Source: Sedimentisphaerales bacterium (lineage in GTDB: Bacteria > Planctomycetota > Phycisphaerae > Sedimentisphaerales > SM23-30). From it: DNA of 64,000 nucleotides. Location: assembly GCA_963663965.2 (NCBI GenBank), contig CAXXFK010000033.1, forward strand, positions 1 through 64,000, in the 5' to 3' direction. Made by a program: the position numbers and the translations under genes. Below the pieces are notes generated by a model that did no database searches, had not been told where the DNA came from, and worked only from the letters and a program-made list of their open reading frames with translations. This document shows positions 1-64,000 of this stretch, in pieces (position 1 is the first letter of the stretch; the number at the start of each line of letters is the position of its first letter).

Positions 1-79
1 TTTTCAAATTGTAAGCAGTATAGAAAATTAAAGGGGCCCGCGAAAAATTGCTTGAGAGGCGCCCTTAAATGATAAAAAG

Positions 80-118
80 AAAAAACCTCCGGCGATGTTG
101 CCGGAGGTTTTTATTTTT
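80..118. terminator. Intrinsic terminator downstream of ppdK (A/T tracts on both sides)
   Basis: AAAAACCTCCGGCGA-TGT-TGCCGGAGGTTTTT hairpin ~25 bp past the ppdK stop. Confidence 0.8.
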
Positions 119-141
119 AATTTCAGTGTTTAAAACAACAC

Positions 142-2853
142 TTATTTGGTAATGGCAGCCTGAGCGGCAGCCAGACGCGCGATTGGCACGCGGAAGGGTG
201 AGCAGGAAACGTAATTGAGACCCACTTTGTGGCAGAACACCACGCTGTCGGGATCGCCGCCATGCTCGCCGCAAATACCGCATTTGAGGTCTTTGCGAAC
301 GCCGCGGCCGAGGGTGACGGCCATTTCCATCAGTTTGCCGATACCCACGGTATCGAGAGACTGGAACGGATCTTTTTCATAGATGCCTTTGGCCACATAG
401 TCACCCAGGAATTTACCGGCGTCGTCACGGCTGAAGCCCATACCCATCTGGGTCAGGTCGTTGGTGCCAAAGCTGAAGAATTCGGCTTCAGCGGCCACTT
501 CGTCGGCGGTCAGCGCGGCGCGCGGTACTTCGATCATGGTGCCCACCATGAAGCTGATTTTGGTTTTCTTTTCTTTGAAGACCTGGGCGATTTCGGCCAT
601 CACTTCCTGCTTGACCAGGGTCAGTTCTTTGACATGGCCGATCAACGGAATCATAATTTCGGGCAGGACCTTCTTGCCGCCTTTTTTGCCGACATTGATA
701 GCGGCTTCGATAATGGCGCGGGCCTGCATCCGGGCGATTTCCGGATAGGTAATGCTCAAGCGGCAACCGCGGTGGCCGAGCATCGGGTTGAACTCGTGCA
801 GATCTTCCACCATGGCTTTGACCTTGGCGGGGCTGACTTTGAGGCGTTTAGCCATTTCAGCCTGACTCTTGGCGTCCTGGGGCAGGAACTCGTGCAACGG
901 GGGATCCAGCAGACGGATGGTTACCGGCAGGCCGGCCATGGCCTTGAAAATGCCTTCGAAGTCACGACGCTGATAGGGCAACAGCTGCTTGAGGGCGCCT
1001 TCGAACTTGGCTTTGGGTTCTTTGAACGCGGCCTGCAGTTTGGCCAGTTCGGCCTTGTCTTCGCACGCGGCAATCTGCTCTTTCAATGCTTTGTAATCTT
1101 CGGCAGACAGAATCATCTGGCGTACGGGCCAGATGCGGTCGCCTTCGAAGAACATATGCTCGGTACGGCACAGGCCGATCCCTTCGGCGCCGAATTCACG
1201 GGCGCGTTTGGAGTCCTGCGGGGTGTCGGCGTTGGTGCGAACGGCCAGTTTGCGGAATTCATCGGCCCATTTCATCAGTTTGCCGAAATCGCCGCTCAGT
1301 TTGGGTTCGACGGTTTCGACCGCGCCCAGCATGACTTCGCCGGTCGAACCATTCAAACTGATGAAATCACCCTGCTTGATGGTTTTCTTGCCGATTTTCA
1401 TGGACTTGGTTTTGTAGTTGATTTCGAGATCACTGGCGCCGGCCACGCAGCAGCGGCCCATACCGCGGGCTACCACGGCGGCGTGCGAGGTCATACCGCC
1501 GCGCTGGGTCAGAATACCCTTGGCCGCGTCCATACCGCCGATATCCTCGGGGCTGGTTTCGATCCGGCACAGGATAACGGTTTTGCCTTTGGCTTTCCAG
1601 GCTTCGGCGTCATCGGCTGAGAAGACTGCCTGGCCCACGGCCGCTCCGGGAGAGGCCGGCAGACCTTTGCAAAGAACTTCCTTCTTGGCGCCGGGCTTGA
1701 AACTGGGGTGCAGCAGCTGATCGAGCTGGCCGGGAGCAATCCGCATGACGGCGGTTTTGTGATCGATCATTTTTTCCTGGACCATATCGCACGCGATCTT
1801 GAGCGCGGCGGCCGCGGTCCGTTTGCCGCTACGGGTTTGCAGAATGAACAGCTTGTTCTGCTGAATGGTGAATTCGATATCCTGCATGTCCTTGTAGTGG
1901 TTTTCCAGACGGGTCATGGTGCCGGTCAGCTCTTTGTACAGGTTGGCGCTGACTTTTTTCAGCCCGATCATGGGCAGCGGGGTACGGATACCGGCGACCA
2001 CGTCTTCGCCCTGGGCGTTCATCAGGAATTCGCCATAGAATTCTTTCTTGCCGGTGCTGGGGTTACGGGTGAAGCACACGCCGGTGCCGCAATCGTCGCC
2101 CATGTTGCCGAAGACCATCGCCTGGACATTCACGGCGGTGCCCAGCAGGCCGCGGATTTCATTCAATTCGCGGTATTTGATGGCGCGCGGCGAGTTCCAG
2201 CTGCCGAATACCGCGTTAATGGCGGCGTAAAGCTGCTGGACGGGATCCTGCGGGAAGGGTTTGCCGATTTCTTTTTTGTACAGACCTTTGAACGCTTCGA
2301 CCAGTTCCTTGAGTTGATCGGCGGTCAGATCGTTGTCGGTTTTGGCTTTGTATTTCTTTTTCAGCTTGTCGTGGACTTCTTCGAAATGGTCATGGTGACA
2401 GCCCATGACGACATCGCTGAACATGTCGATAAACCGGCGGTAGGAATCATAGACCCAGCGGGGATTGCCGCTTTTGGCGATCAGGCCTTCAACGACTTTG
2501 TCGTTCATACCCAGGTTCAGCACGGTGTCCATCATACCGGGCATGGAGGCGGCGGCGCCGGAACGAACCGATACCAGCAGGGGTTTGTCCGGATCGCCGA
2601 ATTTGCAATCCATGGCGGCTTCCAGCTTGGCCAGGTTTTCTTTCACTTGTTTTTCCAGACCGGTGGGCCATTTGCTGCCGGATTTGTAATAGGCATCACA
2701 GGTTTCGGTGGTGATGGTGAAACCAGCGGGAACGGGAATTCCGATGCTGGTCATTTCCGCCAGGTTGGCGCCTTTGCCGCCCAGCAGTTCTTTCATCTTT
2801 GCGTTACCTTCGGCTTTACCTTTGCCGAAGAAATAGACCATTTTGTTACTCAT
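142..2853 (-). CDS. ppdK: Pyruvate, phosphate dikinase
   Basis: 903 aa; LLGGKGANLAEM, SVRSGA..SMPGMMDT, GGMTSHAAVVAR (phospho-His), GIGLCRTEHMF, CGEHGGDP. Confidence 0.98.
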   Translation of the reverse strand: MSNKMVYFFGKGKAEGNAKMKELLGGKGANLAEMTSIGIPVPAGFTITTETCDAYYKSGSKWPTGLEKQVKENLAKLEAAMDCKFGDPDKPLLVSVRSGAAASMPGMMDTVLNLGMNDKVVEGLIAKSGNPRWVYDSYRRFIDMFSDVVMGCHHDHFEEVHDKLKKKYKAKTDNDLTADQLKELVEAFKGLYKKEIGKPFPQDPVQQLYAAINAVFGSWNSPRAIKYRELNEIRGLLGTAVNVQAMVFGNMGDDCGTGVCFTRNPSTGKKEFYGEFLMNAQGEDVVAGIRTPLPMIGLKKVSANLYKELTGTMTRLENHYKDMQDIEFTIQQNKLFILQTRSGKRTAAAALKIACDMVQEKMIDHKTAVMRIAPGQLDQLLHPSFKPGAKKEVLCKGLPASPGAAVGQAVFSADDAEAWKAKGKTVILCRIETSPEDIGGMDAAKGILTQRGGMTSHAAVVARGMGRCCVAGASDLEINYKTKSMKIGKKTIKQGDFISLNGSTGEVMLGAVETVEPKLSGDFGKLMKWADEFRKLAVRTNADTPQDSKRAREFGAEGIGLCRTEHMFFEGDRIWPVRQMILSAEDYKALKEQIAACEDKAELAKLQAAFKEPKAKFEGALKQLLPYQRRDFEGIFKAMAGLPVTIRLLDPPLHEFLPQDAKSQAEMAKRLKVSPAKVKAMVEDLHEFNPMLGHRGCRLSITYPEIARMQARAIIEAAINVGKKGGKKVLPEIMIPLIGHVKELTLVKQEVMAEIAQVFKEKKTKISFMVGTMIEVPRAALTADEVAAEAEFFSFGTNDLTQMGMGFSRDDAGKFLGDYVAKGIYEKDPFQSLDTVGIGKLMEMAVTLGRGVRKDLKCGICGEHGGDPDSVVFCHKVGLNYVSCSPFRVPIARLAAAQAAITK

Positions 2854-3060
2854 GTTCAGGCTCTCCTTGAAAATTAAATATCCTGATTAAGTCTCTCGTA
2901 AATTAACGTTGTATTTGGCATGAGGCATGCTTAAATAAGGTGTATAGTAAAGCGACATTTCCCATGCCTGTCAATGTAAATCGGCGAATTTTGGGCAAAA
3001 AACCATTATTTTTTGCATATTTCGCCATGTCGGCAGAATGTGAAAATTGGGCCGGATCCG

Positions 3061-5502
3061 CTATTCTTCTGAGGTTTCCGGCTGGCAGTTTTTGTCGTAG
3101 GGATTGCCGCAGTCGAGCCATTCGGTTAAGAGGCATGCCAGGTCTGAAAGATCGATTTTACAATCGTAATTCAGATCATACTGCAACAGGCAGCGATAGA
3201 TGATGAAGGGCTGCGGGCAGACAGCGTAGAAAATATCGGGACTGGTATAGCTGCTGACCCGCACCAGGCAGGATTCGGTCTCGATATCGGGAACCCGCCA
3301 ATCATAGCTGCCAGTATTGGAAACCGCGTTGGGATCGATTTTCTGCCAGGTTCCTCCGGTATCGGATGAAAACTCCAGATACAGTCTGGGAATATGGGTT
3401 TGCCAGGTAATCGGGAATATTCCTCCGGCAACAATTTTTTCAGAACCGTTAGGATCGATTAACTCAATCCCCGGTTCTGCGAGTGCCAGGGTATAGTCTG
3501 CTCCGGCGCTGACGGCCAGAAAGTGGGTGTCATCAGGAGCATTCAATTCGCCATGAAGATTGTTCCCACCCCAACATACAATTCTGCCATCTCGAGCCAA
3601 GGCTGCGGCATGAAGTTCATTGGCGGAGATCTGGATATAGTTGGGATCCGTGGGTTTATTGGACGGAGCAGCGGTCCCCCATTGGATAATTTCTCCCGTT
3701 TCCAATAGTCCGATTCCATACTGTTTGCCGCCATCGACCTGAATAAATTTATAATCCGGATGTTCCTGCTGAATTGTATCTATACCAGACGTTTGATTTT
3801 CATCATTTTTTCCCCACGCGGTAATTTTGCCTGTATCGGCGTGAATTGCCATGGCAAATTTGTAACCTGCTCCGATGGCTTTATAGGGACCATCAACAGG
3901 TTTTTTAGTAACTTGTTCATTGCTATTGGAACCCCAGGCTATCAGTGTCCCATCCTGGCGCAGGGCCAGACTGAAATAATCGCCGGCAGCAATGGCTTTA
4001 AAGTTTTCATTAGGATTAGGCAGATCCGTTTGTTTTTGAGTATTTTTTCCCCAGGCAGCGATAGAGCCGTTTTGGTGTAAAGCCAGGCTGTGAAAACCGC
4101 CTGCGGCAATGGCGATAAAATCATTGCCTTCGGGCGTATCGTCGATGACATGGGTAGAGTCGCTGTCTTCATCATCGAACGTCCCCCAACTGATCAATGA
4201 GCCATCCGCACGGAGGGCCAGATTGTGTTTAAAACCGGAAGATATGGCTACGATATCGTCCAGTTCGGGGACATCGATCTGTTTATAGGCATTGCTGCCC
4301 CAGCCGATCGGTATGCCGGAACCGAATATGCGGAAGGGAGAGTCGCATAAATCGAACACCTCTGGATTATCGGCGGCGCTGATCCTGATCAGGCATTCTT
4401 CTGACAGGGTTTGTGGAATAATCCATTCGAAAGTGTCATTGCCGCCAGAATCGGTGATTTCGGTCCAGGTCTGGCCGTTATCGGTGGAGTATTCGATGCG
4501 GATTACATAGTCGTCCCAGGCTTCCCATTCGATATTGATCCGTTCATTACCGCGAAAGCTTTCGCCGCCATTGGGGTAGAGTAATTTCATTCTCGGGTCG
4601 AGAATCCCCACGCAATGGTAACCGCCGGCGGCGACCTGGATGAAATCGGTATCGTCGGGAGTTTCTTCTCCATCGGTTGTTATGTCATTGCCCCAGACAT
4701 CCACGCCATAATCGTCGCGCAGGGCGATATTATGCAGGCTGCCGGCGGAGATGGCCAGGTAAGTATTAGAGGCGATCGGTTCAGGCACGACGCCCTGGCC
4801 GTGAGAATTAAGGCCCCAGGCGACAACGGAGCCATCTTTTTTTAACGCCAGACTGTGATATTCTCCGCAGGCCACCTGGATGACTTGTTTGTCGAGCCCG
4901 GCGGGAATGGTCGCCTGTAAAAAGGCATTCCAACCCCAACCGGCCAGATTGCCATCTGTTTTAATGCCGATATTGTGTTTCCCACCGGCGGCGGCGGCCA
5001 GAAATGTCGTATCGCTAGGAATGATAATCTGGCCTTCATCATTATTACCCCAGCCTTTCAGGCTTTTGTCATCCCGCAATACCAGGTTGTGGTTGGCGCC
5101 ACAGACCACATCAACAATAGCATTACAATCTTCACAGGTCGGGACATCGATCTGTTGAAAATGATTGCGGCCCCAGGCCATAATCGTGCCATCGGCTTTC
5201 CAGGCCACGCTGTGAAATTCACCGCACGCCACACCGACAAAATCGGAAGTGGTGGGGGTGTTGGTCACCTGTTTATAAGTATCATCGCCCCAACTGACCA
5301 GTTTGCCCGTGTCTTTGAGGGCCAGGTTGTGATATTTACCGGCCGCGACGGCGATGTAGTTTTTTCCGGAAGGCACTTCGGTCTGATGGGCCGAATTGCT
5401 GCCCCAGGCGATTAATTCGCCCGATTGAGCTGCTCTGGCAGTGATTAGTAAAAGGAAAATCGAGATAATCACCCGTCGGACTGAAAAGCCTGAACGCTCC
5501 AT
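3061..5502 (-). CDS. Secreted RCC1/BLIP-II-type beta-propeller repeat protein with Ig-like spacers and a C-terminal dockerin-like tag
   Basis: Many AIAAG.xHxLAL.xDGxxxAWGxN repeats in two blocks; two PNGGE/PNGSE...W Ig-like segments; C-terminal DLNYDCKIDLSDL..W; start moved to ATG 5502 (AGAGGA RBS, signal peptide). Confidence 0.85.
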   Translation of the reverse strand: MERSGFSVRRVIISIFLLLITARAAQSGELIAWGSNSAHQTEVPSGKNYIAVAAGKYHNLALKDTGKLVSWGDDTYKQVTNTPTTSDFVGVACGEFHSVAWKADGTIMAWGRNHFQQIDVPTCEDCNAIVDVVCGANHNLVLRDDKSLKGWGNNDEGQIIIPSDTTFLAAAAGGKHNIGIKTDGNLAGWGWNAFLQATIPAGLDKQVIQVACGEYHSLALKKDGSVVAWGLNSHGQGVVPEPIASNTYLAISAGSLHNIALRDDYGVDVWGNDITTDGEETPDDTDFIQVAAGGYHCVGILDPRMKLLYPNGGESFRGNERINIEWEAWDDYVIRIEYSTDNGQTWTEITDSGGNDTFEWIIPQTLSEECLIRISAADNPEVFDLCDSPFRIFGSGIPIGWGSNAYKQIDVPELDDIVAISSGFKHNLALRADGSLISWGTFDDEDSDSTHVIDDTPEGNDFIAIAAGGFHSLALHQNGSIAAWGKNTQKQTDLPNPNENFKAIAAGDYFSLALRQDGTLIAWGSNSNEQVTKKPVDGPYKAIGAGYKFAMAIHADTGKITAWGKNDENQTSGIDTIQQEHPDYKFIQVDGGKQYGIGLLETGEIIQWGTAAPSNKPTDPNYIQISANELHAAALARDGRIVCWGGNNLHGELNAPDDTHFLAVSAGADYTLALAEPGIELIDPNGSEKIVAGGIFPITWQTHIPRLYLEFSSDTGGTWQKIDPNAVSNTGSYDWRVPDIETESCLVRVSSYTSPDIFYAVCPQPFIIYRCLLQYDLNYDCKIDLSDLACLLTEWLDCGNPYDKNCQPETSEE

Positions 5503-5835
5503 CGTAGCATCCTCTTTTTGGTTTAGAGAGACAAAATCCGTTTTGCCAATTAAGTCGAATGGCATTTGGCCGCTTATGGAACGATATATTATCGGACGGT
5601 AACAGGTCTGTCCAGCAAAATCGATTGAAAACATTTAAAATAGTGTGATTTTGCCTGATTGGTTAGTAAGGCAAAAAATAGGTTGCTAATATGGCATTTT
5701 TACCATAAAATAAATGTTTCTATTCCCAAGGTAGAAAAATGGTGGCCAAAACCAAATAAACTACAATGGCAGTTGGCTGGCACGAACCGTCATCACCCCT
5801 GATAGTTATTCTAAGTTCAATATTATAAATAATTT

Positions 5836-6603
5836 ATGCTCGCAAAACGAATTATTCCCTGTCTGGATGTCGATAAAGGCCGCGTGGTTAAAGGCGTGAA
5901 ATTTTTTGATCATGTTGATGCCGGATCGGTAGCGGATTGTGCGGTTCGATATGAGCAACAGGGCGCGGATGAACTGGTGTTCTACGACATTACGGCATCT
6001 CATGAAGAACGGGAATTAACCCTGGATATCCTGAAAGAAGCCTCCGAGCGGGTTTTTATGCCGTTGACCGTGGGTGGGGGGATTCGTTCCATTGAAGATG
6101 TCCGGCTGATGCTGAATAACGGGGCGGATAAGGTCAGTATAAATTCTGCGGCAGTAACCAATCAGGCCCTGATCAAAGAGTCGGCCCTGAGGTTCGGCAG
6201 CCAGTGTATCATCCTGGCAATCGATGCCAACCGGGTCATGCGGGATGGAAAAGAGTTCTGGGAGGTTTATATCAACGGCGGTCGTAAACCCACTGGAATC
6301 GGAGTGATGGACTGGGTGCGGAAAGGGCAGGCGGACGGCGCCGGCGAGATTGTCTTGAATGTCATGAATGCCGATGGCACCAAAAAAGGCTATGACCTGG
6401 AGATGACCGCCGCGGTGGCTGATGAAGTGATGATACCTGTGGTCGCCAGCGGGGGGGCCGGAACCCTGGATGATATGTATGAAGTTCTTACTGCCGGTCG
6501 CGCTGAAGCCGCCCTGGCTGCCAGTATTTTTCATTTTGGCAATTATAGCATTGGTCAGGCAAAGGAATACTTGAAAAACCGCGGGATTCATGTCAGACTA
6601 TAA
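5836..6603 (+). CDS. hisF: Imidazole glycerol phosphate synthase cyclase subunit
   Basis: [44 protein letters not shown]. Confidence 0.97.
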
Positions 6604-6697
6604 CATTAAATAAATTAACACTTTGACTTGAAGAAATATGAAGTAAAATAACAAGCGCCTTAAAGGCATAATTTAAAGGTTTTCAAGGAGATAAATC

Positions 6698-7831
6698 GTG
6701 AAAGGCCAACCGATATCCAAAACCCTGGCCTCCGACAAAAAACCGGAGATAGACAAGTTTTTTAAAGCATTGATCCGGGTACAGGGATCCGACTTGCATA
6801 TGAAGGGTGATTGTATCCCTCGGATACGCCAAAAAGGCGCGCTCAAACCGACCAATACCGATCCCATTCCGGAGCAGATTCTGGAAAATATGGTCTTTGA
6901 AATCCTTTCCAAGGAACAAAAAGATTTCTTCATGAACAAGGGCGCCCTGGACTTTGCCTATGATTTTGGCGCGACGGACCGTTTTCGCGTGAACATTTTC
7001 CGTCAGCGCGGCAAGGTCTCGCTGGTCGCACGCCGCATTACCAGTCATATTCCCAAATTCGAAACGTTGAATCTGCCCGAAACAGTCACCAAGATTGCCA
7101 ATATTCACCAGGGTCTTATTCTGGTGACTGGTTCGACCGGTTCGGGTAAAAGTACGACGATCGCATCCATGCTCGATCACATTCTAAAAACCCGTTCCTG
7201 TCATGTCATCACAGTGGAAGACCCGATCGAATACGTTTTCACCGATGCCCTGGGCCAGGTTAATCAGCGTGAAGTAGGCATCGATGTTCCGACCTTTGAA
7301 GACGCGCTGCGCAGTATGATGCGTGAAGATCCGGATGTGATTCTGGTGGGTGAAATCCGCGACTTTTCCACCCTGGGCGCCGCGCTGAAGGCCGCCGAAA
7401 CCGGTCATCAGGTATTCGGAACGCTGCACTCGACCGACGCGTATCAGTCCATTGCCCGTATGCTGGACTTGAGTCCGGAGAATGAACGTCACATGGTGCG
7501 TCAGGCGCTGGTGGGCAATTTGCAGGCTTTGTTTGCGCAGCGTTTGATTCCAACCATCCGTAAGGATATCCCGCGGGTGCCGGCGGTCGAAATTCTGCTG
7601 GTGAACGCCTCGGCCCGTAAACTGATCGCCGAAGAACGCGAGGTTGAATTGCCCACGATCATCAAATCGTCTCATGCCGATGGTATGATCGATTTTAATG
7701 AATCGCTCAAGCAGTTTGTCGAACGTGAATTTATTGACCTGGCGACCGCTTATAAATTTTCTCCCAACCCGGAAGAGCTCAAGATGGTGATCAAGGGCAT
7801 CCGTTCGACGACCTCAGGTTTGATTGGCTAG
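6698..7831 (+). CDS. pilT: PilT/PilU family type IV pilus ATPase
   Basis: SDLH, RFRVNIF, Walker A GSTGSGKST, EDPIE, REDPDVILVGEIRD, AAETGH..TLH. Confidence 0.9.
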   Translation: MKGQPISKTLASDKKPEIDKFFKALIRVQGSDLHMKGDCIPRIRQKGALKPTNTDPIPEQILENMVFEILSKEQKDFFMNKGALDFAYDFGATDRFRVNIFRQRGKVSLVARRITSHIPKFETLNLPETVTKIANIHQGLILVTGSTGSGKSTTIASMLDHILKTRSCHVITVEDPIEYVFTDALGQVNQREVGIDVPTFEDALRSMMREDPDVILVGEIRDFSTLGAALKAAETGHQVFGTLHSTDAYQSIARMLDLSPENERHMVRQALVGNLQALFAQRLIPTIRKDIPRVPAVEILLVNASARKLIAEEREVELPTIIKSSHADGMIDFNESLKQFVEREFIDLATAYKFSPNPEELKMVIKGIRSTTSGLIG

Positions 7832-7967
7832 TTTGGCTGCCCGCGGTTTACGCCCCCTTGGAGCGGTAATGCCATACTGCTGAACCGGCATGCTTAAACC
7901 GGCCCGCTCTGACCGTCAATCCCAACAGGAAAGATATAGTTTTTAACTTTTATTTTCGGAGAGTTCG

Positions 7968-9617
7968 ATGTTGCACGACATACTTGCCCAGTCCATACCG
8001 CTTGGCGGCTACATAGCCATCTGGAAAGTAATCGTATTTGTGGTCTTGTTCTGTTTCTGGGCATGGATTGGTCAATGGATCGATAAAGACGCCCCGGCAG
8101 TCGGATCGCGCCGTGAATTCTGGAATAATGTCTACCTGTTCAGCGCGTCGGCCTGTTTTATCCTGGCCTTTTTCCTGCCGGCGATCTACCTGGTTCAGTT
8201 ATCCATGTTCCTGGTGGTCTGGCTGACGGTGATCATCGTGTATATCATGCATCGCAACTCCCGGGTGGAACCCAATCAAACGATTCTCACCGGCGATCAT
8301 ATCAAATGGCTGTTGTCGTTTCAAAGCCGCCGCGAGCGCAACAAGCCCCGCCGGCTGGTGTTCATTTCCGTCAACGGTAACGAATTGCCCCTGCCGGAGA
8401 AATTCGACCGGGAATACGACGGGTACCTGATGAGTGAAGAATTGCTGCATGATCTCTGGTTCCGCCGGGTCAGTCATGCGGTGCTGGCGCCGGGGCGGGA
8501 AGGTTATCAGTTGCGCATTGTGATCGACGGGATGCCCTTGATCGCGGAAACCTATGAACCGGAGCAAGCGCAGTCTGTGATCCAGTATCTCAAGGCTGTG
8601 GCGGGGTTGGATGTGGAAGACAAACGCCGCCCGCAAAAGGGAAGCTTTTTCACGATTCGTACCGGCGATGATAATACCGGCTGGCGGATTCAGACCTCCG
8701 GCAGCACCCGGGGCGAGCAGGTCATCCTGGACCGTATCGTCGAATCGCATATCAAGGCCATTGACTCACTGGGTATGCATCCCGATCAGGTCGAGCAGAT
8801 TCAAAATGTGATTAAAATGCCCAAAGGGATTATGGTTATTACCGGCATGAAAGGTTCAGGAGTGTCCACCACCCTGTATTCGATCATTCGCCGGCATGAC
8901 GCCTTTGTCCAGAATATTCATACTTTCGAAATGGAATCCCTGACCGAACTGGATAACATTACGCAGCATTTTGTCAAGAAAGATCCCGGCGGTCCGACGC
9001 ATACCCGTCAGTTGCAATCGGTTTTGCATACCGACCCGAATATCATTATGGTAGGTTTTCTGGATGAACCGGAAATGGCCGCGCTGGCAACCCAGATGTC
9101 CTATCGTGACAAACGGAAATTCTTTATCGGCATGGAAGCGCCCAATGTCTTTGAAGCATTGAAAAAATGGCTGTCCATGGTCAAAGACAATAAGCGGGTG
9201 GCCGGTACCCTGACTGGCTTTACCAATCAGAAGCTGTTACGCAAAATCTGCCTGGAATGCCGCGAGGGGTATTCGCCGGACACCAATCTGTTGAAGAAAT
9301 TGAACCTGCCGGCAGGTAAGATCAAACAGTTCTATCGTCCGCCGTCAGAAACCCTCTATGACAAAAAGGGCAACCCGATTCTGTGCGAAAATTGTCAGGG
9401 CACCGGTTATTTTGGCCAGACGGCCGTTTACGAAACCCTGATCATCTCTGATGAAATGCGTCAGTTAATCGCCGATGGGGCCAACTGGGAGAGTATCATG
9501 ACCCAATGCCGTAAGGAAAAGGTGCTCTATTTACAGGAGCAGGCCTTGCGTAAAGTGATCGAGGGCACTACCAGTATTCAGGAAGTCATTCGCATTACCA
9601 GTGAAAAGAAACAATAA
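7968..9617 (+). CDS. Membrane-anchored GspE/PilB-like protein with degenerate ATPase motifs
   Basis: N-terminal hydrophobic helices; RRPQKG; Walker A-like GMKGSGVSTT; zinc motif CLEC...CENC; C-terminal GTTSIQEVIR. Confidence 0.8.
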   Translation: MLHDILAQSIPLGGYIAIWKVIVFVVLFCFWAWIGQWIDKDAPAVGSRREFWNNVYLFSASACFILAFFLPAIYLVQLSMFLVVWLTVIIVYIMHRNSRVEPNQTILTGDHIKWLLSFQSRRERNKPRRLVFISVNGNELPLPEKFDREYDGYLMSEELLHDLWFRRVSHAVLAPGREGYQLRIVIDGMPLIAETYEPEQAQSVIQYLKAVAGLDVEDKRRPQKGSFFTIRTGDDNTGWRIQTSGSTRGEQVILDRIVESHIKAIDSLGMHPDQVEQIQNVIKMPKGIMVITGMKGSGVSTTLYSIIRRHDAFVQNIHTFEMESLTELDNITQHFVKKDPGGPTHTRQLQSVLHTDPNIIMVGFLDEPEMAALATQMSYRDKRKFFIGMEAPNVFEALKKWLSMVKDNKRVAGTLTGFTNQKLLRKICLECREGYSPDTNLLKKLNLPAGKIKQFYRPPSETLYDKKGNPILCENCQGTGYFGQTAVYETLIISDEMRQLIADGANWESIMTQCRKEKVLYLQEQALRKVIEGTTSIQEVIRITSEKKQ

Positions 9618-9669
9618 TTTCGGAATTCTTACTCCTTAACGAAACGAATATCCCGATACGGAGTTTAAT

Positions 9670-10743
9670 ATGTTAGCTATTCTGATTTTGATAGTCATTA
9701 CCGGCCTGTTGGTTTATTATATGGTGTTTACCCAGGGGTTGTTCAGTTGCCTGATCATGTCGGTGCTGTGTGTGACCTCCGCCGTGGTCGCGTTGAATTA
9801 TTATGAACCGCTGGCCGCCATCCTGATCAAATGGGGACTGTCCACCTTTGGTCCCAAGACCGGTTCGTTACTGGTGCTCTTTTCACTGACCTTGTATGTG
9901 CTGCGAGAAATCACCGACCGGTTTATCCGCGGTAATATGAAGTTTCCCACCTGGATCGACCGGAGCGGCAGTTTCTTTTTTGCCACGATCTCCTCGCTGA
10001 CGATCGTCGGCATGGTGTCGCTGGGTATCCAGATGCTGCCGGTGAAAGCGGTGGTTATGGGTTTTGACCGGTGTCCGGACCTGAACAATCCCGACAACGA
10101 TAAGAGCCTTTATCCCAGGGCCGATGAATTTATTCTGGGTATTTTCAGCCATTCCAGCTTATATACATTTAACGGCAAGAATTCTTTTAAACAGATTCAT
10201 CCCGATTTCCTGCGGGAACTTTATATCAACCGGGTCACTCCCACGGACCACGAAGGCTCGCGCAACGAGGCGGCTTCCGATGCCCTGGAGATCTCAAAAG
10301 AGAACCTGGAGGTGCTGAAAGTGCCGGTGGTGGATAGCGCCGGACAAAAGGTGGATGTCAGTCCCGATGAGATTCTTCTGATGATCCCGGTGACGGTACG
10401 GGCCGGAGCCAATGACAACGAAGATCGCGGCGCGGCCGATGTGGACCGGGCGATCCGGTTTGCCCTGGCCGATTTTCGCATGATTGGCTATCCGTCGGAT
10501 AATCGCAAGGCGCCCGGCATATCGAAATATCCGATCGGCGTCATCGATAAAAACGGCAACCGTGTGGATGCTCTGCCCTGGGAAACGGGCTATCATTTCA
10601 CCACCAGTCAGGCGAATATTAATGTGGTTTTCGCCTGGCCGCGTGACTTGAAGAAGAATCCTCCGGTATTTATCGAATTCAAACACACGGCCCGCGCCGA
10701 TATGCCTACAGTAAAAGATCTGGAAAAATTGATTGAGCCCTGA
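9670..10743 (+). CDS. CvpA-like membrane protein with a soluble C-terminal extension
   Basis: ~4 N-terminal TM segments with GLFS..LNYYEPLA and IDR.G pattern resembling the CvpA family. Confidence 0.55.
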   Translation: MLAILILIVITGLLVYYMVFTQGLFSCLIMSVLCVTSAVVALNYYEPLAAILIKWGLSTFGPKTGSLLVLFSLTLYVLREITDRFIRGNMKFPTWIDRSGSFFFATISSLTIVGMVSLGIQMLPVKAVVMGFDRCPDLNNPDNDKSLYPRADEFILGIFSHSSLYTFNGKNSFKQIHPDFLRELYINRVTPTDHEGSRNEAASDALEISKENLEVLKVPVVDSAGQKVDVSPDEILLMIPVTVRAGANDNEDRGAADVDRAIRFALADFRMIGYPSDNRKAPGISKYPIGVIDKNGNRVDALPWETGYHFTTSQANINVVFAWPRDLKKNPPVFIEFKHTARADMPTVKDLEKLIEP

Positions 10744-10856
10744 TCCGGTTTCACGGCCCGGCATCGCTGGCGTTGAAACGGATGGAGCGCTGTTGCGTTA
10801 ATGGATACCAGGGCCGGTAACCACCGGCTTTATGATTTTTATGTTGCGAACCGGGG

Positions 10857-12959
10857 ATGTTTCAGGAACGACTCAAATTTTTTATCATTATCGTTCTGGC
10901 CGGCATCGGTTTGTTAATCGGTCGTCTGGCCTGGCTGCAACTGGCTACGGGTGATCGCTACGATGCGACCATTGCCGATCTGCTCCAATGCCCGCCGGAA
11001 TGGATCGAAACCGATCGCGGCGCCATTTACGATTGTACGGGACGGGCGCTGGCGCTGGATATCCCCAGTTACCAGATCCAGTTACGGTACGATATTACCC
11101 GTCTTTATGATAAATATTTTCGCCGGTATCAATTCCTGCGCTTTTATCGTCAACAACTGAAAGAAGGTTTGTCCGAAGCCCGGGCCGAAGAAGCCGCGGC
11201 GGCTTTTATCGATAAGAATTTTGGAGAACCCTATCTCAAAGCACAGCAGTGGCTGCAAGAACTGGCTTCGATCTGCGGGGCGCCCATTGACCGGTTGCTG
11301 GATGATATCGCCGCCATCAACCGGAACATCCTGCGGGTCCGGGCTTATCTGGCCCGCAAACGCTGGTACGCCAATCATCCGGAACTGGACTATCAGTCGG
11401 TGACCGGCCTGGAAGGCATACTCGAAGACCTGGCAGCGGTTATCCCGGATGAATATGAGCGGTTGAAGTTGATATTTTATGGCAATGCGATTGAAGAGAT
11501 GACCATTCCACAACCGGTACTGGATCCGCTGGACCGGGAAACCGCCCTGATGGTCGAACAACAGTTTCTGGGATCTTTTTTGCCGGGTTCGGAAAAAAAC
11601 CGGCCGATCTTGATCGGAACGGGCAAGGTGCGGAATTATCCCTTTAACGATCTGGCCGGCCATTTGATTGGCCAGGTCGGGCCGGCCCCGGTCGAAGTGA
11701 CTCATCCGGTTCGGTCCCGCCATCCCTCTCCGGATGAACTGGTGGCGTATTACCTGGGGGACCGGTCCGGAGACTGGGGCGTGGAATATCTGTTTGAACC
11801 CATCCTGCGGGGCAGCCGCGGCTGGATCAAGCGGGATATCGATGGCGAGATTGTCGAACAGATCGAACGGCGGTTTGGCGCGGATGTGAAATTGTCCATT
11901 GATATCGAACTGCACCGGGCCATTCAGAAAATCTTTGCCGGTGAAAACAGCAACCTGCAGGCGTACCAGGGCGGGGCGGTGGTGATCGATGTGCCCACGG
12001 GGCAGGTCCGCGCGTTGGTATCGTATCCCGGCTTCAATCTGAATAGCTATTATCAGGCGGATAATTACGCGTTATTAAATGGAGACGATCCCGAACGACG
12101 CAAATTGAATCGTACTTTATCGGTCAACTGGCAAACAGGTTCAACGATCAAGCCGGCCTTTTTACTCGGAGCGTTGCATTACGGGATCCTTAACGAAAAT
12201 ACCGAACTGGATTGCAATGAATCCAATAAAGACTGGTCCGGGTATCCTTCCGATATCAATAATCATGGTCCGATCGCCGCGCGCGAAGCAGTCATGCGCA
12301 GTTGTAATTATTATTTTATTCGTGTAGCCGAAAAGCTGGGAGCGGACCGATTAACCGACTGGCTGACGCTGATGGGATTTGGCCATCCGATCCTGGCCTG
12401 GCCGGATCCGGTTTATCAGGCGCGGGCGGGGACTGCCTTTCGTGAAACGGCCGGTCATATCGCACCCATTGGAAAACGATTCCCCTCCAAATCGGAATTA
12501 CGGTTTATGGGAATCGGGCGCGGGGCGCTGGACGCATCCGTTCTGCAGATGGCCAATGCCGCCGCGATGATCGCCCGGGACGGTTTGTTTATCGCGCCTC
12601 ATCTGGTGATCGAGCCTGCGACCTACCCCGCAACCCGGCAACTGGCGGAACCGGCCCAGGCCCGGGTGGTGCAGAATGCCATGAAAGCGGTCATCTACGA
12701 TCGTCTGGGAACCGGTTATAAGGCGTTTCATCCGATGCCCTGGTCCAAAGAGACCGTTGAATTGATGGCCAAAACCGGATCGACCGATTTTTCATTATTT
12801 GTCTGTATTGCCAAAGCTGCCGATGGCCGCTGCCTGGCCGTAGCAACCCTGGCCGAATCCGGCTTGCATGGTTCGGAAGTGGCCGCGCCTTTAACCCTCG
12901 ACATCCTCAGGGCCTGCGCCCAGCTCGATTATCTGCCCAGACCGGATCTGGAACCCTGA
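10857..12959 (+). CDS. Class B penicillin-binding protein (PBP2/FtsI-like transpeptidase)
   Basis: N-terminal TM, RGAIYD, RNYP..HLIG; catalytic SxxK (STIK), SxN (SCN) and KTG all intact. Confidence 0.88.
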   Translation: MFQERLKFFIIIVLAGIGLLIGRLAWLQLATGDRYDATIADLLQCPPEWIETDRGAIYDCTGRALALDIPSYQIQLRYDITRLYDKYFRRYQFLRFYRQQLKEGLSEARAEEAAAAFIDKNFGEPYLKAQQWLQELASICGAPIDRLLDDIAAINRNILRVRAYLARKRWYANHPELDYQSVTGLEGILEDLAAVIPDEYERLKLIFYGNAIEEMTIPQPVLDPLDRETALMVEQQFLGSFLPGSEKNRPILIGTGKVRNYPFNDLAGHLIGQVGPAPVEVTHPVRSRHPSPDELVAYYLGDRSGDWGVEYLFEPILRGSRGWIKRDIDGEIVEQIERRFGADVKLSIDIELHRAIQKIFAGENSNLQAYQGGAVVIDVPTGQVRALVSYPGFNLNSYYQADNYALLNGDDPERRKLNRTLSVNWQTGSTIKPAFLLGALHYGILNENTELDCNESNKDWSGYPSDINNHGPIAAREAVMRSCNYYFIRVAEKLGADRLTDWLTLMGFGHPILAWPDPVYQARAGTAFRETAGHIAPIGKRFPSKSELRFMGIGRGALDASVLQMANAAAMIARDGLFIAPHLVIEPATYPATRQLAEPAQARVVQNAMKAVIYDRLGTGYKAFHPMPWSKETVELMAKTGSTDFSLFVCIAKAADGRCLAVATLAESGLHGSEVAAPLTLDILRACAQLDYLPRPDLEP

Positions 12960-12963
12960 CAAA

Positions 12964-13350
12964 TCAACGCCTGGGAATCCGGGTCAAATTCCAGACGAAC
13001 AGCACGGCAAACATTAAATCGATCACCGCGAACGGTTTCCATAAGTTGGGCAATTCAGACGTGGTCCAGTAGTACAGAACGGTACCGGCGTAGGCGAGTT
13101 TTAACATGATTCCATAGAGGATCAGGTTGCGGTTGGTTTGAGGTTTCCTGGCGACCGAAAAGAACAACCAGGCAAAAATCAGCAGAATCAGGGCCGGGAA
13201 CTGCACATAGCCGTAATGGTTGGGCGGTGTGACTTCAAAATACTCAAATAAACGGGGAGCCGCCAGTAAAAAGGCGAGCCCTAAAATGCCGTCGTATAGA
13301 CAGGATGCCCCAAAAACCAGACGGCAAAGCAAGAGATCTTTTTTATCCAT
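12964..13350 (-). CDS. Small hypothetical membrane protein (~4 TM)
   Basis: 128-aa hydrophobic ORF. Confidence 0.7.
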   Translation of the reverse strand: MDKKDLLLCRLVFGASCLYDGILGLAFLLAAPRLFEYFEVTPPNHYGYVQFPALILLIFAWLFFSVARKPQTNRNLILYGIMLKLAYAGTVLYYWTTSELPNLWKPFAVIDLMFAVLFVWNLTRIPRR

Positions 13351-13457
13351 GGATGTATCCAGATAAACGTATTGCTAGAATGATTCATTGAATCATAGGC
13401 GGCCAAAGGCTTAAAAACCATAAAAAACTGTCAGAGACTACCTTAAAACAGGAAATT

Positions 13458-14765
13458 TCAATTCTGATGACGCAGGTTCTTCTTGAACTGGTTGCGGCGC
13501 CACTGGGTAAATTCATCGCTGTAAAGTTTCATGGCCAGTTTCTTGAAACCCTGTGACAGCTCGTCTACGGTCATATCCCTGGGTTGGAAATTGATATCGA
13601 ACAGCGTGCATTTTTGCCATTGATTCGGTTGAAGGATCCGGTCTTCAGCTTTGAATTTCTCATAAAGCGGGGTTCCCGGAAAGGCGGTCAGCAGAGTGAT
13701 CTGAACTTCGTATAATTCGGTTTCCAGTACGAAATCGTAAAGACAGTCGAAAATGTCAGGGGTCTGACCGTCGAGTCCCAGGATAAAGCAGCCATTGACG
13801 GTGATGCCATGCGACTGGATTTCGCGGATGGCGTCTTTATAGTGCGGCCACATCCTCTGTTTCCAGTTGCTGCGTAACTCAACGCCGTCCAGGGCCTGGG
13901 GGCCCGGATTTTCCAGACCGATCAATACCTGGGCGCAGCCGCTGCGCCGCATCAGATGCAATAATTCAGAATCCTGGGCCACGGTCAGGTCGGTTTCGGT
14001 AAACCAGCGCATGTGCCGGTTCTGCAACCGGCCCAGCAGTTCTTTCCAATAGTCTTTATTGACAAACGAATTGTCATCGGCAAATTCAATAAATGGGTGG
14101 GACCACAGTTCAAAGATCCGCTCAATTTCTGTCAGCACTTTATCCACGGGCTTTTGTTTATAGCGGTTCGATAAGACAGTCGAACTGGCGCAAAAACTGC
14201 ACTGATGCGGACACCCACGGCTGGTTTGCACGGTCAGGCGATTATAGTGGTTCATATCGAGTTTGTCGAAGGCCGGAGTGGGGGCATTGTCCAGACGGTA
14301 ATCGCTGTTGCGGCTGCCATAGGTGGATTTAAGACGATGGTTTTCCGCGTCGGTCAGAATCTCCGGCCAGCAGGCTTCGCCTTCGCCAATGGCAACCGCG
14401 TCGCAATGGGCCAGCGCTTCGTCTGGCAGTACTGTCACATGGGGGCCGCCCATGACAACCGGAATCCCGCATTTGCGATACATATCCGCCAGTTGATACG
14501 CCTCGAAAATCTGGGCGCTGTAGGTGGAAATCCCAATCAAGTCATAATCAAGCGGCAGTTCTTCAGCCGGGACTACCTCAGGCATTTCAATATAATCAAC
14601 CTCATGACAGGCCGGTGTCATACCCGCCAGGGTCAGCAGTCCCAGACTGGGCAGCGAAGCGATGGTTTTACTGCGTTCGACAAAGCCCGGCAATGTCAGG
14701 CCCAATTGGAGTAATTCTTCATCACAGGCACGAATGCCACTCATGGCAATTAATCCGATACGCAT
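13458..14765 (-). CDS. B12-binding domain radical SAM protein
   Basis: VVMGGPH..P B12-binding segment; RGCPHQCSFC (CX3CX2C); GCFILGLD. Confidence 0.92.
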   Translation of the reverse strand: MRIGLIAMSGIRACDEELLQLGLTLPGFVERSKTIASLPSLGLLTLAGMTPACHEVDYIEMPEVVPAEELPLDYDLIGISTYSAQIFEAYQLADMYRKCGIPVVMGGPHVTVLPDEALAHCDAVAIGEGEACWPEILTDAENHRLKSTYGSRNSDYRLDNAPTPAFDKLDMNHYNRLTVQTSRGCPHQCSFCASSTVLSNRYKQKPVDKVLTEIERIFELWSHPFIEFADDNSFVNKDYWKELLGRLQNRHMRWFTETDLTVAQDSELLHLMRRSGCAQVLIGLENPGPQALDGVELRSNWKQRMWPHYKDAIREIQSHGITVNGCFILGLDGQTPDIFDCLYDFVLETELYEVQITLLTAFPGTPLYEKFKAEDRILQPNQWQKCTLFDINFQPRDMTVDELSQGFKKLAMKLYSDEFTQWRRNQFKKNLRHQN

Positions 14766-14777
14766 AATAACACCTCC

Positions 14778-15167
14778 TTAAAGAGCAGGTTTATGTTTTA
14801 ACAGTTCGACGACAAATAGTAAAAGAGCAATGATGACGCTCCCGGCCGGGATGAAAAAAGCGTGTCGATAGACCGGTTTGTATGCAGATAAATAACAAAC
14901 CAGCGGCATGGCCACCCCCGCGATGATGAGCAGCCAGGCTGACAATAGGGTATCGAAGGGCAACTCAAGGGATTGAATGGAAAGATAGAAGAGAATATTG
15001 ATCAAGCCAATCCCGAAAAAGGAGATGTGACCCAGCCGAATCATCCGGCGGGGCCAGGATGGATAGCCACCCAGCCAGTCTGGTTTATGAAATAATAACC
15101 CGGAAATGGCCCCGGCAATGCCGCCCAATAGGAAAAGTATCCAGCCTGTATAAAGATTTAAGATCAT
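14778..15167 (-). CDS. Small hypothetical membrane protein
   Basis: 129 aa, ~4 TM, LGGY.SW.RRMIRLGH; 12 bp upstream of the radical SAM gene, with GGAGG RBS between them. Confidence 0.75.
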   Translation of the reverse strand: MILNLYTGWILFLLGGIAGAISGLLFHKPDWLGGYPSWPRRMIRLGHISFFGIGLINILFYLSIQSLELPFDTLLSAWLLIIAGVAMPLVCYLSAYKPVYRHAFFIPAGSVIIALLLFVVELLKHKPAL

Positions 15168-15283
15168 AACTGACTTTCATTCATGTAGTTATGTTATTAA
15201 TGGCCCTTGGTATAGGCCAATATGTTAATATATATACAGTATGACATATTATTGTGTATAGTCAAATTATAATTTCAAAAAAA

Positions 15284-15808
15284 TTATCTGATCAGGTCGT
15301 ACAGGTCATCTCCCGGTTCTTCATCAGTTGGCTCAATACCAAACAGGTCAAGCCAGTTGTTCAGTTCACCATCGGGAACACCCTGGCGTTTTTCTTTGGG
15401 ATCGGGAATCCTTTTTCGCTGGCTTAACAGCCGTTTAAGCATAGTTTCGAGATATTCCAGAGATGTGAGAGCCAGGGCTTTCCGTCGTTTGGCGGCGGTC
15501 CGTATCCGGCGATCGGAGCTGATCACTGTGAGTCGCCTGGGGGCGGTATTATCCCTGATATATTGTTCAATCAGGGTGTCGGCGTCCGTTGCGCCGCCAT
15601 AAATCAAGTCAATAAAACGCCGTTCTTCAATCACCTCAGCGCGACCGGCCGGACTGTACCCATCAAAGATAATTTCCGCGCGATCCTTGATCCGCTTCAT
15701 GTGTTCGTTGATCATCAGGCAGAGCTGCAACACCGTCAGGTCGCGCCAGTCGGCGTGAAATTTTTTAGCGGCATGGTAAAGATTATAGCCGTCTATCAGG
15801 TACGGCAT
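15284..15808 (-). CDS. NYN domain (YacP-like) PIN-fold nuclease
   Basis: YLIDGYN, IIFDG, DADTLIE, VISSDRRI; start moved to ATG 15808, just after the pyrC stop. Confidence 0.85.
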   Translation of the reverse strand: MPYLIDGYNLYHAAKKFHADWRDLTVLQLCLMINEHMKRIKDRAEIIFDGYSPAGRAEVIEERRFIDLIYGGATDADTLIEQYIRDNTAPRRLTVISSDRRIRTAAKRRKALALTSLEYLETMLKRLLSQRKRIPDPKEKRQGVPDGELNNWLDLFGIEPTDEEPGDDLYDLIR

Positions 15809-15812
15809 GGTG

Positions 15813-17096
15813 TCAGGCCTTGTCTGGATAGATGATCCGGCCGCCCACGATGGTATAAACCGCTTTGCCCTGTAAGTCCCAGCCGTGATAGGGACAGTTG
15901 CGGCTTTTGGAGCGAAATTCATCGAGGTTGACGGTCCAGTTCAGCGCCGGATCGATGATGGTAATGTCTGCATCAGCCTGAAGCGACAGGGTGCCTTTAT
16001 TGATACTGAGTACCTGGGCCGGATTGAGGGTCATCATGGCGATTAACTGAGGCCAGTCGATGACTTTAGGCTGGATCAGGGCTTTGATATACAGCGCCAG
16101 GGCGCAATCCAGTGCGATGATGCCAAAGGATGCCTGGGCAAATTCCAGTTCTTTTTCACTGCGTAGATGCGGGGCATGGTCGCTGGCCAGACATTGAATG
16201 GTACCCTCGGCCACTCCCTGGAGCAACGCCTCGATATCGGATTGGCGGCGGAGCGGGGGATTCATTTTATAATTGGTATCATAGTTGCAGCAGCATTCTT
16301 CGGTCAGTAACAGATGATGGGGGGTGACTTCCGCCGATACCCGTACACCCTGGCGATGCGCCTGGCGTAAGAGCTCAACCGAACCGGCAGTCGAGATATG
16401 CTGGGCATGCAGGCGTGATTGGGATTGTTGGGTCAGTTGAATATCGCGATAGAGCATGAGTTCTTCCGCCAGAGGATTCATACCTGGTAGTCCCAGCACC
16501 GTGGCCTGATACCCGGAGTTCATGCAGCCGTTCCCGGCCAGGGCGTTGTCCTGGCAATGCTGCATCAGGACTTTATCGAACATCCTGGCGTATTGCAGCG
16601 CGCGCAGCATAACCGCCGGATTTTGCACGCCGCTGCCATCGTCAGTAAACGCCACCGCGCCGCCCCGAACCATCTGGCCCAGTTCAGCGAGTTCTTCTCC
16701 TTTGCGTCCTTTGGTAATGGCGCCGGTGGCAAACACATTGGCCAGACCCGCGCGAGCCGCCTGACGATAGACATAATCGACCGTCGCTTCGCTGTCAATG
16801 GCCGGATCGGTATTGGGCATACAGACGACTGAAGTAAATCCACCGGCGACTGCCGCCGCGGATCCGCTGGCAATCGTTTCTTCTTCTTCGTCACCCGGTT
16901 CGCGCAGATGAACATGCATATCAATCAAGCCCGGCGCAACCAGCAGTCCTTTGGCGTCAATCGTCTGGTCCACCGGACCATCGATCGACGGGCTGATATC
17001 GGCGATTTTTCCATCTTTGACCAGTAGATCTCCGGTCATATCCCGTTGATTGGCCGGGTCGATAATTCGGCCCTGTTTAATCAATAACGTTGCCAT
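15813..17096 (-). CDS. pyrC: Dihydroorotase
   Basis: PGLIDMHVHLREPG, MPNT, EVTPHHL, KMNPPLR, ASDHAPH. Confidence 0.96.
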   Translation of the reverse strand: MATLLIKQGRIIDPANQRDMTGDLLVKDGKIADISPSIDGPVDQTIDAKGLLVAPGLIDMHVHLREPGDEEEETIASGSAAAVAGGFTSVVCMPNTDPAIDSEATVDYVYRQAARAGLANVFATGAITKGRKGEELAELGQMVRGGAVAFTDDGSGVQNPAVMLRALQYARMFDKVLMQHCQDNALAGNGCMNSGYQATVLGLPGMNPLAEELMLYRDIQLTQQSQSRLHAQHISTAGSVELLRQAHRQGVRVSAEVTPHHLLLTEECCCNYDTNYKMNPPLRRQSDIEALLQGVAEGTIQCLASDHAPHLRSEKELEFAQASFGIIALDCALALYIKALIQPKVIDWPQLIAMMTLNPAQVLSINKGTLSLQADADITIIDPALNWTVNLDEFRSKSRNCPYHGWDLQGKAVYTIVGGRIIYPDKA

Positions 17097-17115
17097 AAAG
17101 CTCCTGTGAATACAA

Positions 17116-18057
17116 TTAATGTGATACGGCCTGATTGACTAAGAATAACACTGCCATACGGATGGCCACACCGTTGGAGACCTGTCTGAGAATCGTGCTG
17201 TTGGGCCCATCAGCCACTTCCCCTTCGATTTCCAGACCGCGGTTAATTGGTCCGGGGTGCATGACAATGACATCTTTTTTCGCTCGTTTCATCCGTTCGC
17301 CGGTCAGGCCGAACATGCGGGAATATTCCAATACTGAAGGAAACACCGAACTGCCAATCCGTTCGAACTGAACGCGCAGCATATTCAGCACATCCATTTC
17401 CGGTAATATCTCGTCAAAATCATGGCAAACCGTAACCGGGAGTTTGTCCACGGCCGAAGGCATCAGTGTGGGCGGACCCACCAGATAGACCTTGGCGCCC
17501 AGTTTATCCAGGCCCCAGATATTGCTGCGCGCCACCCGGGAATGGGCGATATCGCCCACGATGGCGACTTTCAGCCCTTTCAGCGTACCGCGTAATTCAC
17601 GCATTGTGAAAATATCGAGCAGGCCCTGGGTGGGGTGTTCATGGAAGCCGTCACCGGCATTGACGACGCAGGCGTCAATTTTTTCTGACAGCAGGTGGGG
17701 CGCGCCACCGGCGCTGTGCCGGATGACAACGATATCGATCCCCATCGCCTCCAGATTCCGCGCGGTGTCGAGCAGCGTCTCCCCTTTGGAGAGACTGCTG
17801 GCTTTGGCGGTAAAATCGACGACGTCGGCGCTGAGGCGGTTGGCCGCCAGCGCGAAACTGCTGCGGGTACGGGTACTGTCTTCGAAAAAGAGGTTGACCA
17901 CCACACGTCCGCGCAAGGCCGGCGCTTTTTTGATGGACCGCTGGCTGATTTCCTTAAAGCCTTCGGCCGTATCCAGAATAAATTCCAGTTCCTCCCGGCT
18001 TAAATCGCGTAAACCCAGCAGGTGTTTGCGTGTCCAAACGGATTTCGTCTCTGTCAT
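17116..18057 (-). CDS. pyrB: Aspartate carbamoyltransferase catalytic subunit
   Basis: FFEDSTRTRSSF, NAGDG.HEHPTQ, HSRVARSN, MHPGPINRG. Confidence 0.97.
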   Translation of the reverse strand: MTETKSVWTRKHLLGLRDLSREELEFILDTAEGFKEISQRSIKKAPALRGRVVVNLFFEDSTRTRSSFALAANRLSADVVDFTAKASSLSKGETLLDTARNLEAMGIDIVVIRHSAGGAPHLLSEKIDACVVNAGDGFHEHPTQGLLDIFTMRELRGTLKGLKVAIVGDIAHSRVARSNIWGLDKLGAKVYLVGPPTLMPSAVDKLPVTVCHDFDEILPEMDVLNMLRVQFERIGSSVFPSVLEYSRMFGLTGERMKRAKKDVIVMHPGPINRGLEIEGEVADGPNSTILRQVSNGVAIRMAVLFLVNQAVSH

Positions 18058-18107
18058 GTATCTGCCCTTTATTTGCTACAGCTTACGGGTTGTATCGTTG
18101 ATATGTT

Positions 18108-18647
18108 TTATTCCAGGCTGACCTGATCGAATTGATCCATTTCATGAACCTGGACATGAACTTTTTTCTCCGGTGGGATATTCAATTTCATCCCGGTATA
18201 ATCGGCGCAGATCGGCAGTTCACGGTTGCCGCGGTCGATCAGGACAACCAACCGGATCGCTTTTGGACGCCCCAGATCCATCAGGTGGCTTAAGGCGGCG
18301 CGTACAGACCGCCCGGTATTTAAAACATCATCCACCAGAATGACAATCCGGTTATCGATATCGAATGGTATTTCGGTAATCTGGATCATCGGTACGGCGG
18401 CGCCGGCCTTGCTGAGATCGTCTCGATACAGGGTGATATCCATCGCCCCCAGATCATCACAGGTCAGACCTTTCTGGCGTAAGCGGCTTTGAATTCGCTG
18501 TGCCAATACTTCGCCTCGTGAGCGAATGCCGACCATGCAGATCAATTCACCATCGGGAATATCCGAGATGATATCCGTGCTGATCCGATCCAGTAATTGT
18601 TCAATTTGTGTCCCGTCCAGGATTGTTTCCACGATAGACTCCTGCAA
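18108..18647 (-). CDS. pyrR: Pyrimidine operon regulator / uracil phosphoribosyltransferase
   Basis: GIRSRG, DITLYRDD, ILVDDVLNTGRSV, DRGNRELPI; TTG start uncertain. Confidence 0.93.
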   Translation of the reverse strand: MQESIVETILDGTQIEQLLDRISTDIISDIPDGELICMVGIRSRGEVLAQRIQSRLRQKGLTCDDLGAMDITLYRDDLSKAGAAVPMIQITEIPFDIDNRIVILVDDVLNTGRSVRAALSHLMDLGRPKAIRLVVLIDRGNRELPICADYTGMKLNIPPEKKVHVQVHEMDQFDQVSLE

Positions 18648-19002
18648 TCTTTTTATTCTAACCTGTTATCGTCATTCTTGCTCTCTGATCATTTGTTGGC
18701 ACTAGTCTAGCATGGAAAACGGTTTTATTCAATACCACATTATCGCAAGGTTGAAAAACTTAATTTCAGGATTTCTATTTATTCAATGTTTTGTCTGAAG
18801 AAAAAATGGGCTGCCCTTTAGATCCATCATCGGATATCGCTTATCAAACGGGTCGATTTAAGAAATTGCGTTCCTATCCACTTAATATTAAGACAGTTAA
18901 CTATTATTAGGTGGAAGATTCTTTGTAATCATCCTCAACGTATTCGGGAAAGGGAGAGAATATATTTCAGCGTTAAAACCCGTTTGCCCGATATGTCATG
19001 TT

Positions 19003-19959
19003 ATGGAAAATAGATGGCAACTGATCCAGATCGTTCTGTTGGCCGTTTTAGTGAACGGTTGCGGTAGAAGTGTTCATTATACCTCCGAACAGGAAGCAAA
19101 GGTAATCAAACCCAAGGTGGCGGTAATGCCGCTGGAAAACCGCTGCCGGGTCCCGGTCAGTTGGCAGATTGGCGATGGTCTGGCCGAAGAGCTGGTTGAA
19201 CGGATGCGGGTAACCCGCCGCTTCAATATTGTCAATCGCAGCAATTTTATTGCCAATACACCCTCCCGTTCTTATTTCACCCGACCAGCCAGTTCCACTC
19301 AGCCTGCCTTCAGTATGGACCCGGATTATGTCATTACCGGACGGGTTACCGACTTTGGTATTTCCAATGCCCCGCAAGGTTGGTTTGGTAAAATTGATGA
19401 ATCCCTGTTTGGTAAAGATACCGACCATGTGGTATCGGTGCATTTTCAAATTACCGATAAAGCTCAGGACCGCATCATTGCGAGTTTTACCTCCTATGGC
19501 AAAGTCACCACCTCACCAAAAAAAGCGAATGTACCCTATGAGACCATGGCTTTTGGAGGTTTCAACTTTTATGAAACACCGATGGGACAGGCCACCGACA
19601 AGATGCTCGAAGAGGCATTGCGGCAGATAACCGAGGCGATTCAGGAAAAACCATTCCGCATTACCGTGGCTTCCGTAATCAATAAACAGGTGGTCCTCAA
19701 CGCCGGAAAAGACCGGTTGATCAGAATCGGGGAAGAGTTTATCATCCGGCCCGAACCAAAGGCAATTACCGATCCCGATAGCGGGGCGGTGATTGGCCGG
19801 TATAGCGGTGAACCGGTGGGTCGGATCCGGATTGTCCAGGTCACCCAGAAGTACGCGATTGGCGATATCATCCAGTTCGGCGAATTCAAAGCCGGACAAC
19901 TGGCTGAGAAAATCGCGCCCAATATGCCCACGCCCAAAGATACTGCCTTTACCGAATAA
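19003..19959 (+). CDS. CsgG/HfaB-like lipoprotein
   Basis: Lipobox-like LVNGC; KPKVAV, RFNIVNR, DYVITGRVTDFG; C-terminal beta domain (DPDSGAVIG). Confidence 0.7.
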   Translation: MENRWQLIQIVLLAVLVNGCGRSVHYTSEQEAKVIKPKVAVMPLENRCRVPVSWQIGDGLAEELVERMRVTRRFNIVNRSNFIANTPSRSYFTRPASSTQPAFSMDPDYVITGRVTDFGISNAPQGWFGKIDESLFGKDTDHVVSVHFQITDKAQDRIIASFTSYGKVTTSPKKANVPYETMAFGGFNFYETPMGQATDKMLEEALRQITEAIQEKPFRITVASVINKQVVLNAGKDRLIRIGEEFIIRPEPKAITDPDSGAVIGRYSGEPVGRIRIVQVTQKYAIGDIIQFGEFKAGQLAEKIAPNMPTPKDTAFTE

Positions 19960-20098
19960 GAGCGGTTAATGGAAACAGGAGAAAATCATATTGATAATGA
20001 CCAGACCGGATTCTGCGAATACCCATTTGTTCGGCATACCAAGCTGACAGACAATCGGATATTTCCGACTGGAGGGGTGTGAAACTCATTCAAAACAG

Positions 20099-20132
20099 AA
20101 AACCGGGCAATGTATCTGACACTGCCCGGTTT
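20099..20132. terminator. Hairpin terminator between convergent genes
   Basis: AAACCGGGCA...TGCCCGGTTT inverted repeat downstream of catalase. Confidence 0.7.
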
Positions 20133-20170
20133 ATAGATAAATTCAAAGGTTTTAACTGCTGCTCGGGCCG

Positions 20171-21613
20171 TTAGAGTCCCAGTCCTTTGGCTATCCCGCC
20201 GCCATATGCCGGGTCAGCCCGGTTGAAATGGTCGACCATTTTGATTTGGATTTCTTTAGGCGCCATTTTTAAGCTGCCGACAATCGCGTCGATCAGGCCT
20301 TGCTGCTGCTGTGGGCTCATCAACCGGAACAGATTCCCCGGCTGGATATAATCGTCATCGACTGCGCGTTTCTGTTCGTAGCGGGCAGCATCGCCCGATA
20401 TCTTCAGCGGCGGTTCATCATAAGCGTGATCTTCCACTGGACCGCCAAAACTGTTGGGCTCATAAGTCGGACTGTCGCCGCCATTGTCATCGAACCGCAT
20501 CTTGCCGTCGCGTTGATAATTATTCGCTTTCGTGGCATGCGGACAATTGATCGGTAACCGTTCGAAATTAGCGCCCAGGCGATAGCGATGGGCGTCGGCA
20601 TACGCAAAGATGCGCGCCTGTAACATTTTACATGGCGAAAAAGAAATGCCCGGCACAACATTGGCCGGCGAAAAAGCGGCCTGCTCCACCTCAGCATAAT
20701 AATTCTTGGGATTGCCATTCAGTTCCATCTCACCGACATCGATCAACGGATAATCGGCATGCGGCCAGACCTTGGTCAGGTCGAACGGATTCCAGCGGTA
20801 GTTTTCCGCCTCTTTTTCCGGCATGACCTGTACTTTCAAAGTCCATTTGGGATACTGGCCGCTCTTGATCATATCGAACAGTTGTCGCGTATGGTAATCC
20901 GGATCGGTGCCAGCCAGTTGGGCCGCTTCTTTTGGGTCCATGCACTGAATGCCCTGTTGGGTTTTGAAGTGGAATTTCACCCAGAAACGTTGATTTTTGG
21001 CATTGATAAAACTATAGGTATGGCTGCCGTAACCGTTCATGAATGGTATCCCTTTGGGAATGCCCCGATCAGAAAACAGGATCGTTATCTGGTGCAGCGC
21101 TTCAGGAACCTGAGACCAGAAATCCCATTGCATGATATCACAATGGCAGTTGGTGGCCGGACTGCGTTTCTGAGTATGGATAAAATCGGGAAATTTAATG
21201 GCATCCCGGATGAAAAAGGTCGGGGTATTATTCCCCACCATATCCCAGTTGCCCTCTTCGGTATAAAACTTCAATGCGAATCCCCGGACATCGCGAACTG
21301 TATCGGCAGATCCTTTTTCACCCGCAACCGTCGAAAACCGGCCAAACATCTCCGTTTTTTTGCCGATTTCGCTGAAAATCTTCGCTTTGGTGTACCGGGT
21401 AATGTCATGCGTAACCGTAAATGTGCCATGCGCTCCAGCCGCTTTGGCATGTACAACCCGCTCGGGGATGCGTTCCCGATTAAAATGGGCCAGTTTTTCC
21501 AGCAGGTAATGATCTTGCATTAAGGTCGGCCCACGTTCGCCGGCCGTTAACGAGGTCTGATTGTCTGGAACGGGTATCCCAGCCGCAGTTGTCAGTTTTT
21601 GGGAAGGTGCCAT
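20171..21613 (-). CDS. katA: Monofunctional heme catalase (small subunit)
   Basis: [40 protein letters not shown]. Confidence 0.97.
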
Positions 21614-21852
21614 AGAATCTCCTTTTCTATAATAAATTTTAAATAGTATATTTAATTATATAGTAATGTTTCTTATTAAAATCAACAAAAAAAACTTCCC
21701 TCCAGATATTTGTTAATGCGACCCTTTTTATAGATTTCATTTGATTCCGTTCTGGGTTCCATTTAGCAGATTATTGTATTTGAATAAGGCCAAGTCAAAA
21801 TTTTCTACTACAGTTTTGTCGTATTTCTCAAAATCTTTGGTTCAAACCAGAC

Positions 21853-23241
21853 TTACAATAGGGGTGCTACCATTCGCAGAACCCCTTCAAAGATGTTTTG
21901 TGCCAGATTCACTTGTGGAATTCCAATCTCGGTATCAGGTATCAACGATTCGATCCACTCACGTAAAGCCTGAATCTCCGGCTGACTATAGATTAATATT
22001 GCCAGTTCATAATTTAAGTACAGACTGCGAATGTCGTAATTGGCCGATCCGATCATGGCGATTTGATCATCCATCAGCATTGTCTTGGCATGCAGCATTG
22101 TGGGCATATAGCGATATATCTGGCCGCCGGCCTGCTGGATCTGGCGAAGATGATAGCCGCGCACAACATCCGCGACCGGATGATTGGATTTATTCGGAAT
22201 AAAAATTCTGACATCGACTCCGCGTCGAACCGCCAGGACCAGGCCATGGGTTAAGGGATCATCCGGCACAAAGTAAGGGGTCACAATCCACAACCGTTTC
22301 TGGGCCTCGTAAGAGAGTGACATGATCGCGTCATAAAGCGAGTCGCTGGGCACATCAGGTCCGCTGGGCACCACCTGGGTAATCGTACGGCCCGAATGGC
22401 TGTTTTTCTGTTCCAGACTTTCCGGATAGGCAAGAGCCTGTCCACTGGCAAATTCCCAGTCAGAACTGAAAACCTTCCAGTAGTGTCGAACCGCCGGTCC
22501 TTGCAGCACAAATGACAGATCCTGCCAGCAGGGTTTCCGGGTGGGTCGCCCCAGGTACTCATTGGCAATATTGGTCCCGCCGGCCAGGACCCTGTGGTTA
22601 TCCGAAATCACAATCTTACGGTGGTTGCGCAAGTTCGTGCGGCCGCGTAGCGGATGATGGAGCACCGGCATGAAAAACGCCGCCTGACCGCCCGCGCGAA
22701 TCAGAGGTCTGAGAAATCCTTTATGGATATGCAACGATCCAACGCCATCCAGCAGCAACCGCACCTGAACACCCTGTTCCGCCTTGCGTGTTAACCGCTC
22801 GATGATTTCGTAACCCACGTCATCCCTGCCAAAAACATACGTGGCTATATCGATCGACTGCCGGGCTGATTCGATCTGGTCGATCAGGCAGTGATAGGTT
22901 TGCTGGCCATTCGTGCACAACTCCAGCGAATTCCCCGTTTCCGCTTCCGGATTGCCATAAGAACGCAACATGCGATCCAGTACGTTACAATGTTCCAAAG
23001 GAATGCTTTTGGTTCGGGTCAGGTCGATCGTTTGCTTGCGACCTGCGATTCGGCGCATCTTGCGGCCACCAAGCATCAGATATAACGGAACACCGATATA
23101 AGGCAGGAAGATAATGGCCAGCAGCCAGGCAATCGTACCCGAAGGCGAACGCTTTTGCAGGAGGATATAAGTAACCAGGAATATGCCCAGCACTAAACCC
23201 AGGATAAGACTGCCATGCGTTAATAACCAGGAAAACAGCAT
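21853..23241 (-). CDS. cls: Cardiolipin synthase (PLD family)
   Basis: N-terminal TM pair; two HKD-type motifs (RNHRKIVISD, LHAKTMLMD); TPYFVP. Confidence 0.92.
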   Translation of the reverse strand: MLFSWLLTHGSLILGLVLGIFLVTYILLQKRSPSGTIAWLLAIIFLPYIGVPLYLMLGGRKMRRIAGRKQTIDLTRTKSIPLEHCNVLDRMLRSYGNPEAETGNSLELCTNGQQTYHCLIDQIESARQSIDIATYVFGRDDVGYEIIERLTRKAEQGVQVRLLLDGVGSLHIHKGFLRPLIRAGGQAAFFMPVLHHPLRGRTNLRNHRKIVISDNHRVLAGGTNIANEYLGRPTRKPCWQDLSFVLQGPAVRHYWKVFSSDWEFASGQALAYPESLEQKNSHSGRTITQVVPSGPDVPSDSLYDAIMSLSYEAQKRLWIVTPYFVPDDPLTHGLVLAVRRGVDVRIFIPNKSNHPVADVVRGYHLRQIQQAGGQIYRYMPTMLHAKTMLMDDQIAMIGSANYDIRSLYLNYELAILIYSQPEIQALREWIESLIPDTEIGIPQVNLAQNIFEGVLRMVAPLL

Positions 23242-23328
23242 GGCGCAATTGTAGCGGTTTTAGTGTTTAATGTCAATTAAACGGACTGTCTGGAAAAATA
23301 CCTGATATTCATCTAAGAGGCTATCTTA

Positions 23329-23507
23329 GAGTGCCTAACAAAATGATTTTTGTAGCGAGACCGAGCGAAAAAGTGGTCAGCAAGGCCGCAGGGATCAAAC
23401 ACCCGCAGGCAACCCTACTATGGGTTGTCGAGGATGTTTGGTCCCGAGAACGCCGCGGACTACTTTTGCAGCCGGTCGTAGTAGAAAACTCATTTTGTTA
23501 GGGGCTC
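23329..23507. mobile_element. 179-bp MITE-like element, copy 1
   Basis: Terminal inverted repeats GAGTGCCTAACAAAATGA / TCATTTTGTTAGGGGCTC (16/18) flanked by TTA on both sides; related copy at 63296. Confidence 0.8.
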
Positions 23508-24512
23508 TTAGTTGAACTGAGTATATTCATTCAACAACCGCAAAAAGATCCGGTATTCATCCAGCGAAACGCCCGGCGGCGTTTGATGATCCACACTGGG
23601 AATAAAGCCGCCCGTTTTCATTAATGGGATCAGTCGTTCAAATTCAGCCCGCATCGCCGCTTCACCCTGGTTCATCACCAGCTTGTTATAATGACCCACC
23701 ATACCCAGTTTCGGATAAAGTTCTCGCAATGCGTCCCCATCGACATTGGCCTGCCGTTCCAGCGGCAGCACGCCATCGATTCCCACCTCCTGCAGCCAGG
23801 GCACCAGTTCCGTCACATCGCCGTCCGTATCCACGATCACAATCATATTCATATCTTTCAAGACCGCAAGCAGGCGGCGATAGTAGGGGGCCAGAAAATC
23901 CTCAAAGACCTTCCGCGAAATCATCGGCCCGTGATTGTAACTCATATCCTCGGCAATGGTCATGAACGTCGGAATGCAGGTCTGCCGCATCTGCTGAACC
24001 AGACCCAGGTTAAACGCCAGCAGATCCTCATTAATGGCGTGAACCAGTTCAGGCTGATCATAATAGGCGTAGCTGAGTTTTTCGATATCCATCAGCGTCC
24101 GGGGAAACCAGAAAAATCCTTCCAGCGTGGCCCAGACCACCGCCTGGCCGTTGGATTGCCGTTGCGACCAGGGCTTCATGGTTTCGATCGCGGCCGAATG
24201 ATCCGGAAACAGCAACGGCCGGATCCGGCGATAATCATCCATATCGGCGACCGTCCCTTCCGTATGATGCTGGGTGGCTTCAATGGTTGCCTGGGTCGTA
24301 CTGAACCAGTATTGCTTATACGGATCCAGTCCAAAATACTCGAAGATCCCGGTTACATCACTGAAGTGAAGCTCCGCCGGCAATCCTTCCTGATGCCAGC
24401 GGGCAATGGTTTCATCCCACCACATGGCCCATTCCCAGCGGGGCAACCGATCCACCGGTTCATAATTCATGACGGCACGGAATCTTTCCACATGGTTCAT
24501 CGTAGCTTTCAT
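23508..24512 (-). CDS. Uroporphyrinogen decarboxylase (URO-D/MtaA-like) family protein
   Basis: ERFRAVMNYEPVDRLP, AEDM.YNHGPMIS, DTDGDV, GGFIPSVDH; start at ATG 24512 with GAGG RBS. Confidence 0.85.
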   Translation of the reverse strand: MKATMNHVERFRAVMNYEPVDRLPRWEWAMWWDETIARWHQEGLPAELHFSDVTGIFEYFGLDPYKQYWFSTTQATIEATQHHTEGTVADMDDYRRIRPLLFPDHSAAIETMKPWSQRQSNGQAVVWATLEGFFWFPRTLMDIEKLSYAYYDQPELVHAINEDLLAFNLGLVQQMRQTCIPTFMTIAEDMSYNHGPMISRKVFEDFLAPYYRRLLAVLKDMNMIVIVDTDGDVTELVPWLQEVGIDGVLPLERQANVDGDALRELYPKLGMVGHYNKLVMNQGEAAMRAEFERLIPLMKTGGFIPSVDHQTPPGVSLDEYRIFLRLLNEYTQFN

Positions 24513-24719
24513 AGCATACCTCAACGAATCGTTTTGATAAACAGGATTTACCTTATTCTGAATAATATACTGGTAAGACGTGTGCAAAAAAATCACAATT
24601 TGGTATATCTTTTTCCCATTTTGGAAACATGGCGCTTGCTGAATCTTTGTGCTTGTCCTAAAATAATCCTGTTTTGCCTCGGATGATTGTTATCGCCCAT
24701 TAATATATGATTTGTTTCT

Positions 24720-25895
24720 ATGATGAAAACGGTTTCCAAAGTCATTTTGCTGATCGAAAATTCCCGGCAGTTCGGCCGCGATCTGCAACGTGGGATCGCC
24801 CGGTATGCCGCGCTGCATGGTCCGTGGAATTTTTATAACCTGCCCCCGTTTTTTGTTGAACAATCCCGCCAGTCCCAAAAACTGGAATTTCAACGGCTAA
24901 AAACCTGGGGTGCCAACGGCGCTATTATGCGGGATATCGCCAATATCGATGAAGTGGAGGCTCTGGGGATCCCGATGATTGTTTCATCCAATACCCATGC
25001 CCGTTATCACGGCTTACCCAATTTACTGACCGATGACTATGAAGTTGGCAAACTGGCGGCCGAACATCTGCTCGAACGGGGCTATCGATATTACGGATTT
25101 GTCGATTATTACGATTTCTACTGGAGTCAGGCGCGCTGGCAGGGATTTGGCGATACGATTCGCAGGGCGGGTTATCCCCTGTGGTATTATCGTCCACCCC
25201 GATCCCGCCATCAGCGCTTATGGGATATCGAACAGCAGGCCATGATGCAATGGTTATTGCAATTGCCTCGTCCCATAGGTTTGATGGCTTGTATCGACGA
25301 AAGGGCCCAGAATGTGATCGAAGCCTGTCGCCAGGTCGATATTAAAATTCCCGAAGAGGTTGCTATTGTGGGCGGGGACAATGATGAATTGATTTGCGAA
25401 CTTTCCAATCCGCAGCTTTCCAGCGTTCGGGTGGATGGCATGCAGGCCGGTTATGAAGCCGCCGCGTTGCTGGATCGTCTGATGCAGGGAGAAACGCCAA
25501 AGGTGACTACCGTACCGGTTCACGCCACCGGGGTGGTAGTGCGTCATTCTACCGATATCCTGGCAGTAAATGACAAAGAGGTTGCTGAAGCGCTCCAATT
25601 TATCAGGGCCAGTCTTTCCAGTCCCATTCAGGTGGCTGATGTCGCCGGCCATTGCGCCCTGACCCGGCAGGGATTGAATAAGAAATTCAAAAAAACGCTT
25701 GGTCGTTCCATTCATCAGGAAATCGCGCTGGTCCGGATTCAACAGATCAAGCGCCTGTTATTAGAAACCAATATGACCATCTCCGATATCGCCCGGACCG
25801 TCGGCCGGATGGAACTCAAGCAACTCTCCCGGTTTTTCAAAAAATATACCGATCTCAGTCCGTTGCAGTACCGCCGCCGTCACGGTCACAAATAA
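24720..25895 (+). CDS. XylR-type regulator (periplasmic-binding-protein-like sensor plus AraC HTH)
   Basis: GRDLQRGIARYA, IPEEVAIVGGDND, LSSV, C-terminal AraC HTH (FKKYTDLSPLQYR); divergent from the URO-D gene. Confidence 0.9.
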   Translation: MMKTVSKVILLIENSRQFGRDLQRGIARYAALHGPWNFYNLPPFFVEQSRQSQKLEFQRLKTWGANGAIMRDIANIDEVEALGIPMIVSSNTHARYHGLPNLLTDDYEVGKLAAEHLLERGYRYYGFVDYYDFYWSQARWQGFGDTIRRAGYPLWYYRPPRSRHQRLWDIEQQAMMQWLLQLPRPIGLMACIDERAQNVIEACRQVDIKIPEEVAIVGGDNDELICELSNPQLSSVRVDGMQAGYEAAALLDRLMQGETPKVTTVPVHATGVVVRHSTDILAVNDKEVAEALQFIRASLSSPIQVADVAGHCALTRQGLNKKFKKTLGRSIHQEIALVRIQQIKRLLLETNMTISDIARTVGRMELKQLSRFFKKYTDLSPLQYRRRHGHK

Positions 25896-26159
25896 TCCGA
25901 TGCAATATTTTTTGATAAACCGGAAATATATCTGGATGAGGGCTCATTAAACCATCCGTTTTAATTCTCTAACATGCTGACATATAGAGGAATATAAATC
26001 TTAGTACCGGATTGTCAATTTCATGTAAAAATTTTAACTGTTTTCTTGCAAGAGTTTCATTTCCAGATGAATTATGTTAATATCATATCGCCAACATGAA
26101 CGGCGCTGTAGTCGTTTCTTGTTATATAACTAACCGATCTTACTGATTTGGAGAATATT

Positions 26160-28211
26160 ATGATCTCACCCATCAAGCTGTTCACCGGATTTCTTTTGAT
26201 TCTGATTGCGGTTGTACCCTCTTACGCTGCCATTAAGGTCATGGTCGATCACAATTCTAATGACCTGGCTATTTCTGCCTTTAAATTTAAAAATACTCCT
26301 GTTCCCAGTCAGGGTGACGCGGCCAAAACTGCCCAATTCACTCTCGTTGATGGTAGCCGGGACCGTAACGGTGGCGATCTCGATAAACTGCACGACGATA
26401 AACTGCCCACTGGCGAAGATCGCCCGGGCGATAACTATTTTTTCGCTGCGAATACCGATGGCGGACGCATTTCTATCGATTTGGGCCGCCCAATAAATGT
26501 CAAGCAGGTCAATACCTATTCCTGGCATCCCAATTCTCGTGGTCCCCAGGTTTATAAGCTCTATGCCACTACGGGCAGCGCCAATGACTTCAATGCCAAA
26601 CCGGCCCGGACTGTTGATCCCGTATCCTGCGGATGGACTTTATTAGCCAGTGTCGATACCCGTCCGGAATCCGGACAGGGGGGCGGCCAGTATGGCGTCA
26701 GTGTCGTTAATACCGATGGCAATCTGGGCAGCTACCGCTATCTGCTCTTTGATATCGCGCGGACCAGCGCAAGTGATCCATTCGCCAATACCTTTTATAG
26801 CGAAATCGATGTCATTGACGCCGATGCTCCTGCTGTGACCCCAATTCCGGATCCCATGGCAGGTCAGGCCAACTCGCTTATCACTCTGAAACTTCAAGAG
26901 GGTAAATATCAGGTTATCATCGATACCACCGAAACTCCCGATCTGACCAAATGGGCCAAAAACGAACTGGCGCCGGTGGTTGAGGAATGGTATCTCAAAC
27001 TCGTTGATATGCTGCCCAGTGAAGGGTACCAGGCCCCGCAACGGGTCGATATCTATTTCAGCGCCAGTATGCAGGGGGTGGCGGCGACCGGCGGATCGCG
27101 GGTTCAGTGTGCCGCGGCCTGGTTCCGAAACAATTTGAACGGCGAAGCCAAAGGCGCGGTCGTTCACGAACTGGTGCATGTTGTCCAGCAGTATGGCCTC
27201 GCGCGCAGAATGAATCGCCAGGCGACCCGTACCCCCGGATGGGTGGTCGAAGGGATTCCGGATTATATCCGCTGGTTCCTGTATGAACCGGAAACGCGCG
27301 GTGCTGAAATAACCAGTCGTTCACTGTCCCGCGCCAATTACGATGGCAGCTACCGGATCAGCGGTAATTTTATCAACTGGGTTACCAACACGCATGATAA
27401 GAATATTGTTCGCAAACTGAACGCTGCCGCTCGCGAAGGGCGCTACGCGGATACGATCTGGAAAGATTGCACTGGTCGCGATCTGGACCAGTTGAATACT
27501 GAATGGAAAGCGTATCTCGAAAAGAAAATCGCCGATGAAGCGGCCGAAGCCGCCCGCCGCAATACCCTGACCGAAGAAGAAAAGAAAGCCGGCTGGCAAT
27601 TGCTGTTCAACGGCCAGAATCTGGATGGCTGGCATAACTTTAAAAGCGATAAGATCCGGCCCGGTTGGAAAGTGATCAACGGCATTCTGACTTGTGCCGA
27701 TCCGCATGACGCCGGCGATCTCTGTACCGCTGATGAGTTTGACTGGTTTGAACTCCAGATCGATTACAATATCTCCAAAGGCGGTAACAGCGGTATTATG
27801 TACCATGTCTCCAACGAAGGCGGGGCGGCCTGGGCTTCCGGACCGGAATTCCAACTGGAAGATAACAGCGCCGCCGCGGATCCTGTCCGTTGCGGCTGGC
27901 TCTACGCGCTCTATCAACCGCCGCTCGATCCCAAAACCAATAAAACGCTGGACGCCACCAAGCCGGCCGGACAGTGGAACCATATCCGGTTGTTGATCTC
28001 ACCGGAAAAATGCGTGCATGAAATCAATGGCGTGAAATATTTCGAATATGTCCTCGACAGCGACGATTTCAAACAGCGCGTCGCCAAGAGCAAGTTCAGC
28101 CGCATGCCCCTTTTCGCTAAAAAGCATCTGGGCGCTATTGCCCTCCAGGGCGACCATGGCCAGGTCTCTTTCTGTAATATCAAAATCCGCCCGATTAAAG
28201 CCGATAACTGA
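26160..28211 (+). CDS. Secreted multidomain protein: discoidin-like + BSP-family HExxH peptidase-like + DUF1080 (3-keto-glycoside hydrolase)
   Basis: Signal peptide; VVHELVHVVQ, WVVEGIPDYIRW; NTLT.EEK..GWQLLFNG.NLDGW, NSGI, IALQGDHG; GGAGA RBS before ATG 26160. Confidence 0.82.
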   Translation: MISPIKLFTGFLLILIAVVPSYAAIKVMVDHNSNDLAISAFKFKNTPVPSQGDAAKTAQFTLVDGSRDRNGGDLDKLHDDKLPTGEDRPGDNYFFAANTDGGRISIDLGRPINVKQVNTYSWHPNSRGPQVYKLYATTGSANDFNAKPARTVDPVSCGWTLLASVDTRPESGQGGGQYGVSVVNTDGNLGSYRYLLFDIARTSASDPFANTFYSEIDVIDADAPAVTPIPDPMAGQANSLITLKLQEGKYQVIIDTTETPDLTKWAKNELAPVVEEWYLKLVDMLPSEGYQAPQRVDIYFSASMQGVAATGGSRVQCAAAWFRNNLNGEAKGAVVHELVHVVQQYGLARRMNRQATRTPGWVVEGIPDYIRWFLYEPETRGAEITSRSLSRANYDGSYRISGNFINWVTNTHDKNIVRKLNAAAREGRYADTIWKDCTGRDLDQLNTEWKAYLEKKIADEAAEAARRNTLTEEEKKAGWQLLFNGQNLDGWHNFKSDKIRPGWKVINGILTCADPHDAGDLCTADEFDWFELQIDYNISKGGNSGIMYHVSNEGGAAWASGPEFQLEDNSAAADPVRCGWLYALYQPPLDPKTNKTLDATKPAGQWNHIRLLISPEKCVHEINGVKYFEYVLDSDDFKQRVAKSKFSRMPLFAKKHLGAIALQGDHGQVSFCNIKIRPIKADN

Positions 28212-28249
28212 TAGTATCGTTTGAAAATCGATTGAGCAATTAATAAGCC

Positions 28250-28280
28250 AGGCTTCTCCTTGTGAGAGGCCTTTTTCTTT
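28250..28280 (+). terminator. Intrinsic terminator
   Basis: AGGCTTCTC-CTTGT-GAGAGGCCT followed by a T tract. Confidence 0.7.
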
Positions 28281-28293
28281 TATCCGGTAATGG

Positions 28294-29262
28294 TTAATAG
28301 TCGATCAGCCGCCAGTTTTTCAGGTCAAAAACCTGTCTTTGGTGGAAGGCATGCTCTTTCAACAAGACCGTAATCGATATCAGACCCGCAATCGTGACAA
28401 TAATTCCCAGCACAATAATCTGGCCGATCGCTTCACCGAGATCCTTCTTGCTGTCAAGTTGATGCTGGCCGATCAGCCAGCCAATTCCGATGCAAAGAAT
28501 CCCGGCAATCAGGTAAAGCAGGGCTTTGACAAAACCTCGTCGCGTGTTTTTGTTCAGAATCGAGATCACCCGGTTCCGGCAGGATTGGATCTGAGGCCGA
28601 TCCGCCTGATCCAGCAGGGCGGGAAAGATAACCGGCTGTTTGAAGGGTATGCCAACCGCCTGGGGACAGAGGGCCATGATCCTGTCAAACAGCTGTTGGT
28701 TTAACTGCGGACTGCCCGGTTTGAGATAATATTTCTGTTTGTCTGAATAGAGTGCTGTTTTTCCCCAGACTATCATTTCGCCTCCCGATAAACTCAAACC
28801 GGTAATGCTGACCACTGCCGACATATCCTCCGTTTGAATTTCGATTGTCTGATCGAGTGAATATAGGGTGATTTTGCCTTTCTCCAGCGAGACCTTCCGC
28901 CACCGCTTACCATATCGATATTTTGCCAGAATGCCTGAAATGATGATGAAGGTTAATGTGATGATAATGTATCCGCTGATAATATCATACTGCCCGGTCA
29001 GGTTAAGCCAGGTTTTGGTAATTAGTACGGCAATAATCAGCCCCACAACCAACCCGAAAAAACCGGCTATCATAATCGCTTCACGACGGGTCAGGCCATC
29101 GAATTCTATCTCCTCACGCTCACGGTCTCGCTTCCCGGACAAGGATTTCCGCTGATTGCCAACGCTGTCTGGGTCATCAGTTGAAGGGGCGGATGGGCCA
29201 AAGTTTATATCATCGCCATGTCTCATGAGACTTAGCATAACCCAAAAGAGCCCGTCAGGCAA
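28294..29262 (-). CDS. Hypothetical membrane protein (2+2 TM around a soluble domain); start uncertain
   Basis: 322-aa ORF with four hydrophobic segments. Confidence 0.6.
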   Translation of the reverse strand: MPDGLFWVMLSLMRHGDDINFGPSAPSTDDPDSVGNQRKSLSGKRDREREEIEFDGLTRREAIMIAGFFGLVVGLIIAVLITKTWLNLTGQYDIISGYIIITLTFIIISGILAKYRYGKRWRKVSLEKGKITLYSLDQTIEIQTEDMSAVVSITGLSLSGGEMIVWGKTALYSDKQKYYLKPGSPQLNQQLFDRIMALCPQAVGIPFKQPVIFPALLDQADRPQIQSCRNRVISILNKNTRRGFVKALLYLIAGILCIGIGWLIGQHQLDSKKDLGEAIGQIIVLGIIVTIAGLISITVLLKEHAFHQRQVFDLKNWRLIDY

Positions 29263-29483
29263 GCAGATATCAATCCCATCAGCGCCTTGGCTTTAAAGTT
29301 CAATTATAGCAATGATTTAATGCAATGTGAAAGCCTTACTAAGCGTTATTGTAACTGCCATGCCGTGATCTCTGCCAGCTATAATTAATTGTGATCTAAC
29401 ACCGCAAAGCGGATCTTAAACTGTATGAAGAGAAACATTGGCATAACACTATCAAAAATGCAAATAAAGAAGGTTACCTGATT

Positions 29484-32289
29484 ATGAAATTACCCGGTCT
29501 TTCCATGCGTAAATTGATTGTCCTGTTTTCCCTGTCTTTCATCTGCGGATGGCCTGTAATCGTCTCGGCGGCTTCCAACACCCCAACGGATTGGCAAGCC
29601 AGTTTCGCCCAGCCGCCGGCCGACGCGCGCATCTTGAAAATTATCCACAACTGGCCCCGATTCCCCCCAGGCTCAGCAGCAGATGATCAACCGGTTTCGT
29701 GATCTGGATTTCGGCGGCGTGGTCTGCAATGTCTCCTTCGATCAGTATCTCGAAAGTGAACCCAAATGGCAGGCCTTTGTCAACGCGGTCAAATCGGCCA
29801 GAGACGCCGGGTTTGCCATGTGGCTTTACGATGAACGCGGCTATCCATCCGGTAACGCCGGCGGCATCACCCTGCGTGATCATCCCGAGTGGCAGGCTTA
29901 CGGTCTGCTCATTGCCGATACCCGGTCGCCGGGTGGGCTGGTCACCTTGACATTGCCGCCGGGCAAACTCATTCTGGCCAACGCCTTTGCTGTCAAAGAT
30001 AACCGTATCGACCTGTCAGACAAAATCGATCTGGCTTCCCGGATCGCAGATGGGGCGTTATCCTGGCAGGCTCCGTCTGGTAACTGGTATGTAATGGCCA
30101 TTACCGAAAGTACGCTTTATGAAGGCACTCACGCCGATTCCAATCTTTACGCCAAGATCCCTTATATCAATCTGCTCATGCCGGAACCGACCGCCCGTTT
30201 TGTCGATGTGACTTATGACAATTACGCCAAGTACCTGGGCCCCGATTTAAGTCAGTATTTCATGGCCTCCTTTACCGATGAACCCTCTTTGATGAGCCTG
30301 TTTTTACGGCCCATGCCATACCGGCCATTGCCCTGGTCACCCGGTTTCTCTGCCGAATTTCAAAAACGCCGCGGCTACCCTCTGAAAACCGAAAATCTCC
30401 CGGCCCTGGTCACCAACGCCGGACCGGCCGGCGCGAAGATCCGCTACGATTACTGGCAGACTGTCGGCGATCTGGTTTCCGAAAATTATTTCGGCCAGAT
30501 CCGCACCCGTTGCCGTCAGTATCATATCCCTTCCGGCGGCCATCTCTTGCTGGAAGAAGGCATCGTCGGCCATGTCACCCTCTATGGCGATTTCTTCCAG
30601 TGTATCCGTCATTTGGACGCCCCCAGTATCGATTGTCTCACCAGTATCCCGGCTGAGGTCCCCTGGTATGTGGCCCGGCTCCTCAGCAGCGCCGGCGAAC
30701 TCGAAGGCCGTCCGCTGATCATGAGCGAAACCTCCGACCATTCCCAGGTCTATCGCCCCCAGGGGGATCAGCGTTCCAAACAGGTTGTCACCGAGGCGCA
30801 AATCCGCGGTACCTGCAACCGCCTGATCGTATCGGGCGTCAACTGCATTACCAGTTACTACAGCTTCGCGGAACTGAAGGATGACCAGTATCGCCGCCTG
30901 AATCAGTGGGTCGGCCGATGCTGCGCCTCCTTACGCGGCGGCCATCAGGTCATCGATATCGCCGTTGTCTATCCCACCGAAACCCTCTGGACCCGCTTCG
31001 AACCCTCGCGTCACTGGACCAGCGGTGCGAAAGATGCCCTTGCCATCGAAAAAATCTATCGTAATATCTCCGAAAGCCTTTTTACCTCTCAGCGCGACTT
31101 CACCTTTATCGACAGTCAGGCCATTCAGGATGCCACCGCTCAGGATTCCGCTTTCATCCACGGTCCACTCAAGTGGCGTGTCATCATTCTGCCCGGTGTC
31201 GACACACTCCCGCAAGCCGCCTGGGACAAGCTCGCCCGCTTCGTTCAACAGGGCGGGGTGCTGATCGCTTTAGGCGCCTTGCCGGCCAATAACGAAACCG
31301 AATTCCCTTCCCGGCGTATTAAGGCGCTGGCCCGGGAAATCTTCGGCCAGTCCGCTCCCGATACCCTCCCCGGCCATACTCCCCAATGCCACATCAACGA
31401 CCGGGGCGGTGTGGGCCTCTTCCTGCCCAACGGCCTGGAAGGCATGGTTCCCCAACTGCTGAACCAACTGCTCGAGCCGGATACCCGGGTATCGCCCGCC
31501 CAGTCACCCATCCGCGTCACCCACCGTCGGATCGACGACCACGATATCTATTTTACCATTAACGACAGCGACCAGCCCTGGCAGGGCGAATTAACCTTTG
31601 CCGCCACCGGCCCCGGTGAACACTGGAATCCCGCCACCGGCGCCCTGGAGTCCAGCCTGTCCGCCAACTCCGTTTCCCTGAAACTCGAATCCTATGGTGC
31701 GGCCATTTTCCGATTCACCTCAGCCCGCGCACCCAAACGCTATCCGCTTTCCCAGGATTCCATGCCAACGATTACTCTCAAATCCCTGCCGCAAACCAAA
31801 CCCACCATGGGTCACGGCGAATTTGTCAAAGCCCAGCTGACTTCAGATATCAATCGCGTTTCAGACAATGCTTCCGTCTGGCAGGCAGCCGCCACCCTGA
31901 CCAAAAGCGATGTCGATACCCATCTTTTCCTTGTATTCCATTACGACCAGCCCCTGGACCTCAGCGATGCCGATTGTCTCGCGATCGATACCCACATCCC
32001 CGAAAATCAGGCTACTCCCAGCCAGATACTGGTCATCATTCACGAAACCGGCGGCGGCGATTTCCTCGCTTCCAGCGGCCGGTCTATGTCACAATCCGGC
32101 TGGGATCGCACCTATCTGCCCATCGCCAGTTTCAATCTGGCCGGCTGGTCCAAAGATGCCAACGGCCTGCTCGATCTGGACAAAATCGCCGATATCCGCG
32201 TGGGGTGGGGCGGCTATTTCGGCAAGGAAAATGAATCTATCCAGTTCAGCACCACCCAGCCCCGTTCCGGCGTTATTACCGGCAAGTGA
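29484..32289 (+). pseudogene. GH106-like secreted glycoside hydrolase split by a +1 frameshift (real lesion or sequencing error)
   Basis: Signal peptide and FAQPPADARILKIIHNWP in ORF 29484-29702; removing one C at 29655-29668 joins it to ORF 29683-32289 (WLYDERGYPSG, FTDEPS, IMSE). Confidence 0.7.
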
Positions 32290-32291
32290 GG

Positions 32292-33476
32292 TCAGGGCTT
32301 AAAGTAAAATCGCCCCAGCTGTCCGACAATCACCCGTTTCAATTCCAGCGGTTCGATCAGCCCCGTATGCCGATAGATAATCTTCCCGCCCGGCGCGATC
32401 ACCACCGTATGCGGCAGCGCGCCCGGCCACTCCTCATCCAGCGCGGCCGCCAGATCATCCTTCGAATCGGAGTTATACAGGTAGTTCTGAAATGAGGCAT
32501 GCTGCTTGTTCAAAAATTCCAGCGCCTTGTCTTTGTGTTCGACAACATCAACACTGATGGAAATCATTTCAAAATCCCGTTTGCGGTACATCCGGTTAAT
32601 CTCCACCAGTTCCGGAAACTCCGTCACACACGGCCCGCACCAGGTCGCCCACAAATTAATCACCCGCAGCTTATCCGTATCGTTTCGAACCAGCGCGGCA
32701 ATCTCCTTCGGCGTGATCAGGCTCACACTCGCTTCTTCCTGATTCCACCGCTCCAGCGCCTCTTTGGCCGATTCCCGCTTGTCGGACCATTTGATCGAAC
32801 AGCCAAACGGCCGGGTTTTCGGATTCGCCACCGGCTTGCCCGCCAGCAGCGCATCCAGCGCGATCCGGGTATCCTGCGATTTGGTCTTGGCCGGATTCTC
32901 ATTATCGTTCACACGCCCGGTATAACGCAGTTTCCGCTCGGCGTCAAAAATAAACACATGCGGCGTCGATACCGGCCCATAGGCCAGCGCCACTTTCTGA
33001 TTTTCCCCATCGTAAAGATACGGAAAGTTAAATCGATGTTCCAGCGCCCGCGCTTTCATATCCTCATACCCGTCGCCCACATCGGTATACCCCAGTTCAT
33101 CCAGCCGCACTGCCTTATCGTCATTGGGTGAAATCGCCACCACGGCGACTCCCTTATCGCGATAATCCTCCGTCAGTTGGATCAGGATCTTTTCATAAGC
33201 CTGGGCGGTGGGGCAGTGGTTGCAGGTAAACACCAGACACAGGATTTTCGCCTCGTCAAAATCTTTCAACCGGTACACCTTCTCTTCGACCGTGCTGAGG
33301 GTCGCCCCGGCCTGTTCCGGATCCGGCTTCTGCCTGACGACAATCCCCGGCAATTTAAAATCCGGCGCCGTCGCCCCAATCTCCAGTGTCACCGGCGATG
33401 CGGCCGGCAGGGAGAGGGGGGCAGTCAGAAAAAGCGCGATGATCCAGACAATAGTCAATTTGTGATTCATGTTCAT
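32292..33476 (-). CDS. Exported double thioredoxin-fold redoxin (AhpC/TSA-like + TlpA-like)
   Basis: APDFKLP, FTCNHCP, NLWATWCGPC. Confidence 0.88.
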   Translation of the reverse strand: MNMNHKLTIVWIIALFLTAPLSLPAASPVTLEIGATAPDFKLPGIVVRQKPDPEQAGATLSTVEEKVYRLKDFDEAKILCLVFTCNHCPTAQAYEKILIQLTEDYRDKGVAVVAISPNDDKAVRLDELGYTDVGDGYEDMKARALEHRFNFPYLYDGENQKVALAYGPVSTPHVFIFDAERKLRYTGRVNDNENPAKTKSQDTRIALDALLAGKPVANPKTRPFGCSIKWSDKRESAKEALERWNQEEASVSLITPKEIAALVRNDTDKLRVINLWATWCGPCVTEFPELVEINRMYRKRDFEMISISVDVVEHKDKALEFLNKQHASFQNYLYNSDSKDDLAAALDEEWPGALPHTVVIAPGGKIIYRHTGLIEPLELKRVIVGQLGRFYFKP

Positions 33477-33486
33477 TATAAGCTCC

Positions 33487-33846
33487 TTATTTCGTTGAAT
33501 TGCTTTCCTTCACCCGGTACGCTACGATGCGTTTGATCAACGCCAGCGGAATCGGTTGATCCATCGGAAACTGAACAGTCCCCTTACTGGATTTATACCT
33601 CGCCAGTTCTTTCTCGAACGCGGCCATCCCTGAAGGGGTTGGATAAAATCCAATATGTCGCTTAAACGCCGCGAAATGCACCAGATTCCCATTCAATTTA
33701 AACGTCGGAATCTGATACGCGATCGCCTCATCGGCCATCGGCGCCGCCTCCCGGATCGCCCGCCGCACAGACTCCAACCGCTCCTGAACATCCTCAGGAA
33801 ACCGCCGGATATAAGCATCGATCGTTTGAGCCGGTTTTTTATCCAT
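33487..33846 (-). CDS. DUF1801 (YdhG-like) protein
   Basis: TIDAYI, EAIAYQIPTF, FAAFKRHIGFYP, SKGTVQFP. Confidence 0.85.
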   Translation of the reverse strand: MDKKPAQTIDAYIRRFPEDVQERLESVRRAIREAAPMADEAIAYQIPTFKLNGNLVHFAAFKRHIGFYPTPSGMAAFEKELARYKSSKGTVQFPMDQPIPLALIKRIVAYRVKESNSTK

Positions 33847-34054
33847 CTACACAAATCATAGGCCAACCGGATACAAAAATACGAATTTAACTGTCTTTAT
33901 GTTACCTGTCATCATTGCCACCCATATGCAATATAACTATCCCGGGTATATGAAATCCATCAAACAAGACCTTCGCTCTCTTGCTCTCAAAGGTCTCTGA
34001 GATTGTAACATGTTTTAAATGAATGTATTATATCGATATTGCGTTTTTCTCATG

Positions 34055-34606
34055 TCAATCGCAGCAACAATCCATCGCTCGCTTTTCTTCATCGTTTCCA
34101 ATCGTAAGAGCCTGACCGACCGCGCATTGTGGCTCAAGGTTCTTAGTTTGACGGTGATAATTTCTAACTTTTAGAACTAAATACAGCCAAATCAGGGTAA
34201 AAAACACTGAAATTCCCAGGGCCATCAGATGACTCTTGGGATTGTCCATCATACTAAGGATATCCGGAGGGACCGGCAACCCCCTGGCTTCACGACTGGC
34301 AATGAAGCATTTTTTAGCCAGTTCGGTGTCTTTCATACTGATCACTACCCCGCTAGCCGTTTCTACGAAGTTCAACCCGATTGCAGCAAGCGCCGCGACA
34401 AATCCTCCCGGATGATGTCGCCAAACCCAGACAGTGCCCCATACGTAACAAACTGCACAGGGTACAATAAGCGCGAACAACAACCAGGACATCCCCGCGG
34501 TACTGAATAATTGCATATCCAATGAACCTTCATGGCTTAAGATTTCAATACTCTTCAGTGCTGACCAGACAAATCCTAACGTCACAATGATTCGTATAAT
34601 TTTCAT
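34055..34606 (-). CDS. Hypothetical membrane protein
   Basis: 183 aa, ~4 hydrophobic segments, GAGGA RBS. Confidence 0.65.
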   Translation of the reverse strand: MKIIRIIVTLGFVWSALKSIEILSHEGSLDMQLFSTAGMSWLLFALIVPCAVCYVWGTVWVWRHHPGGFVAALAAIGLNFVETASGVVISMKDTELAKKCFIASREARGLPVPPDILSMMDNPKSHLMALGISVFFTLIWLYLVLKVRNYHRQTKNLEPQCAVGQALTIGNDEEKRAMDCCCD

Positions 34607-34639
34607 AATCGTTTTTTCCTCTTAGTGATATTCATGTTG

Positions 34640-36790
34640 TTAATAATGGATCGACGGAATCCGCTCGATCACCTCATCAAACGGCGCCACCGCGCCCGTC
34701 GCCACCTCATAGATCCGTTCGTGCGTCAACCGCGCCGCCTCGGTCAGTTCTTCATACGGCCGGTTACAGATATCGATCAACCCGATATTGTAATTCTCCC
34801 CGTCGAACCGCCCAAAGATCGGCTGATCCAGCCACTGAAAATAATGCATCCCAATCAATTCCGGCCGGGCCGCGCCCTGTTCAACATAATACCGGTACGC
34901 CACTGCCCGCTGCTGCTGATTCAGCGCCCCCTGGATCCCCGTCGCCGGCAGTCCCCGGTCCACCGCGCCAAAATGAAACTCTCCGATCATCACCGGCTTA
35001 CCGCTCCGCCGCGCGATCTCCGCCGTCTCCGGCGGCCCCGGATTGCCATACCCGTTAATCGAAAACACATCGAACGCCTCACCCGCCCGATAGAGCAGGT
35101 CCGAACTGATCCACGCGTAGCGCATCCCCAGGTTCAAATGATGCGGATCGATCTGCTTCACTGCCTCGCACGGCGCCTGCACATACCGTTCCACCAGCAG
35201 CCCGGTAAACTCCCGGAAATCCGCCTTCGCCGCCTCCGATGGATACGTCTTAAATGTCTGTCCGCCAATCTCATCGATCGACTTCAGTTCCAGCTTCCAG
35301 GCCCGGTTAAACGCCGCCACCGTCGGATACCGCTCTTTCAGCCACGCTACGAACGCCTGCTTGCTCGCCGACGGCTGATCCGTCGCGAACATCTCAAACG
35401 CGATCGTATGATCCCCAAACGCCCAGGTCGGCTCATTCCGCAAAAAATACCCGATCAGGTACGGATCATCCTTCATCGGCTCCAGCTGCCGGGCAAACTC
35501 ACCCGCCTTCTGCCCATACTCCTCCGCGTACACATCCGGAAAATCCCGAAACAGCTGCGTCCTGGTCGAAGGAAACCCGCCCATCGGATACACATACGGC
35601 ACGCGCGCCGCCCGGGCATAGCGCATATCCGACCAGTTGGCAATTGTATTGATCCGATACCGTTTCAGCTGCCCCGTCGTTATCGTTTCCCACGCCTCCC
35701 GCCACTGCTCCCCAAACACCCGCACCAGATTCAGCTGATAAAAGTTCACCGAATCCGAGCCGCCTCGCCGCCGGTTGCTTGTTCCACCTAGCAGCGGATC
35801 ATCCCGCTGCGGCAGCCACGCGAACAGATCTTCCTGCCCCGTCACCGTCCCACTGGCCCCGGTCCCGATACAATCCACCCCCACACTGATAAACGCGCAT
35901 CCCTCCGGATCGACCAGCCACCACCGTTTCCCATCATGATGCGTCCGGAAAAATCCCGTCGCCTCAAACCGCCGTTTCTTCCAGCCGCCATAAACGCTCC
36001 AGTCCTCCGGATACGCCACCTCACCCGCCTCCGCCAGCTGCGTTTCATTCAGCCGCTTCAACGTCTCCAGATCGGCAATCTTCCCCGGCCACTCCCGCGC
36101 CGTCCACTGCCCGAACGCATCCACCACCGGCTCAGCCACCTCGGGCAGCGGTTCGGGCATCCGGTCACTGATCCACACCGCGCCCAGGTAAAACGTTGGC
36201 TTGAAGCGCGGCGGCTGATACGGCCCGATCCGCAGCGCCACCTTGCCGATATCCCCGCGTTCCAGCCGCTGGCCCAATACCGTGCATTTCAACTGACGCG
36301 GCACCCGCGCCATAAAAATATTCTGGCCATCCAGATGGTTCAGGTCGAATACCATCTGCGTCCGTAACTTCGGCAATATCCCGATCTTAGCCGCCATCCG
36401 CGGCTCCTGCCGCTTCGACCCGCTTTCCGGCCCGCTCTGCGCCACTATCTGCCCGCCGCCGGCCGCCTGCTTCTCGAAAAACTCCAGGTTCACCACCGCG
36501 CTGTAATCATTCTCATGCCAGAGTTCGCACACCAGGTACCGCGCCCGCTCCCAGTCGCCCGGATCGCCCGCCTGCCACACTATCACCGCGTCCCGGTCCG
36601 ATTGCGGCCGGTCTTTGATCACCTCACCCGCCCACACCGGATTCTCCGCCATCTCACAACACCGCCCACTCCGCTCCATCGCTGACTTCAAATCAAAATC
36701 CACTCGATAATCCGCCCTCACCCCCTCACACCAATACCCCATACCACCCATTATCAATAACAATCCAATCATTCGTTTATCAAATGTCAT
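34640..36790 (-). CDS. Secreted GH50-like (beta-agarase-related) glycoside hydrolase
   Basis: VDAFGQW, ATGFFR...WWLVDPEG, NTIANWS, IGYFLRNEP, DPHHLNLG.R, MIGEFHFG, GENYNIG. Confidence 0.82.
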   Translation of the reverse strand: MTFDKRMIGLLLIMGGMGYWCEGVRADYRVDFDLKSAMERSGRCCEMAENPVWAGEVIKDRPQSDRDAVIVWQAGDPGDWERARYLVCELWHENDYSAVVNLEFFEKQAAGGGQIVAQSGPESGSKRQEPRMAAKIGILPKLRTQMVFDLNHLDGQNIFMARVPRQLKCTVLGQRLERGDIGKVALRIGPYQPPRFKPTFYLGAVWISDRMPEPLPEVAEPVVDAFGQWTAREWPGKIADLETLKRLNETQLAEAGEVAYPEDWSVYGGWKKRRFEATGFFRTHHDGKRWWLVDPEGCAFISVGVDCIGTGASGTVTGQEDLFAWLPQRDDPLLGGTSNRRRGGSDSVNFYQLNLVRVFGEQWREAWETITTGQLKRYRINTIANWSDMRYARAARVPYVYPMGGFPSTRTQLFRDFPDVYAEEYGQKAGEFARQLEPMKDDPYLIGYFLRNEPTWAFGDHTIAFEMFATDQPSASKQAFVAWLKERYPTVAAFNRAWKLELKSIDEIGGQTFKTYPSEAAKADFREFTGLLVERYVQAPCEAVKQIDPHHLNLGMRYAWISSDLLYRAGEAFDVFSINGYGNPGPPETAEIARRSGKPVMIGEFHFGAVDRGLPATGIQGALNQQQRAVAYRYYVEQGAARPELIGMHYFQWLDQPIFGRFDGENYNIGLIDICNRPYEELTEAARLTHERIYEVATGAVAPFDEVIERIPSIHY

Positions 36791-37000
36791 AGTAAACTCC
36801 CTTTGTTAAATTCATTTTTGTACAAAGCATGCAGTTAATCGTAGTATAGTTATTAACCTGAGCTTTGGTTAAGAAAAATCATAAGCGTTCACCCAAAAAT
36901 AAATAATATCCGCCGAAGGCGGTTGCATAAACGGCCCGGAGGTCGAAGATCCGCCTCTGACAGGGATGATACACGACTCATCGGCTATCCGTTAGCGCGA

Positions 37001-37961
37001 TTAATGAATGTACTTCGCCTGTTTTTTCAACAAAGCGTTAAAATCATCCATCGTTTTCACTTTAGAGTCATCCTGTTCCCAGGCCGCGCCGAAATAATAG
37101 GTGAGTTTGTTCTTAGCGGGTTTTAACACCACAACATGATTATATTTATCTTTGGTTTGAGCAATAAGTTGATCTTTACGATAAAAAATACACATCCCCA
37201 GCATATCCTTTTCCAGACTCTGTTTGCCAAATGTTGCCATGCAATCCCAGCCCGGTTTGATATCCCCAATAAAGGCCAGTTCGGTTTCCGGTAAATTGAT
37301 AATCCCGGTTGCCAGATTCGGCAATGGTTTCGAAAGGTCGATGTTATACCGGGTCAGGTAACTTCCTGCTTCGATTTCAAGCGTGGTATGCAGGTCGGTT
37401 TTGGTATCGTTGATCGCCCATCCGGTATAGTCGATCGTGACTGTCGACCCTTTTTTACCATTTTCCACCGCGCTGAAAAGACGGTCCGTTTTTTCCACTC
37501 TCACCGCCTTTTTCCCCGTCCCAGAATGCCAGGGTCCCGATTCCCAGGGCCGAACCCACTTTCAATATATCCACCCCCCAATCCTGCATTTCATGATACG
37601 AATCAAAGCCATCCAGCCCAACGTTGTGTAACACCATTGCGTCGGTTTTCTTCCCAAAAATATCGATCGCATTGCGCCAGTCGAGATAGATGCGATATCC
37701 AATTTTATCCGATTCCCAACCCGGCCCTTCAAACTGGATATCAAATGAATGATCGGTATGTTTTTCATCCACCAGCAGCTTGCCGACCGGCTTAAATTCA
37801 CCGCCCTGGTATTCATATTGTTGATTGCCATTCTGTTTAGTCACCCATTTCTATTCACCGCCGTCCTTGATACCCAGGTAAGCTTGTGTTTTCCCGTTTT
37901 GCCCGAAAGCAGCGCAATGACATACCGCAAAAATCGCAATCAGTAACATCTGCCCTTTCAT
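37001..37961 (-). pseudogene. DUF4861-like secreted protein, disrupted by an in-frame TAG and a +1 frameshift
   Basis: ATG 37961 with AAGGA RBS and signal peptide; TAG at 37851-37853 (GGE*KW); FEGPGWESDKIGYRIYLD.RNAIDIFGK, DWG.DILKVG; frameshift near 37507-37517. Confidence 0.75.
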
Positions 37962-38156
37962 GATGTTTCCTTTCTTTTACCAAATATTCGTTTCTTTATT
38001 TCAACAATTCCAATAGTTTCAGAACGATATGTAAAAGACAATCCACTATCAAATGCTTCTACAAACGTTGCCCGTGGCGATACATATAACCCTTTTATAT
38101 ATCCTTTATTCTCAGCAAAAACAAGTAAAATGCCTGGGCTCTTACAAGCTAAATTT

Positions 38157-38790
38157 ATCTTCGTAGCTTCGTGTGAACCAATTTTCATTTGATTTTTTTC
38201 AGTGTCTTTCCGCGTTTTTCCGTGGTTAAAATGGTTGTTATATTATTTCCCTTTCATCCGCTTTTTTATTCATGTCCATTCGTGGTTCGCATATTTTATC
38301 TTCGTGACTTCGCGGCTTCGTGTGAACCATTTTTCTTTTGATTTCTTCCGTGTCTTTCCGTGTTTTTCCGTGGTTAACTCGGCTGTTATATTCTTCTTAC
38401 CCTTCGTGTAGCGCCGCAGGCGTCTTCGTGGTTCAACCGGCTGTATATTATTAATCTTCTATCCGCTTTCTTATTCGAGTCCATTCGTAGTTCACTTGTT
38501 TTCCCTTCGTGGCTTCGTGGCTTCGTGTGAACCAATTTTCTTTTGATTTTTTTCCGCGTATTCCGTGTATTCCGTGGTCAAATCGGCTGTTCTATTTTAA
38601 ACTCAATTCCCAATTCTTAAATCCTGTCAATCCTGTGAACCTGTCTAAAAAGCTGTTCTATTTTTCTTCCCCTTCGTGTAGCGCCGCAGGCGCTCTTCGT
38701 GCAGCCGCAGGCGTCTTCGTGGTTCAACTGGCTGTTATATTATTTTCCTTTCATCCGCTTTTTTATTTCGTGTCCATTTGTGGTTCAACT
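38157..38790. repeat. Mosaic array of short 8-10-bp-period tandem motifs
   Basis: Recurring modules CTTCGTGGCTTCGTGTGAACC (x3), TTCCGTGT..TTCCGTGGT (x3), ATCCGCTTT..TTCGTGTCCATTCGTGGTTC (x3), CCCTTCGTGTAGCGCCGCAGGCG..CTTCGTGGTTC (x2), ATCCTGTCAATCCTGT (x1). Confidence 0.9.
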
Positions 38791-39564
38791 CTTTTCCGCT
38801 CCCGGCCACCGCCCGCTCACTTCCTCCAGCCAGTGCCGCGCGATCAGCTCATGCCCCTGCGGCAGGGGATGAATCCCATCCCAGATCCACTGTTCCGCCG
38901 GCGCCGCTTCGCAGGCCGCGTCAAAAATCGCCTGCGTCCTCACCAGCGCCGCGTGATAATCCTCCGCCAGCCGCCCAACCACCTCACCCATCCGATCGGT
39001 CATTGCCCGCCGCGCCGCCCACACCCGCTCCTCCTTCAATTTCCCCGTTCGCAGCACAAACGGCTCCAGCAGCACCAGCCTCAGCTTACGATTCGCCTCT
39101 AGACTCCCCTCCAGAATAAACCGGTAATCCGCCTCAAACGCCGCCACCGTCACCCCGCGTCCCACATCATTCGTCCCCACCAGCACACTCAAAAGATCCG
39201 GCCTCATCTCGAGCGCGTCCGCCTGCCACCGCCGGCGCAGATCCGCCACCGTATTCCCGCTCACCCCCCGGTTATAAAAATCCAGCTGCGCCCCGCACAA
39301 CTCCACCCCCAGCCGCGCCGCGATCAGATACACATAGCTGTGCCCCAGGTAATGATTCCGATCCGACTGATCCCGCCCCCATTTCATATCCGTAATCGAA
39401 TCCCCCTGAAACAACAGCCGGCTCCCACGTTCCAACCCCGGCAGTCGATACCCATACCCCGCCACTCCCAATGGCTTCCTCCGCGGCCGCTCTTCCACAC
39501 CACCAACCGCCACACCCGCCACCGCACTCACACCACCCGCAATAAAACACCGTCTGTCCAGCAT
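38785..39564 (-). CDS. SGNH/GDSL hydrolase with a Tat-like leader
   Basis: DRRCFIAGG; LFQGDSITD, NRGVSG, GTND, DGIHP. Confidence 0.9.
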   Translation of the reverse strand: MLDRRCFIAGGVSAVAGVAVGGVEERPRRKPLGVAGYGYRLPGLERGSRLLFQGDSITDMKWGRDQSDRNHYLGHSYVYLIAARLGVELCGAQLDFYNRGVSGNTVADLRRRWQADALEMRPDLLSVLVGTNDVGRGVTVAAFEADYRFILEGSLEANRKLRLVLLEPFVLRTGKLKEERVWAARRAMTDRMGEVVGRLAEDYHAALVRTQAIFDAACEAAPAEQWIWDGIHPLPQGHELIARHWLEEVSGRWPGAEKS

Positions 39565-39591
39565 ATGAATATCTCATTTGAACTTTTGTAA

Positions 39592-40920
39592 TTATGTCTT
39601 ATTGGAAGCTGATTTGTTCTTTGGGGGTAATTCTATAACCCTGTCCGTTGTTAATAAAATTGCGAATCTTGTAACTAATAGCCCAAGTAAAATATATCCA
39701 AGCAAAACCTGAGTTACTATACATACATGCCCCATTATTTTATCTTCTACGGCGTCAATGTCGCCATAACCTAGAGTGGTCATTGTTACAATGGAAAAAT
39801 AGATAGCCCTACAAATATTGCAAATATGGTTTGTGGATTTATATTTTTTAAGAACTGGCAAGTTAGGACATTTAGGAGTAACGGGGTCTTTAAGTGTAAA
39901 TAAATTATTAACAATTCCTAAGTTCTCCTGGTAATATCCACCATTATTAAAATATTCGTTGTATCCGAAAAATAAGTAAATTATTGCAAAGAAGATTGCA
40001 ATTAAAATAAATGAACAAATCGTTCTTTTTGTTGAATATCCATAGTCGGAGCACCACCAAAATAGATTTACCAAGCATCGGCGTATTGGATGTCTTTTAT
40101 ACCAATCTTGCCAGTTATATTTTCGAATTATATATCTTAATTGTTCCTTAACCCTAACATCCGCTTTTGGTATGTTTATATCAAAATTTGAACATTTTAA
40201 TTCCCTATCGAACTTGATATGACAAAGATTTGTTTCATCATCGATATATATATCATTGATGTTCGCGCCATAAAACTCTGCACTATGTAAATTTGCTTTA
40301 TCTAAATAGGCATTCGATAATATTGCCCCATTCAAATTCGCACCAACTAGCTTAGCTCCCGTGAGAATTGCTTCAGTTAAATCAGCTATCTCAAGATTCG
40401 CTCGACTTAAAATAGCCCCTTTAAGTTCTGTGCCTTTGAGAACAGCACCTTTAAGACAAGCGTTCCCTAGTTTTACATCATTGAATTCTGCATAGCATAG
40501 TTTTGCATTTTCAAGCTTAGCATTTTTAAGGATCAGTGTCGCATTACCTTTTGCCCTTGATAAATCTGCCATATGTAAATATGCATTTTCTAGATTAGCA
40601 TTCTTTAAATCAGTGTCAGTAAGATTGCATTCTTCTAAATGAATTATATCCTTACTGTTATTTCGCCATTTATTCCATGCAGAATGCTTATTCTTGTCTT
40701 CAATATTCTTAGAATAATATTCACTCAGTAGCAGAAGAGTAAGTTGCCAATAATCACCTTTGAAGTTTGATTGTTTTTCGCCATAACTTTCGATAATTTT
40801 TGAGTGAACATCTTCTGATATTATATTAGAAAAATATGACGAAAATGTATTTATGACTTTTTCATCTTTTGAGGAATATGGCTCATCAGATTTATTGTAT
40901 ACATTATTAAAATCAATCAT
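39592..40920 (-). CDS. Pentapeptide-repeat protein fused to a 2-TM potassium-channel-like pore
   Basis: A(N/D)LxxA.L repeats; SDYGYS; YFSIVTMTTLGYGD selectivity-filter motif; low GC. Confidence 0.88.
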   Translation of the reverse strand: MIDFNNVYNKSDEPYSSKDEKVINTFSSYFSNIISEDVHSKIIESYGEKQSNFKGDYWQLTLLLLSEYYSKNIEDKNKHSAWNKWRNNSKDIIHLEECNLTDTDLKNANLENAYLHMADLSRAKGNATLILKNAKLENAKLCYAEFNDVKLGNACLKGAVLKGTELKGAILSRANLEIADLTEAILTGAKLVGANLNGAILSNAYLDKANLHSAEFYGANINDIYIDDETNLCHIKFDRELKCSNFDINIPKADVRVKEQLRYIIRKYNWQDWYKRHPIRRCLVNLFWWCSDYGYSTKRTICSFILIAIFFAIIYLFFGYNEYFNNGGYYQENLGIVNNLFTLKDPVTPKCPNLPVLKKYKSTNHICNICRAIYFSIVTMTTLGYGDIDAVEDKIMGHVCIVTQVLLGYILLGLLVTRFAILLTTDRVIELPPKNKSASNKT

Positions 40921-40945
40921 TTAATCTATTTTTACCAATAATATA

Positions 40946-42931
40946 TTACCTAATATTTATATTATCAATCCAAACACAATCAGAACCAGAGGTTCCAGAA
41001 CTGTCTTTCATGTATACCCACATTAAAGACTGTATGCCGTCTCCTAAATTAAATTCAACATCACCCCAATTTTGTTCGCCAGACCAATAACCTTTGAGGC
41101 TCCCGTCAATAAAAAACAATAAATTATCACTGTTTATTTCACATGATGTTTTCCTTGCAAATGACACTGTGTTGTAATTATCAGTACAAACAATTAATTC
41201 TAACGAGCAAGATTGACTATCAGATATATTTCCTGATTTAAGACAATATATACCATCATTAGGATATTCCCTTACAACAAACCAAAGTTTTTCACCTTCA
41301 GTAATCCACATATTGGTTGAATTGCTAAGATTTGAATACTCAAAACTGTCATATATAGGAAAATTTAATAGCCAATTATTCGACAAAATGTCAAAGTCAT
41401 TAAAATCAATATTAATTCCTTCAATCAAATTAAAATCAGGGTTTTCTAATAACCAACTCTCGGCTATATTACTCAACTCAATGATATTTACTATTCCATC
41501 ATTGTTCATGTCTGGAAAAACATCATTGTCGATTATATTAGCAATTATTTTTCGCGAAGCTATTCCATTGCCTTTAAATTCTAAGTTAACAACACTGTTT
41601 TTACAATCATTATCTTCAATTGCATAGACATGAATAATTTGTGGTATTTCAAAATTGTCGGGAGTAAATGTTATTAAATTGGGTTCAAGAGCTAAACTTA
41701 CGTCATTATAATCAATATTGATTTTAGACAATACCAATGGTTGCTTTGCTAATGAAATATTAATTTTTTGTGTTCCTCCTTCGACAATATCAAAAGCATC
41801 ATTATCAGAAATAATATTTATTGGTTCCCAAGTTAGCCAAGGATAACCCTTACCATTCGAAATATTCCAAATATCATCGTTGCCATTAATTCCTTCATTA
41901 ATGAAATCCCACCCTGATAATTGATAAGTTAAAATGTTATACATTTCAACCGTTGTTTTACCTTTGCCCCCTACACTAACAGATATCATTGAAGTTTCTA
42001 TGTCCCAAAAACTGTTCTCAATAATATGATTATAACTATGTCCACACAAGCCTCCATGATGAGATCCACCATTTACTTGACCAGCCGAAAAAGAATTTTT
42101 TATATGGCTTGAATAATTATAACCACATAAACCTCCCACATAATCCCCGGTTCCAGAAACAGTGGCGATTGCATAACAGTTAGAAATAAGACCTTTATTT
42201 TTTCCGCAAAGCCCACCGAGTTTTCCTCCTCCAGTTACACTTCCTAATGCATAGCAAAATACGATATACCCATCATCGTTTGAGCCACACAATCCCCCAA
42301 TATGGGCAATTCCTGAAAGAATGAAATCTGCACTTGAATTTGATATATTACCTGTATTGTATCCACATAAACCTCCAATATATTCAGAATAATCGCCAAT
42401 TGCTTTAATTGTCCCTTTGGCAGAACAATTAGAAATCAATCCATTTTCATTTTCGCCGCACAAACTGCCAAGCTTGAATGAGTAACCATTTCCGCTGATT
42501 GCTACATTATTTAATGTGAGGTTAGAAACAACAGCATTATTTCCATTGATCTTTCCAAATAATGCCAAAAAATCATTTTCTTCAGCAATTATATTCAAAT
42601 TAAATATTGTATAATAATTCCCGTCAAAAACTCCTGAAAAAGGGAACCCATTATATCCATCCCAATTAGAATTATTATTATCTCTGGCAATTACGGCATC
42701 ATTGTAAGTTCGTCCAATTAGATCAATATTACACATCAGTTTTGTGTGAACATTTTCTTCCCACAATGATGCATTTTCCGCAAATTCATCAAAGTCATTT
42801 ATATCTTCAATCAAATATGGATAATCATCCGAACCATCTGTAAGTGGCTCAGTAACTCGTCCCATATCTCCATTTACACAAAAAGCCAAACTGCATAAGA
42901 AACATACAATCAAAAAAATTCGCCTAACCAT
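40946..42931 (-). CDS. Secreted GLUG-repeat protein with a dockerin-like segment
   Basis: Signal peptide; GS.DYPYLI, FSGVFDGN, repeated (I/V)GGLCGxN, SFWDIETS, DMNNDGIVNI..L...WL; low GC. Confidence 0.85.
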   Translation of the reverse strand: MVRRIFLIVCFLCSLAFCVNGDMGRVTEPLTDGSDDYPYLIEDINDFDEFAENASLWEENVHTKLMCNIDLIGRTYNDAVIARDNNNSNWDGYNGFPFSGVFDGNYYTIFNLNIIAEENDFLALFGKINGNNAVVSNLTLNNVAISGNGYSFKLGSLCGENENGLISNCSAKGTIKAIGDYSEYIGGLCGYNTGNISNSSADFILSGIAHIGGLCGSNDDGYIVFCYALGSVTGGGKLGGLCGKNKGLISNCYAIATVSGTGDYVGGLCGYNYSSHIKNSFSAGQVNGGSHHGGLCGHSYNHIIENSFWDIETSMISVSVGGKGKTTVEMYNILTYQLSGWDFINEGINGNDDIWNISNGKGYPWLTWEPINIISDNDAFDIVEGGTQKINISLAKQPLVLSKINIDYNDVSLALEPNLITFTPDNFEIPQIIHVYAIEDNDCKNSVVNLEFKGNGIASRKIIANIIDNDVFPDMNNDGIVNIIELSNIAESWLLENPDFNLIEGINIDFNDFDILSNNWLLNFPIYDSFEYSNLSNSTNMWITEGEKLWFVVREYPNDGIYCLKSGNISDSQSCSLELIVCTDNYNTVSFARKTSCEINSDNLLFFIDGSLKGYWSGEQNWGDVEFNLGDGIQSLMWVYMKDSSGTSGSDCVWIDNINIR

Positions 42932-43253
42932 AATAATATAGACTCCATACTCAAAATTTAAATGAATTAAGAATCTTAAAATCTATTTATCCCTACAACA
43001 TTATTTACTAATTTAAATAGTAGCATATTACATGAATGTATGTCAATAGTTTTTTATAATGGGTATCTTTGTTTTAAGGTCTTTATAAAACACAGTGTAT
43101 ATTATTTTGTTGACAACTCCTAAAATCAACATAAATCTCTAGATGATAAACCATTAAGAATAAACCAGCCGAATTTTTCCCTGAAACTAATCTGTCATAA
43201 AAACATAAATGGGAAAATATTATGTTAAATACAATAAAAACAAAATATTTAAT

Positions 43254-43282
43254 TTGATTTTAATTGCAACACGGTCTATAAT
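43254..43282 (+). promoter_or_regulatory. Putative sigma70 promoter facing the repeat array
   Basis: TTGATT-17 bp-TATAAT with an A/T-rich upstream tract. Confidence 0.65.
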
Positions 43283-43339
43283 CCCAAAGTCGACCCAATA
43301 GCCCTTAAACATCCCGCCTGAACCAGGCGTGCCCCGCCC

Positions 43340-44760
43340 CAACCGTCCACGCCCGCAGAGACATTCTGCGCATAAACTGTGCCACCATCAAGCTTAGCTT
43401 ATGGGTGTATGCATGGCCCAGTGCTATCTGATGCGAACCAGACCCAACCAGCCAATTTATTTTGGCTGTTAATAAGTTACGAATGAAATGGAAACCAACA
43501 AAAACAACACAACCCGGCAACCCAACCATAAAAGGCTTAAAAACGTAGCATGGGCTTCCAGCCCATGTCTATTGTTCTCCATAGATAATGGGCAACCCCC
43601 GGTTGCCCATGCCGCAGGTCCGCCGTGGCGGGCTGGTCTAACCACCATGAGCGCAGCGAATACCAACAAAAAACGAAACGAACCCAATGACAAAAAAAAT
43701 GATCATAACAATATCAATATCAAACACTTATATCGATATGGGTGCCACCTTCAAGCGCAGCTTGTGGGTGGATTCGTCGCCTTGTGAACTCCAATGTGAA
43801 TTGAGCTTATCGACAATAAAAACAACATCCGCCTCAAGGCGGATTCAAATAATATCTCGAAGAGATCAAAAGCGCATAGCCCGCCAATTCATTGGCGGGA
43901 ATACCCGAACCCGAAACGTATATTTTTTAACCCACGCCTCGCAGAGGCGTACCGCCAGGATTTCGCACCGGAGGCGAAAGATAACGTAGCATGGGCAACC
44001 CCCGGTTGCCCATGCTGGTCTAATTAACATGAGCGCAGCGAATACCAACATAAAACGAAACGAACCCAACATAAAAAAATATCGCCCTAACCTGAGCAAT
44101 AACAGGAGGATAACGAGTCCCCTGGGTGCCCCCTTCAAGCGCAGCTTATGGGTGGATTCGTCGCCTTGTGAACTCCAATGTGAACTGAGCTTATCAACAA
44201 TAAAAACAACATCCGCCTCAAGGCGGATTCAAATAATATCTCGAAGAGATCAAAAGCGCATAGCCCGCCAATTCATTGGCGGGAATACCCGAACCCGAAA
44301 CGTATATTTTTTAAACCACGCCTCGTAGAGGCGTACCGGCAGGATTTCGCACCGGAGGCGAAAGATAAAACCAACCATGAGCATAGCGAATACCAACAGA
44401 AAACGAAACGAACCCAACGATAAAAATAATAACCCTAACCTCAACAAAGAATTGAGCTTATCCATAATAAAAAACATCATCCGCCTCAAGGCGGATACAA
44501 ATAATATCTCGGAGAGATCAAATGTAAATAGCCCCCCAATTCATTGGGGGGGATAGACGAACCAACGTTTAAAAAATTAAACCCACGCCTCGTAGAGGCG
44601 CTACCGCCAGGATATCTCGCATAAGAGATAGGTAAAACAACATGAGCGCAGCGAATACCGAAACGAAACGAACCCAATATGAAAAAATATCACTCTAACC
44701 CCAACATAAAAATGAACTTAACCAAAATAAAATCATCCGCCTTGGGGCGAATACCACAAT
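43340..44760 (+). repeat. Tandem array of 260-380-bp hairpin-rich units, each with CATGAGC(G/A)(C/T)AGCGAATACC...AAACGAAACGAACCCAA
   Basis: 17-mer at 43671, 44053, 44401 and 44661; 43740-43983 nearly identical to 44124-44367; degenerate remnants at 43340-43530. Confidence 0.95.
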
Positions 44761-44810
44761 TTTGCATTTTAAATTCTAAATTTTAAATTTCTAAAACAGG
44801 AGGTACCACA

Positions 44811-45650
44811 ATGTCATCGTCACTAAGAAGACTACGCGCCAACCGTCGCAACGCCCAGAAATCCACCGGCCCAAAAACCCCCGAAGGCAAGGCCATCTCA
44901 TCCAAAAACGCCATCAAACACGGCCTCAGCGGCCAGGACCCCGCCCATCTCATTGTTCCCGGCGAGTCCGAACTCACCTACCTCGAATTCCGCGCCGCAC
45001 TGCTGCAAGATCTCAAACCAACGACTTATCTCCAGCGCCACATCGCCGACCAGATCGTCTCGGCCGCCTGGCGTCTCGAACGACTCGGCCGCATCGAAGC
45101 CGAAATGGTCGACGCCCGCGTCTACCAACTCCGGCTCACCAACGAAGAAATCCGCAAAGACACCGTCATCGACCAGCCCTTCGCCCATTCGAGTATCTAT
45201 CTCCCACGTCACAACGAGGTTGGCACTGCCTTCACCCTCGAAGTCCCCGCCTTCAACTGCCTGGCCCGCTACGAAGCTCACCTCAATCGTACCTTCCAGG
45301 CCAATCTTAAGCTCCTCCAGCAACTTCAATTAGAACAAAAACCAAACGAACCCAACACCTACCCCCCGGAGTACCCATTTCCCGGCCTGCCCCGCGTCCA
45401 CATACCCGACCCGCCCAAAATCCCCACGCACCCCAGCGAAGCCAAACTCGCCCCCGAATATATCAAAGACCGCCTGCCCGAAATGGAAAACGACCACAGC
45501 ATAACTGATGAACAGGTCTTCAGTTACGTCTGTAACCGCTTCGAAGCCCTCACCGATTTCGCCAACCAGAACGGCGAAGAAGCCCTCCACGCCCTCGGCA
45601 TCCCCACCAAACCCCCGGCCGATATCCCCATCAAGGAGGATAAGAAATAA
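44811..45650 (+). CDS. Uncharacterised protein with N-terminal RRLRANRRNAQKSTGPKTPEGK..S.KNA.KHGL and an internal KPNEPN
   Basis: 279 aa; AGGAGG RBS; AAWRLERL..IE and LARYEAHLNR helices; STGP.TPEG..KHG resembles HGGxSTG-like proteins but lacks the Cys/His knuckle. Confidence 0.8.
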   Translation: MSSSLRRLRANRRNAQKSTGPKTPEGKAISSKNAIKHGLSGQDPAHLIVPGESELTYLEFRAALLQDLKPTTYLQRHIADQIVSAAWRLERLGRIEAEMVDARVYQLRLTNEEIRKDTVIDQPFAHSSIYLPRHNEVGTAFTLEVPAFNCLARYEAHLNRTFQANLKLLQQLQLEQKPNEPNTYPPEYPFPGLPRVHIPDPPKIPTHPSEAKLAPEYIKDRLPEMENDHSITDEQVFSYVCNRFEALTDFANQNGEEALHALGIPTKPPADIPIKEDKK

Positions 45651-45687
45651 GGTAACCTCAGCCACCACAGATTGTTGAACAGGCCGG

Positions 45688-45720
45688 GCGAATTGATCCG
45701 CAAAGTCAATTCGCGCACCC
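45688..45720. repeat. REP-like hairpin between convergent genes
   Basis: GCGAATTGA-9 nt-TCAATTCGC. Confidence 0.5.
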
Positions 45721-45753
45721 AATCCACACCCGGACTCTTCACATTATATGGCT

Positions 45754-47736
45754 TTAATAATATAAGCGTAACAGCCTGACGCCATACTCCGGCAGGGTAA
45801 CCTGGTAAGTCGACTTAATTTCCGACCGCGCCAGATCCTTCTGCCGCCATGGATCGCGTATCCGCCGCGGCGTTTCCAGATCGACCTCGGACCATGGCAA
45901 AGAGACCTCCAGCGCTTCATAACCCTGGAGATTGAATATGCCAATCGCCTTTGAGCCATCCTGTAGCGGCTTGATCATCACAAAATGCTTTACATCCTGC
46001 CGCACAATCTTACCCTGGACCCCAAGCGGATCCTGATCGATATCGATCACTTCCGCGTTGCACAGGATATTCAAGGTAAAGTCATCCAGTTTGGTCATAT
46101 CCCCCGAAAAAATCAGCGGCGCGGCCATCAGGCACCACATCGACATATACTGATATTGCTGATCCGGCGATAAATGAGTCGGCTTGCCTTCTCCCATCCC
46201 ATGCGCGTTGCCAACCCAGCCAATCAGAATATAATCCGGATCGTTCCAGTGTCCCGGCCCGGCGTATTGGTCATGACGCGCGTTGGATAACCCGATATCC
46301 ATAAACGAACTCGACAGCCCCAAATCACCCGTAGTTCGCCAGCAGTTGCCGTTCACCGACTCACCCCATTCCCAGACACTGTCCATCCCATACTGGCAGA
46401 GGTTATACACAATATCGCGATCCAGGTTCTTGAGTATCTCGCCCATCAGCGCGTAGGGTTTCACATATTCGTACCGGCTCTTGCCCCTGGCGTAACGGCC
46501 ATATGAACACCAGTCATACTTCAGAAAATCGAATCCCCACTCCGCAAACTGCTGGGCGTCGAGTTGTTCATGACCATAACTCCCCGTATAACCCGCGCAA
46601 TTCCACGGCCCCGGCGAGGTATAAATCCCGGCCCGCAGCCCCTTGCTGTGGATATAGTCTGTCAAAGCGCGCATATCCGGGAATTTCGTACTCGGCAAAA
46701 TCCGGCCGCAGTCATCCCGATAAGGCTCATCCTGGTTCTTCTTGGACCAGCAGTCATCGATATTCACATACATATAACCATAATCAGCCATCCCTGTATC
46801 GATCATCTGATCGGCAGAAGCGCGCATATCAGCGTCGGTAATGCGGTTATAATGAATGTACCAGTCATTCCAGCCCATCGGCGGCGTCAGCGCCAGGGTA
46901 TCGCCCACCATAAGATTAAGCGGCCGCCGATCGGTCCCTTGTTCATTCTTCGCGGTCAGCACGACAGGATATTCACCCCGTTCCGCCGGTGAATTGCCGG
47001 TAATAATCCCCGTTTTTGCATCGAGCTTTAAGGATGGCGGCAATTGCTCCGCGCCAAATTGCATCGGACGGTTACCCGTGGCTGGAATGCGATAGATAAA
47101 TGGATTCCCCGGCCGTGCGCCAAAGACCAGCGGACCATTGATTTTAGGTGACGGTCCCGGCTTCGGTGTCAGAATATATGGCTCCGGATGTACCGGATCA
47201 ATCGCAACCGGCGGCTTTCCGTTATAGTCGATCCGGGCCATCGCCCAATTGGCATGGTCGTAATCAATCCCATCATCCGCTCCTGTGGCGATCAGCCGCA
47301 GCGTTTTGATCCCGGTCAGATCAAGGTCAATGCTTTGGGCCGGATCCGAGCCTTTAATCGTTCCACTTTCAAACAGCTTGTGTTTATCTCCAATGACAAT
47401 AAATACCACAGAACCCCGCCCTGCTGTTTCACTGTCGACTCCAACAATCGCCTTGAACCGGCTTGCCTTGCCATCGAGTTGTAATGTCCATTCGCTGTGG
47501 GCATGTGAGCCAATCCCGTGTTCATAAACCTGACCGCCCAGCGTCAATGGCTTGTCCTGAATTGATCGCTTGGCGATGGGGGCGCCCCATCCGGCCGTCA
47601 TCTTGTCCAGCTTCAGTTCATCCAGCCACTGACTCTTAGATGATGCCGCCGATAGCTGTCCCTGTCCGGCAAAGATACTTAAACAAGCGATCAAGCCAAA
47701 ATAAACGAATGAAAATCCCTGTCGATTGCAACGCAT
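45754..47736 (-). CDS. GH27 alpha-galactosidase-like protein with NPCBM and Ig-like domains
   Basis: GIGSHAHS..DHANW (NPCBM); LALTPPMGWN, NIDDCW, DFLKYDWC, WRTTGD, WNDPD. Confidence 0.9.
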   Translation of the reverse strand: MRCNRQGFSFVYFGLIACLSIFAGQGQLSAASSKSQWLDELKLDKMTAGWGAPIAKRSIQDKPLTLGGQVYEHGIGSHAHSEWTLQLDGKASRFKAIVGVDSETAGRGSVVFIVIGDKHKLFESGTIKGSDPAQSIDLDLTGIKTLRLIATGADDGIDYDHANWAMARIDYNGKPPVAIDPVHPEPYILTPKPGPSPKINGPLVFGARPGNPFIYRIPATGNRPMQFGAEQLPPSLKLDAKTGIITGNSPAERGEYPVVLTAKNEQGTDRRPLNLMVGDTLALTPPMGWNDWYIHYNRITDADMRASADQMIDTGMADYGYMYVNIDDCWSKKNQDEPYRDDCGRILPSTKFPDMRALTDYIHSKGLRAGIYTSPGPWNCAGYTGSYGHEQLDAQQFAEWGFDFLKYDWCSYGRYARGKSRYEYVKPYALMGEILKNLDRDIVYNLCQYGMDSVWEWGESVNGNCWRTTGDLGLSSSFMDIGLSNARHDQYAGPGHWNDPDYILIGWVGNAHGMGEGKPTHLSPDQQYQYMSMWCLMAAPLIFSGDMTKLDDFTLNILCNAEVIDIDQDPLGVQGKIVRQDVKHFVMIKPLQDGSKAIGIFNLQGYEALEVSLPWSEVDLETPRRIRDPWRQKDLARSEIKSTYQVTLPEYGVRLLRLYY

Positions 47737-47995
47737 AATATCACTCCCTGGTAAGTAAGTATGGTTTTGACACACGGTTACGTTGTCCCCTCAATAAGAA
47801 CCGCATTATAGCCCTTCATACTCGGATTTTACAATAATATTGTAAACTAACTTACCATTATCCATCATTATCATACCTATCTCTATTTTCCTGACCACCC
47901 ATTAGACTTATAGTGGATAAGTAATAGATCATTCCGGATAGCGTTTTTACATTATCATTAAATTAAACCAAATTTCCATTAACAGGAGCTTTAAC

Positions 47996-49351
47996 GTGAA
48001 AGGCAATAATATTCTGGCGAACTATGGTAACTGGATGATTTCAATAGTATTTATATCTACGATCAGTATCATGTTTTCCGGTTCAACCACTGTTTGGTCC
48101 CAGGAAAATAATACCTCAGCTGCCGCAGAAACAAGTCATTCCCTCCGCATCCCGGCCTATACCGCTTATACCTTACCCAATCCCGATGGCGCCAGAATTT
48201 CACAGCAACGAGGCATCACCAACTGGACCGATCCGGAATTATCCGTGAACTGGTATGGCCTGTTTAAACAGGCTGGAACCATTTCAGCAAAAGTAGATTT
48301 AAAACTCCCCGAAGGAGCATCCGCATCCTATAGCCTGACCGTCGCCGGCCAGACCCATTCCGCTCAAGCCGTTGGCGTCGCTGATAATGCGCTGGTAACA
48401 GCCGATTTTGGTAAATTCCAGATTAATCAGCCTGGCTATCAGCAGTTTATGCTTTTATGCCTTAATAAACCGGATCAGCCATTCGGTAATATTGATACGC
48501 TTATTCTGGATGGACCGGCTCTGGAAGGAGCCCATTTTAATCTCAAAGAACGACGAAACGCCGCCTCGGTCCATTTAAGTTATCAGGTGCCGGAAAATAC
48601 CAATATCGAAGCTTTTTATTGCGAAGTCACCGCCGTCGAAGACCCGGTCTGCACTTTTTACATGGCCTGTGGCTGGCATCGTGGTTATTTCGGCATGCAG
48701 GTTAACAGCCCCACTGAACGCAGGATTATCTTCAGTGTCTGGGACAGCGGCGGCGAAGCCGTTGATCGTGGCAAAGTGTCTGATGAAAATCGCGTTATCC
48801 TCCTGGACAAAGGCGACGGTGTTTATTCCGGCGATTTTGGCAATGAAGGCACCGGCGGCCACAGCCACTTAAAATATATGTGGAAAACCGGCCAGATCCA
48901 GCGCTTTCTGGTAACCGCCGAACCGGTCAATGGCACCCATACCATCTTTTCCGGCTATTATTTCCATCCCGATTCCAGAAAATGGATGTTAATTTCATCC
49001 TGGAAAGCTCCCAAAGAAGGGGGCTATCTCAAGCGCCCGCATAGCTTTAGCGAAAATTTCTGGGGTTCCAGCGGCCATATTCAACGCAAAGCCCTTTACG
49101 GCAATCAATGGATTCGTACCGATCAAGGCAAGTGGATCGAAGTGACGACTGCTTCTTTCAGTCATGATCCCACCGGCCGCGAAGACCGGCTGGATCGCTT
49201 TATGGGGGTTGAAAACGGCCAGTTTTTCCTGAGCCATGGCGGTTTTATCGAAGGCTACACCAAATTTGGAGAAAAATTCAACCGTCCCGCTACTAAAATA
49301 CCGCCATCTGATATCATTCTACCCAAACCACGCAATTATGTTTCGCAATAA
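47996..49351 (+). CDS. Secreted DUF5077/DUF3472-like protein
   Basis: RRNAASVHL, FYCEV, GYFGMQVNS..ERRIIFSVWD, FGNEGTGG, SFSENF. Confidence 0.75.
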   Translation: MKGNNILANYGNWMISIVFISTISIMFSGSTTVWSQENNTSAAAETSHSLRIPAYTAYTLPNPDGARISQQRGITNWTDPELSVNWYGLFKQAGTISAKVDLKLPEGASASYSLTVAGQTHSAQAVGVADNALVTADFGKFQINQPGYQQFMLLCLNKPDQPFGNIDTLILDGPALEGAHFNLKERRNAASVHLSYQVPENTNIEAFYCEVTAVEDPVCTFYMACGWHRGYFGMQVNSPTERRIIFSVWDSGGEAVDRGKVSDENRVILLDKGDGVYSGDFGNEGTGGHSHLKYMWKTGQIQRFLVTAEPVNGTHTIFSGYYFHPDSRKWMLISSWKAPKEGGYLKRPHSFSENFWGSSGHIQRKALYGNQWIRTDQGKWIEVTTASFSHDPTGREDRLDRFMGVENGQFFLSHGGFIEGYTKFGEKFNRPATKIPPSDIILPKPRNYVSQ

Positions 49352-49356
49352 AGCAT

Positions 49357-49393
49357 AAAAAAGCTCAAACGGGCATTCCTGTTTGAGCTTTTT
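49357..49393. terminator. Bidirectional intrinsic terminator
   Basis: AAAAAGCTCAAACGGG-CATT-CCTGTTTGAGCTTTTT between convergent genes. Confidence 0.85.
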
Positions 49394-49414
49394 AACTTGT
49401 TATCTCTACTCGCT

Positions 49415-52012
49415 TTAAACTTTGAAACGGCCCATCAGTGAGCCGATCTGTTCTGCAATCGTAGACAAATCCTGTGCGCTTGTTTGTAATTGTGTGCTTG
49501 CCTTATTCATCTGGCCGGCGGTGGTACTGACACTGATAATTTCACGGGAAATTTCCTGGGATGCCGATGCCATTTGTGAAGCGCGACTTGCGGCATCCTG
49601 GACTCCATTGGATGCTTGTGTGATATTGCCGGCCACTTCACGGGTTACCGCTGACTGTTCCTCGATCGCAGAAGCAATGGTTGTCACGATTGAGTTGACA
49701 TCCTGAATAACCTGAACGATACTTTCGATATCCGAAACCGCATTTTCCGAGGCAGTTTGAATAGCCTCGATTCGTTTTTGAATGTCGTCCGTCGCACTAT
49801 TGGTTTGTTGAGCCAGAGTTTTGATTTCATTGGCTACTACCGCGAAGCCCTTGCCTGCTTCTCCAGCCCGGGCAGCCTCAATGGTAGCGTTCAGGGCCAG
49901 CAAATTAGTTTGATCGGAAATATCCATGATGGATTCGGTCACTTTACCGATTTCCTGTGCGGCGTTGCCCAGTTCACGCATCAAACTGGCAAATGCATCG
50001 GCCTTCTGAGCCGCCTGACCGGTTGTTGAACTGGCTTTTTCGGTATTACTGGCGATTTCACTGATTGTGGATGTCATTTCCTCCGTGGCTGAGGCTACCG
50101 AAGCCAGACTGGCTGTAGCTTGTTCCATACCTGCGGCTACCGAGGTCGTATTGGCGCTCATCTGTTCAGAAGCTGCGGCTACGGTATTTGATCGCTCACT
50201 GGATTCCCGGGCGCCAGTGGAGGTTTGTTCCGAAATTGTCAGGAGATCATTCGATGCCGCTCCCAGACGATTGGCGCTACCAGCCACATCCCGGATTAAA
50301 TTTTGGATTTTATCAACAAAGATATTAAACCAGCGGGCCATTTCGCCTACTTCATCCTGGCTCTTCACCTCCAGACGACGAGTCAGATCGCCTTCACCTT
50401 CGGCAATATCTTTAAGCATAACAGTCGCGCGCTTAATCGGACGGGTGATGACACCGGCTACACTGATCATGACTATGATGCCCACGATCGTTCCAATTAT
50501 CGAAATGCCAATCAAGCGTGTAATGGCCTGATTGGCCTGTTTGACCGACGCGTCAGCCATAAGAGTAATCTCTTCCATAGGAACACTGAGGAATACTGCC
50601 CAAGGTGTATTCGTTTGACCGATGGTAAATGGAACTATGGCCAGTAGATTACCTTCATCTTCTTCAACTAACGGCTGACCGGTTTGAATCGTTTTCAAAT
50701 TTTCTTCCCAGTCTTCATGTTTCGAACTCATGGGCTTACCTGACAGTTCAGGCATGTTACTGGCGGCTACAATCGTGCCATCATAAGCGATAACATCGAC
50801 ACTCGCCATGCCTCTGTATAACTCAGAACTGGTTTGATCGACTATTGTCTGAAAAACAGCCAGGTCCAGATCAACGGTGGTGATACCATAAAATTGATTG
50901 TCAGCGACAATCGGAGCCGATACCGTCGTCATTAAAACGTCATGTCCTTGTACTGGGTACACATAAGGATTAATAATCTGCTCGCGCAGATGCTTTTTAG
51001 GTAATAAATAATAATCACCATCGCCTTCCTGCTCGTAACCCATCAGGGGTTCCAGGGCTACCTGACCAGAGGAATCATGACACCAATATGGAATGAACCG
51101 GCCGGTCGCGTCATGTCCAGTAGTATTGGCGTATTGCTGATCCAGTCCGTCAAAGGCGTTGGGTTCCCAGCAGGTACAAATTCCCACAATATCGGGGTTA
51201 TCCAGAACAACTTGACGTAACATGTTATTAACATCCTGGCGGTTCATCGCAGTGAGCGAATGAATATTAATGCCAGAGCCGATAATCCAACCGTATTCGG
51301 GAACGACTTTGCCATAGGATAATTTTTTGGTAGGTTCTGTTTGTCCGGGTTCTGGCCATTTATAACAGATATAGCCTTCACCCTGTTCCTTACATTGTTC
51401 CTGCAACGCTTTGAAAAAATTCTGGCCGTTTCGATCCTTGCCAATCGCGCAGTTATAGCTGGGATTATCCGCCTTGGTGCCTTCTAGCTCCGGTTTGATG
51501 GGATGCATCACAATGTCCGGATACGGTTCGGATTGATCCACTATCCATAGATACCCTTTTCCATCGTCGAAACGAATATTGCGAATGGTATCCAGGGCAT
51601 GTTGGCGGGCTTCCTCTTGAGTCATTTTGCCGTCCGTGACTTTTTGGGCGTACTCTTTAATTTGATAAGCTGCGCTTTCGACGATCGATTTCAACCAGTT
51701 GTATTTATGGGCTTGCATGGCCAGTTCGGTATCGGTAATTGTCGATTCATTATTGCCTATGCCACTTTTGAGTACCTCAGCCAAAGTGCGGGCCATATCC
51801 ATCGGAGCGTCTATTCTCGATGTTATTGCGGAAGATTGCTCTTGCGCGGCTTTGAGTAAAAATTGTTCTGCAACCTGTATCGATTCCTGGTGTTGCGCTT
51901 TAGCTATGGATTTCATCTGAATGAAGGAGAGGGTACTGATGATCGCACCCAGTACAACCATGACCAATCCGGAACAAAAGGCGGTTTTAAAGAGAATAGA
52001 TTTGAATTTCAT
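49415..52012 (-). CDS. Methyl-accepting chemotaxis protein with Cache sensor domains and HAMP
   Basis: 2 [15 protein letters not shown] (HAMP); [29 protein letters not shown]. Confidence 0.95.
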
Positions 52013-52408
52013 TTTGTTCTCACTTTCGAGTTAGCTGATTTTTAATCATGATCTTAATATTTCAGGTCGCGGTTTATTTTTTCTGGATTAAGATTGGTAT
52101 CAAGATATGTTCTATATGTCGAAAAAGTGATGTTGTTACTTAATTAGAGTCGTTAGCCAACCTGAAGTTATTAAAGTTAAGGAATACTTATGGGGAGAGA
52201 TATTAAAAATATATTACAATAAATCCATAAAAACCCCATAAATACATGGTATAGAATTGATTTCTTCAATAAGGAATGAGGTTAGGGTCTTTTGTGTTAG
52301 TATTTGATTTGGTTCGATTTTCGTAAGTTATGAGACCAGACGGATTAAAAACTGAAGAGATCGTAATTTAAATAAATGGGATTTCAGCATGCGAATATAA
52401 AGTTTGAT

Positions 52409-53287
52409 TCAAGATATATTTGTGAAATAATATTTCCAGGCATAAGGCAGAAAGTCAACAATATCACCGGCGTTCATGGCGATTTGAGTCAGGTTTTGGG
52501 CTGCCAGATCACCGGCGAGGCCATGGATGTATGTTGCAAGAATTGCTGCCTGAAACGGAGTATGGTTATTTTCTTGATCTGCTAACAGGGCGGCTATGAT
52601 TCCCGTCAAAACATCACCACTCCCCCCGGTGGCCATACCTGGATTACCTGTCTGGTTGACATAAAGTTGTTCACCATTGCTAACAATCGTGTTATCCCCT
52701 TTAAGAACAACAATTGTTTGGGTTTTACGGGCAAGTTCAACAGACTGCGCCTGACGGTCATCGGGCAAAGGTTCGCGAAATCGCGATTTCCATAAACGTT
52801 TCATTTCGCCGGGATGAGGCGTCAGTATGGTTTGAACCGGAAGAGTTATATCCGGCAGTGCGGATAGATTATTTAAACCATCCGCATCGATAACCAGGGG
52901 TTGGTTGCATGATTGTAAGATATTTTCAAGTAGTCGCTTAACCTCCGGGCCTGTTCCTAATCCCGGGCCGATAGCAATGCTGTCATTATCATGTATCACT
53001 GTTAATAGGGTACTTAGAGCTCTTGAATCAATCAAACCGGTCTCGCTGGTTGGTAGAGGAATACAGGTAGCACAAGGTTCTATGGTGCAGCAGGTTTGCC
53101 AGATAGTATCCGGAATTGCCAGCCGCACCAGACCGGCGCCTGATCGCAATGCTGCACGTGCAGACAGGGCAGGGGCGCCAGCTATCCCCAAACTCCCCCC
53201 GATGATCAGTACTTTACCATAAGTCCCTTTATGAGATTGCCGATTCCGGACTTGAATTTTGGGTAACTGTGAGTATGGAGTACTCAT
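52409..53287 (-). CDS. nnrD: ADP-dependent NAD(P)H-hydrate dehydratase
   Basis: SHKGTYG, IGPGLG, VIDADGLN, LTPHPGE, NPGMATGGSGDVLTG; no epimerase domain. Confidence 0.92.
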   Translation of the reverse strand: MSTPYSQLPKIQVRNRQSHKGTYGKVLIIGGSLGIAGAPALSARAALRSGAGLVRLAIPDTIWQTCCTIEPCATCIPLPTSETGLIDSRALSTLLTVIHDNDSIAIGPGLGTGPEVKRLLENILQSCNQPLVIDADGLNNLSALPDITLPVQTILTPHPGEMKRLWKSRFREPLPDDRQAQSVELARKTQTIVVLKGDNTIVSNGEQLYVNQTGNPGMATGGSGDVLTGIIAALLADQENNHTPFQAAILATYIHGLAGDLAAQNLTQIAMNAGDIVDFLPYAWKYYFTNIS

Positions 53288-53519
53288 GATTTATCTCTTT
53301 TAAATAAATAGTTATGTATGTTAGGCATTCAGCTCGGTTCAAAGACTGAATATTTGAAAAATACGTTCATATTCAAATAATGTAAAGATTTATATAAAAA
53401 TTAGTAATTTTATTGAAAACAATGGGCCGATAACTCTATTATGTAAAAAATAATTTGAACAATTCATTTCAGGTCCTGAACGCAAAATTAATGGAATTTT
53501 ATGCATAAAGGAGTTATGT

Positions 53520-55319
53520 ATGAAAAAGATAGAGTATTTTTTCATAGTATTATTGGGTTTATCCATATCTTTAAACGCAGAAATCATAACCGTAGATGCT
53601 GGTGGTAATGCCGATTTCAAGTCAATCCAGACAGCGATCAATGCCTCCTGGGATGGCGATACGATTATTGTTCAGCCCGGCGAATATCCCGAGACGGTAT
53701 ATTTTAATAATCGCCGGGTTACGGTCACCAGTATAGACCCATTGGATCCGAATACGGTTCTTTTGACAATTCTTAAAGGCGAGATCATCTTTGATTTTTT
53801 CGAAAATCTGGATTCCGTTTTGTATGGATTTAATATTGCTGGAGGGATTCGCTGTCTGGGCTCTGCACCTCAGATCAAAGGGAATCTATTCCAGAATTAT
53901 GTTTCTCGCCGGCCGATTGCCGGGCAGTATAACGCCATGCCAAGTGTCATGGGCAACACCTTTCTGAATAACGCCGTCGGCGCAATAAATGGTTGCCATG
54001 GCATGATTTCTGATAATCTGTTCATCAATAATGGATTGCTCACGTTGGCAAGTGGGGGGGCGTTATATCAATGTGATGGCACGATTCGCAATAATGAATT
54101 CAGTATGAATAAAGCAAGTCGGGGGGCGGCAATAGGGGAATGCCATGGTGAGATTCTGATGAATACCATTCAAAATAACACGGCTCAGCAATATGGCGGT
54201 GGTTTATATGATTGCGATGGTACAATCCGAAATAACAATATCGAAAATAATAGTTGCGTAGGAACAACGAACAATTTATATGGGGGTGGGTTATCCAGTT
54301 GCGGCGGGAAAATTCAGGGTAATGTGATATCCGGAAATCGCTTAATTGCAGCTCAGGGATATCAGGCGAGAGGAGGTGGATTGTACGATTGCGGGGCAGA
54401 AATAACCGCGAATCAGATTGTCGGGAATATTGCAGTTGGCAATCTGGCCTTAGGGGGCGGAATCTGCCAAAGTACCACAGGCATTATCAATCATAATATT
54501 ATCAGGGCTAATAGGGTAGAGAGTCAGGGTGTTAATGCTCGAGGTGGCGGACTGTATCTGTGTGAAGGGATGGTAGCCAATAATATTATTGATGGTAATA
54601 TGGCAACAGGAAAGGCTGCGGCAACACTTGCAGCAGGTGGGGGGTTGTATTTTTGTAATGTGATTCTGAACAATACGGTAACAGGCAATCGAGCGCTGAA
54701 TACTGTCGCTTCATCCAACGCCTTTGGCGGGGGCATCTATCAAGCCGATGAGGTACGAAATAACATCATTGCGTATAATCTTGCCTATGAAGGCGGAGGT
54801 ATATATGGTGAAAATATTCAAAATAACTACAATCTGTTTTGGAGTAATATTGGGCGGAATTTCGGAGGGCAAAGTTACGGTAAAGAGGGTGAAAAATTTG
54901 GTGACCCACAATTTGCCACGAATGGGACTTGGGAAGATAATGGCTCTCTCTCCGATTTGGCAGACGATCATTGGATCGCTGGTGATTACCATCTTAGTTC
55001 TGAAATCGGCCGCTGGAATGGTCAGGTATGGGTAGTAGATAATACCACTAGTTTGGGAGTGGATGGTGGTTCTCCGGAGGCTGAAACTGGATTAGAACCC
55101 AATCCGAATGGTAACAGGATTAACCTGGGGGCATTTGGCGGCACATCGGAAGCCAGTCTGTCACCTAATGGTGATGGGGGTGAACCGGAACCGGTTTGTG
55201 CCGAGCCAATTCCAGCGGACATTAATGGTGATTGCCGGGTGGATATGAGCGATTATCTTTTGATTATGTCTAGCTGGTTAAAATGCAATCTGGAACCTGT
55301 TTCTGCTTGTTATGATTAA
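53520..55319 (+). CDS. Secreted right-handed beta-helix repeat protein with a C-terminal dockerin-like tag
   Basis: ADFKSIQTAI..GDTIIV.PG.Y; repeated GGGLY.C.G.I.NN; EPNPNG.RINLGAFGGT; DINGDCRVDMSDY..WL.C. Confidence 0.85.
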   Translation: MKKIEYFFIVLLGLSISLNAEIITVDAGGNADFKSIQTAINASWDGDTIIVQPGEYPETVYFNNRRVTVTSIDPLDPNTVLLTILKGEIIFDFFENLDSVLYGFNIAGGIRCLGSAPQIKGNLFQNYVSRRPIAGQYNAMPSVMGNTFLNNAVGAINGCHGMISDNLFINNGLLTLASGGALYQCDGTIRNNEFSMNKASRGAAIGECHGEILMNTIQNNTAQQYGGGLYDCDGTIRNNNIENNSCVGTTNNLYGGGLSSCGGKIQGNVISGNRLIAAQGYQARGGGLYDCGAEITANQIVGNIAVGNLALGGGICQSTTGIINHNIIRANRVESQGVNARGGGLYLCEGMVANNIIDGNMATGKAAATLAAGGGLYFCNVILNNTVTGNRALNTVASSNAFGGGIYQADEVRNNIIAYNLAYEGGGIYGENIQNNYNLFWSNIGRNFGGQSYGKEGEKFGDPQFATNGTWEDNGSLSDLADDHWIAGDYHLSSEIGRWNGQVWVVDNTTSLGVDGGSPEAETGLEPNPNGNRINLGAFGGTSEASLSPNGDGGEPEPVCAEPIPADINGDCRVDMSDYLLIMSSWLKCNLEPVSACYD

Positions 55320-55437
55320 TTCAGAGATTATCGCAGAAAAATTGAGGTACCTCGCGGTTTGTATTGGCTTGATATTATTGGTTTTTCCGTTATGATAAGA
55401 CGCTTAGATTATTATTGCCATTCATACAGGAGAAACC

Positions 55438-56319
55438 ATGTCACGACCCAAACGAATTGGTATTATCGGCGGTAGCGGACTGGGGCAGGCCCTGACCAGT
55501 CAGGCCAGCGGCGAAGAACATTATTTTGATACCCCATTTGGCCGTCCGGCTGCGCCGATCATTACTTCTGAACTGGAAGGAATACCGGTTGCATTTCTGG
55601 CCAGGCATGGCCGGGGACACATGTTCAACCCATCGCAAGTGCCTTATCGAGCAAATATTTATGCGTTGAAAGAACTGGGCGTTACTCATGTGATTGCCAG
55701 TGGCGCATGTGGTTCGTTAGTAGAAGAAGTACGTCCTCGTGAATTAGTTATTACCGACCAGGTCATCGATAAAACCTGGAAGCGTGATAATACGTTTTTT
55801 GATGATCTGGCAGTGCATGTTGATTTTGCCTATCCATTTTGCCAGCAATTGCGCCAGGTTCTTCTGCGTGTGGTGGATAAGGTTGATACCAAAGTTCATG
55901 ATAAGGGCACTTATGTCTGCATGGAAGGCCCTCAATTCAGCACGCGGGCCGAATCTTTGATGCATCAGCAATGGGGCGGACATGTGATCGGCATGACATG
56001 TATGCCTGAAGCGAAACTGGCCCGAGAGGCTGAGATGTGTTATGCGCTGGTTGCTTTGCCGACCGACTATGATTGCTGGAAGGAACATCAGGGGGATGTG
56101 GATAAGCATCTTTTGATCAAAGAAATTATCGACAATCTCAATGCTGCCACAGAAAACGCTATCACTCTAATAAAGGCTGCAATTGTTGAAGCGGGCAGGT
56201 TATTGGAATGCGATTGTGAACATCATCATGCGTTGGAAATGGGGATCTGGTCAGATAGGGATCAGATAACCGATCCGGTTTGGGATAAATTGAATTTGCT
56301 GATCAAAAAATACGTATAA
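55438..56319 (+). CDS. mtnP: S-methyl-5'-thioadenosine phosphorylase
   Basis: IGIIGGSG, FLARHGRGH, YRANIYAL, EGPQFSTRAES, IGMT..PEAKLARE, TDYD. Confidence 0.93.
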   Translation: MSRPKRIGIIGGSGLGQALTSQASGEEHYFDTPFGRPAAPIITSELEGIPVAFLARHGRGHMFNPSQVPYRANIYALKELGVTHVIASGACGSLVEEVRPRELVITDQVIDKTWKRDNTFFDDLAVHVDFAYPFCQQLRQVLLRVVDKVDTKVHDKGTYVCMEGPQFSTRAESLMHQQWGGHVIGMTCMPEAKLAREAEMCYALVALPTDYDCWKEHQGDVDKHLLIKEIIDNLNAATENAITLIKAAIVEAGRLLECDCEHHHALEMGIWSDRDQITDPVWDKLNLLIKKYV

Positions 56320-56352
56320 GATGGATTTATACCCACATATCGAAATCGGCGC

Positions 56353-56387
56353 AAAAAAAAGCCGTACTCAAGAGTACGGCTTTTTTT
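56353..56387. terminator. Bidirectional intrinsic terminator
   Basis: AAAAAAAGCCGTACTC-AA-GAGTACGGCTTTTTTT. Confidence 0.9.
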
Positions 56388-56400
56388 ACTGCAGATTGAA

Positions 56401-57675
56401 TCAGACCAGTGGGGTTTTACCTGGCACTGCGACTTCCGCAACCGGTAGATTGCTAAATTCGTAAGCAGGGGGGGCCAGATCGAGTTTGGAGTTCTTGATA
56501 GCCCAGTTCATGCCAATTACCTGCCCGGTATAAGCACTCATCCGTCCAAGAATGGCTGTCATTGTTGATTGGGCGACAGTTTTACCTTCATTCAGGGGCT
56601 TACCGGCTCGAATGCTGGCAATGAGGTCTTTATGTTCTTCGACATAAGGATTCGGTGAACCACCGACATCGCAGGGATTCTCGCCGGTGATTTTGCCTGA
56701 TCCTGGCAGAGCCACGCCTTTGGTACCTACGATCCGTTCGCTGACATTGCTGGCACAGCCGTCTATCTGGCGACACATACTCAGGGTGCGGGCGCCATTA
56801 GGATATTCGAATTCAATGGCAAAATGATCGAATATATTGCCATTATCGGGAGACGTACGGACTTGGCGGCCACCCATACCCATGGCGGACTTGGGCATTT
56901 CATCAAAGGCCCAGTTGACAACATCGAGATTATGGACATGTTGTTCAACGATGTGGTCGCCGCTTAGCCAGGTAAAATAGAGCCAGTTTCGGATTTGCCA
57001 TTCCATATCGGACCATCCGGCTTCTTTCTTACGGGTCCAAAGGAAGCCCATATTCCAATAGCACTGAGCAGATACTATCTCGCCAATAGCACCATCATGG
57101 ATTCGTTTCATGACTTCAATATAGTTTTTAGCATGGCGGCGCTGGGTGCCGGCTACAATACCAAGACCTTTCTTGTCCGCTTCTTCTGAGGCCGCGATAA
57201 CTCTACGAATTCCGACAGGGTCTACGGCAACAGGTTTTTCCATAAATACGTGTTTTCCTGCCTTGACTGCCGCTTCCAGATGTTGCGGCCGGAAATGAGG
57301 CGGAGTTGCCAGAATGATCAAGTTGACGTCACTTGCCAGCACCTTCTCGAAATTATCGAACCCGGTGAAACAGGTCTGGGGCGTTACTTTGATACGGTCG
57401 GCGAAATTCGCTTTGAGCTGGTTGAGCGAATGATCCAGGCGGTCCTGGAATAAATCGCCAATAGCAACGATTTCTACAGATGGATCTGCCTCGAGACAAT
57501 TAAGTGCGGCGCCGGTTCCACGGCCGCCTGCACCGATAAGCCCAACTTTGAATTTGTCGGTTCCTTGCGCGAAAATACGGCTGCTACCAGCCATAGCCAG
57601 GGTGGCGCCGGCAACGGCAGTGTTTTTCAAAAAATCTCTTCGTGAGACGCTGACGATGTTTGCTTTGTCTGACAT
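56401..57675 (-). CDS. Tat-exported Gfo/Idh/MocA oxidoreductase
   Basis: SRRDFLK; GLIGAGGRG; HVFMEKP; EQHVHNLD. Confidence 0.92.
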   Translation of the reverse strand: MSDKANIVSVSRRDFLKNTAVAGATLAMAGSSRIFAQGTDKFKVGLIGAGGRGTGAALNCLEADPSVEIVAIGDLFQDRLDHSLNQLKANFADRIKVTPQTCFTGFDNFEKVLASDVNLIILATPPHFRPQHLEAAVKAGKHVFMEKPVAVDPVGIRRVIAASEEADKKGLGIVAGTQRRHAKNYIEVMKRIHDGAIGEIVSAQCYWNMGFLWTRKKEAGWSDMEWQIRNWLYFTWLSGDHIVEQHVHNLDVVNWAFDEMPKSAMGMGGRQVRTSPDNGNIFDHFAIEFEYPNGARTLSMCRQIDGCASNVSERIVGTKGVALPGSGKITGENPCDVGGSPNPYVEEHKDLIASIRAGKPLNEGKTVAQSTMTAILGRMSAYTGQVIGMNWAIKNSKLDLAPPAYEFSNLPVAEVAVPGKTPLV

Positions 57676-57707
57676 ATTAGTTATCTCCTATAACGCATTT
57701 GGAGGGT

Positions 57708-58619
57708 TTAAACGGCAAAATTATCACAATATCGATAGGCGTTAATGAAGGCTTGTTCGCCCTCTTTGCCGCCTTTACTGATTCCGTGTTCCAGGCACAG
57801 AACGCCTTGGTAACCTTTAAGGTAGATGTGTTTGAAAATATTCTGGTAGTTGATTTCACCCGTGGTTGGTTCTTTACGACCTGGATTATCGCCAACGTGG
57901 AAAGCGCCAATCTCGCTCCAAGCCCTGTCAATGTTTGGAATAAGATTGCCTTCTGTGATCTGTTGATGATACATGTCATTGACAATCTTACAACAATTGT
58001 GATTCACCGCACGACAAATTGCATATGCCTGTGGGATTCCAGTAAGAAACAAACCAGGATGATTCCAGCGATTTAATGGTTCCAGAACCATAATCAGGTT
58101 TGTTTTTTCCATTGTTTCCATGCAAAAACGCAGGTTGTCAACCACATTGGCTGTTTGATAATCCCATTCAAGTTGGTTATCAAAACGCCCTGGTACCAGT
58201 AATGCTGTTTTTACCCCCGTTCGTTGCTGAGTTTCGACCGCCTTATCCAGAATGGGCTTTATCATATCTCGGACCTCCTTTTTATCCAATACAAAGGTGG
58301 TCGCACCAAAATCGGCATACATAACAAACGGCCCCAGATCCATATTTTGTTTTTCCAGTTCTTTCCGGATCGCCTCTTGCTGAGATGGGGATTTCCCCAT
58401 CAAGCCATTATCGAATACCGCAGTAAAACCCTGATCAGCCATGAATTTAATGTTTTCGATGGGATCTTTGCCCACATGGTTCGAAAATCGGGTTATGTCA
58501 GGGGCGTATTTAAGTTTAAACTTGCCGGGCGTACTATCCTGGCCGGCAGCTTTTTGCTGAACAGTCATTCCGACCGCGCCAGCGGCCATGGCTGAAGCCA
58601 TAAAAGTTCGTCTATTCAT
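57708..58619 (-). CDS. Hydroxypyruvate isomerase-like TIM-barrel protein with a Tat leader
   Basis: MNRRTFM; VLEPLN, DMYHQQITEG, HVGDNPGR.EP.TGEINY; AGGAGA RBS before ATG 58619. Confidence 0.88.
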   Translation of the reverse strand: MNRRTFMASAMAAGAVGMTVQQKAAGQDSTPGKFKLKYAPDITRFSNHVGKDPIENIKFMADQGFTAVFDNGLMGKSPSQQEAIRKELEKQNMDLGPFVMYADFGATTFVLDKKEVRDMIKPILDKAVETQQRTGVKTALLVPGRFDNQLEWDYQTANVVDNLRFCMETMEKTNLIMVLEPLNRWNHPGLFLTGIPQAYAICRAVNHNCCKIVNDMYHQQITEGNLIPNIDRAWSEIGAFHVGDNPGRKEPTTGEINYQNIFKHIYLKGYQGVLCLEHGISKGGKEGEQAFINAYRYCDNFAV

Positions 58620-59228
58620 TTTTTTTAATCTCCTGATAAAACGCAGGTACCGAAAAGTCAATATTTCGACGGTTAATAGTAAGTTAACAGGTTAATGAGC
58701 TTGATTATTTCATAATAAAATAAGTAAATCTAAGCGGGTCATTAGTTTAAGTGGCACAGTGTAACCATTATGTGAAAATGGCAATTCACAATATTATTGA
58801 TAAAAAGAGGATGAAGTTTTCGAGATATTTGTAAAAAATAGTCCTTAAAAAACATCTGGAAATCAAGAAGAAAATCATATGGTTTTGCTTAACTGTTTTT
58901 AAGTTTTAACTTATTATATTGTATAATGATACATACAAGTTGGCGTGGATCTGTGAGTTAGCTTAGTGTAGTCAGTTACAAAGACATAGGATATAATTAA
59001 ATATAAGAAGTGTGGATTAGTTTCAGTATTCTATGAATCTGATATTATCAGACTGTAATTAAGAAATATGTAAACCTGGCAATGGCATAGGGGTGTATGC
59101 CTACATCTGAGTTTAGGATTGTGATAATAGAACTGATTGCATGAGTTAATATTTTGCAATTACAACCTCTTTTTTTATAAGGATTTGTGACAGGTTGATT
59201 TTTTTTAAGTTTTTTTTTGATTAAATAC

Positions 59229-59257
59229 TTGACGATGAGGAGTCGTATCGATATATT
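59229..59257 (+). promoter_or_regulatory. Putative sigma70 promoter for the tRNA pair
   Basis: TTGACG-17-TATATT with T-rich upstream element. Confidence 0.65.
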
Positions 59258-59355
59258 TCTCTGCTCATGTCAGGCGCGGCAACGCGACGATGTGAAAAAT
59301 GTGGCCCGATGGTTCCGGCAGAATAATGCTGGAATTTTTCGACCGCTGACCGTAA

Positions 59356-59429
59356 GGGCTCATAGCTCAGTTGGTTAGAGCGCGTCGCTGATAACGACGA
59401 GGTCGATGGTTCGACTCCATCTGGGCCCA
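59356..59429 (+). tRNA. tRNA-Ile(GAT), CCA not encoded
   Basis: GGGCTCA/TGGGCCC acceptor stem, TAGCTCAG, CT-GAT-AA loop, GGTTCGA. Confidence 0.97.
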
Positions 59430-59624
59430 TTTTAGCTGTAATTTATTTTCAGCTAAAAAGTTATGCTTGAAAGGACTCTGAAAATGATTGAGTCAATTTT
59501 GGCAATGGCCAGTATCAGATGGCTAGGTTTTATTGTGTTCGCAGTTGCGATCATAGCAACCCTGATCGGATGGATCAGGGACAAGCTGAATTAAGGCTTG
59601 AAAGCTCTTTAAAAAATTATCGAG

Positions 59625-59697
59625 GGGGCCGTAGCTCAATTGGGAGAGCGCCTGGTTTGCATCCAGGAGGTCGTCGGTTCGACTCCGATCGGCTCCA
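59625..59697 (+). tRNA. tRNA-Ala(TGC), CCA not encoded
   Basis: GGGGCCG/CGGCTCC acceptor stem with G3:U70, CCTGG-TT-TGC-AT-CCAGG, GGTTCGA. Confidence 0.97.
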
Positions 59698-59750
59698 GTA
59701 AACCCGGTATAGTCAATAAAAATAAATGATAAAAAAATCAAAAATAAATA

Positions 59751-59826
59751 TTGACAACCAATGCTGGCCATGATAAATTGTGAAGCTCACCCCAAAAAGG
59801 GGTGATATGATAAAGTTCTTTGAAAA
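59751..59826 (+). promoter_or_regulatory. Putative 23S promoter and boxA-like antiterminator
   Basis: A-rich UP tract, TTGACA-17-TAAATT with extended -10 TG; GTTCTTTGAAAA boxA-like at ~59815. Confidence 0.7.
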
Positions 59827-59977
59827 GTAAATATGAGGAAACGCGTGTATAGGTGTGTAAATGTTATCACCATAACATTGAATACAGTTAACACGACGAG
59901 CGCCGGATATAGATCCAAATTCTATTTATCGTGATTGATTTAGATAGCGATTGACTGCATCAGCTAAAAAATAATGT

Positions 59978-62841
<2,864 letters not shown>

Positions 62842-62984
62842 GCATTATTTTTTCGCTGATCATCAATCGCAATTGGATTTTTTTCGGCTCGTTGTGACTG
62901 ACACATCGTAGCGCGTTCCTCATATTTTACGATACAATTTAATAGATGGATACCAGTTGAGTTTACTCAACTGTCCAACGAAAT

Positions 62985-63093
62985 TGTTGGTGGTTATAGT
63001 GAGCGTGAAACGCCTGATCCCATTCCGAACTCAGAAGCTAAGGCGCTTACGCCGATGGTAGTATGTGAGTGCGAGAGTAGGTCGCTGCCAACA
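62985..63093 (+). rRNA. rrf: 5S rRNA, short form (~109 nt)
   Basis: TGTTGGTGG/CTGCCAACA stem; CCCATTCCGAAC, GCCGATGGTAGT, GAGAGTAGG. Confidence 0.95.
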
Positions 63094-63099
63094 TTATAT

Positions 63100-63134
63100 G
63101 AAAGCCCTGTGGGAAACTACAGGGCTTTCTTTTT
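63100..63134 (+). terminator. rRNA transcript terminator
   Basis: GAAAGCCCTGTGG-GAAA-CTACAGGGCTTTC-TTTTT. Confidence 0.9.
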
Positions 63135-63295
63135 GCGCGTAAATTTTTTAGAGACAAATATTTTAAACGATACCCTAAAATTATTTATTAACCTGACGAC
63201 CAAAATCATGGTATTTTTCAAATGTATTTGAATAATTGCTGGTTGGTATTATCGGGTTCCGGTTTTTGTTGTTATAGTCGATTCATTTCTATTAA

Positions 63296-63506
63296 GAGTG
63301 CCTGAAATAATGATTTTTTTAGCGAGACCAAGCGGAAAAGTGCTCAGCAAGGCCAGAAGATCCGCCTCAGGAGGGCAGCATGGGGCAAGCACTCACAGGC
63401 AACCCTGCCAGGGAGGGTTGGGTCGAGGATGGTTGGCCCCGAGAGCGCTGATGACGACTTTTTCAGACGGTCGCAGCAAGCAGAAAATTCATTTTGTCAG
63501 GTGCTT
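63296..63506. mobile_element. MITE-like element, copy 2 (diverged, with an internal insert)
   Basis: GAGTGCCTGAAATAATGA...TCATTTTGTCAGGTGCTT; colinear with 23329-23507 (TAGCGAGACC, CAGCAAGGCC, CAGGCAACCCT, GTCGAGGATG, CGGTCG). Confidence 0.78.
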
Positions 63507-63525
63507 TGAATGAATCTTAAAAGTA

Positions 63526-64000
63526 CACAGTCATCCCATAAGTCTATGGATTCTCCGCAAGGACTGTATTTTTACATTAAAAACAGCCTTTTTGTCGGGA
63601 GTATTTGAATGGGAAGTTCTGACTTTTTTTGGCCTTAATCGCCAAACCGTTCTGGTGAGGGTGTTACTCCCGTATTTTTGCCCCGGCTATTTCTGTCTGA
63701 AATCCTCAACGCAACTCAAAACCGGGCAAATAGGCCTGCTGAGGGCTTCCGACCATTCTTGGGGAGCCACGTGCTATCCCACAGGAATCCATGACGCTAT
63801 ATATATCCAGGCGACTAAACATGACACCTCTCAATAGTGTAAAAAGCCGTTTGAAAGTTCCTTGCCATTTACCAAGATAACCCACAAAACGGATCAGAAC
63901 ATATGCCAGCAGAGCCATCCAGACCTGCCAGAGAATAGCATTCTGACTATGGCCCACAAAGTCAGCTAACTGCAATGTCTGCTTGATCTGCTTAAAGAAT
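63526..64000 (-). mobile_element. 3' part of an IS4-family insertion sequence, truncated by the window edge
   Basis: Frame ending at 63706 reads FFKQIKQTLQLADFVGHSQNAILWQVWMALLAY (post-catalytic-E segment of IS4 DDE transposases); candidate terminal IR CACAGTCATCCCATAA at 63526. Confidence 0.75.

Follow-up and report, generated by a model that had tools for sequence, protein, structure and literature searches.

A multicopy gene-plus-site element marks origin-like strand-bias flips in a Sedimentisphaerales genome

Anatomy of the element and its unit array

The window, i.e., the complete stretch of 64,000 nt that was analysed, contains on its forward strand an element spanning positions 43078–45720, in which a promoter, a leader and an array of four units precede gene A, coding for a product of 279 aa (44811–45650). 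Sequence comparison of the copies in the genome indicates a REP-like 5′ boundary (43078–43115), where GGTCTTTATAAAACACAGTG leads into the word ACACAGTGTATATTATTTTGTTGACA; the latter is also found upstream of seven of the eight HUH-Y1 (RAYT-like) genes and of many unrelated genes of the same genome. The AT-rich 5′ region contains a 25-bp TAA-N19-TTA box (43132–43156) and is followed by a sigma70-type promoter (TTGATT-17-TATAAT, 43254–43282), in agreement with the promoter that an earlier note on this DNA had placed ahead of the array. Its −10 region is present upstream of 23 of the 26 copies, with TTGACA or near variants as the −35. The conserved leader (43283–43645) carries inserted GTAG-tagged REP-like hairpins at 43545–43568 and 43588–43612.

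Units 1 to 4 occupy positions 43646–44027, 44028–44375, 44376–44640 and 44641–44795, respectively, each containing a conserved word (43671–43687, 44053–44069, 44401–44417 and 44661–44677) and then a 25-bp box (43706–43730, 44088–44112, 44436–44460 and 44696–44720), which in unit 2 is a variant containing AACAGGAGG. Hairpins are present in units 1 to 3, and unit 4 has a single hairpin plus heptamer-like AT repeats. Unit 1 has a CATGAGC core, and its stretch 43739–43984 is 97% identical to positions 44123–44368. As the earlier note had it, the 17-mer AAACGAAACGAACCCAA occurs exactly at 43671, 44053, 44401 and 44661 (spacings of 382/348/260 bp), is preceded in the units by CATGAGC..AGCGAATACC, and recurs with 16/17 matches inside gene A (45339–45355), which makes five matches in the window against 0.22 expected from shuffles. 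This in-gene copy lies immediately past the end of the conserved domain and has no box after it.

The ribosome-binding site ACAGGAGG (44796–44803) precedes gene A, whose product comprises an N-terminal motif, a helical hairpin and a Pro-rich tail. Beyond the stop codon there is a loosely conserved 3′ tail (45651–45718), in which the homology among copies fades, with a hairpin at 45690–45712 and an end near GCGCAC. The array and the gene are thus as first noted but the boundaries are not, since the element starts some 175 nt earlier (ca. 43078) and ends ca. 70 nt past the stop codon. Likewise, AACAGGAGG of unit 2 was correctly positioned (44101–44109) but had been taken as identical to the context of the ribosome-binding site of the gene; a role in ribosome binding is improbable, since it falls in the second arm of the box and aligns with arms of the AACAAAGGA/AAAAGGAA type in other boxes. 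A relation of TTATGTTAAAT and TGCGCA to dif/Xer sites was considered but dropped, because the spacing does not seem to fit.

We did not find a single read or contig spanning the whole array, so the exact order of the units rests on the assembly. Exact-match sequence pieces cover 43092–43461, 43495–43766 and 44493–44780, the summed read depth was ca. 110–155 over the 5′ half of the gene versus 3–5 in the flanks, and the contig joints of runs X1 and X2 at the element are accounted for by other copies. Terminator-like matches were on the minus strand in 15 of 16 cases, probably as an effect of the A-rich sense strand.

Protein A and its putative DNA site

Genome-wide, there were 258 matches to the 12-mer AAAC[AG]AA[CG]CCAA and only 10 to the exact 17-mer; the motif of the earlier note therefore stands, although its conserved part is shorter. 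As many as 122 of these 258 sites are situated outside elements, 105 of them in intergenic positions. The word AAACRAASCCAA was present at the 3′ end of the gene in 72 of 96 homologous loci, several of which come from the same genome and are hence non-independent, as opposed to 2–4 of 59–83 control windows, and was absent from the other 24; it can be read in three frames, lie past the stop codon or be inverted relative to the gene (25/96 loci). This enrichment in the 3′ regions of homologues bears out the proposal of a nucleic-acid signal associated with the gene family. The CCA-AAC-GAA-CCC codons under the word are invariant in 25–26 of the 26 copies. The argument originally given for a nucleic-acid signal was the reading frame, since the ATG is indeed in frame with NEPN in units 1–3 and not in unit 4; the conclusion holds, but the frame alone proves little, given that the ATG is in frame in 58 of 70 units, at a constant distance of 30 nt from the word. 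A better argument is that unit variation lacks codon periodicity and that the ORFs of the units vary from 7 to 133 codons, which also ruled out the units as peptide genes. Judged from these sequences, the signal AAACRAASCCAA resides in the DNA; here, the 25-bp box comes after it at a constant distance. The co-occurrence of AAACRAASCCAA with the gene suggests that protein A acts on it. A class of small ORFs and protein tails (NEPN, KQSQF, TKPI, GFV) would then be spurious, all being translations of one DNA site.

The upstream array, on the contrary, is not supported as a defining part of the system, as had been supposed, because sites ahead of the gene are confined to this lineage, and in the majority of relatives the 3′ end alone has one. 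The genome contains one HU/IHF-family gene, so the box could not be bound by a classical IHF heterodimer. Sites were abundant (32–130) in three of the eight A-positive relatives, with 0–3 in the other five, and none of the 32 A-negative relatives had more than 10; all site-rich relatives thus carry A. Additionally, the nine single-copy homologues without the N-terminal motif that were fetched all lacked the site within 1.3 kb, and the one copy of that same family with a complete motif has a site 60 nt from its ATG.

Protein A has relatives in several bacterial phyla, and its family numbers about 36,000 protein clusters, with 36,006 representatives retrieved at E 1e-10. No match was found in Pfam (threshold E 1), NCBIfam (single sequence and 120 members), PDB by sequence or Foldseek against PDB/BFVD, and a PHROG search with the window protein and four homologues at E 0.5 gave only one match, of unknown function (0.27). 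This agrees with the initial observation that no transposase, integrase or RT motif is visible, and family searches likewise detected no transposase domain (DDE, IS110, IS200/605, IS91). The best VIA-align hits (Z 7.4) were generic helical hairpins, and the ESM Atlas returned unnamed Acidobacteriota clusters at 0.94; these fold searches are dominated by residues 70–183 and barely probe the N-terminus. The latter contains the motif ANRRNAQKSTGP(K/R)T-EGK-N-KHG (residues 10–39) and is predicted to form a helix (3–16), a loop and a second helix (24–37), without a helix-turn-helix in the model; a long helical hairpin (73–176) and a variable Pro-rich tail follow. A four-copy model scored 0.73, versus 0.00 for the best control, on a scale whose mark was attained by 20 out of 30 homo-pairs of solved structure and by one out of 23 single chains; at least 60% of contacts are shared between its runs, with pLDDT of at least 64. 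Contacts are front-to-back, through two different faces and with residues 1–41 outside the interface, predicting that the protein packs side by side and may form rings.

Dispersed copies and strand bias

Gene A is present in 26 intact, dispersed and mosaic copies on 19 contigs, with 89–96% nt identity, every one of them preceded by the same promoter-leader and by 1–4 units; array and gene do therefore constitute one element, as first proposed, and a multicopy one. The copies are under purifying selection (pN/pS 0.08 in residues 1–176) and recombine at a very fine scale, 319 of the 474 site pairs less than 50 nt apart failing the four-gamete test, although assembly through repeats could inflate this mosaicism. 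Units had their best match in a different array 44 times out of 48. By comparison, the copies of three IS families from the same genome are 99–99.9% identical. A reading of the units as integron cassette sites was discarded, the interruptions of arrays being IS110, ISL3 and IS66. Profile searches gave 49–89 matches in each of four Acidobacteriota genomes. A search of related Acidobacteriota genomes with three copies as queries revealed no clean empty site: two of the query copies were present at the orthologous place, and the third had its downstream flank beside unrelated DNA. The occupation of orthologous places in genomes 88–95% alike indicates that the copies are old rather than freshly transposed. 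In the 1.5 kb downstream of each of the 26 genes, the 5′ end did not recur in inverted orientation, save two loose matches, and no target duplication was visible by eye. A gene thus occupies 26–89 places and is kept intact, without a known mobility enzyme.

The copies of A mark origin-like flips of strand bias. The sense strand was C-rich upstream of 19 of 20 copies and downstream of only 10 (Wilcoxon p 1e-4), whereas random sites with a C-rich upstream side were C-rich downstream too in 86% of cases; the upstream bias is seen in genes on both strands. With switch points located on sequences in which the elements were left unmasked, 7 of 11 origin-type GC-skew switches fell within ca. 10 kb downstream of the start of a copy, and none of the seven terminus-type switches lay within about 10 kb of one; a clear C-to-G switch was evident for 7 of the 20 scorable copies. 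In the window, the element lies in a C-rich island (20000–52000) with its peak 5–15 kb upstream of the gene, which fades by about 25–30 kb upstream and flips to G-rich at ca. 50–52 kb. The polarity was the same but weaker in two Acidobacteriota genomes (C-rich upstream of 17/20 copies and downstream of 10/20), and in G041, where site and gene have opposite orientations, the skew still follows the gene. Family B, the Y1 genes and solo sites were C-rich on both sides, the one-sided pattern being exclusive to A. C-rich third codon positions are not a property of the element genes, because they follow the regional skew. Patchwork skew was also observed in the complete genome of relative G004, which lacks A, so patchwork as such does not need A and was discarded as proof of many origins. 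The polar skew may be caused by the element. With copies and switches coinciding, two old questions become amenable to direct testing: the possibility of many natural origins on a bacterial chromosome, and the reason for the absence of a clean two-replichore skew from some large genomes of Acidobacteriota and Planctomycetota.

Possible mechanisms and relation to known systems

The explanation that we favour, tentatively, is that A and its site possibly form a selfish small-terminase-like module of a gene plus its own site, triggering polar DNA synthesis. Protein A would oligomerise into a ring or arc by lateral contacts between its helical hairpins. The conserved N-terminal motif would thereby stay available for binding AAACRAASCCAA beside a bendable 25-bp box, both 3′ in the gene that encodes it and in the upstream units and the ca. 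120 gene-less sites. Protein A has no recognisable catalytic centre and, like T4 gp16 with its pac site, would most likely pair two sites and pass them to host cutting and recombination enzymes. Recombination-dependent synthesis would then start at or just downstream of the gene and run upstream through it, copying gene and promoter to new places, shuffling alleles and units among copies and leaving the antisense strand G-rich for 25–40 kb upstream. The suggested kinship stems from the 43–50 N-terminal columns of A, which align with viral-contig proteins encoded directly upstream of ca. 600-aa genes, three of seven of which match TerL, and two such terminase-position proteins match TerS families; these loci were retrieved with the N-terminal motif of A itself, and fold searches gave no match of A to any TerS in the collections covered.

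Alternatively, A could be a true replication initiator, its ring, repeated sites, box and AT-rich DNA functioning as iteron-like origins that fire, at least upstream, in the normal cell cycle, on a chromosome with many extra origins. We consider this unlikely, although the association with origin-type and not terminus-type switches argues for it, as do a skew that peaks at the element and decays with distance, the location of dnaA on C22 away from any detected switch, and the retention of nearly all copies, intact, at orthologous sites. Solibacter usitatus presumably also carries family A. A passage of a published study reports a 'lack of strand bias' in this organism (PMC3174227), which would be in line with such an initiator. 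Against it are the half of the copies without a switch, the patchwork skew of the A-less relative, the lack of any match of A to a winged-helix or AAA+ initiator fold, the two dnaA genes of the genome and the small effect in Acidobacteriota. The broader proposition that a mobile terminase-derived initiator provides bacterial chromosomes with dozens of extra, DnaA-independent polar replication starts is also rather unlikely; if true, tens of copies in a Planctomycetota or Acidobacteriota genome would signify a natural bacterial chromosome with multiple origins, and the whole protein family would represent a new class of self-replicating chromosomal element.

The REP-like word shared by the 5′ end of the element and most Y1 genes raises the likewise unlikely option of a non-autonomous passenger moved by the HUH-Y1 (RAYT-like) enzymes of the genome via single-stranded intermediates, with lagging-strand targeting and 3′-end rearrangements producing the skew and with another, host-level role for protein A. 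The homology among copies of Y1 genes likewise breaks off where the gene ends, a C-rich and mosaic character is shared by family B and the Y1 genes, and Y1 enzymes use the lagging-strand template, as described in part of PMC6006769. Nevertheless, only A is one-sided, the skew is a gradient and not a step, Acidobacteriota copies have different 5′ ends, and the tracking of the N-terminal motif by the site is left unexplained. Protein A itself had no Pfam match to the HUH Y1 nuclease domain (PF01797) at E 1 and no strands in its model, and the separate Y1 genes of the genome do match PF01797.

That A is a working TerS, with its sites as pac and a host or prophage TerL carrying out headful packaging and transfer of chromosomal DNA (lateral transduction or a gene transfer agent), appears improbable. 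It would fit the N-terminal motif shared with terminase-position proteins, the predicted architecture, the headful-sized skew islands (25–40 kb), and the pac within the TerS gene of P22, as stated in a passage of PMC9611059; also, a TerL-like gene is conserved in 33 of 41 related genomes and here, in G000, directly follows a family-B gene. However, none of the 26 copies is beside this single TerL; in relatives, TerL mostly occurs without A, follows its own small gene and lacks the site (13/13 loci), which ruled out TerL linkage as a defining feature, with one partial A match near a TerL-like gene in G041. Moreover, PF04860 portal and PF05065 capsid had no match in the A-positive genomes G000, G030, G041 and G044, and A was absent from the phage collection and not found beside TerL in full-length viral matches. 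A PF06074 profile matched nothing, the controls included, and thus carries no information here.

In IS91/ISCR elements the origin lies downstream of the gene and read-through enters upstream DNA. It is very doubtful that A is, in a similar geometry, a new kind of nicking enzyme starting rolling-circle synthesis from its 3′ site. The candidate nucleophile Tyr154 is 95% conserved, without Phe among the top alternatives, W87, R91, H37 and N33 are 97–100% conserved, and the skew polarity fits displacement of the antisense strand; but Tyr154 and Arg91 fall in the predicted subunit interface and are kept in single-copy, site-less homologues, A has no HUH or recombinase fold, and the site is inverted in 25 loci. 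Lastly, an RNA repeat array forming a ribonucleoprotein with A, as the earlier note had also contemplated, is barely credible despite the strong promoter, the leader, the hairpins and an RNA fold of unit 2 better than 100/100 shuffles (z −3.2), because of those inversions, and since the site is mostly after or inside the gene and not in an upstream array, the hairpins are short REP-like insertions differing between units, the rigid word-box spacing suits double-stranded DNA, and the best Rfam match (E 0.1) is below gathering level.

No description of this gene-plus-site module was found in the open-licence papers searched, so it appears to be undescribed; one of the largest unannotated bacterial protein families is hereby linked to a putative cognate DNA site, to the anatomy of an element and to a footprint on the scale of the genome. 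Among known systems, HGGxSTG-domain proteins (NF041373) share an STGP-T-EG..N..KHG stretch with A at only E 0.45 (10.3 bits, versus a curated cut-off of 29), and their Cys/His zinc-binding part is missing in A. Iteron plasmids and mobile archaeal orc/cdc6 origins combine direct repeats, AT-rich DNA and a bending-protein-type box with an adjacent gene for an oligomeric protein; the A element has similar repeats, box and AT-rich DNA and a gene for a protein predicted to oligomerise, plus the origin-type skew switch, but differs in giving no match to a Rep winged-helix or AAA+ fold and in being chromosomal and multicopy, with initiation being putative. IS91/ISCR elements are not known to have inverted-repeat ends or target duplications, neither of which was evident for A, and they carry their site 3′ of the gene, a location found for A along with the upstream polarity, but A has no HUH or tyrosine-recombinase-like domain and its copies are old and mosaic, 89–96% alike instead of identical. 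The RAYT/TnpA-REP system with its REP/REPIN/BIME sequences also places a gene beside a cognate short repeat with many dispersed intergenic copies, and some subclasses have divergent intragenomic copies, according to part of PMC6006769; in contrast, A is all-helical, without HUH motif, and its site, in place of a GTAG-tagged hairpin, combines an asymmetric 12-mer with a 25-bp box and is situated within or past the gene.

The closest parallel for the favoured site-pairing module is probably with phage small terminases (T4 gp16, P22 gp3). As described in PMC10893049, T4 gp16 binds DNA in the 3′-terminal part of the gene encoding it, and recombination of this site leads to amplifications, to which the behaviour proposed for A may be likened. 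Small terminases and A also have in common the N-terminal motif, present in terminase-position phage proteins, a helical-hairpin core, predicted in A to pack side by side, a variable C-terminal tail and a putatively bound cognate site at the 3′ end of the gene. The sequence match does not extend past ca. 50 residues, no HTH is apparent in the model of the N-terminus, and there is no fold match or adjacent TerL, portal or capsid gene in the case of A, which, unlike its phage counterparts, stands alone in dozens of chromosomal copies with their own promoter and is accompanied by more than 100 gene-less sites.

The element and its copies in the genome

The four exact 17-mers that the earlier note placed upstream of gene A (44811..45650, + strand, 279 aa) are present, with the spacings and the preceding CATGAGC core that it gave, as are the fifth copy within the gene and the promoter upstream of the array of four units; five 17-mer matches were observed in the window against 0.22 expected. 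The array and gene stand as noted, but the element is longer, starting at ~43078 and fading ~70 nt past the stop codon. No record spans the array; the summed depth in contigs from two runs of one sample (possibly the source of the assembly itself) was ~110–155 over the 5′ half of gene A versus 3–5 in the flanks, and this excess confirms many copies. Two low-GC genes just upstream (39592–42931), for a GLUG-repeat and a pentapeptide-repeat/ion-channel protein, were probably acquired.

A tblastn search with the 279-aa product returned 27 matches in its own genome, comprising 26 full-length, uninterrupted copies over 19 contigs (91–95% amino-acid identity to the window copy) and a single 3′ fragment that starts at the word (AAAC[AG]AA[CG]CCAA). 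A promoter -10 region precedes 23 of the 26, and within 1.4 kb upstream there is one unit in nine copies, two in nine and three in seven, four being found only in the window copy. Nucleotide identity among the copies is 88.9–96.1%, whereas three ordinary IS families of this genome are 99–99.9% identical; pN/pS is 0.08 for residues 1–176 versus 0.18 for the tail. The four-gamete test is violated in 67–83% of biallelic site pairs at every distance (319/474 for pairs less than 50 nt apart), and the best match of a unit lies in a different array in 44 of 48 cases. IS110, ISL3 or IS66 interrupt units, leader or 5′ end in places (C3:48.6–50.1 kb, C36:6.2–7.6 kb, C28:397.7–398.9 kb, C19:93.9–95.4 kb), two IS110 copies occupying an identical unit position.

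The same promoter and units accompany a second multicopy gene, family B, in ~14 places (e.g., 261 aa, C13:103695–104480, fetched as L014:2196–2981), for which no homologue was found outside this genome. Two occurrences of the word lie in the 3′ half of this gene, and the same units come after it; its copies are mosaic (82–98% identical), and one terminates in the gene A 3′ tail (C15:155408).

The word as a DNA site

The word had been proposed to be a nucleic-acid signal, and this was borne out: 72 of the 96 homologous loci (several per genome, hence not independent; 24 lack it) have AAC[AG]AA[CG]CC at a distance of 300–1300 nt from the start of the gene, versus 4/83, 2/70, 4/62 and 3/59 control windows. 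It is in sense orientation in 45 of the positive loci, inverted in 25 and both in 2; within ORFs it occupies three frames (24, 7 and 5), and it often lies past the stop codon. The word is a DNA site. The suggested genome-wide count gave 258 occurrences of the 12-mer, and 136 of AAACGAACCCAA against at most nine for permuted words; 122 of the 258 sites are solo, outside A and B elements, and 105 of these are intergenic. In 71/136 element sites and 19/122 solo sites the word is followed, at a constant distance of 18 nt, by a 25-bp TAA-N19-TTA box, versus 2.5% in shuffled sequence with any position counted; in homologous loci its distance peaks at 23–24 nt (17/132 sites). The box resembles a pair of IHF sites arranged head to head, but a single gene of the HU/IHF family is present in the genome.

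Gene A is present in eight of 40 relatives, three with 32–130 sites and the remaining five with 0–3, and none of the 32 A-negative relatives exceeds 10. Fourteen genomes of one family have a homologue without the N-terminal motif, a single-copy, domesticated form (L298–L304, L306, L307) with no site within 1.3 kb in 9/9 fetched loci; one of these genomes also has a copy with the complete motif, and there a site lies 60 nt from the ATG. The domesticated form lies beside a fatty-acid-synthesis gene cluster in seven of the nine loci.

As anticipated, the units are not peptide genes, a reading rejected on their even variation by codon position (0.107/0.102/0.101) and their ORFs of 7–133 codons; that 58 of 70 units are in frame is a result of the constant distance.

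Skew polarity and the element's 5′ end

GC-skew domains form a patchwork across the genome. When the elements themselves are left out of the measurement, C exceeds G on the sense strand 2–27 kb upstream in 19 of 20 scorable gene A copies, and 5–30 kb downstream in only 10 of 20 (Wilcoxon p 1e-4); 86% of random sites with C-rich upstream sequence are C-rich downstream too, and in family B both flanks are C-rich (10/11 and 9/11). The upstream bias is seen for genes on both strands (0.28, 0.16) and thus is not a transcription effect. In the window it peaks 5–15 kb upstream of gene A and has disappeared by 30 kb, with a flip at ~50–52 kb. With elements unmasked, the distance to the start of a gene A copy is 0.6–10.3 kb for seven of 11 origin-type switches and 16 kb for one more, in each case downstream, and all seven terminus-type switches are at least 19 kb away from any A or B gene; regions within 12 kb of a gene A copy make up 8.6% of the genome (binomial p ~1e-5, by hand). 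Two Acidobacteriota genomes show the same polarity, weakly (upstream 9/10 and 8/10, downstream 5/10 and 5/10), and repeated sign changes in 20 sampled windows of the complete, A-less relative G004 (C1, L218–L237) caution against over-reading. A further caution is that no switch coincides with the dnaA gene on C22; the contig of the second dnaA gene is too short for the scan. Strong patchwork skew occurs in this family, here and in G004, even without gene A.

If, as is well established, G-richness is a mark of the strand that lies exposed in single-stranded form, synthesis would begin near the 3′ end of gene A and proceed upstream. Our leading, still tentative reading is a selfish terminase-like module, in which an oligomer of protein A would bind its own sites and pair them, and pairing would trigger polar, recombination-dependent DNA synthesis by host enzymes. 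Gene A loci are rather unlikely to be true extra replication origins, for all the origin-type switches nearby.

The element's 5′ end coincides with a REP-like word preceding seven of eight HUH-Y1 (RAYT-like) genes of this genome and many unrelated genes. Y1 enzymes may therefore set this boundary or take part in moving the element here. The element is unlikely to be just a Y1 passenger; Acidobacteriota copies have different 5′ ends. The multicopy Y1 genes (L308 and six other places; 96–99.6% identical, recombining) begin with TACACAGTG..TTGACA; TACACAGTG also stands by itself ahead of many housekeeping genes, and might be a REP or the site of a regulator. Inserted in Y1 genes is a non-coding segment of 1.3 kb, rich in repeats, with 99% identity among three places (including C11:18600–19907 and C30:158142–159449).

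Protein A and the terminase comparison

A profile of 120 homologues retrieved 36,006 representatives at E 1e-10, and neither it nor the protein matched a Pfam, NCBIfam, PHROG or PDB family. Among the best 80 loci, those records that carry a name come from Acidobacteriota, Planctomycetota, Alphaproteobacteria, Actinomycetota and Verrucomicrobiota; a match is present in 22 of 251 genomes of the phylum sample, and four Acidobacteriota genomes have 49–89 each (matches, not exact copy numbers). Two of three queried Acidobacteriota copies are at orthologous places in genomes 88–95% alike, one with an upstream flank diverging from ~130 nt before the ATG among three genomes; the empty sites sought were not cleanly found for these three in related genomes.

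The N-terminal 43–50 columns, and none beyond, align with viral-contig proteins preceding ~600-aa genes, loci retrieved with this motif itself; three of seven downstream genes match the large terminase (TerL) and two of six upstream proteins small terminase (TerS) families. By membership protein A is not a TerS, because its gene copies in this genome have no adjacent TerL, the lineage's single TerL has its own small gene, and two portal/capsid families were not found in four A-positive genomes. Working pac sites are accordingly quite unlikely. That TerL-like gene (C30:122206–123675, fetched as L013:1707–3176; in 33 of 41 related genomes) has no portal/capsid nearby, usually lies behind an acetyltransferase-like or ParB-like gene and a 140-aa helical gene, and is possibly a domesticated terminase. 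Short TerL-ATPase-like genes, several dispersed per Acidobacteriota genome (L188, L191, L194, L195 and L197, in G041, G043 and G044), lie apart from TerL–portal clusters (L189, L193).

Of the proposed structural checks, prediction gave an all-helical model (pLDDT 75), with helices 3–16 and 24–37 flanking an STGP loop and then a long hairpin (73–176), and the fold search gave no match. Among 356 sequences N14, P21 and N33 are ~100% conserved, W87 99%, R91 98%, H37 97% and Y154 95%. Four copies of residues 1–182 modelled together scored 0.73 versus 0.00 for the best control, a mark reached by 20/30 solved homo-pairs and 1/23 single chains (at least 60% of contacts agreeing between runs, pLDDT at least 64). 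One subunit is predicted to use two distinct faces, with R91 and Y154 interfacial and residues 1–41 outside. Given this placement of Y154, a new tyrosine nickase is improbable; an RNA array of units is even less likely, the word being a DNA site.

No published description of the element was found in the open-licence literature that was searched. PMC9611059 describes TerS as a DNA-binding N-terminus, a helical-hairpin ring and a flexible tail, with the pac site in the gene, a layout that protein A, as modelled, appears to share; in PMC10893049, T4 gp16 binds a 3′-terminal site in its own gene, and recombination of that site gives amplifications. The gene A element works partly like TerS–pac and partly like RAYT–REP, and is a member of neither.
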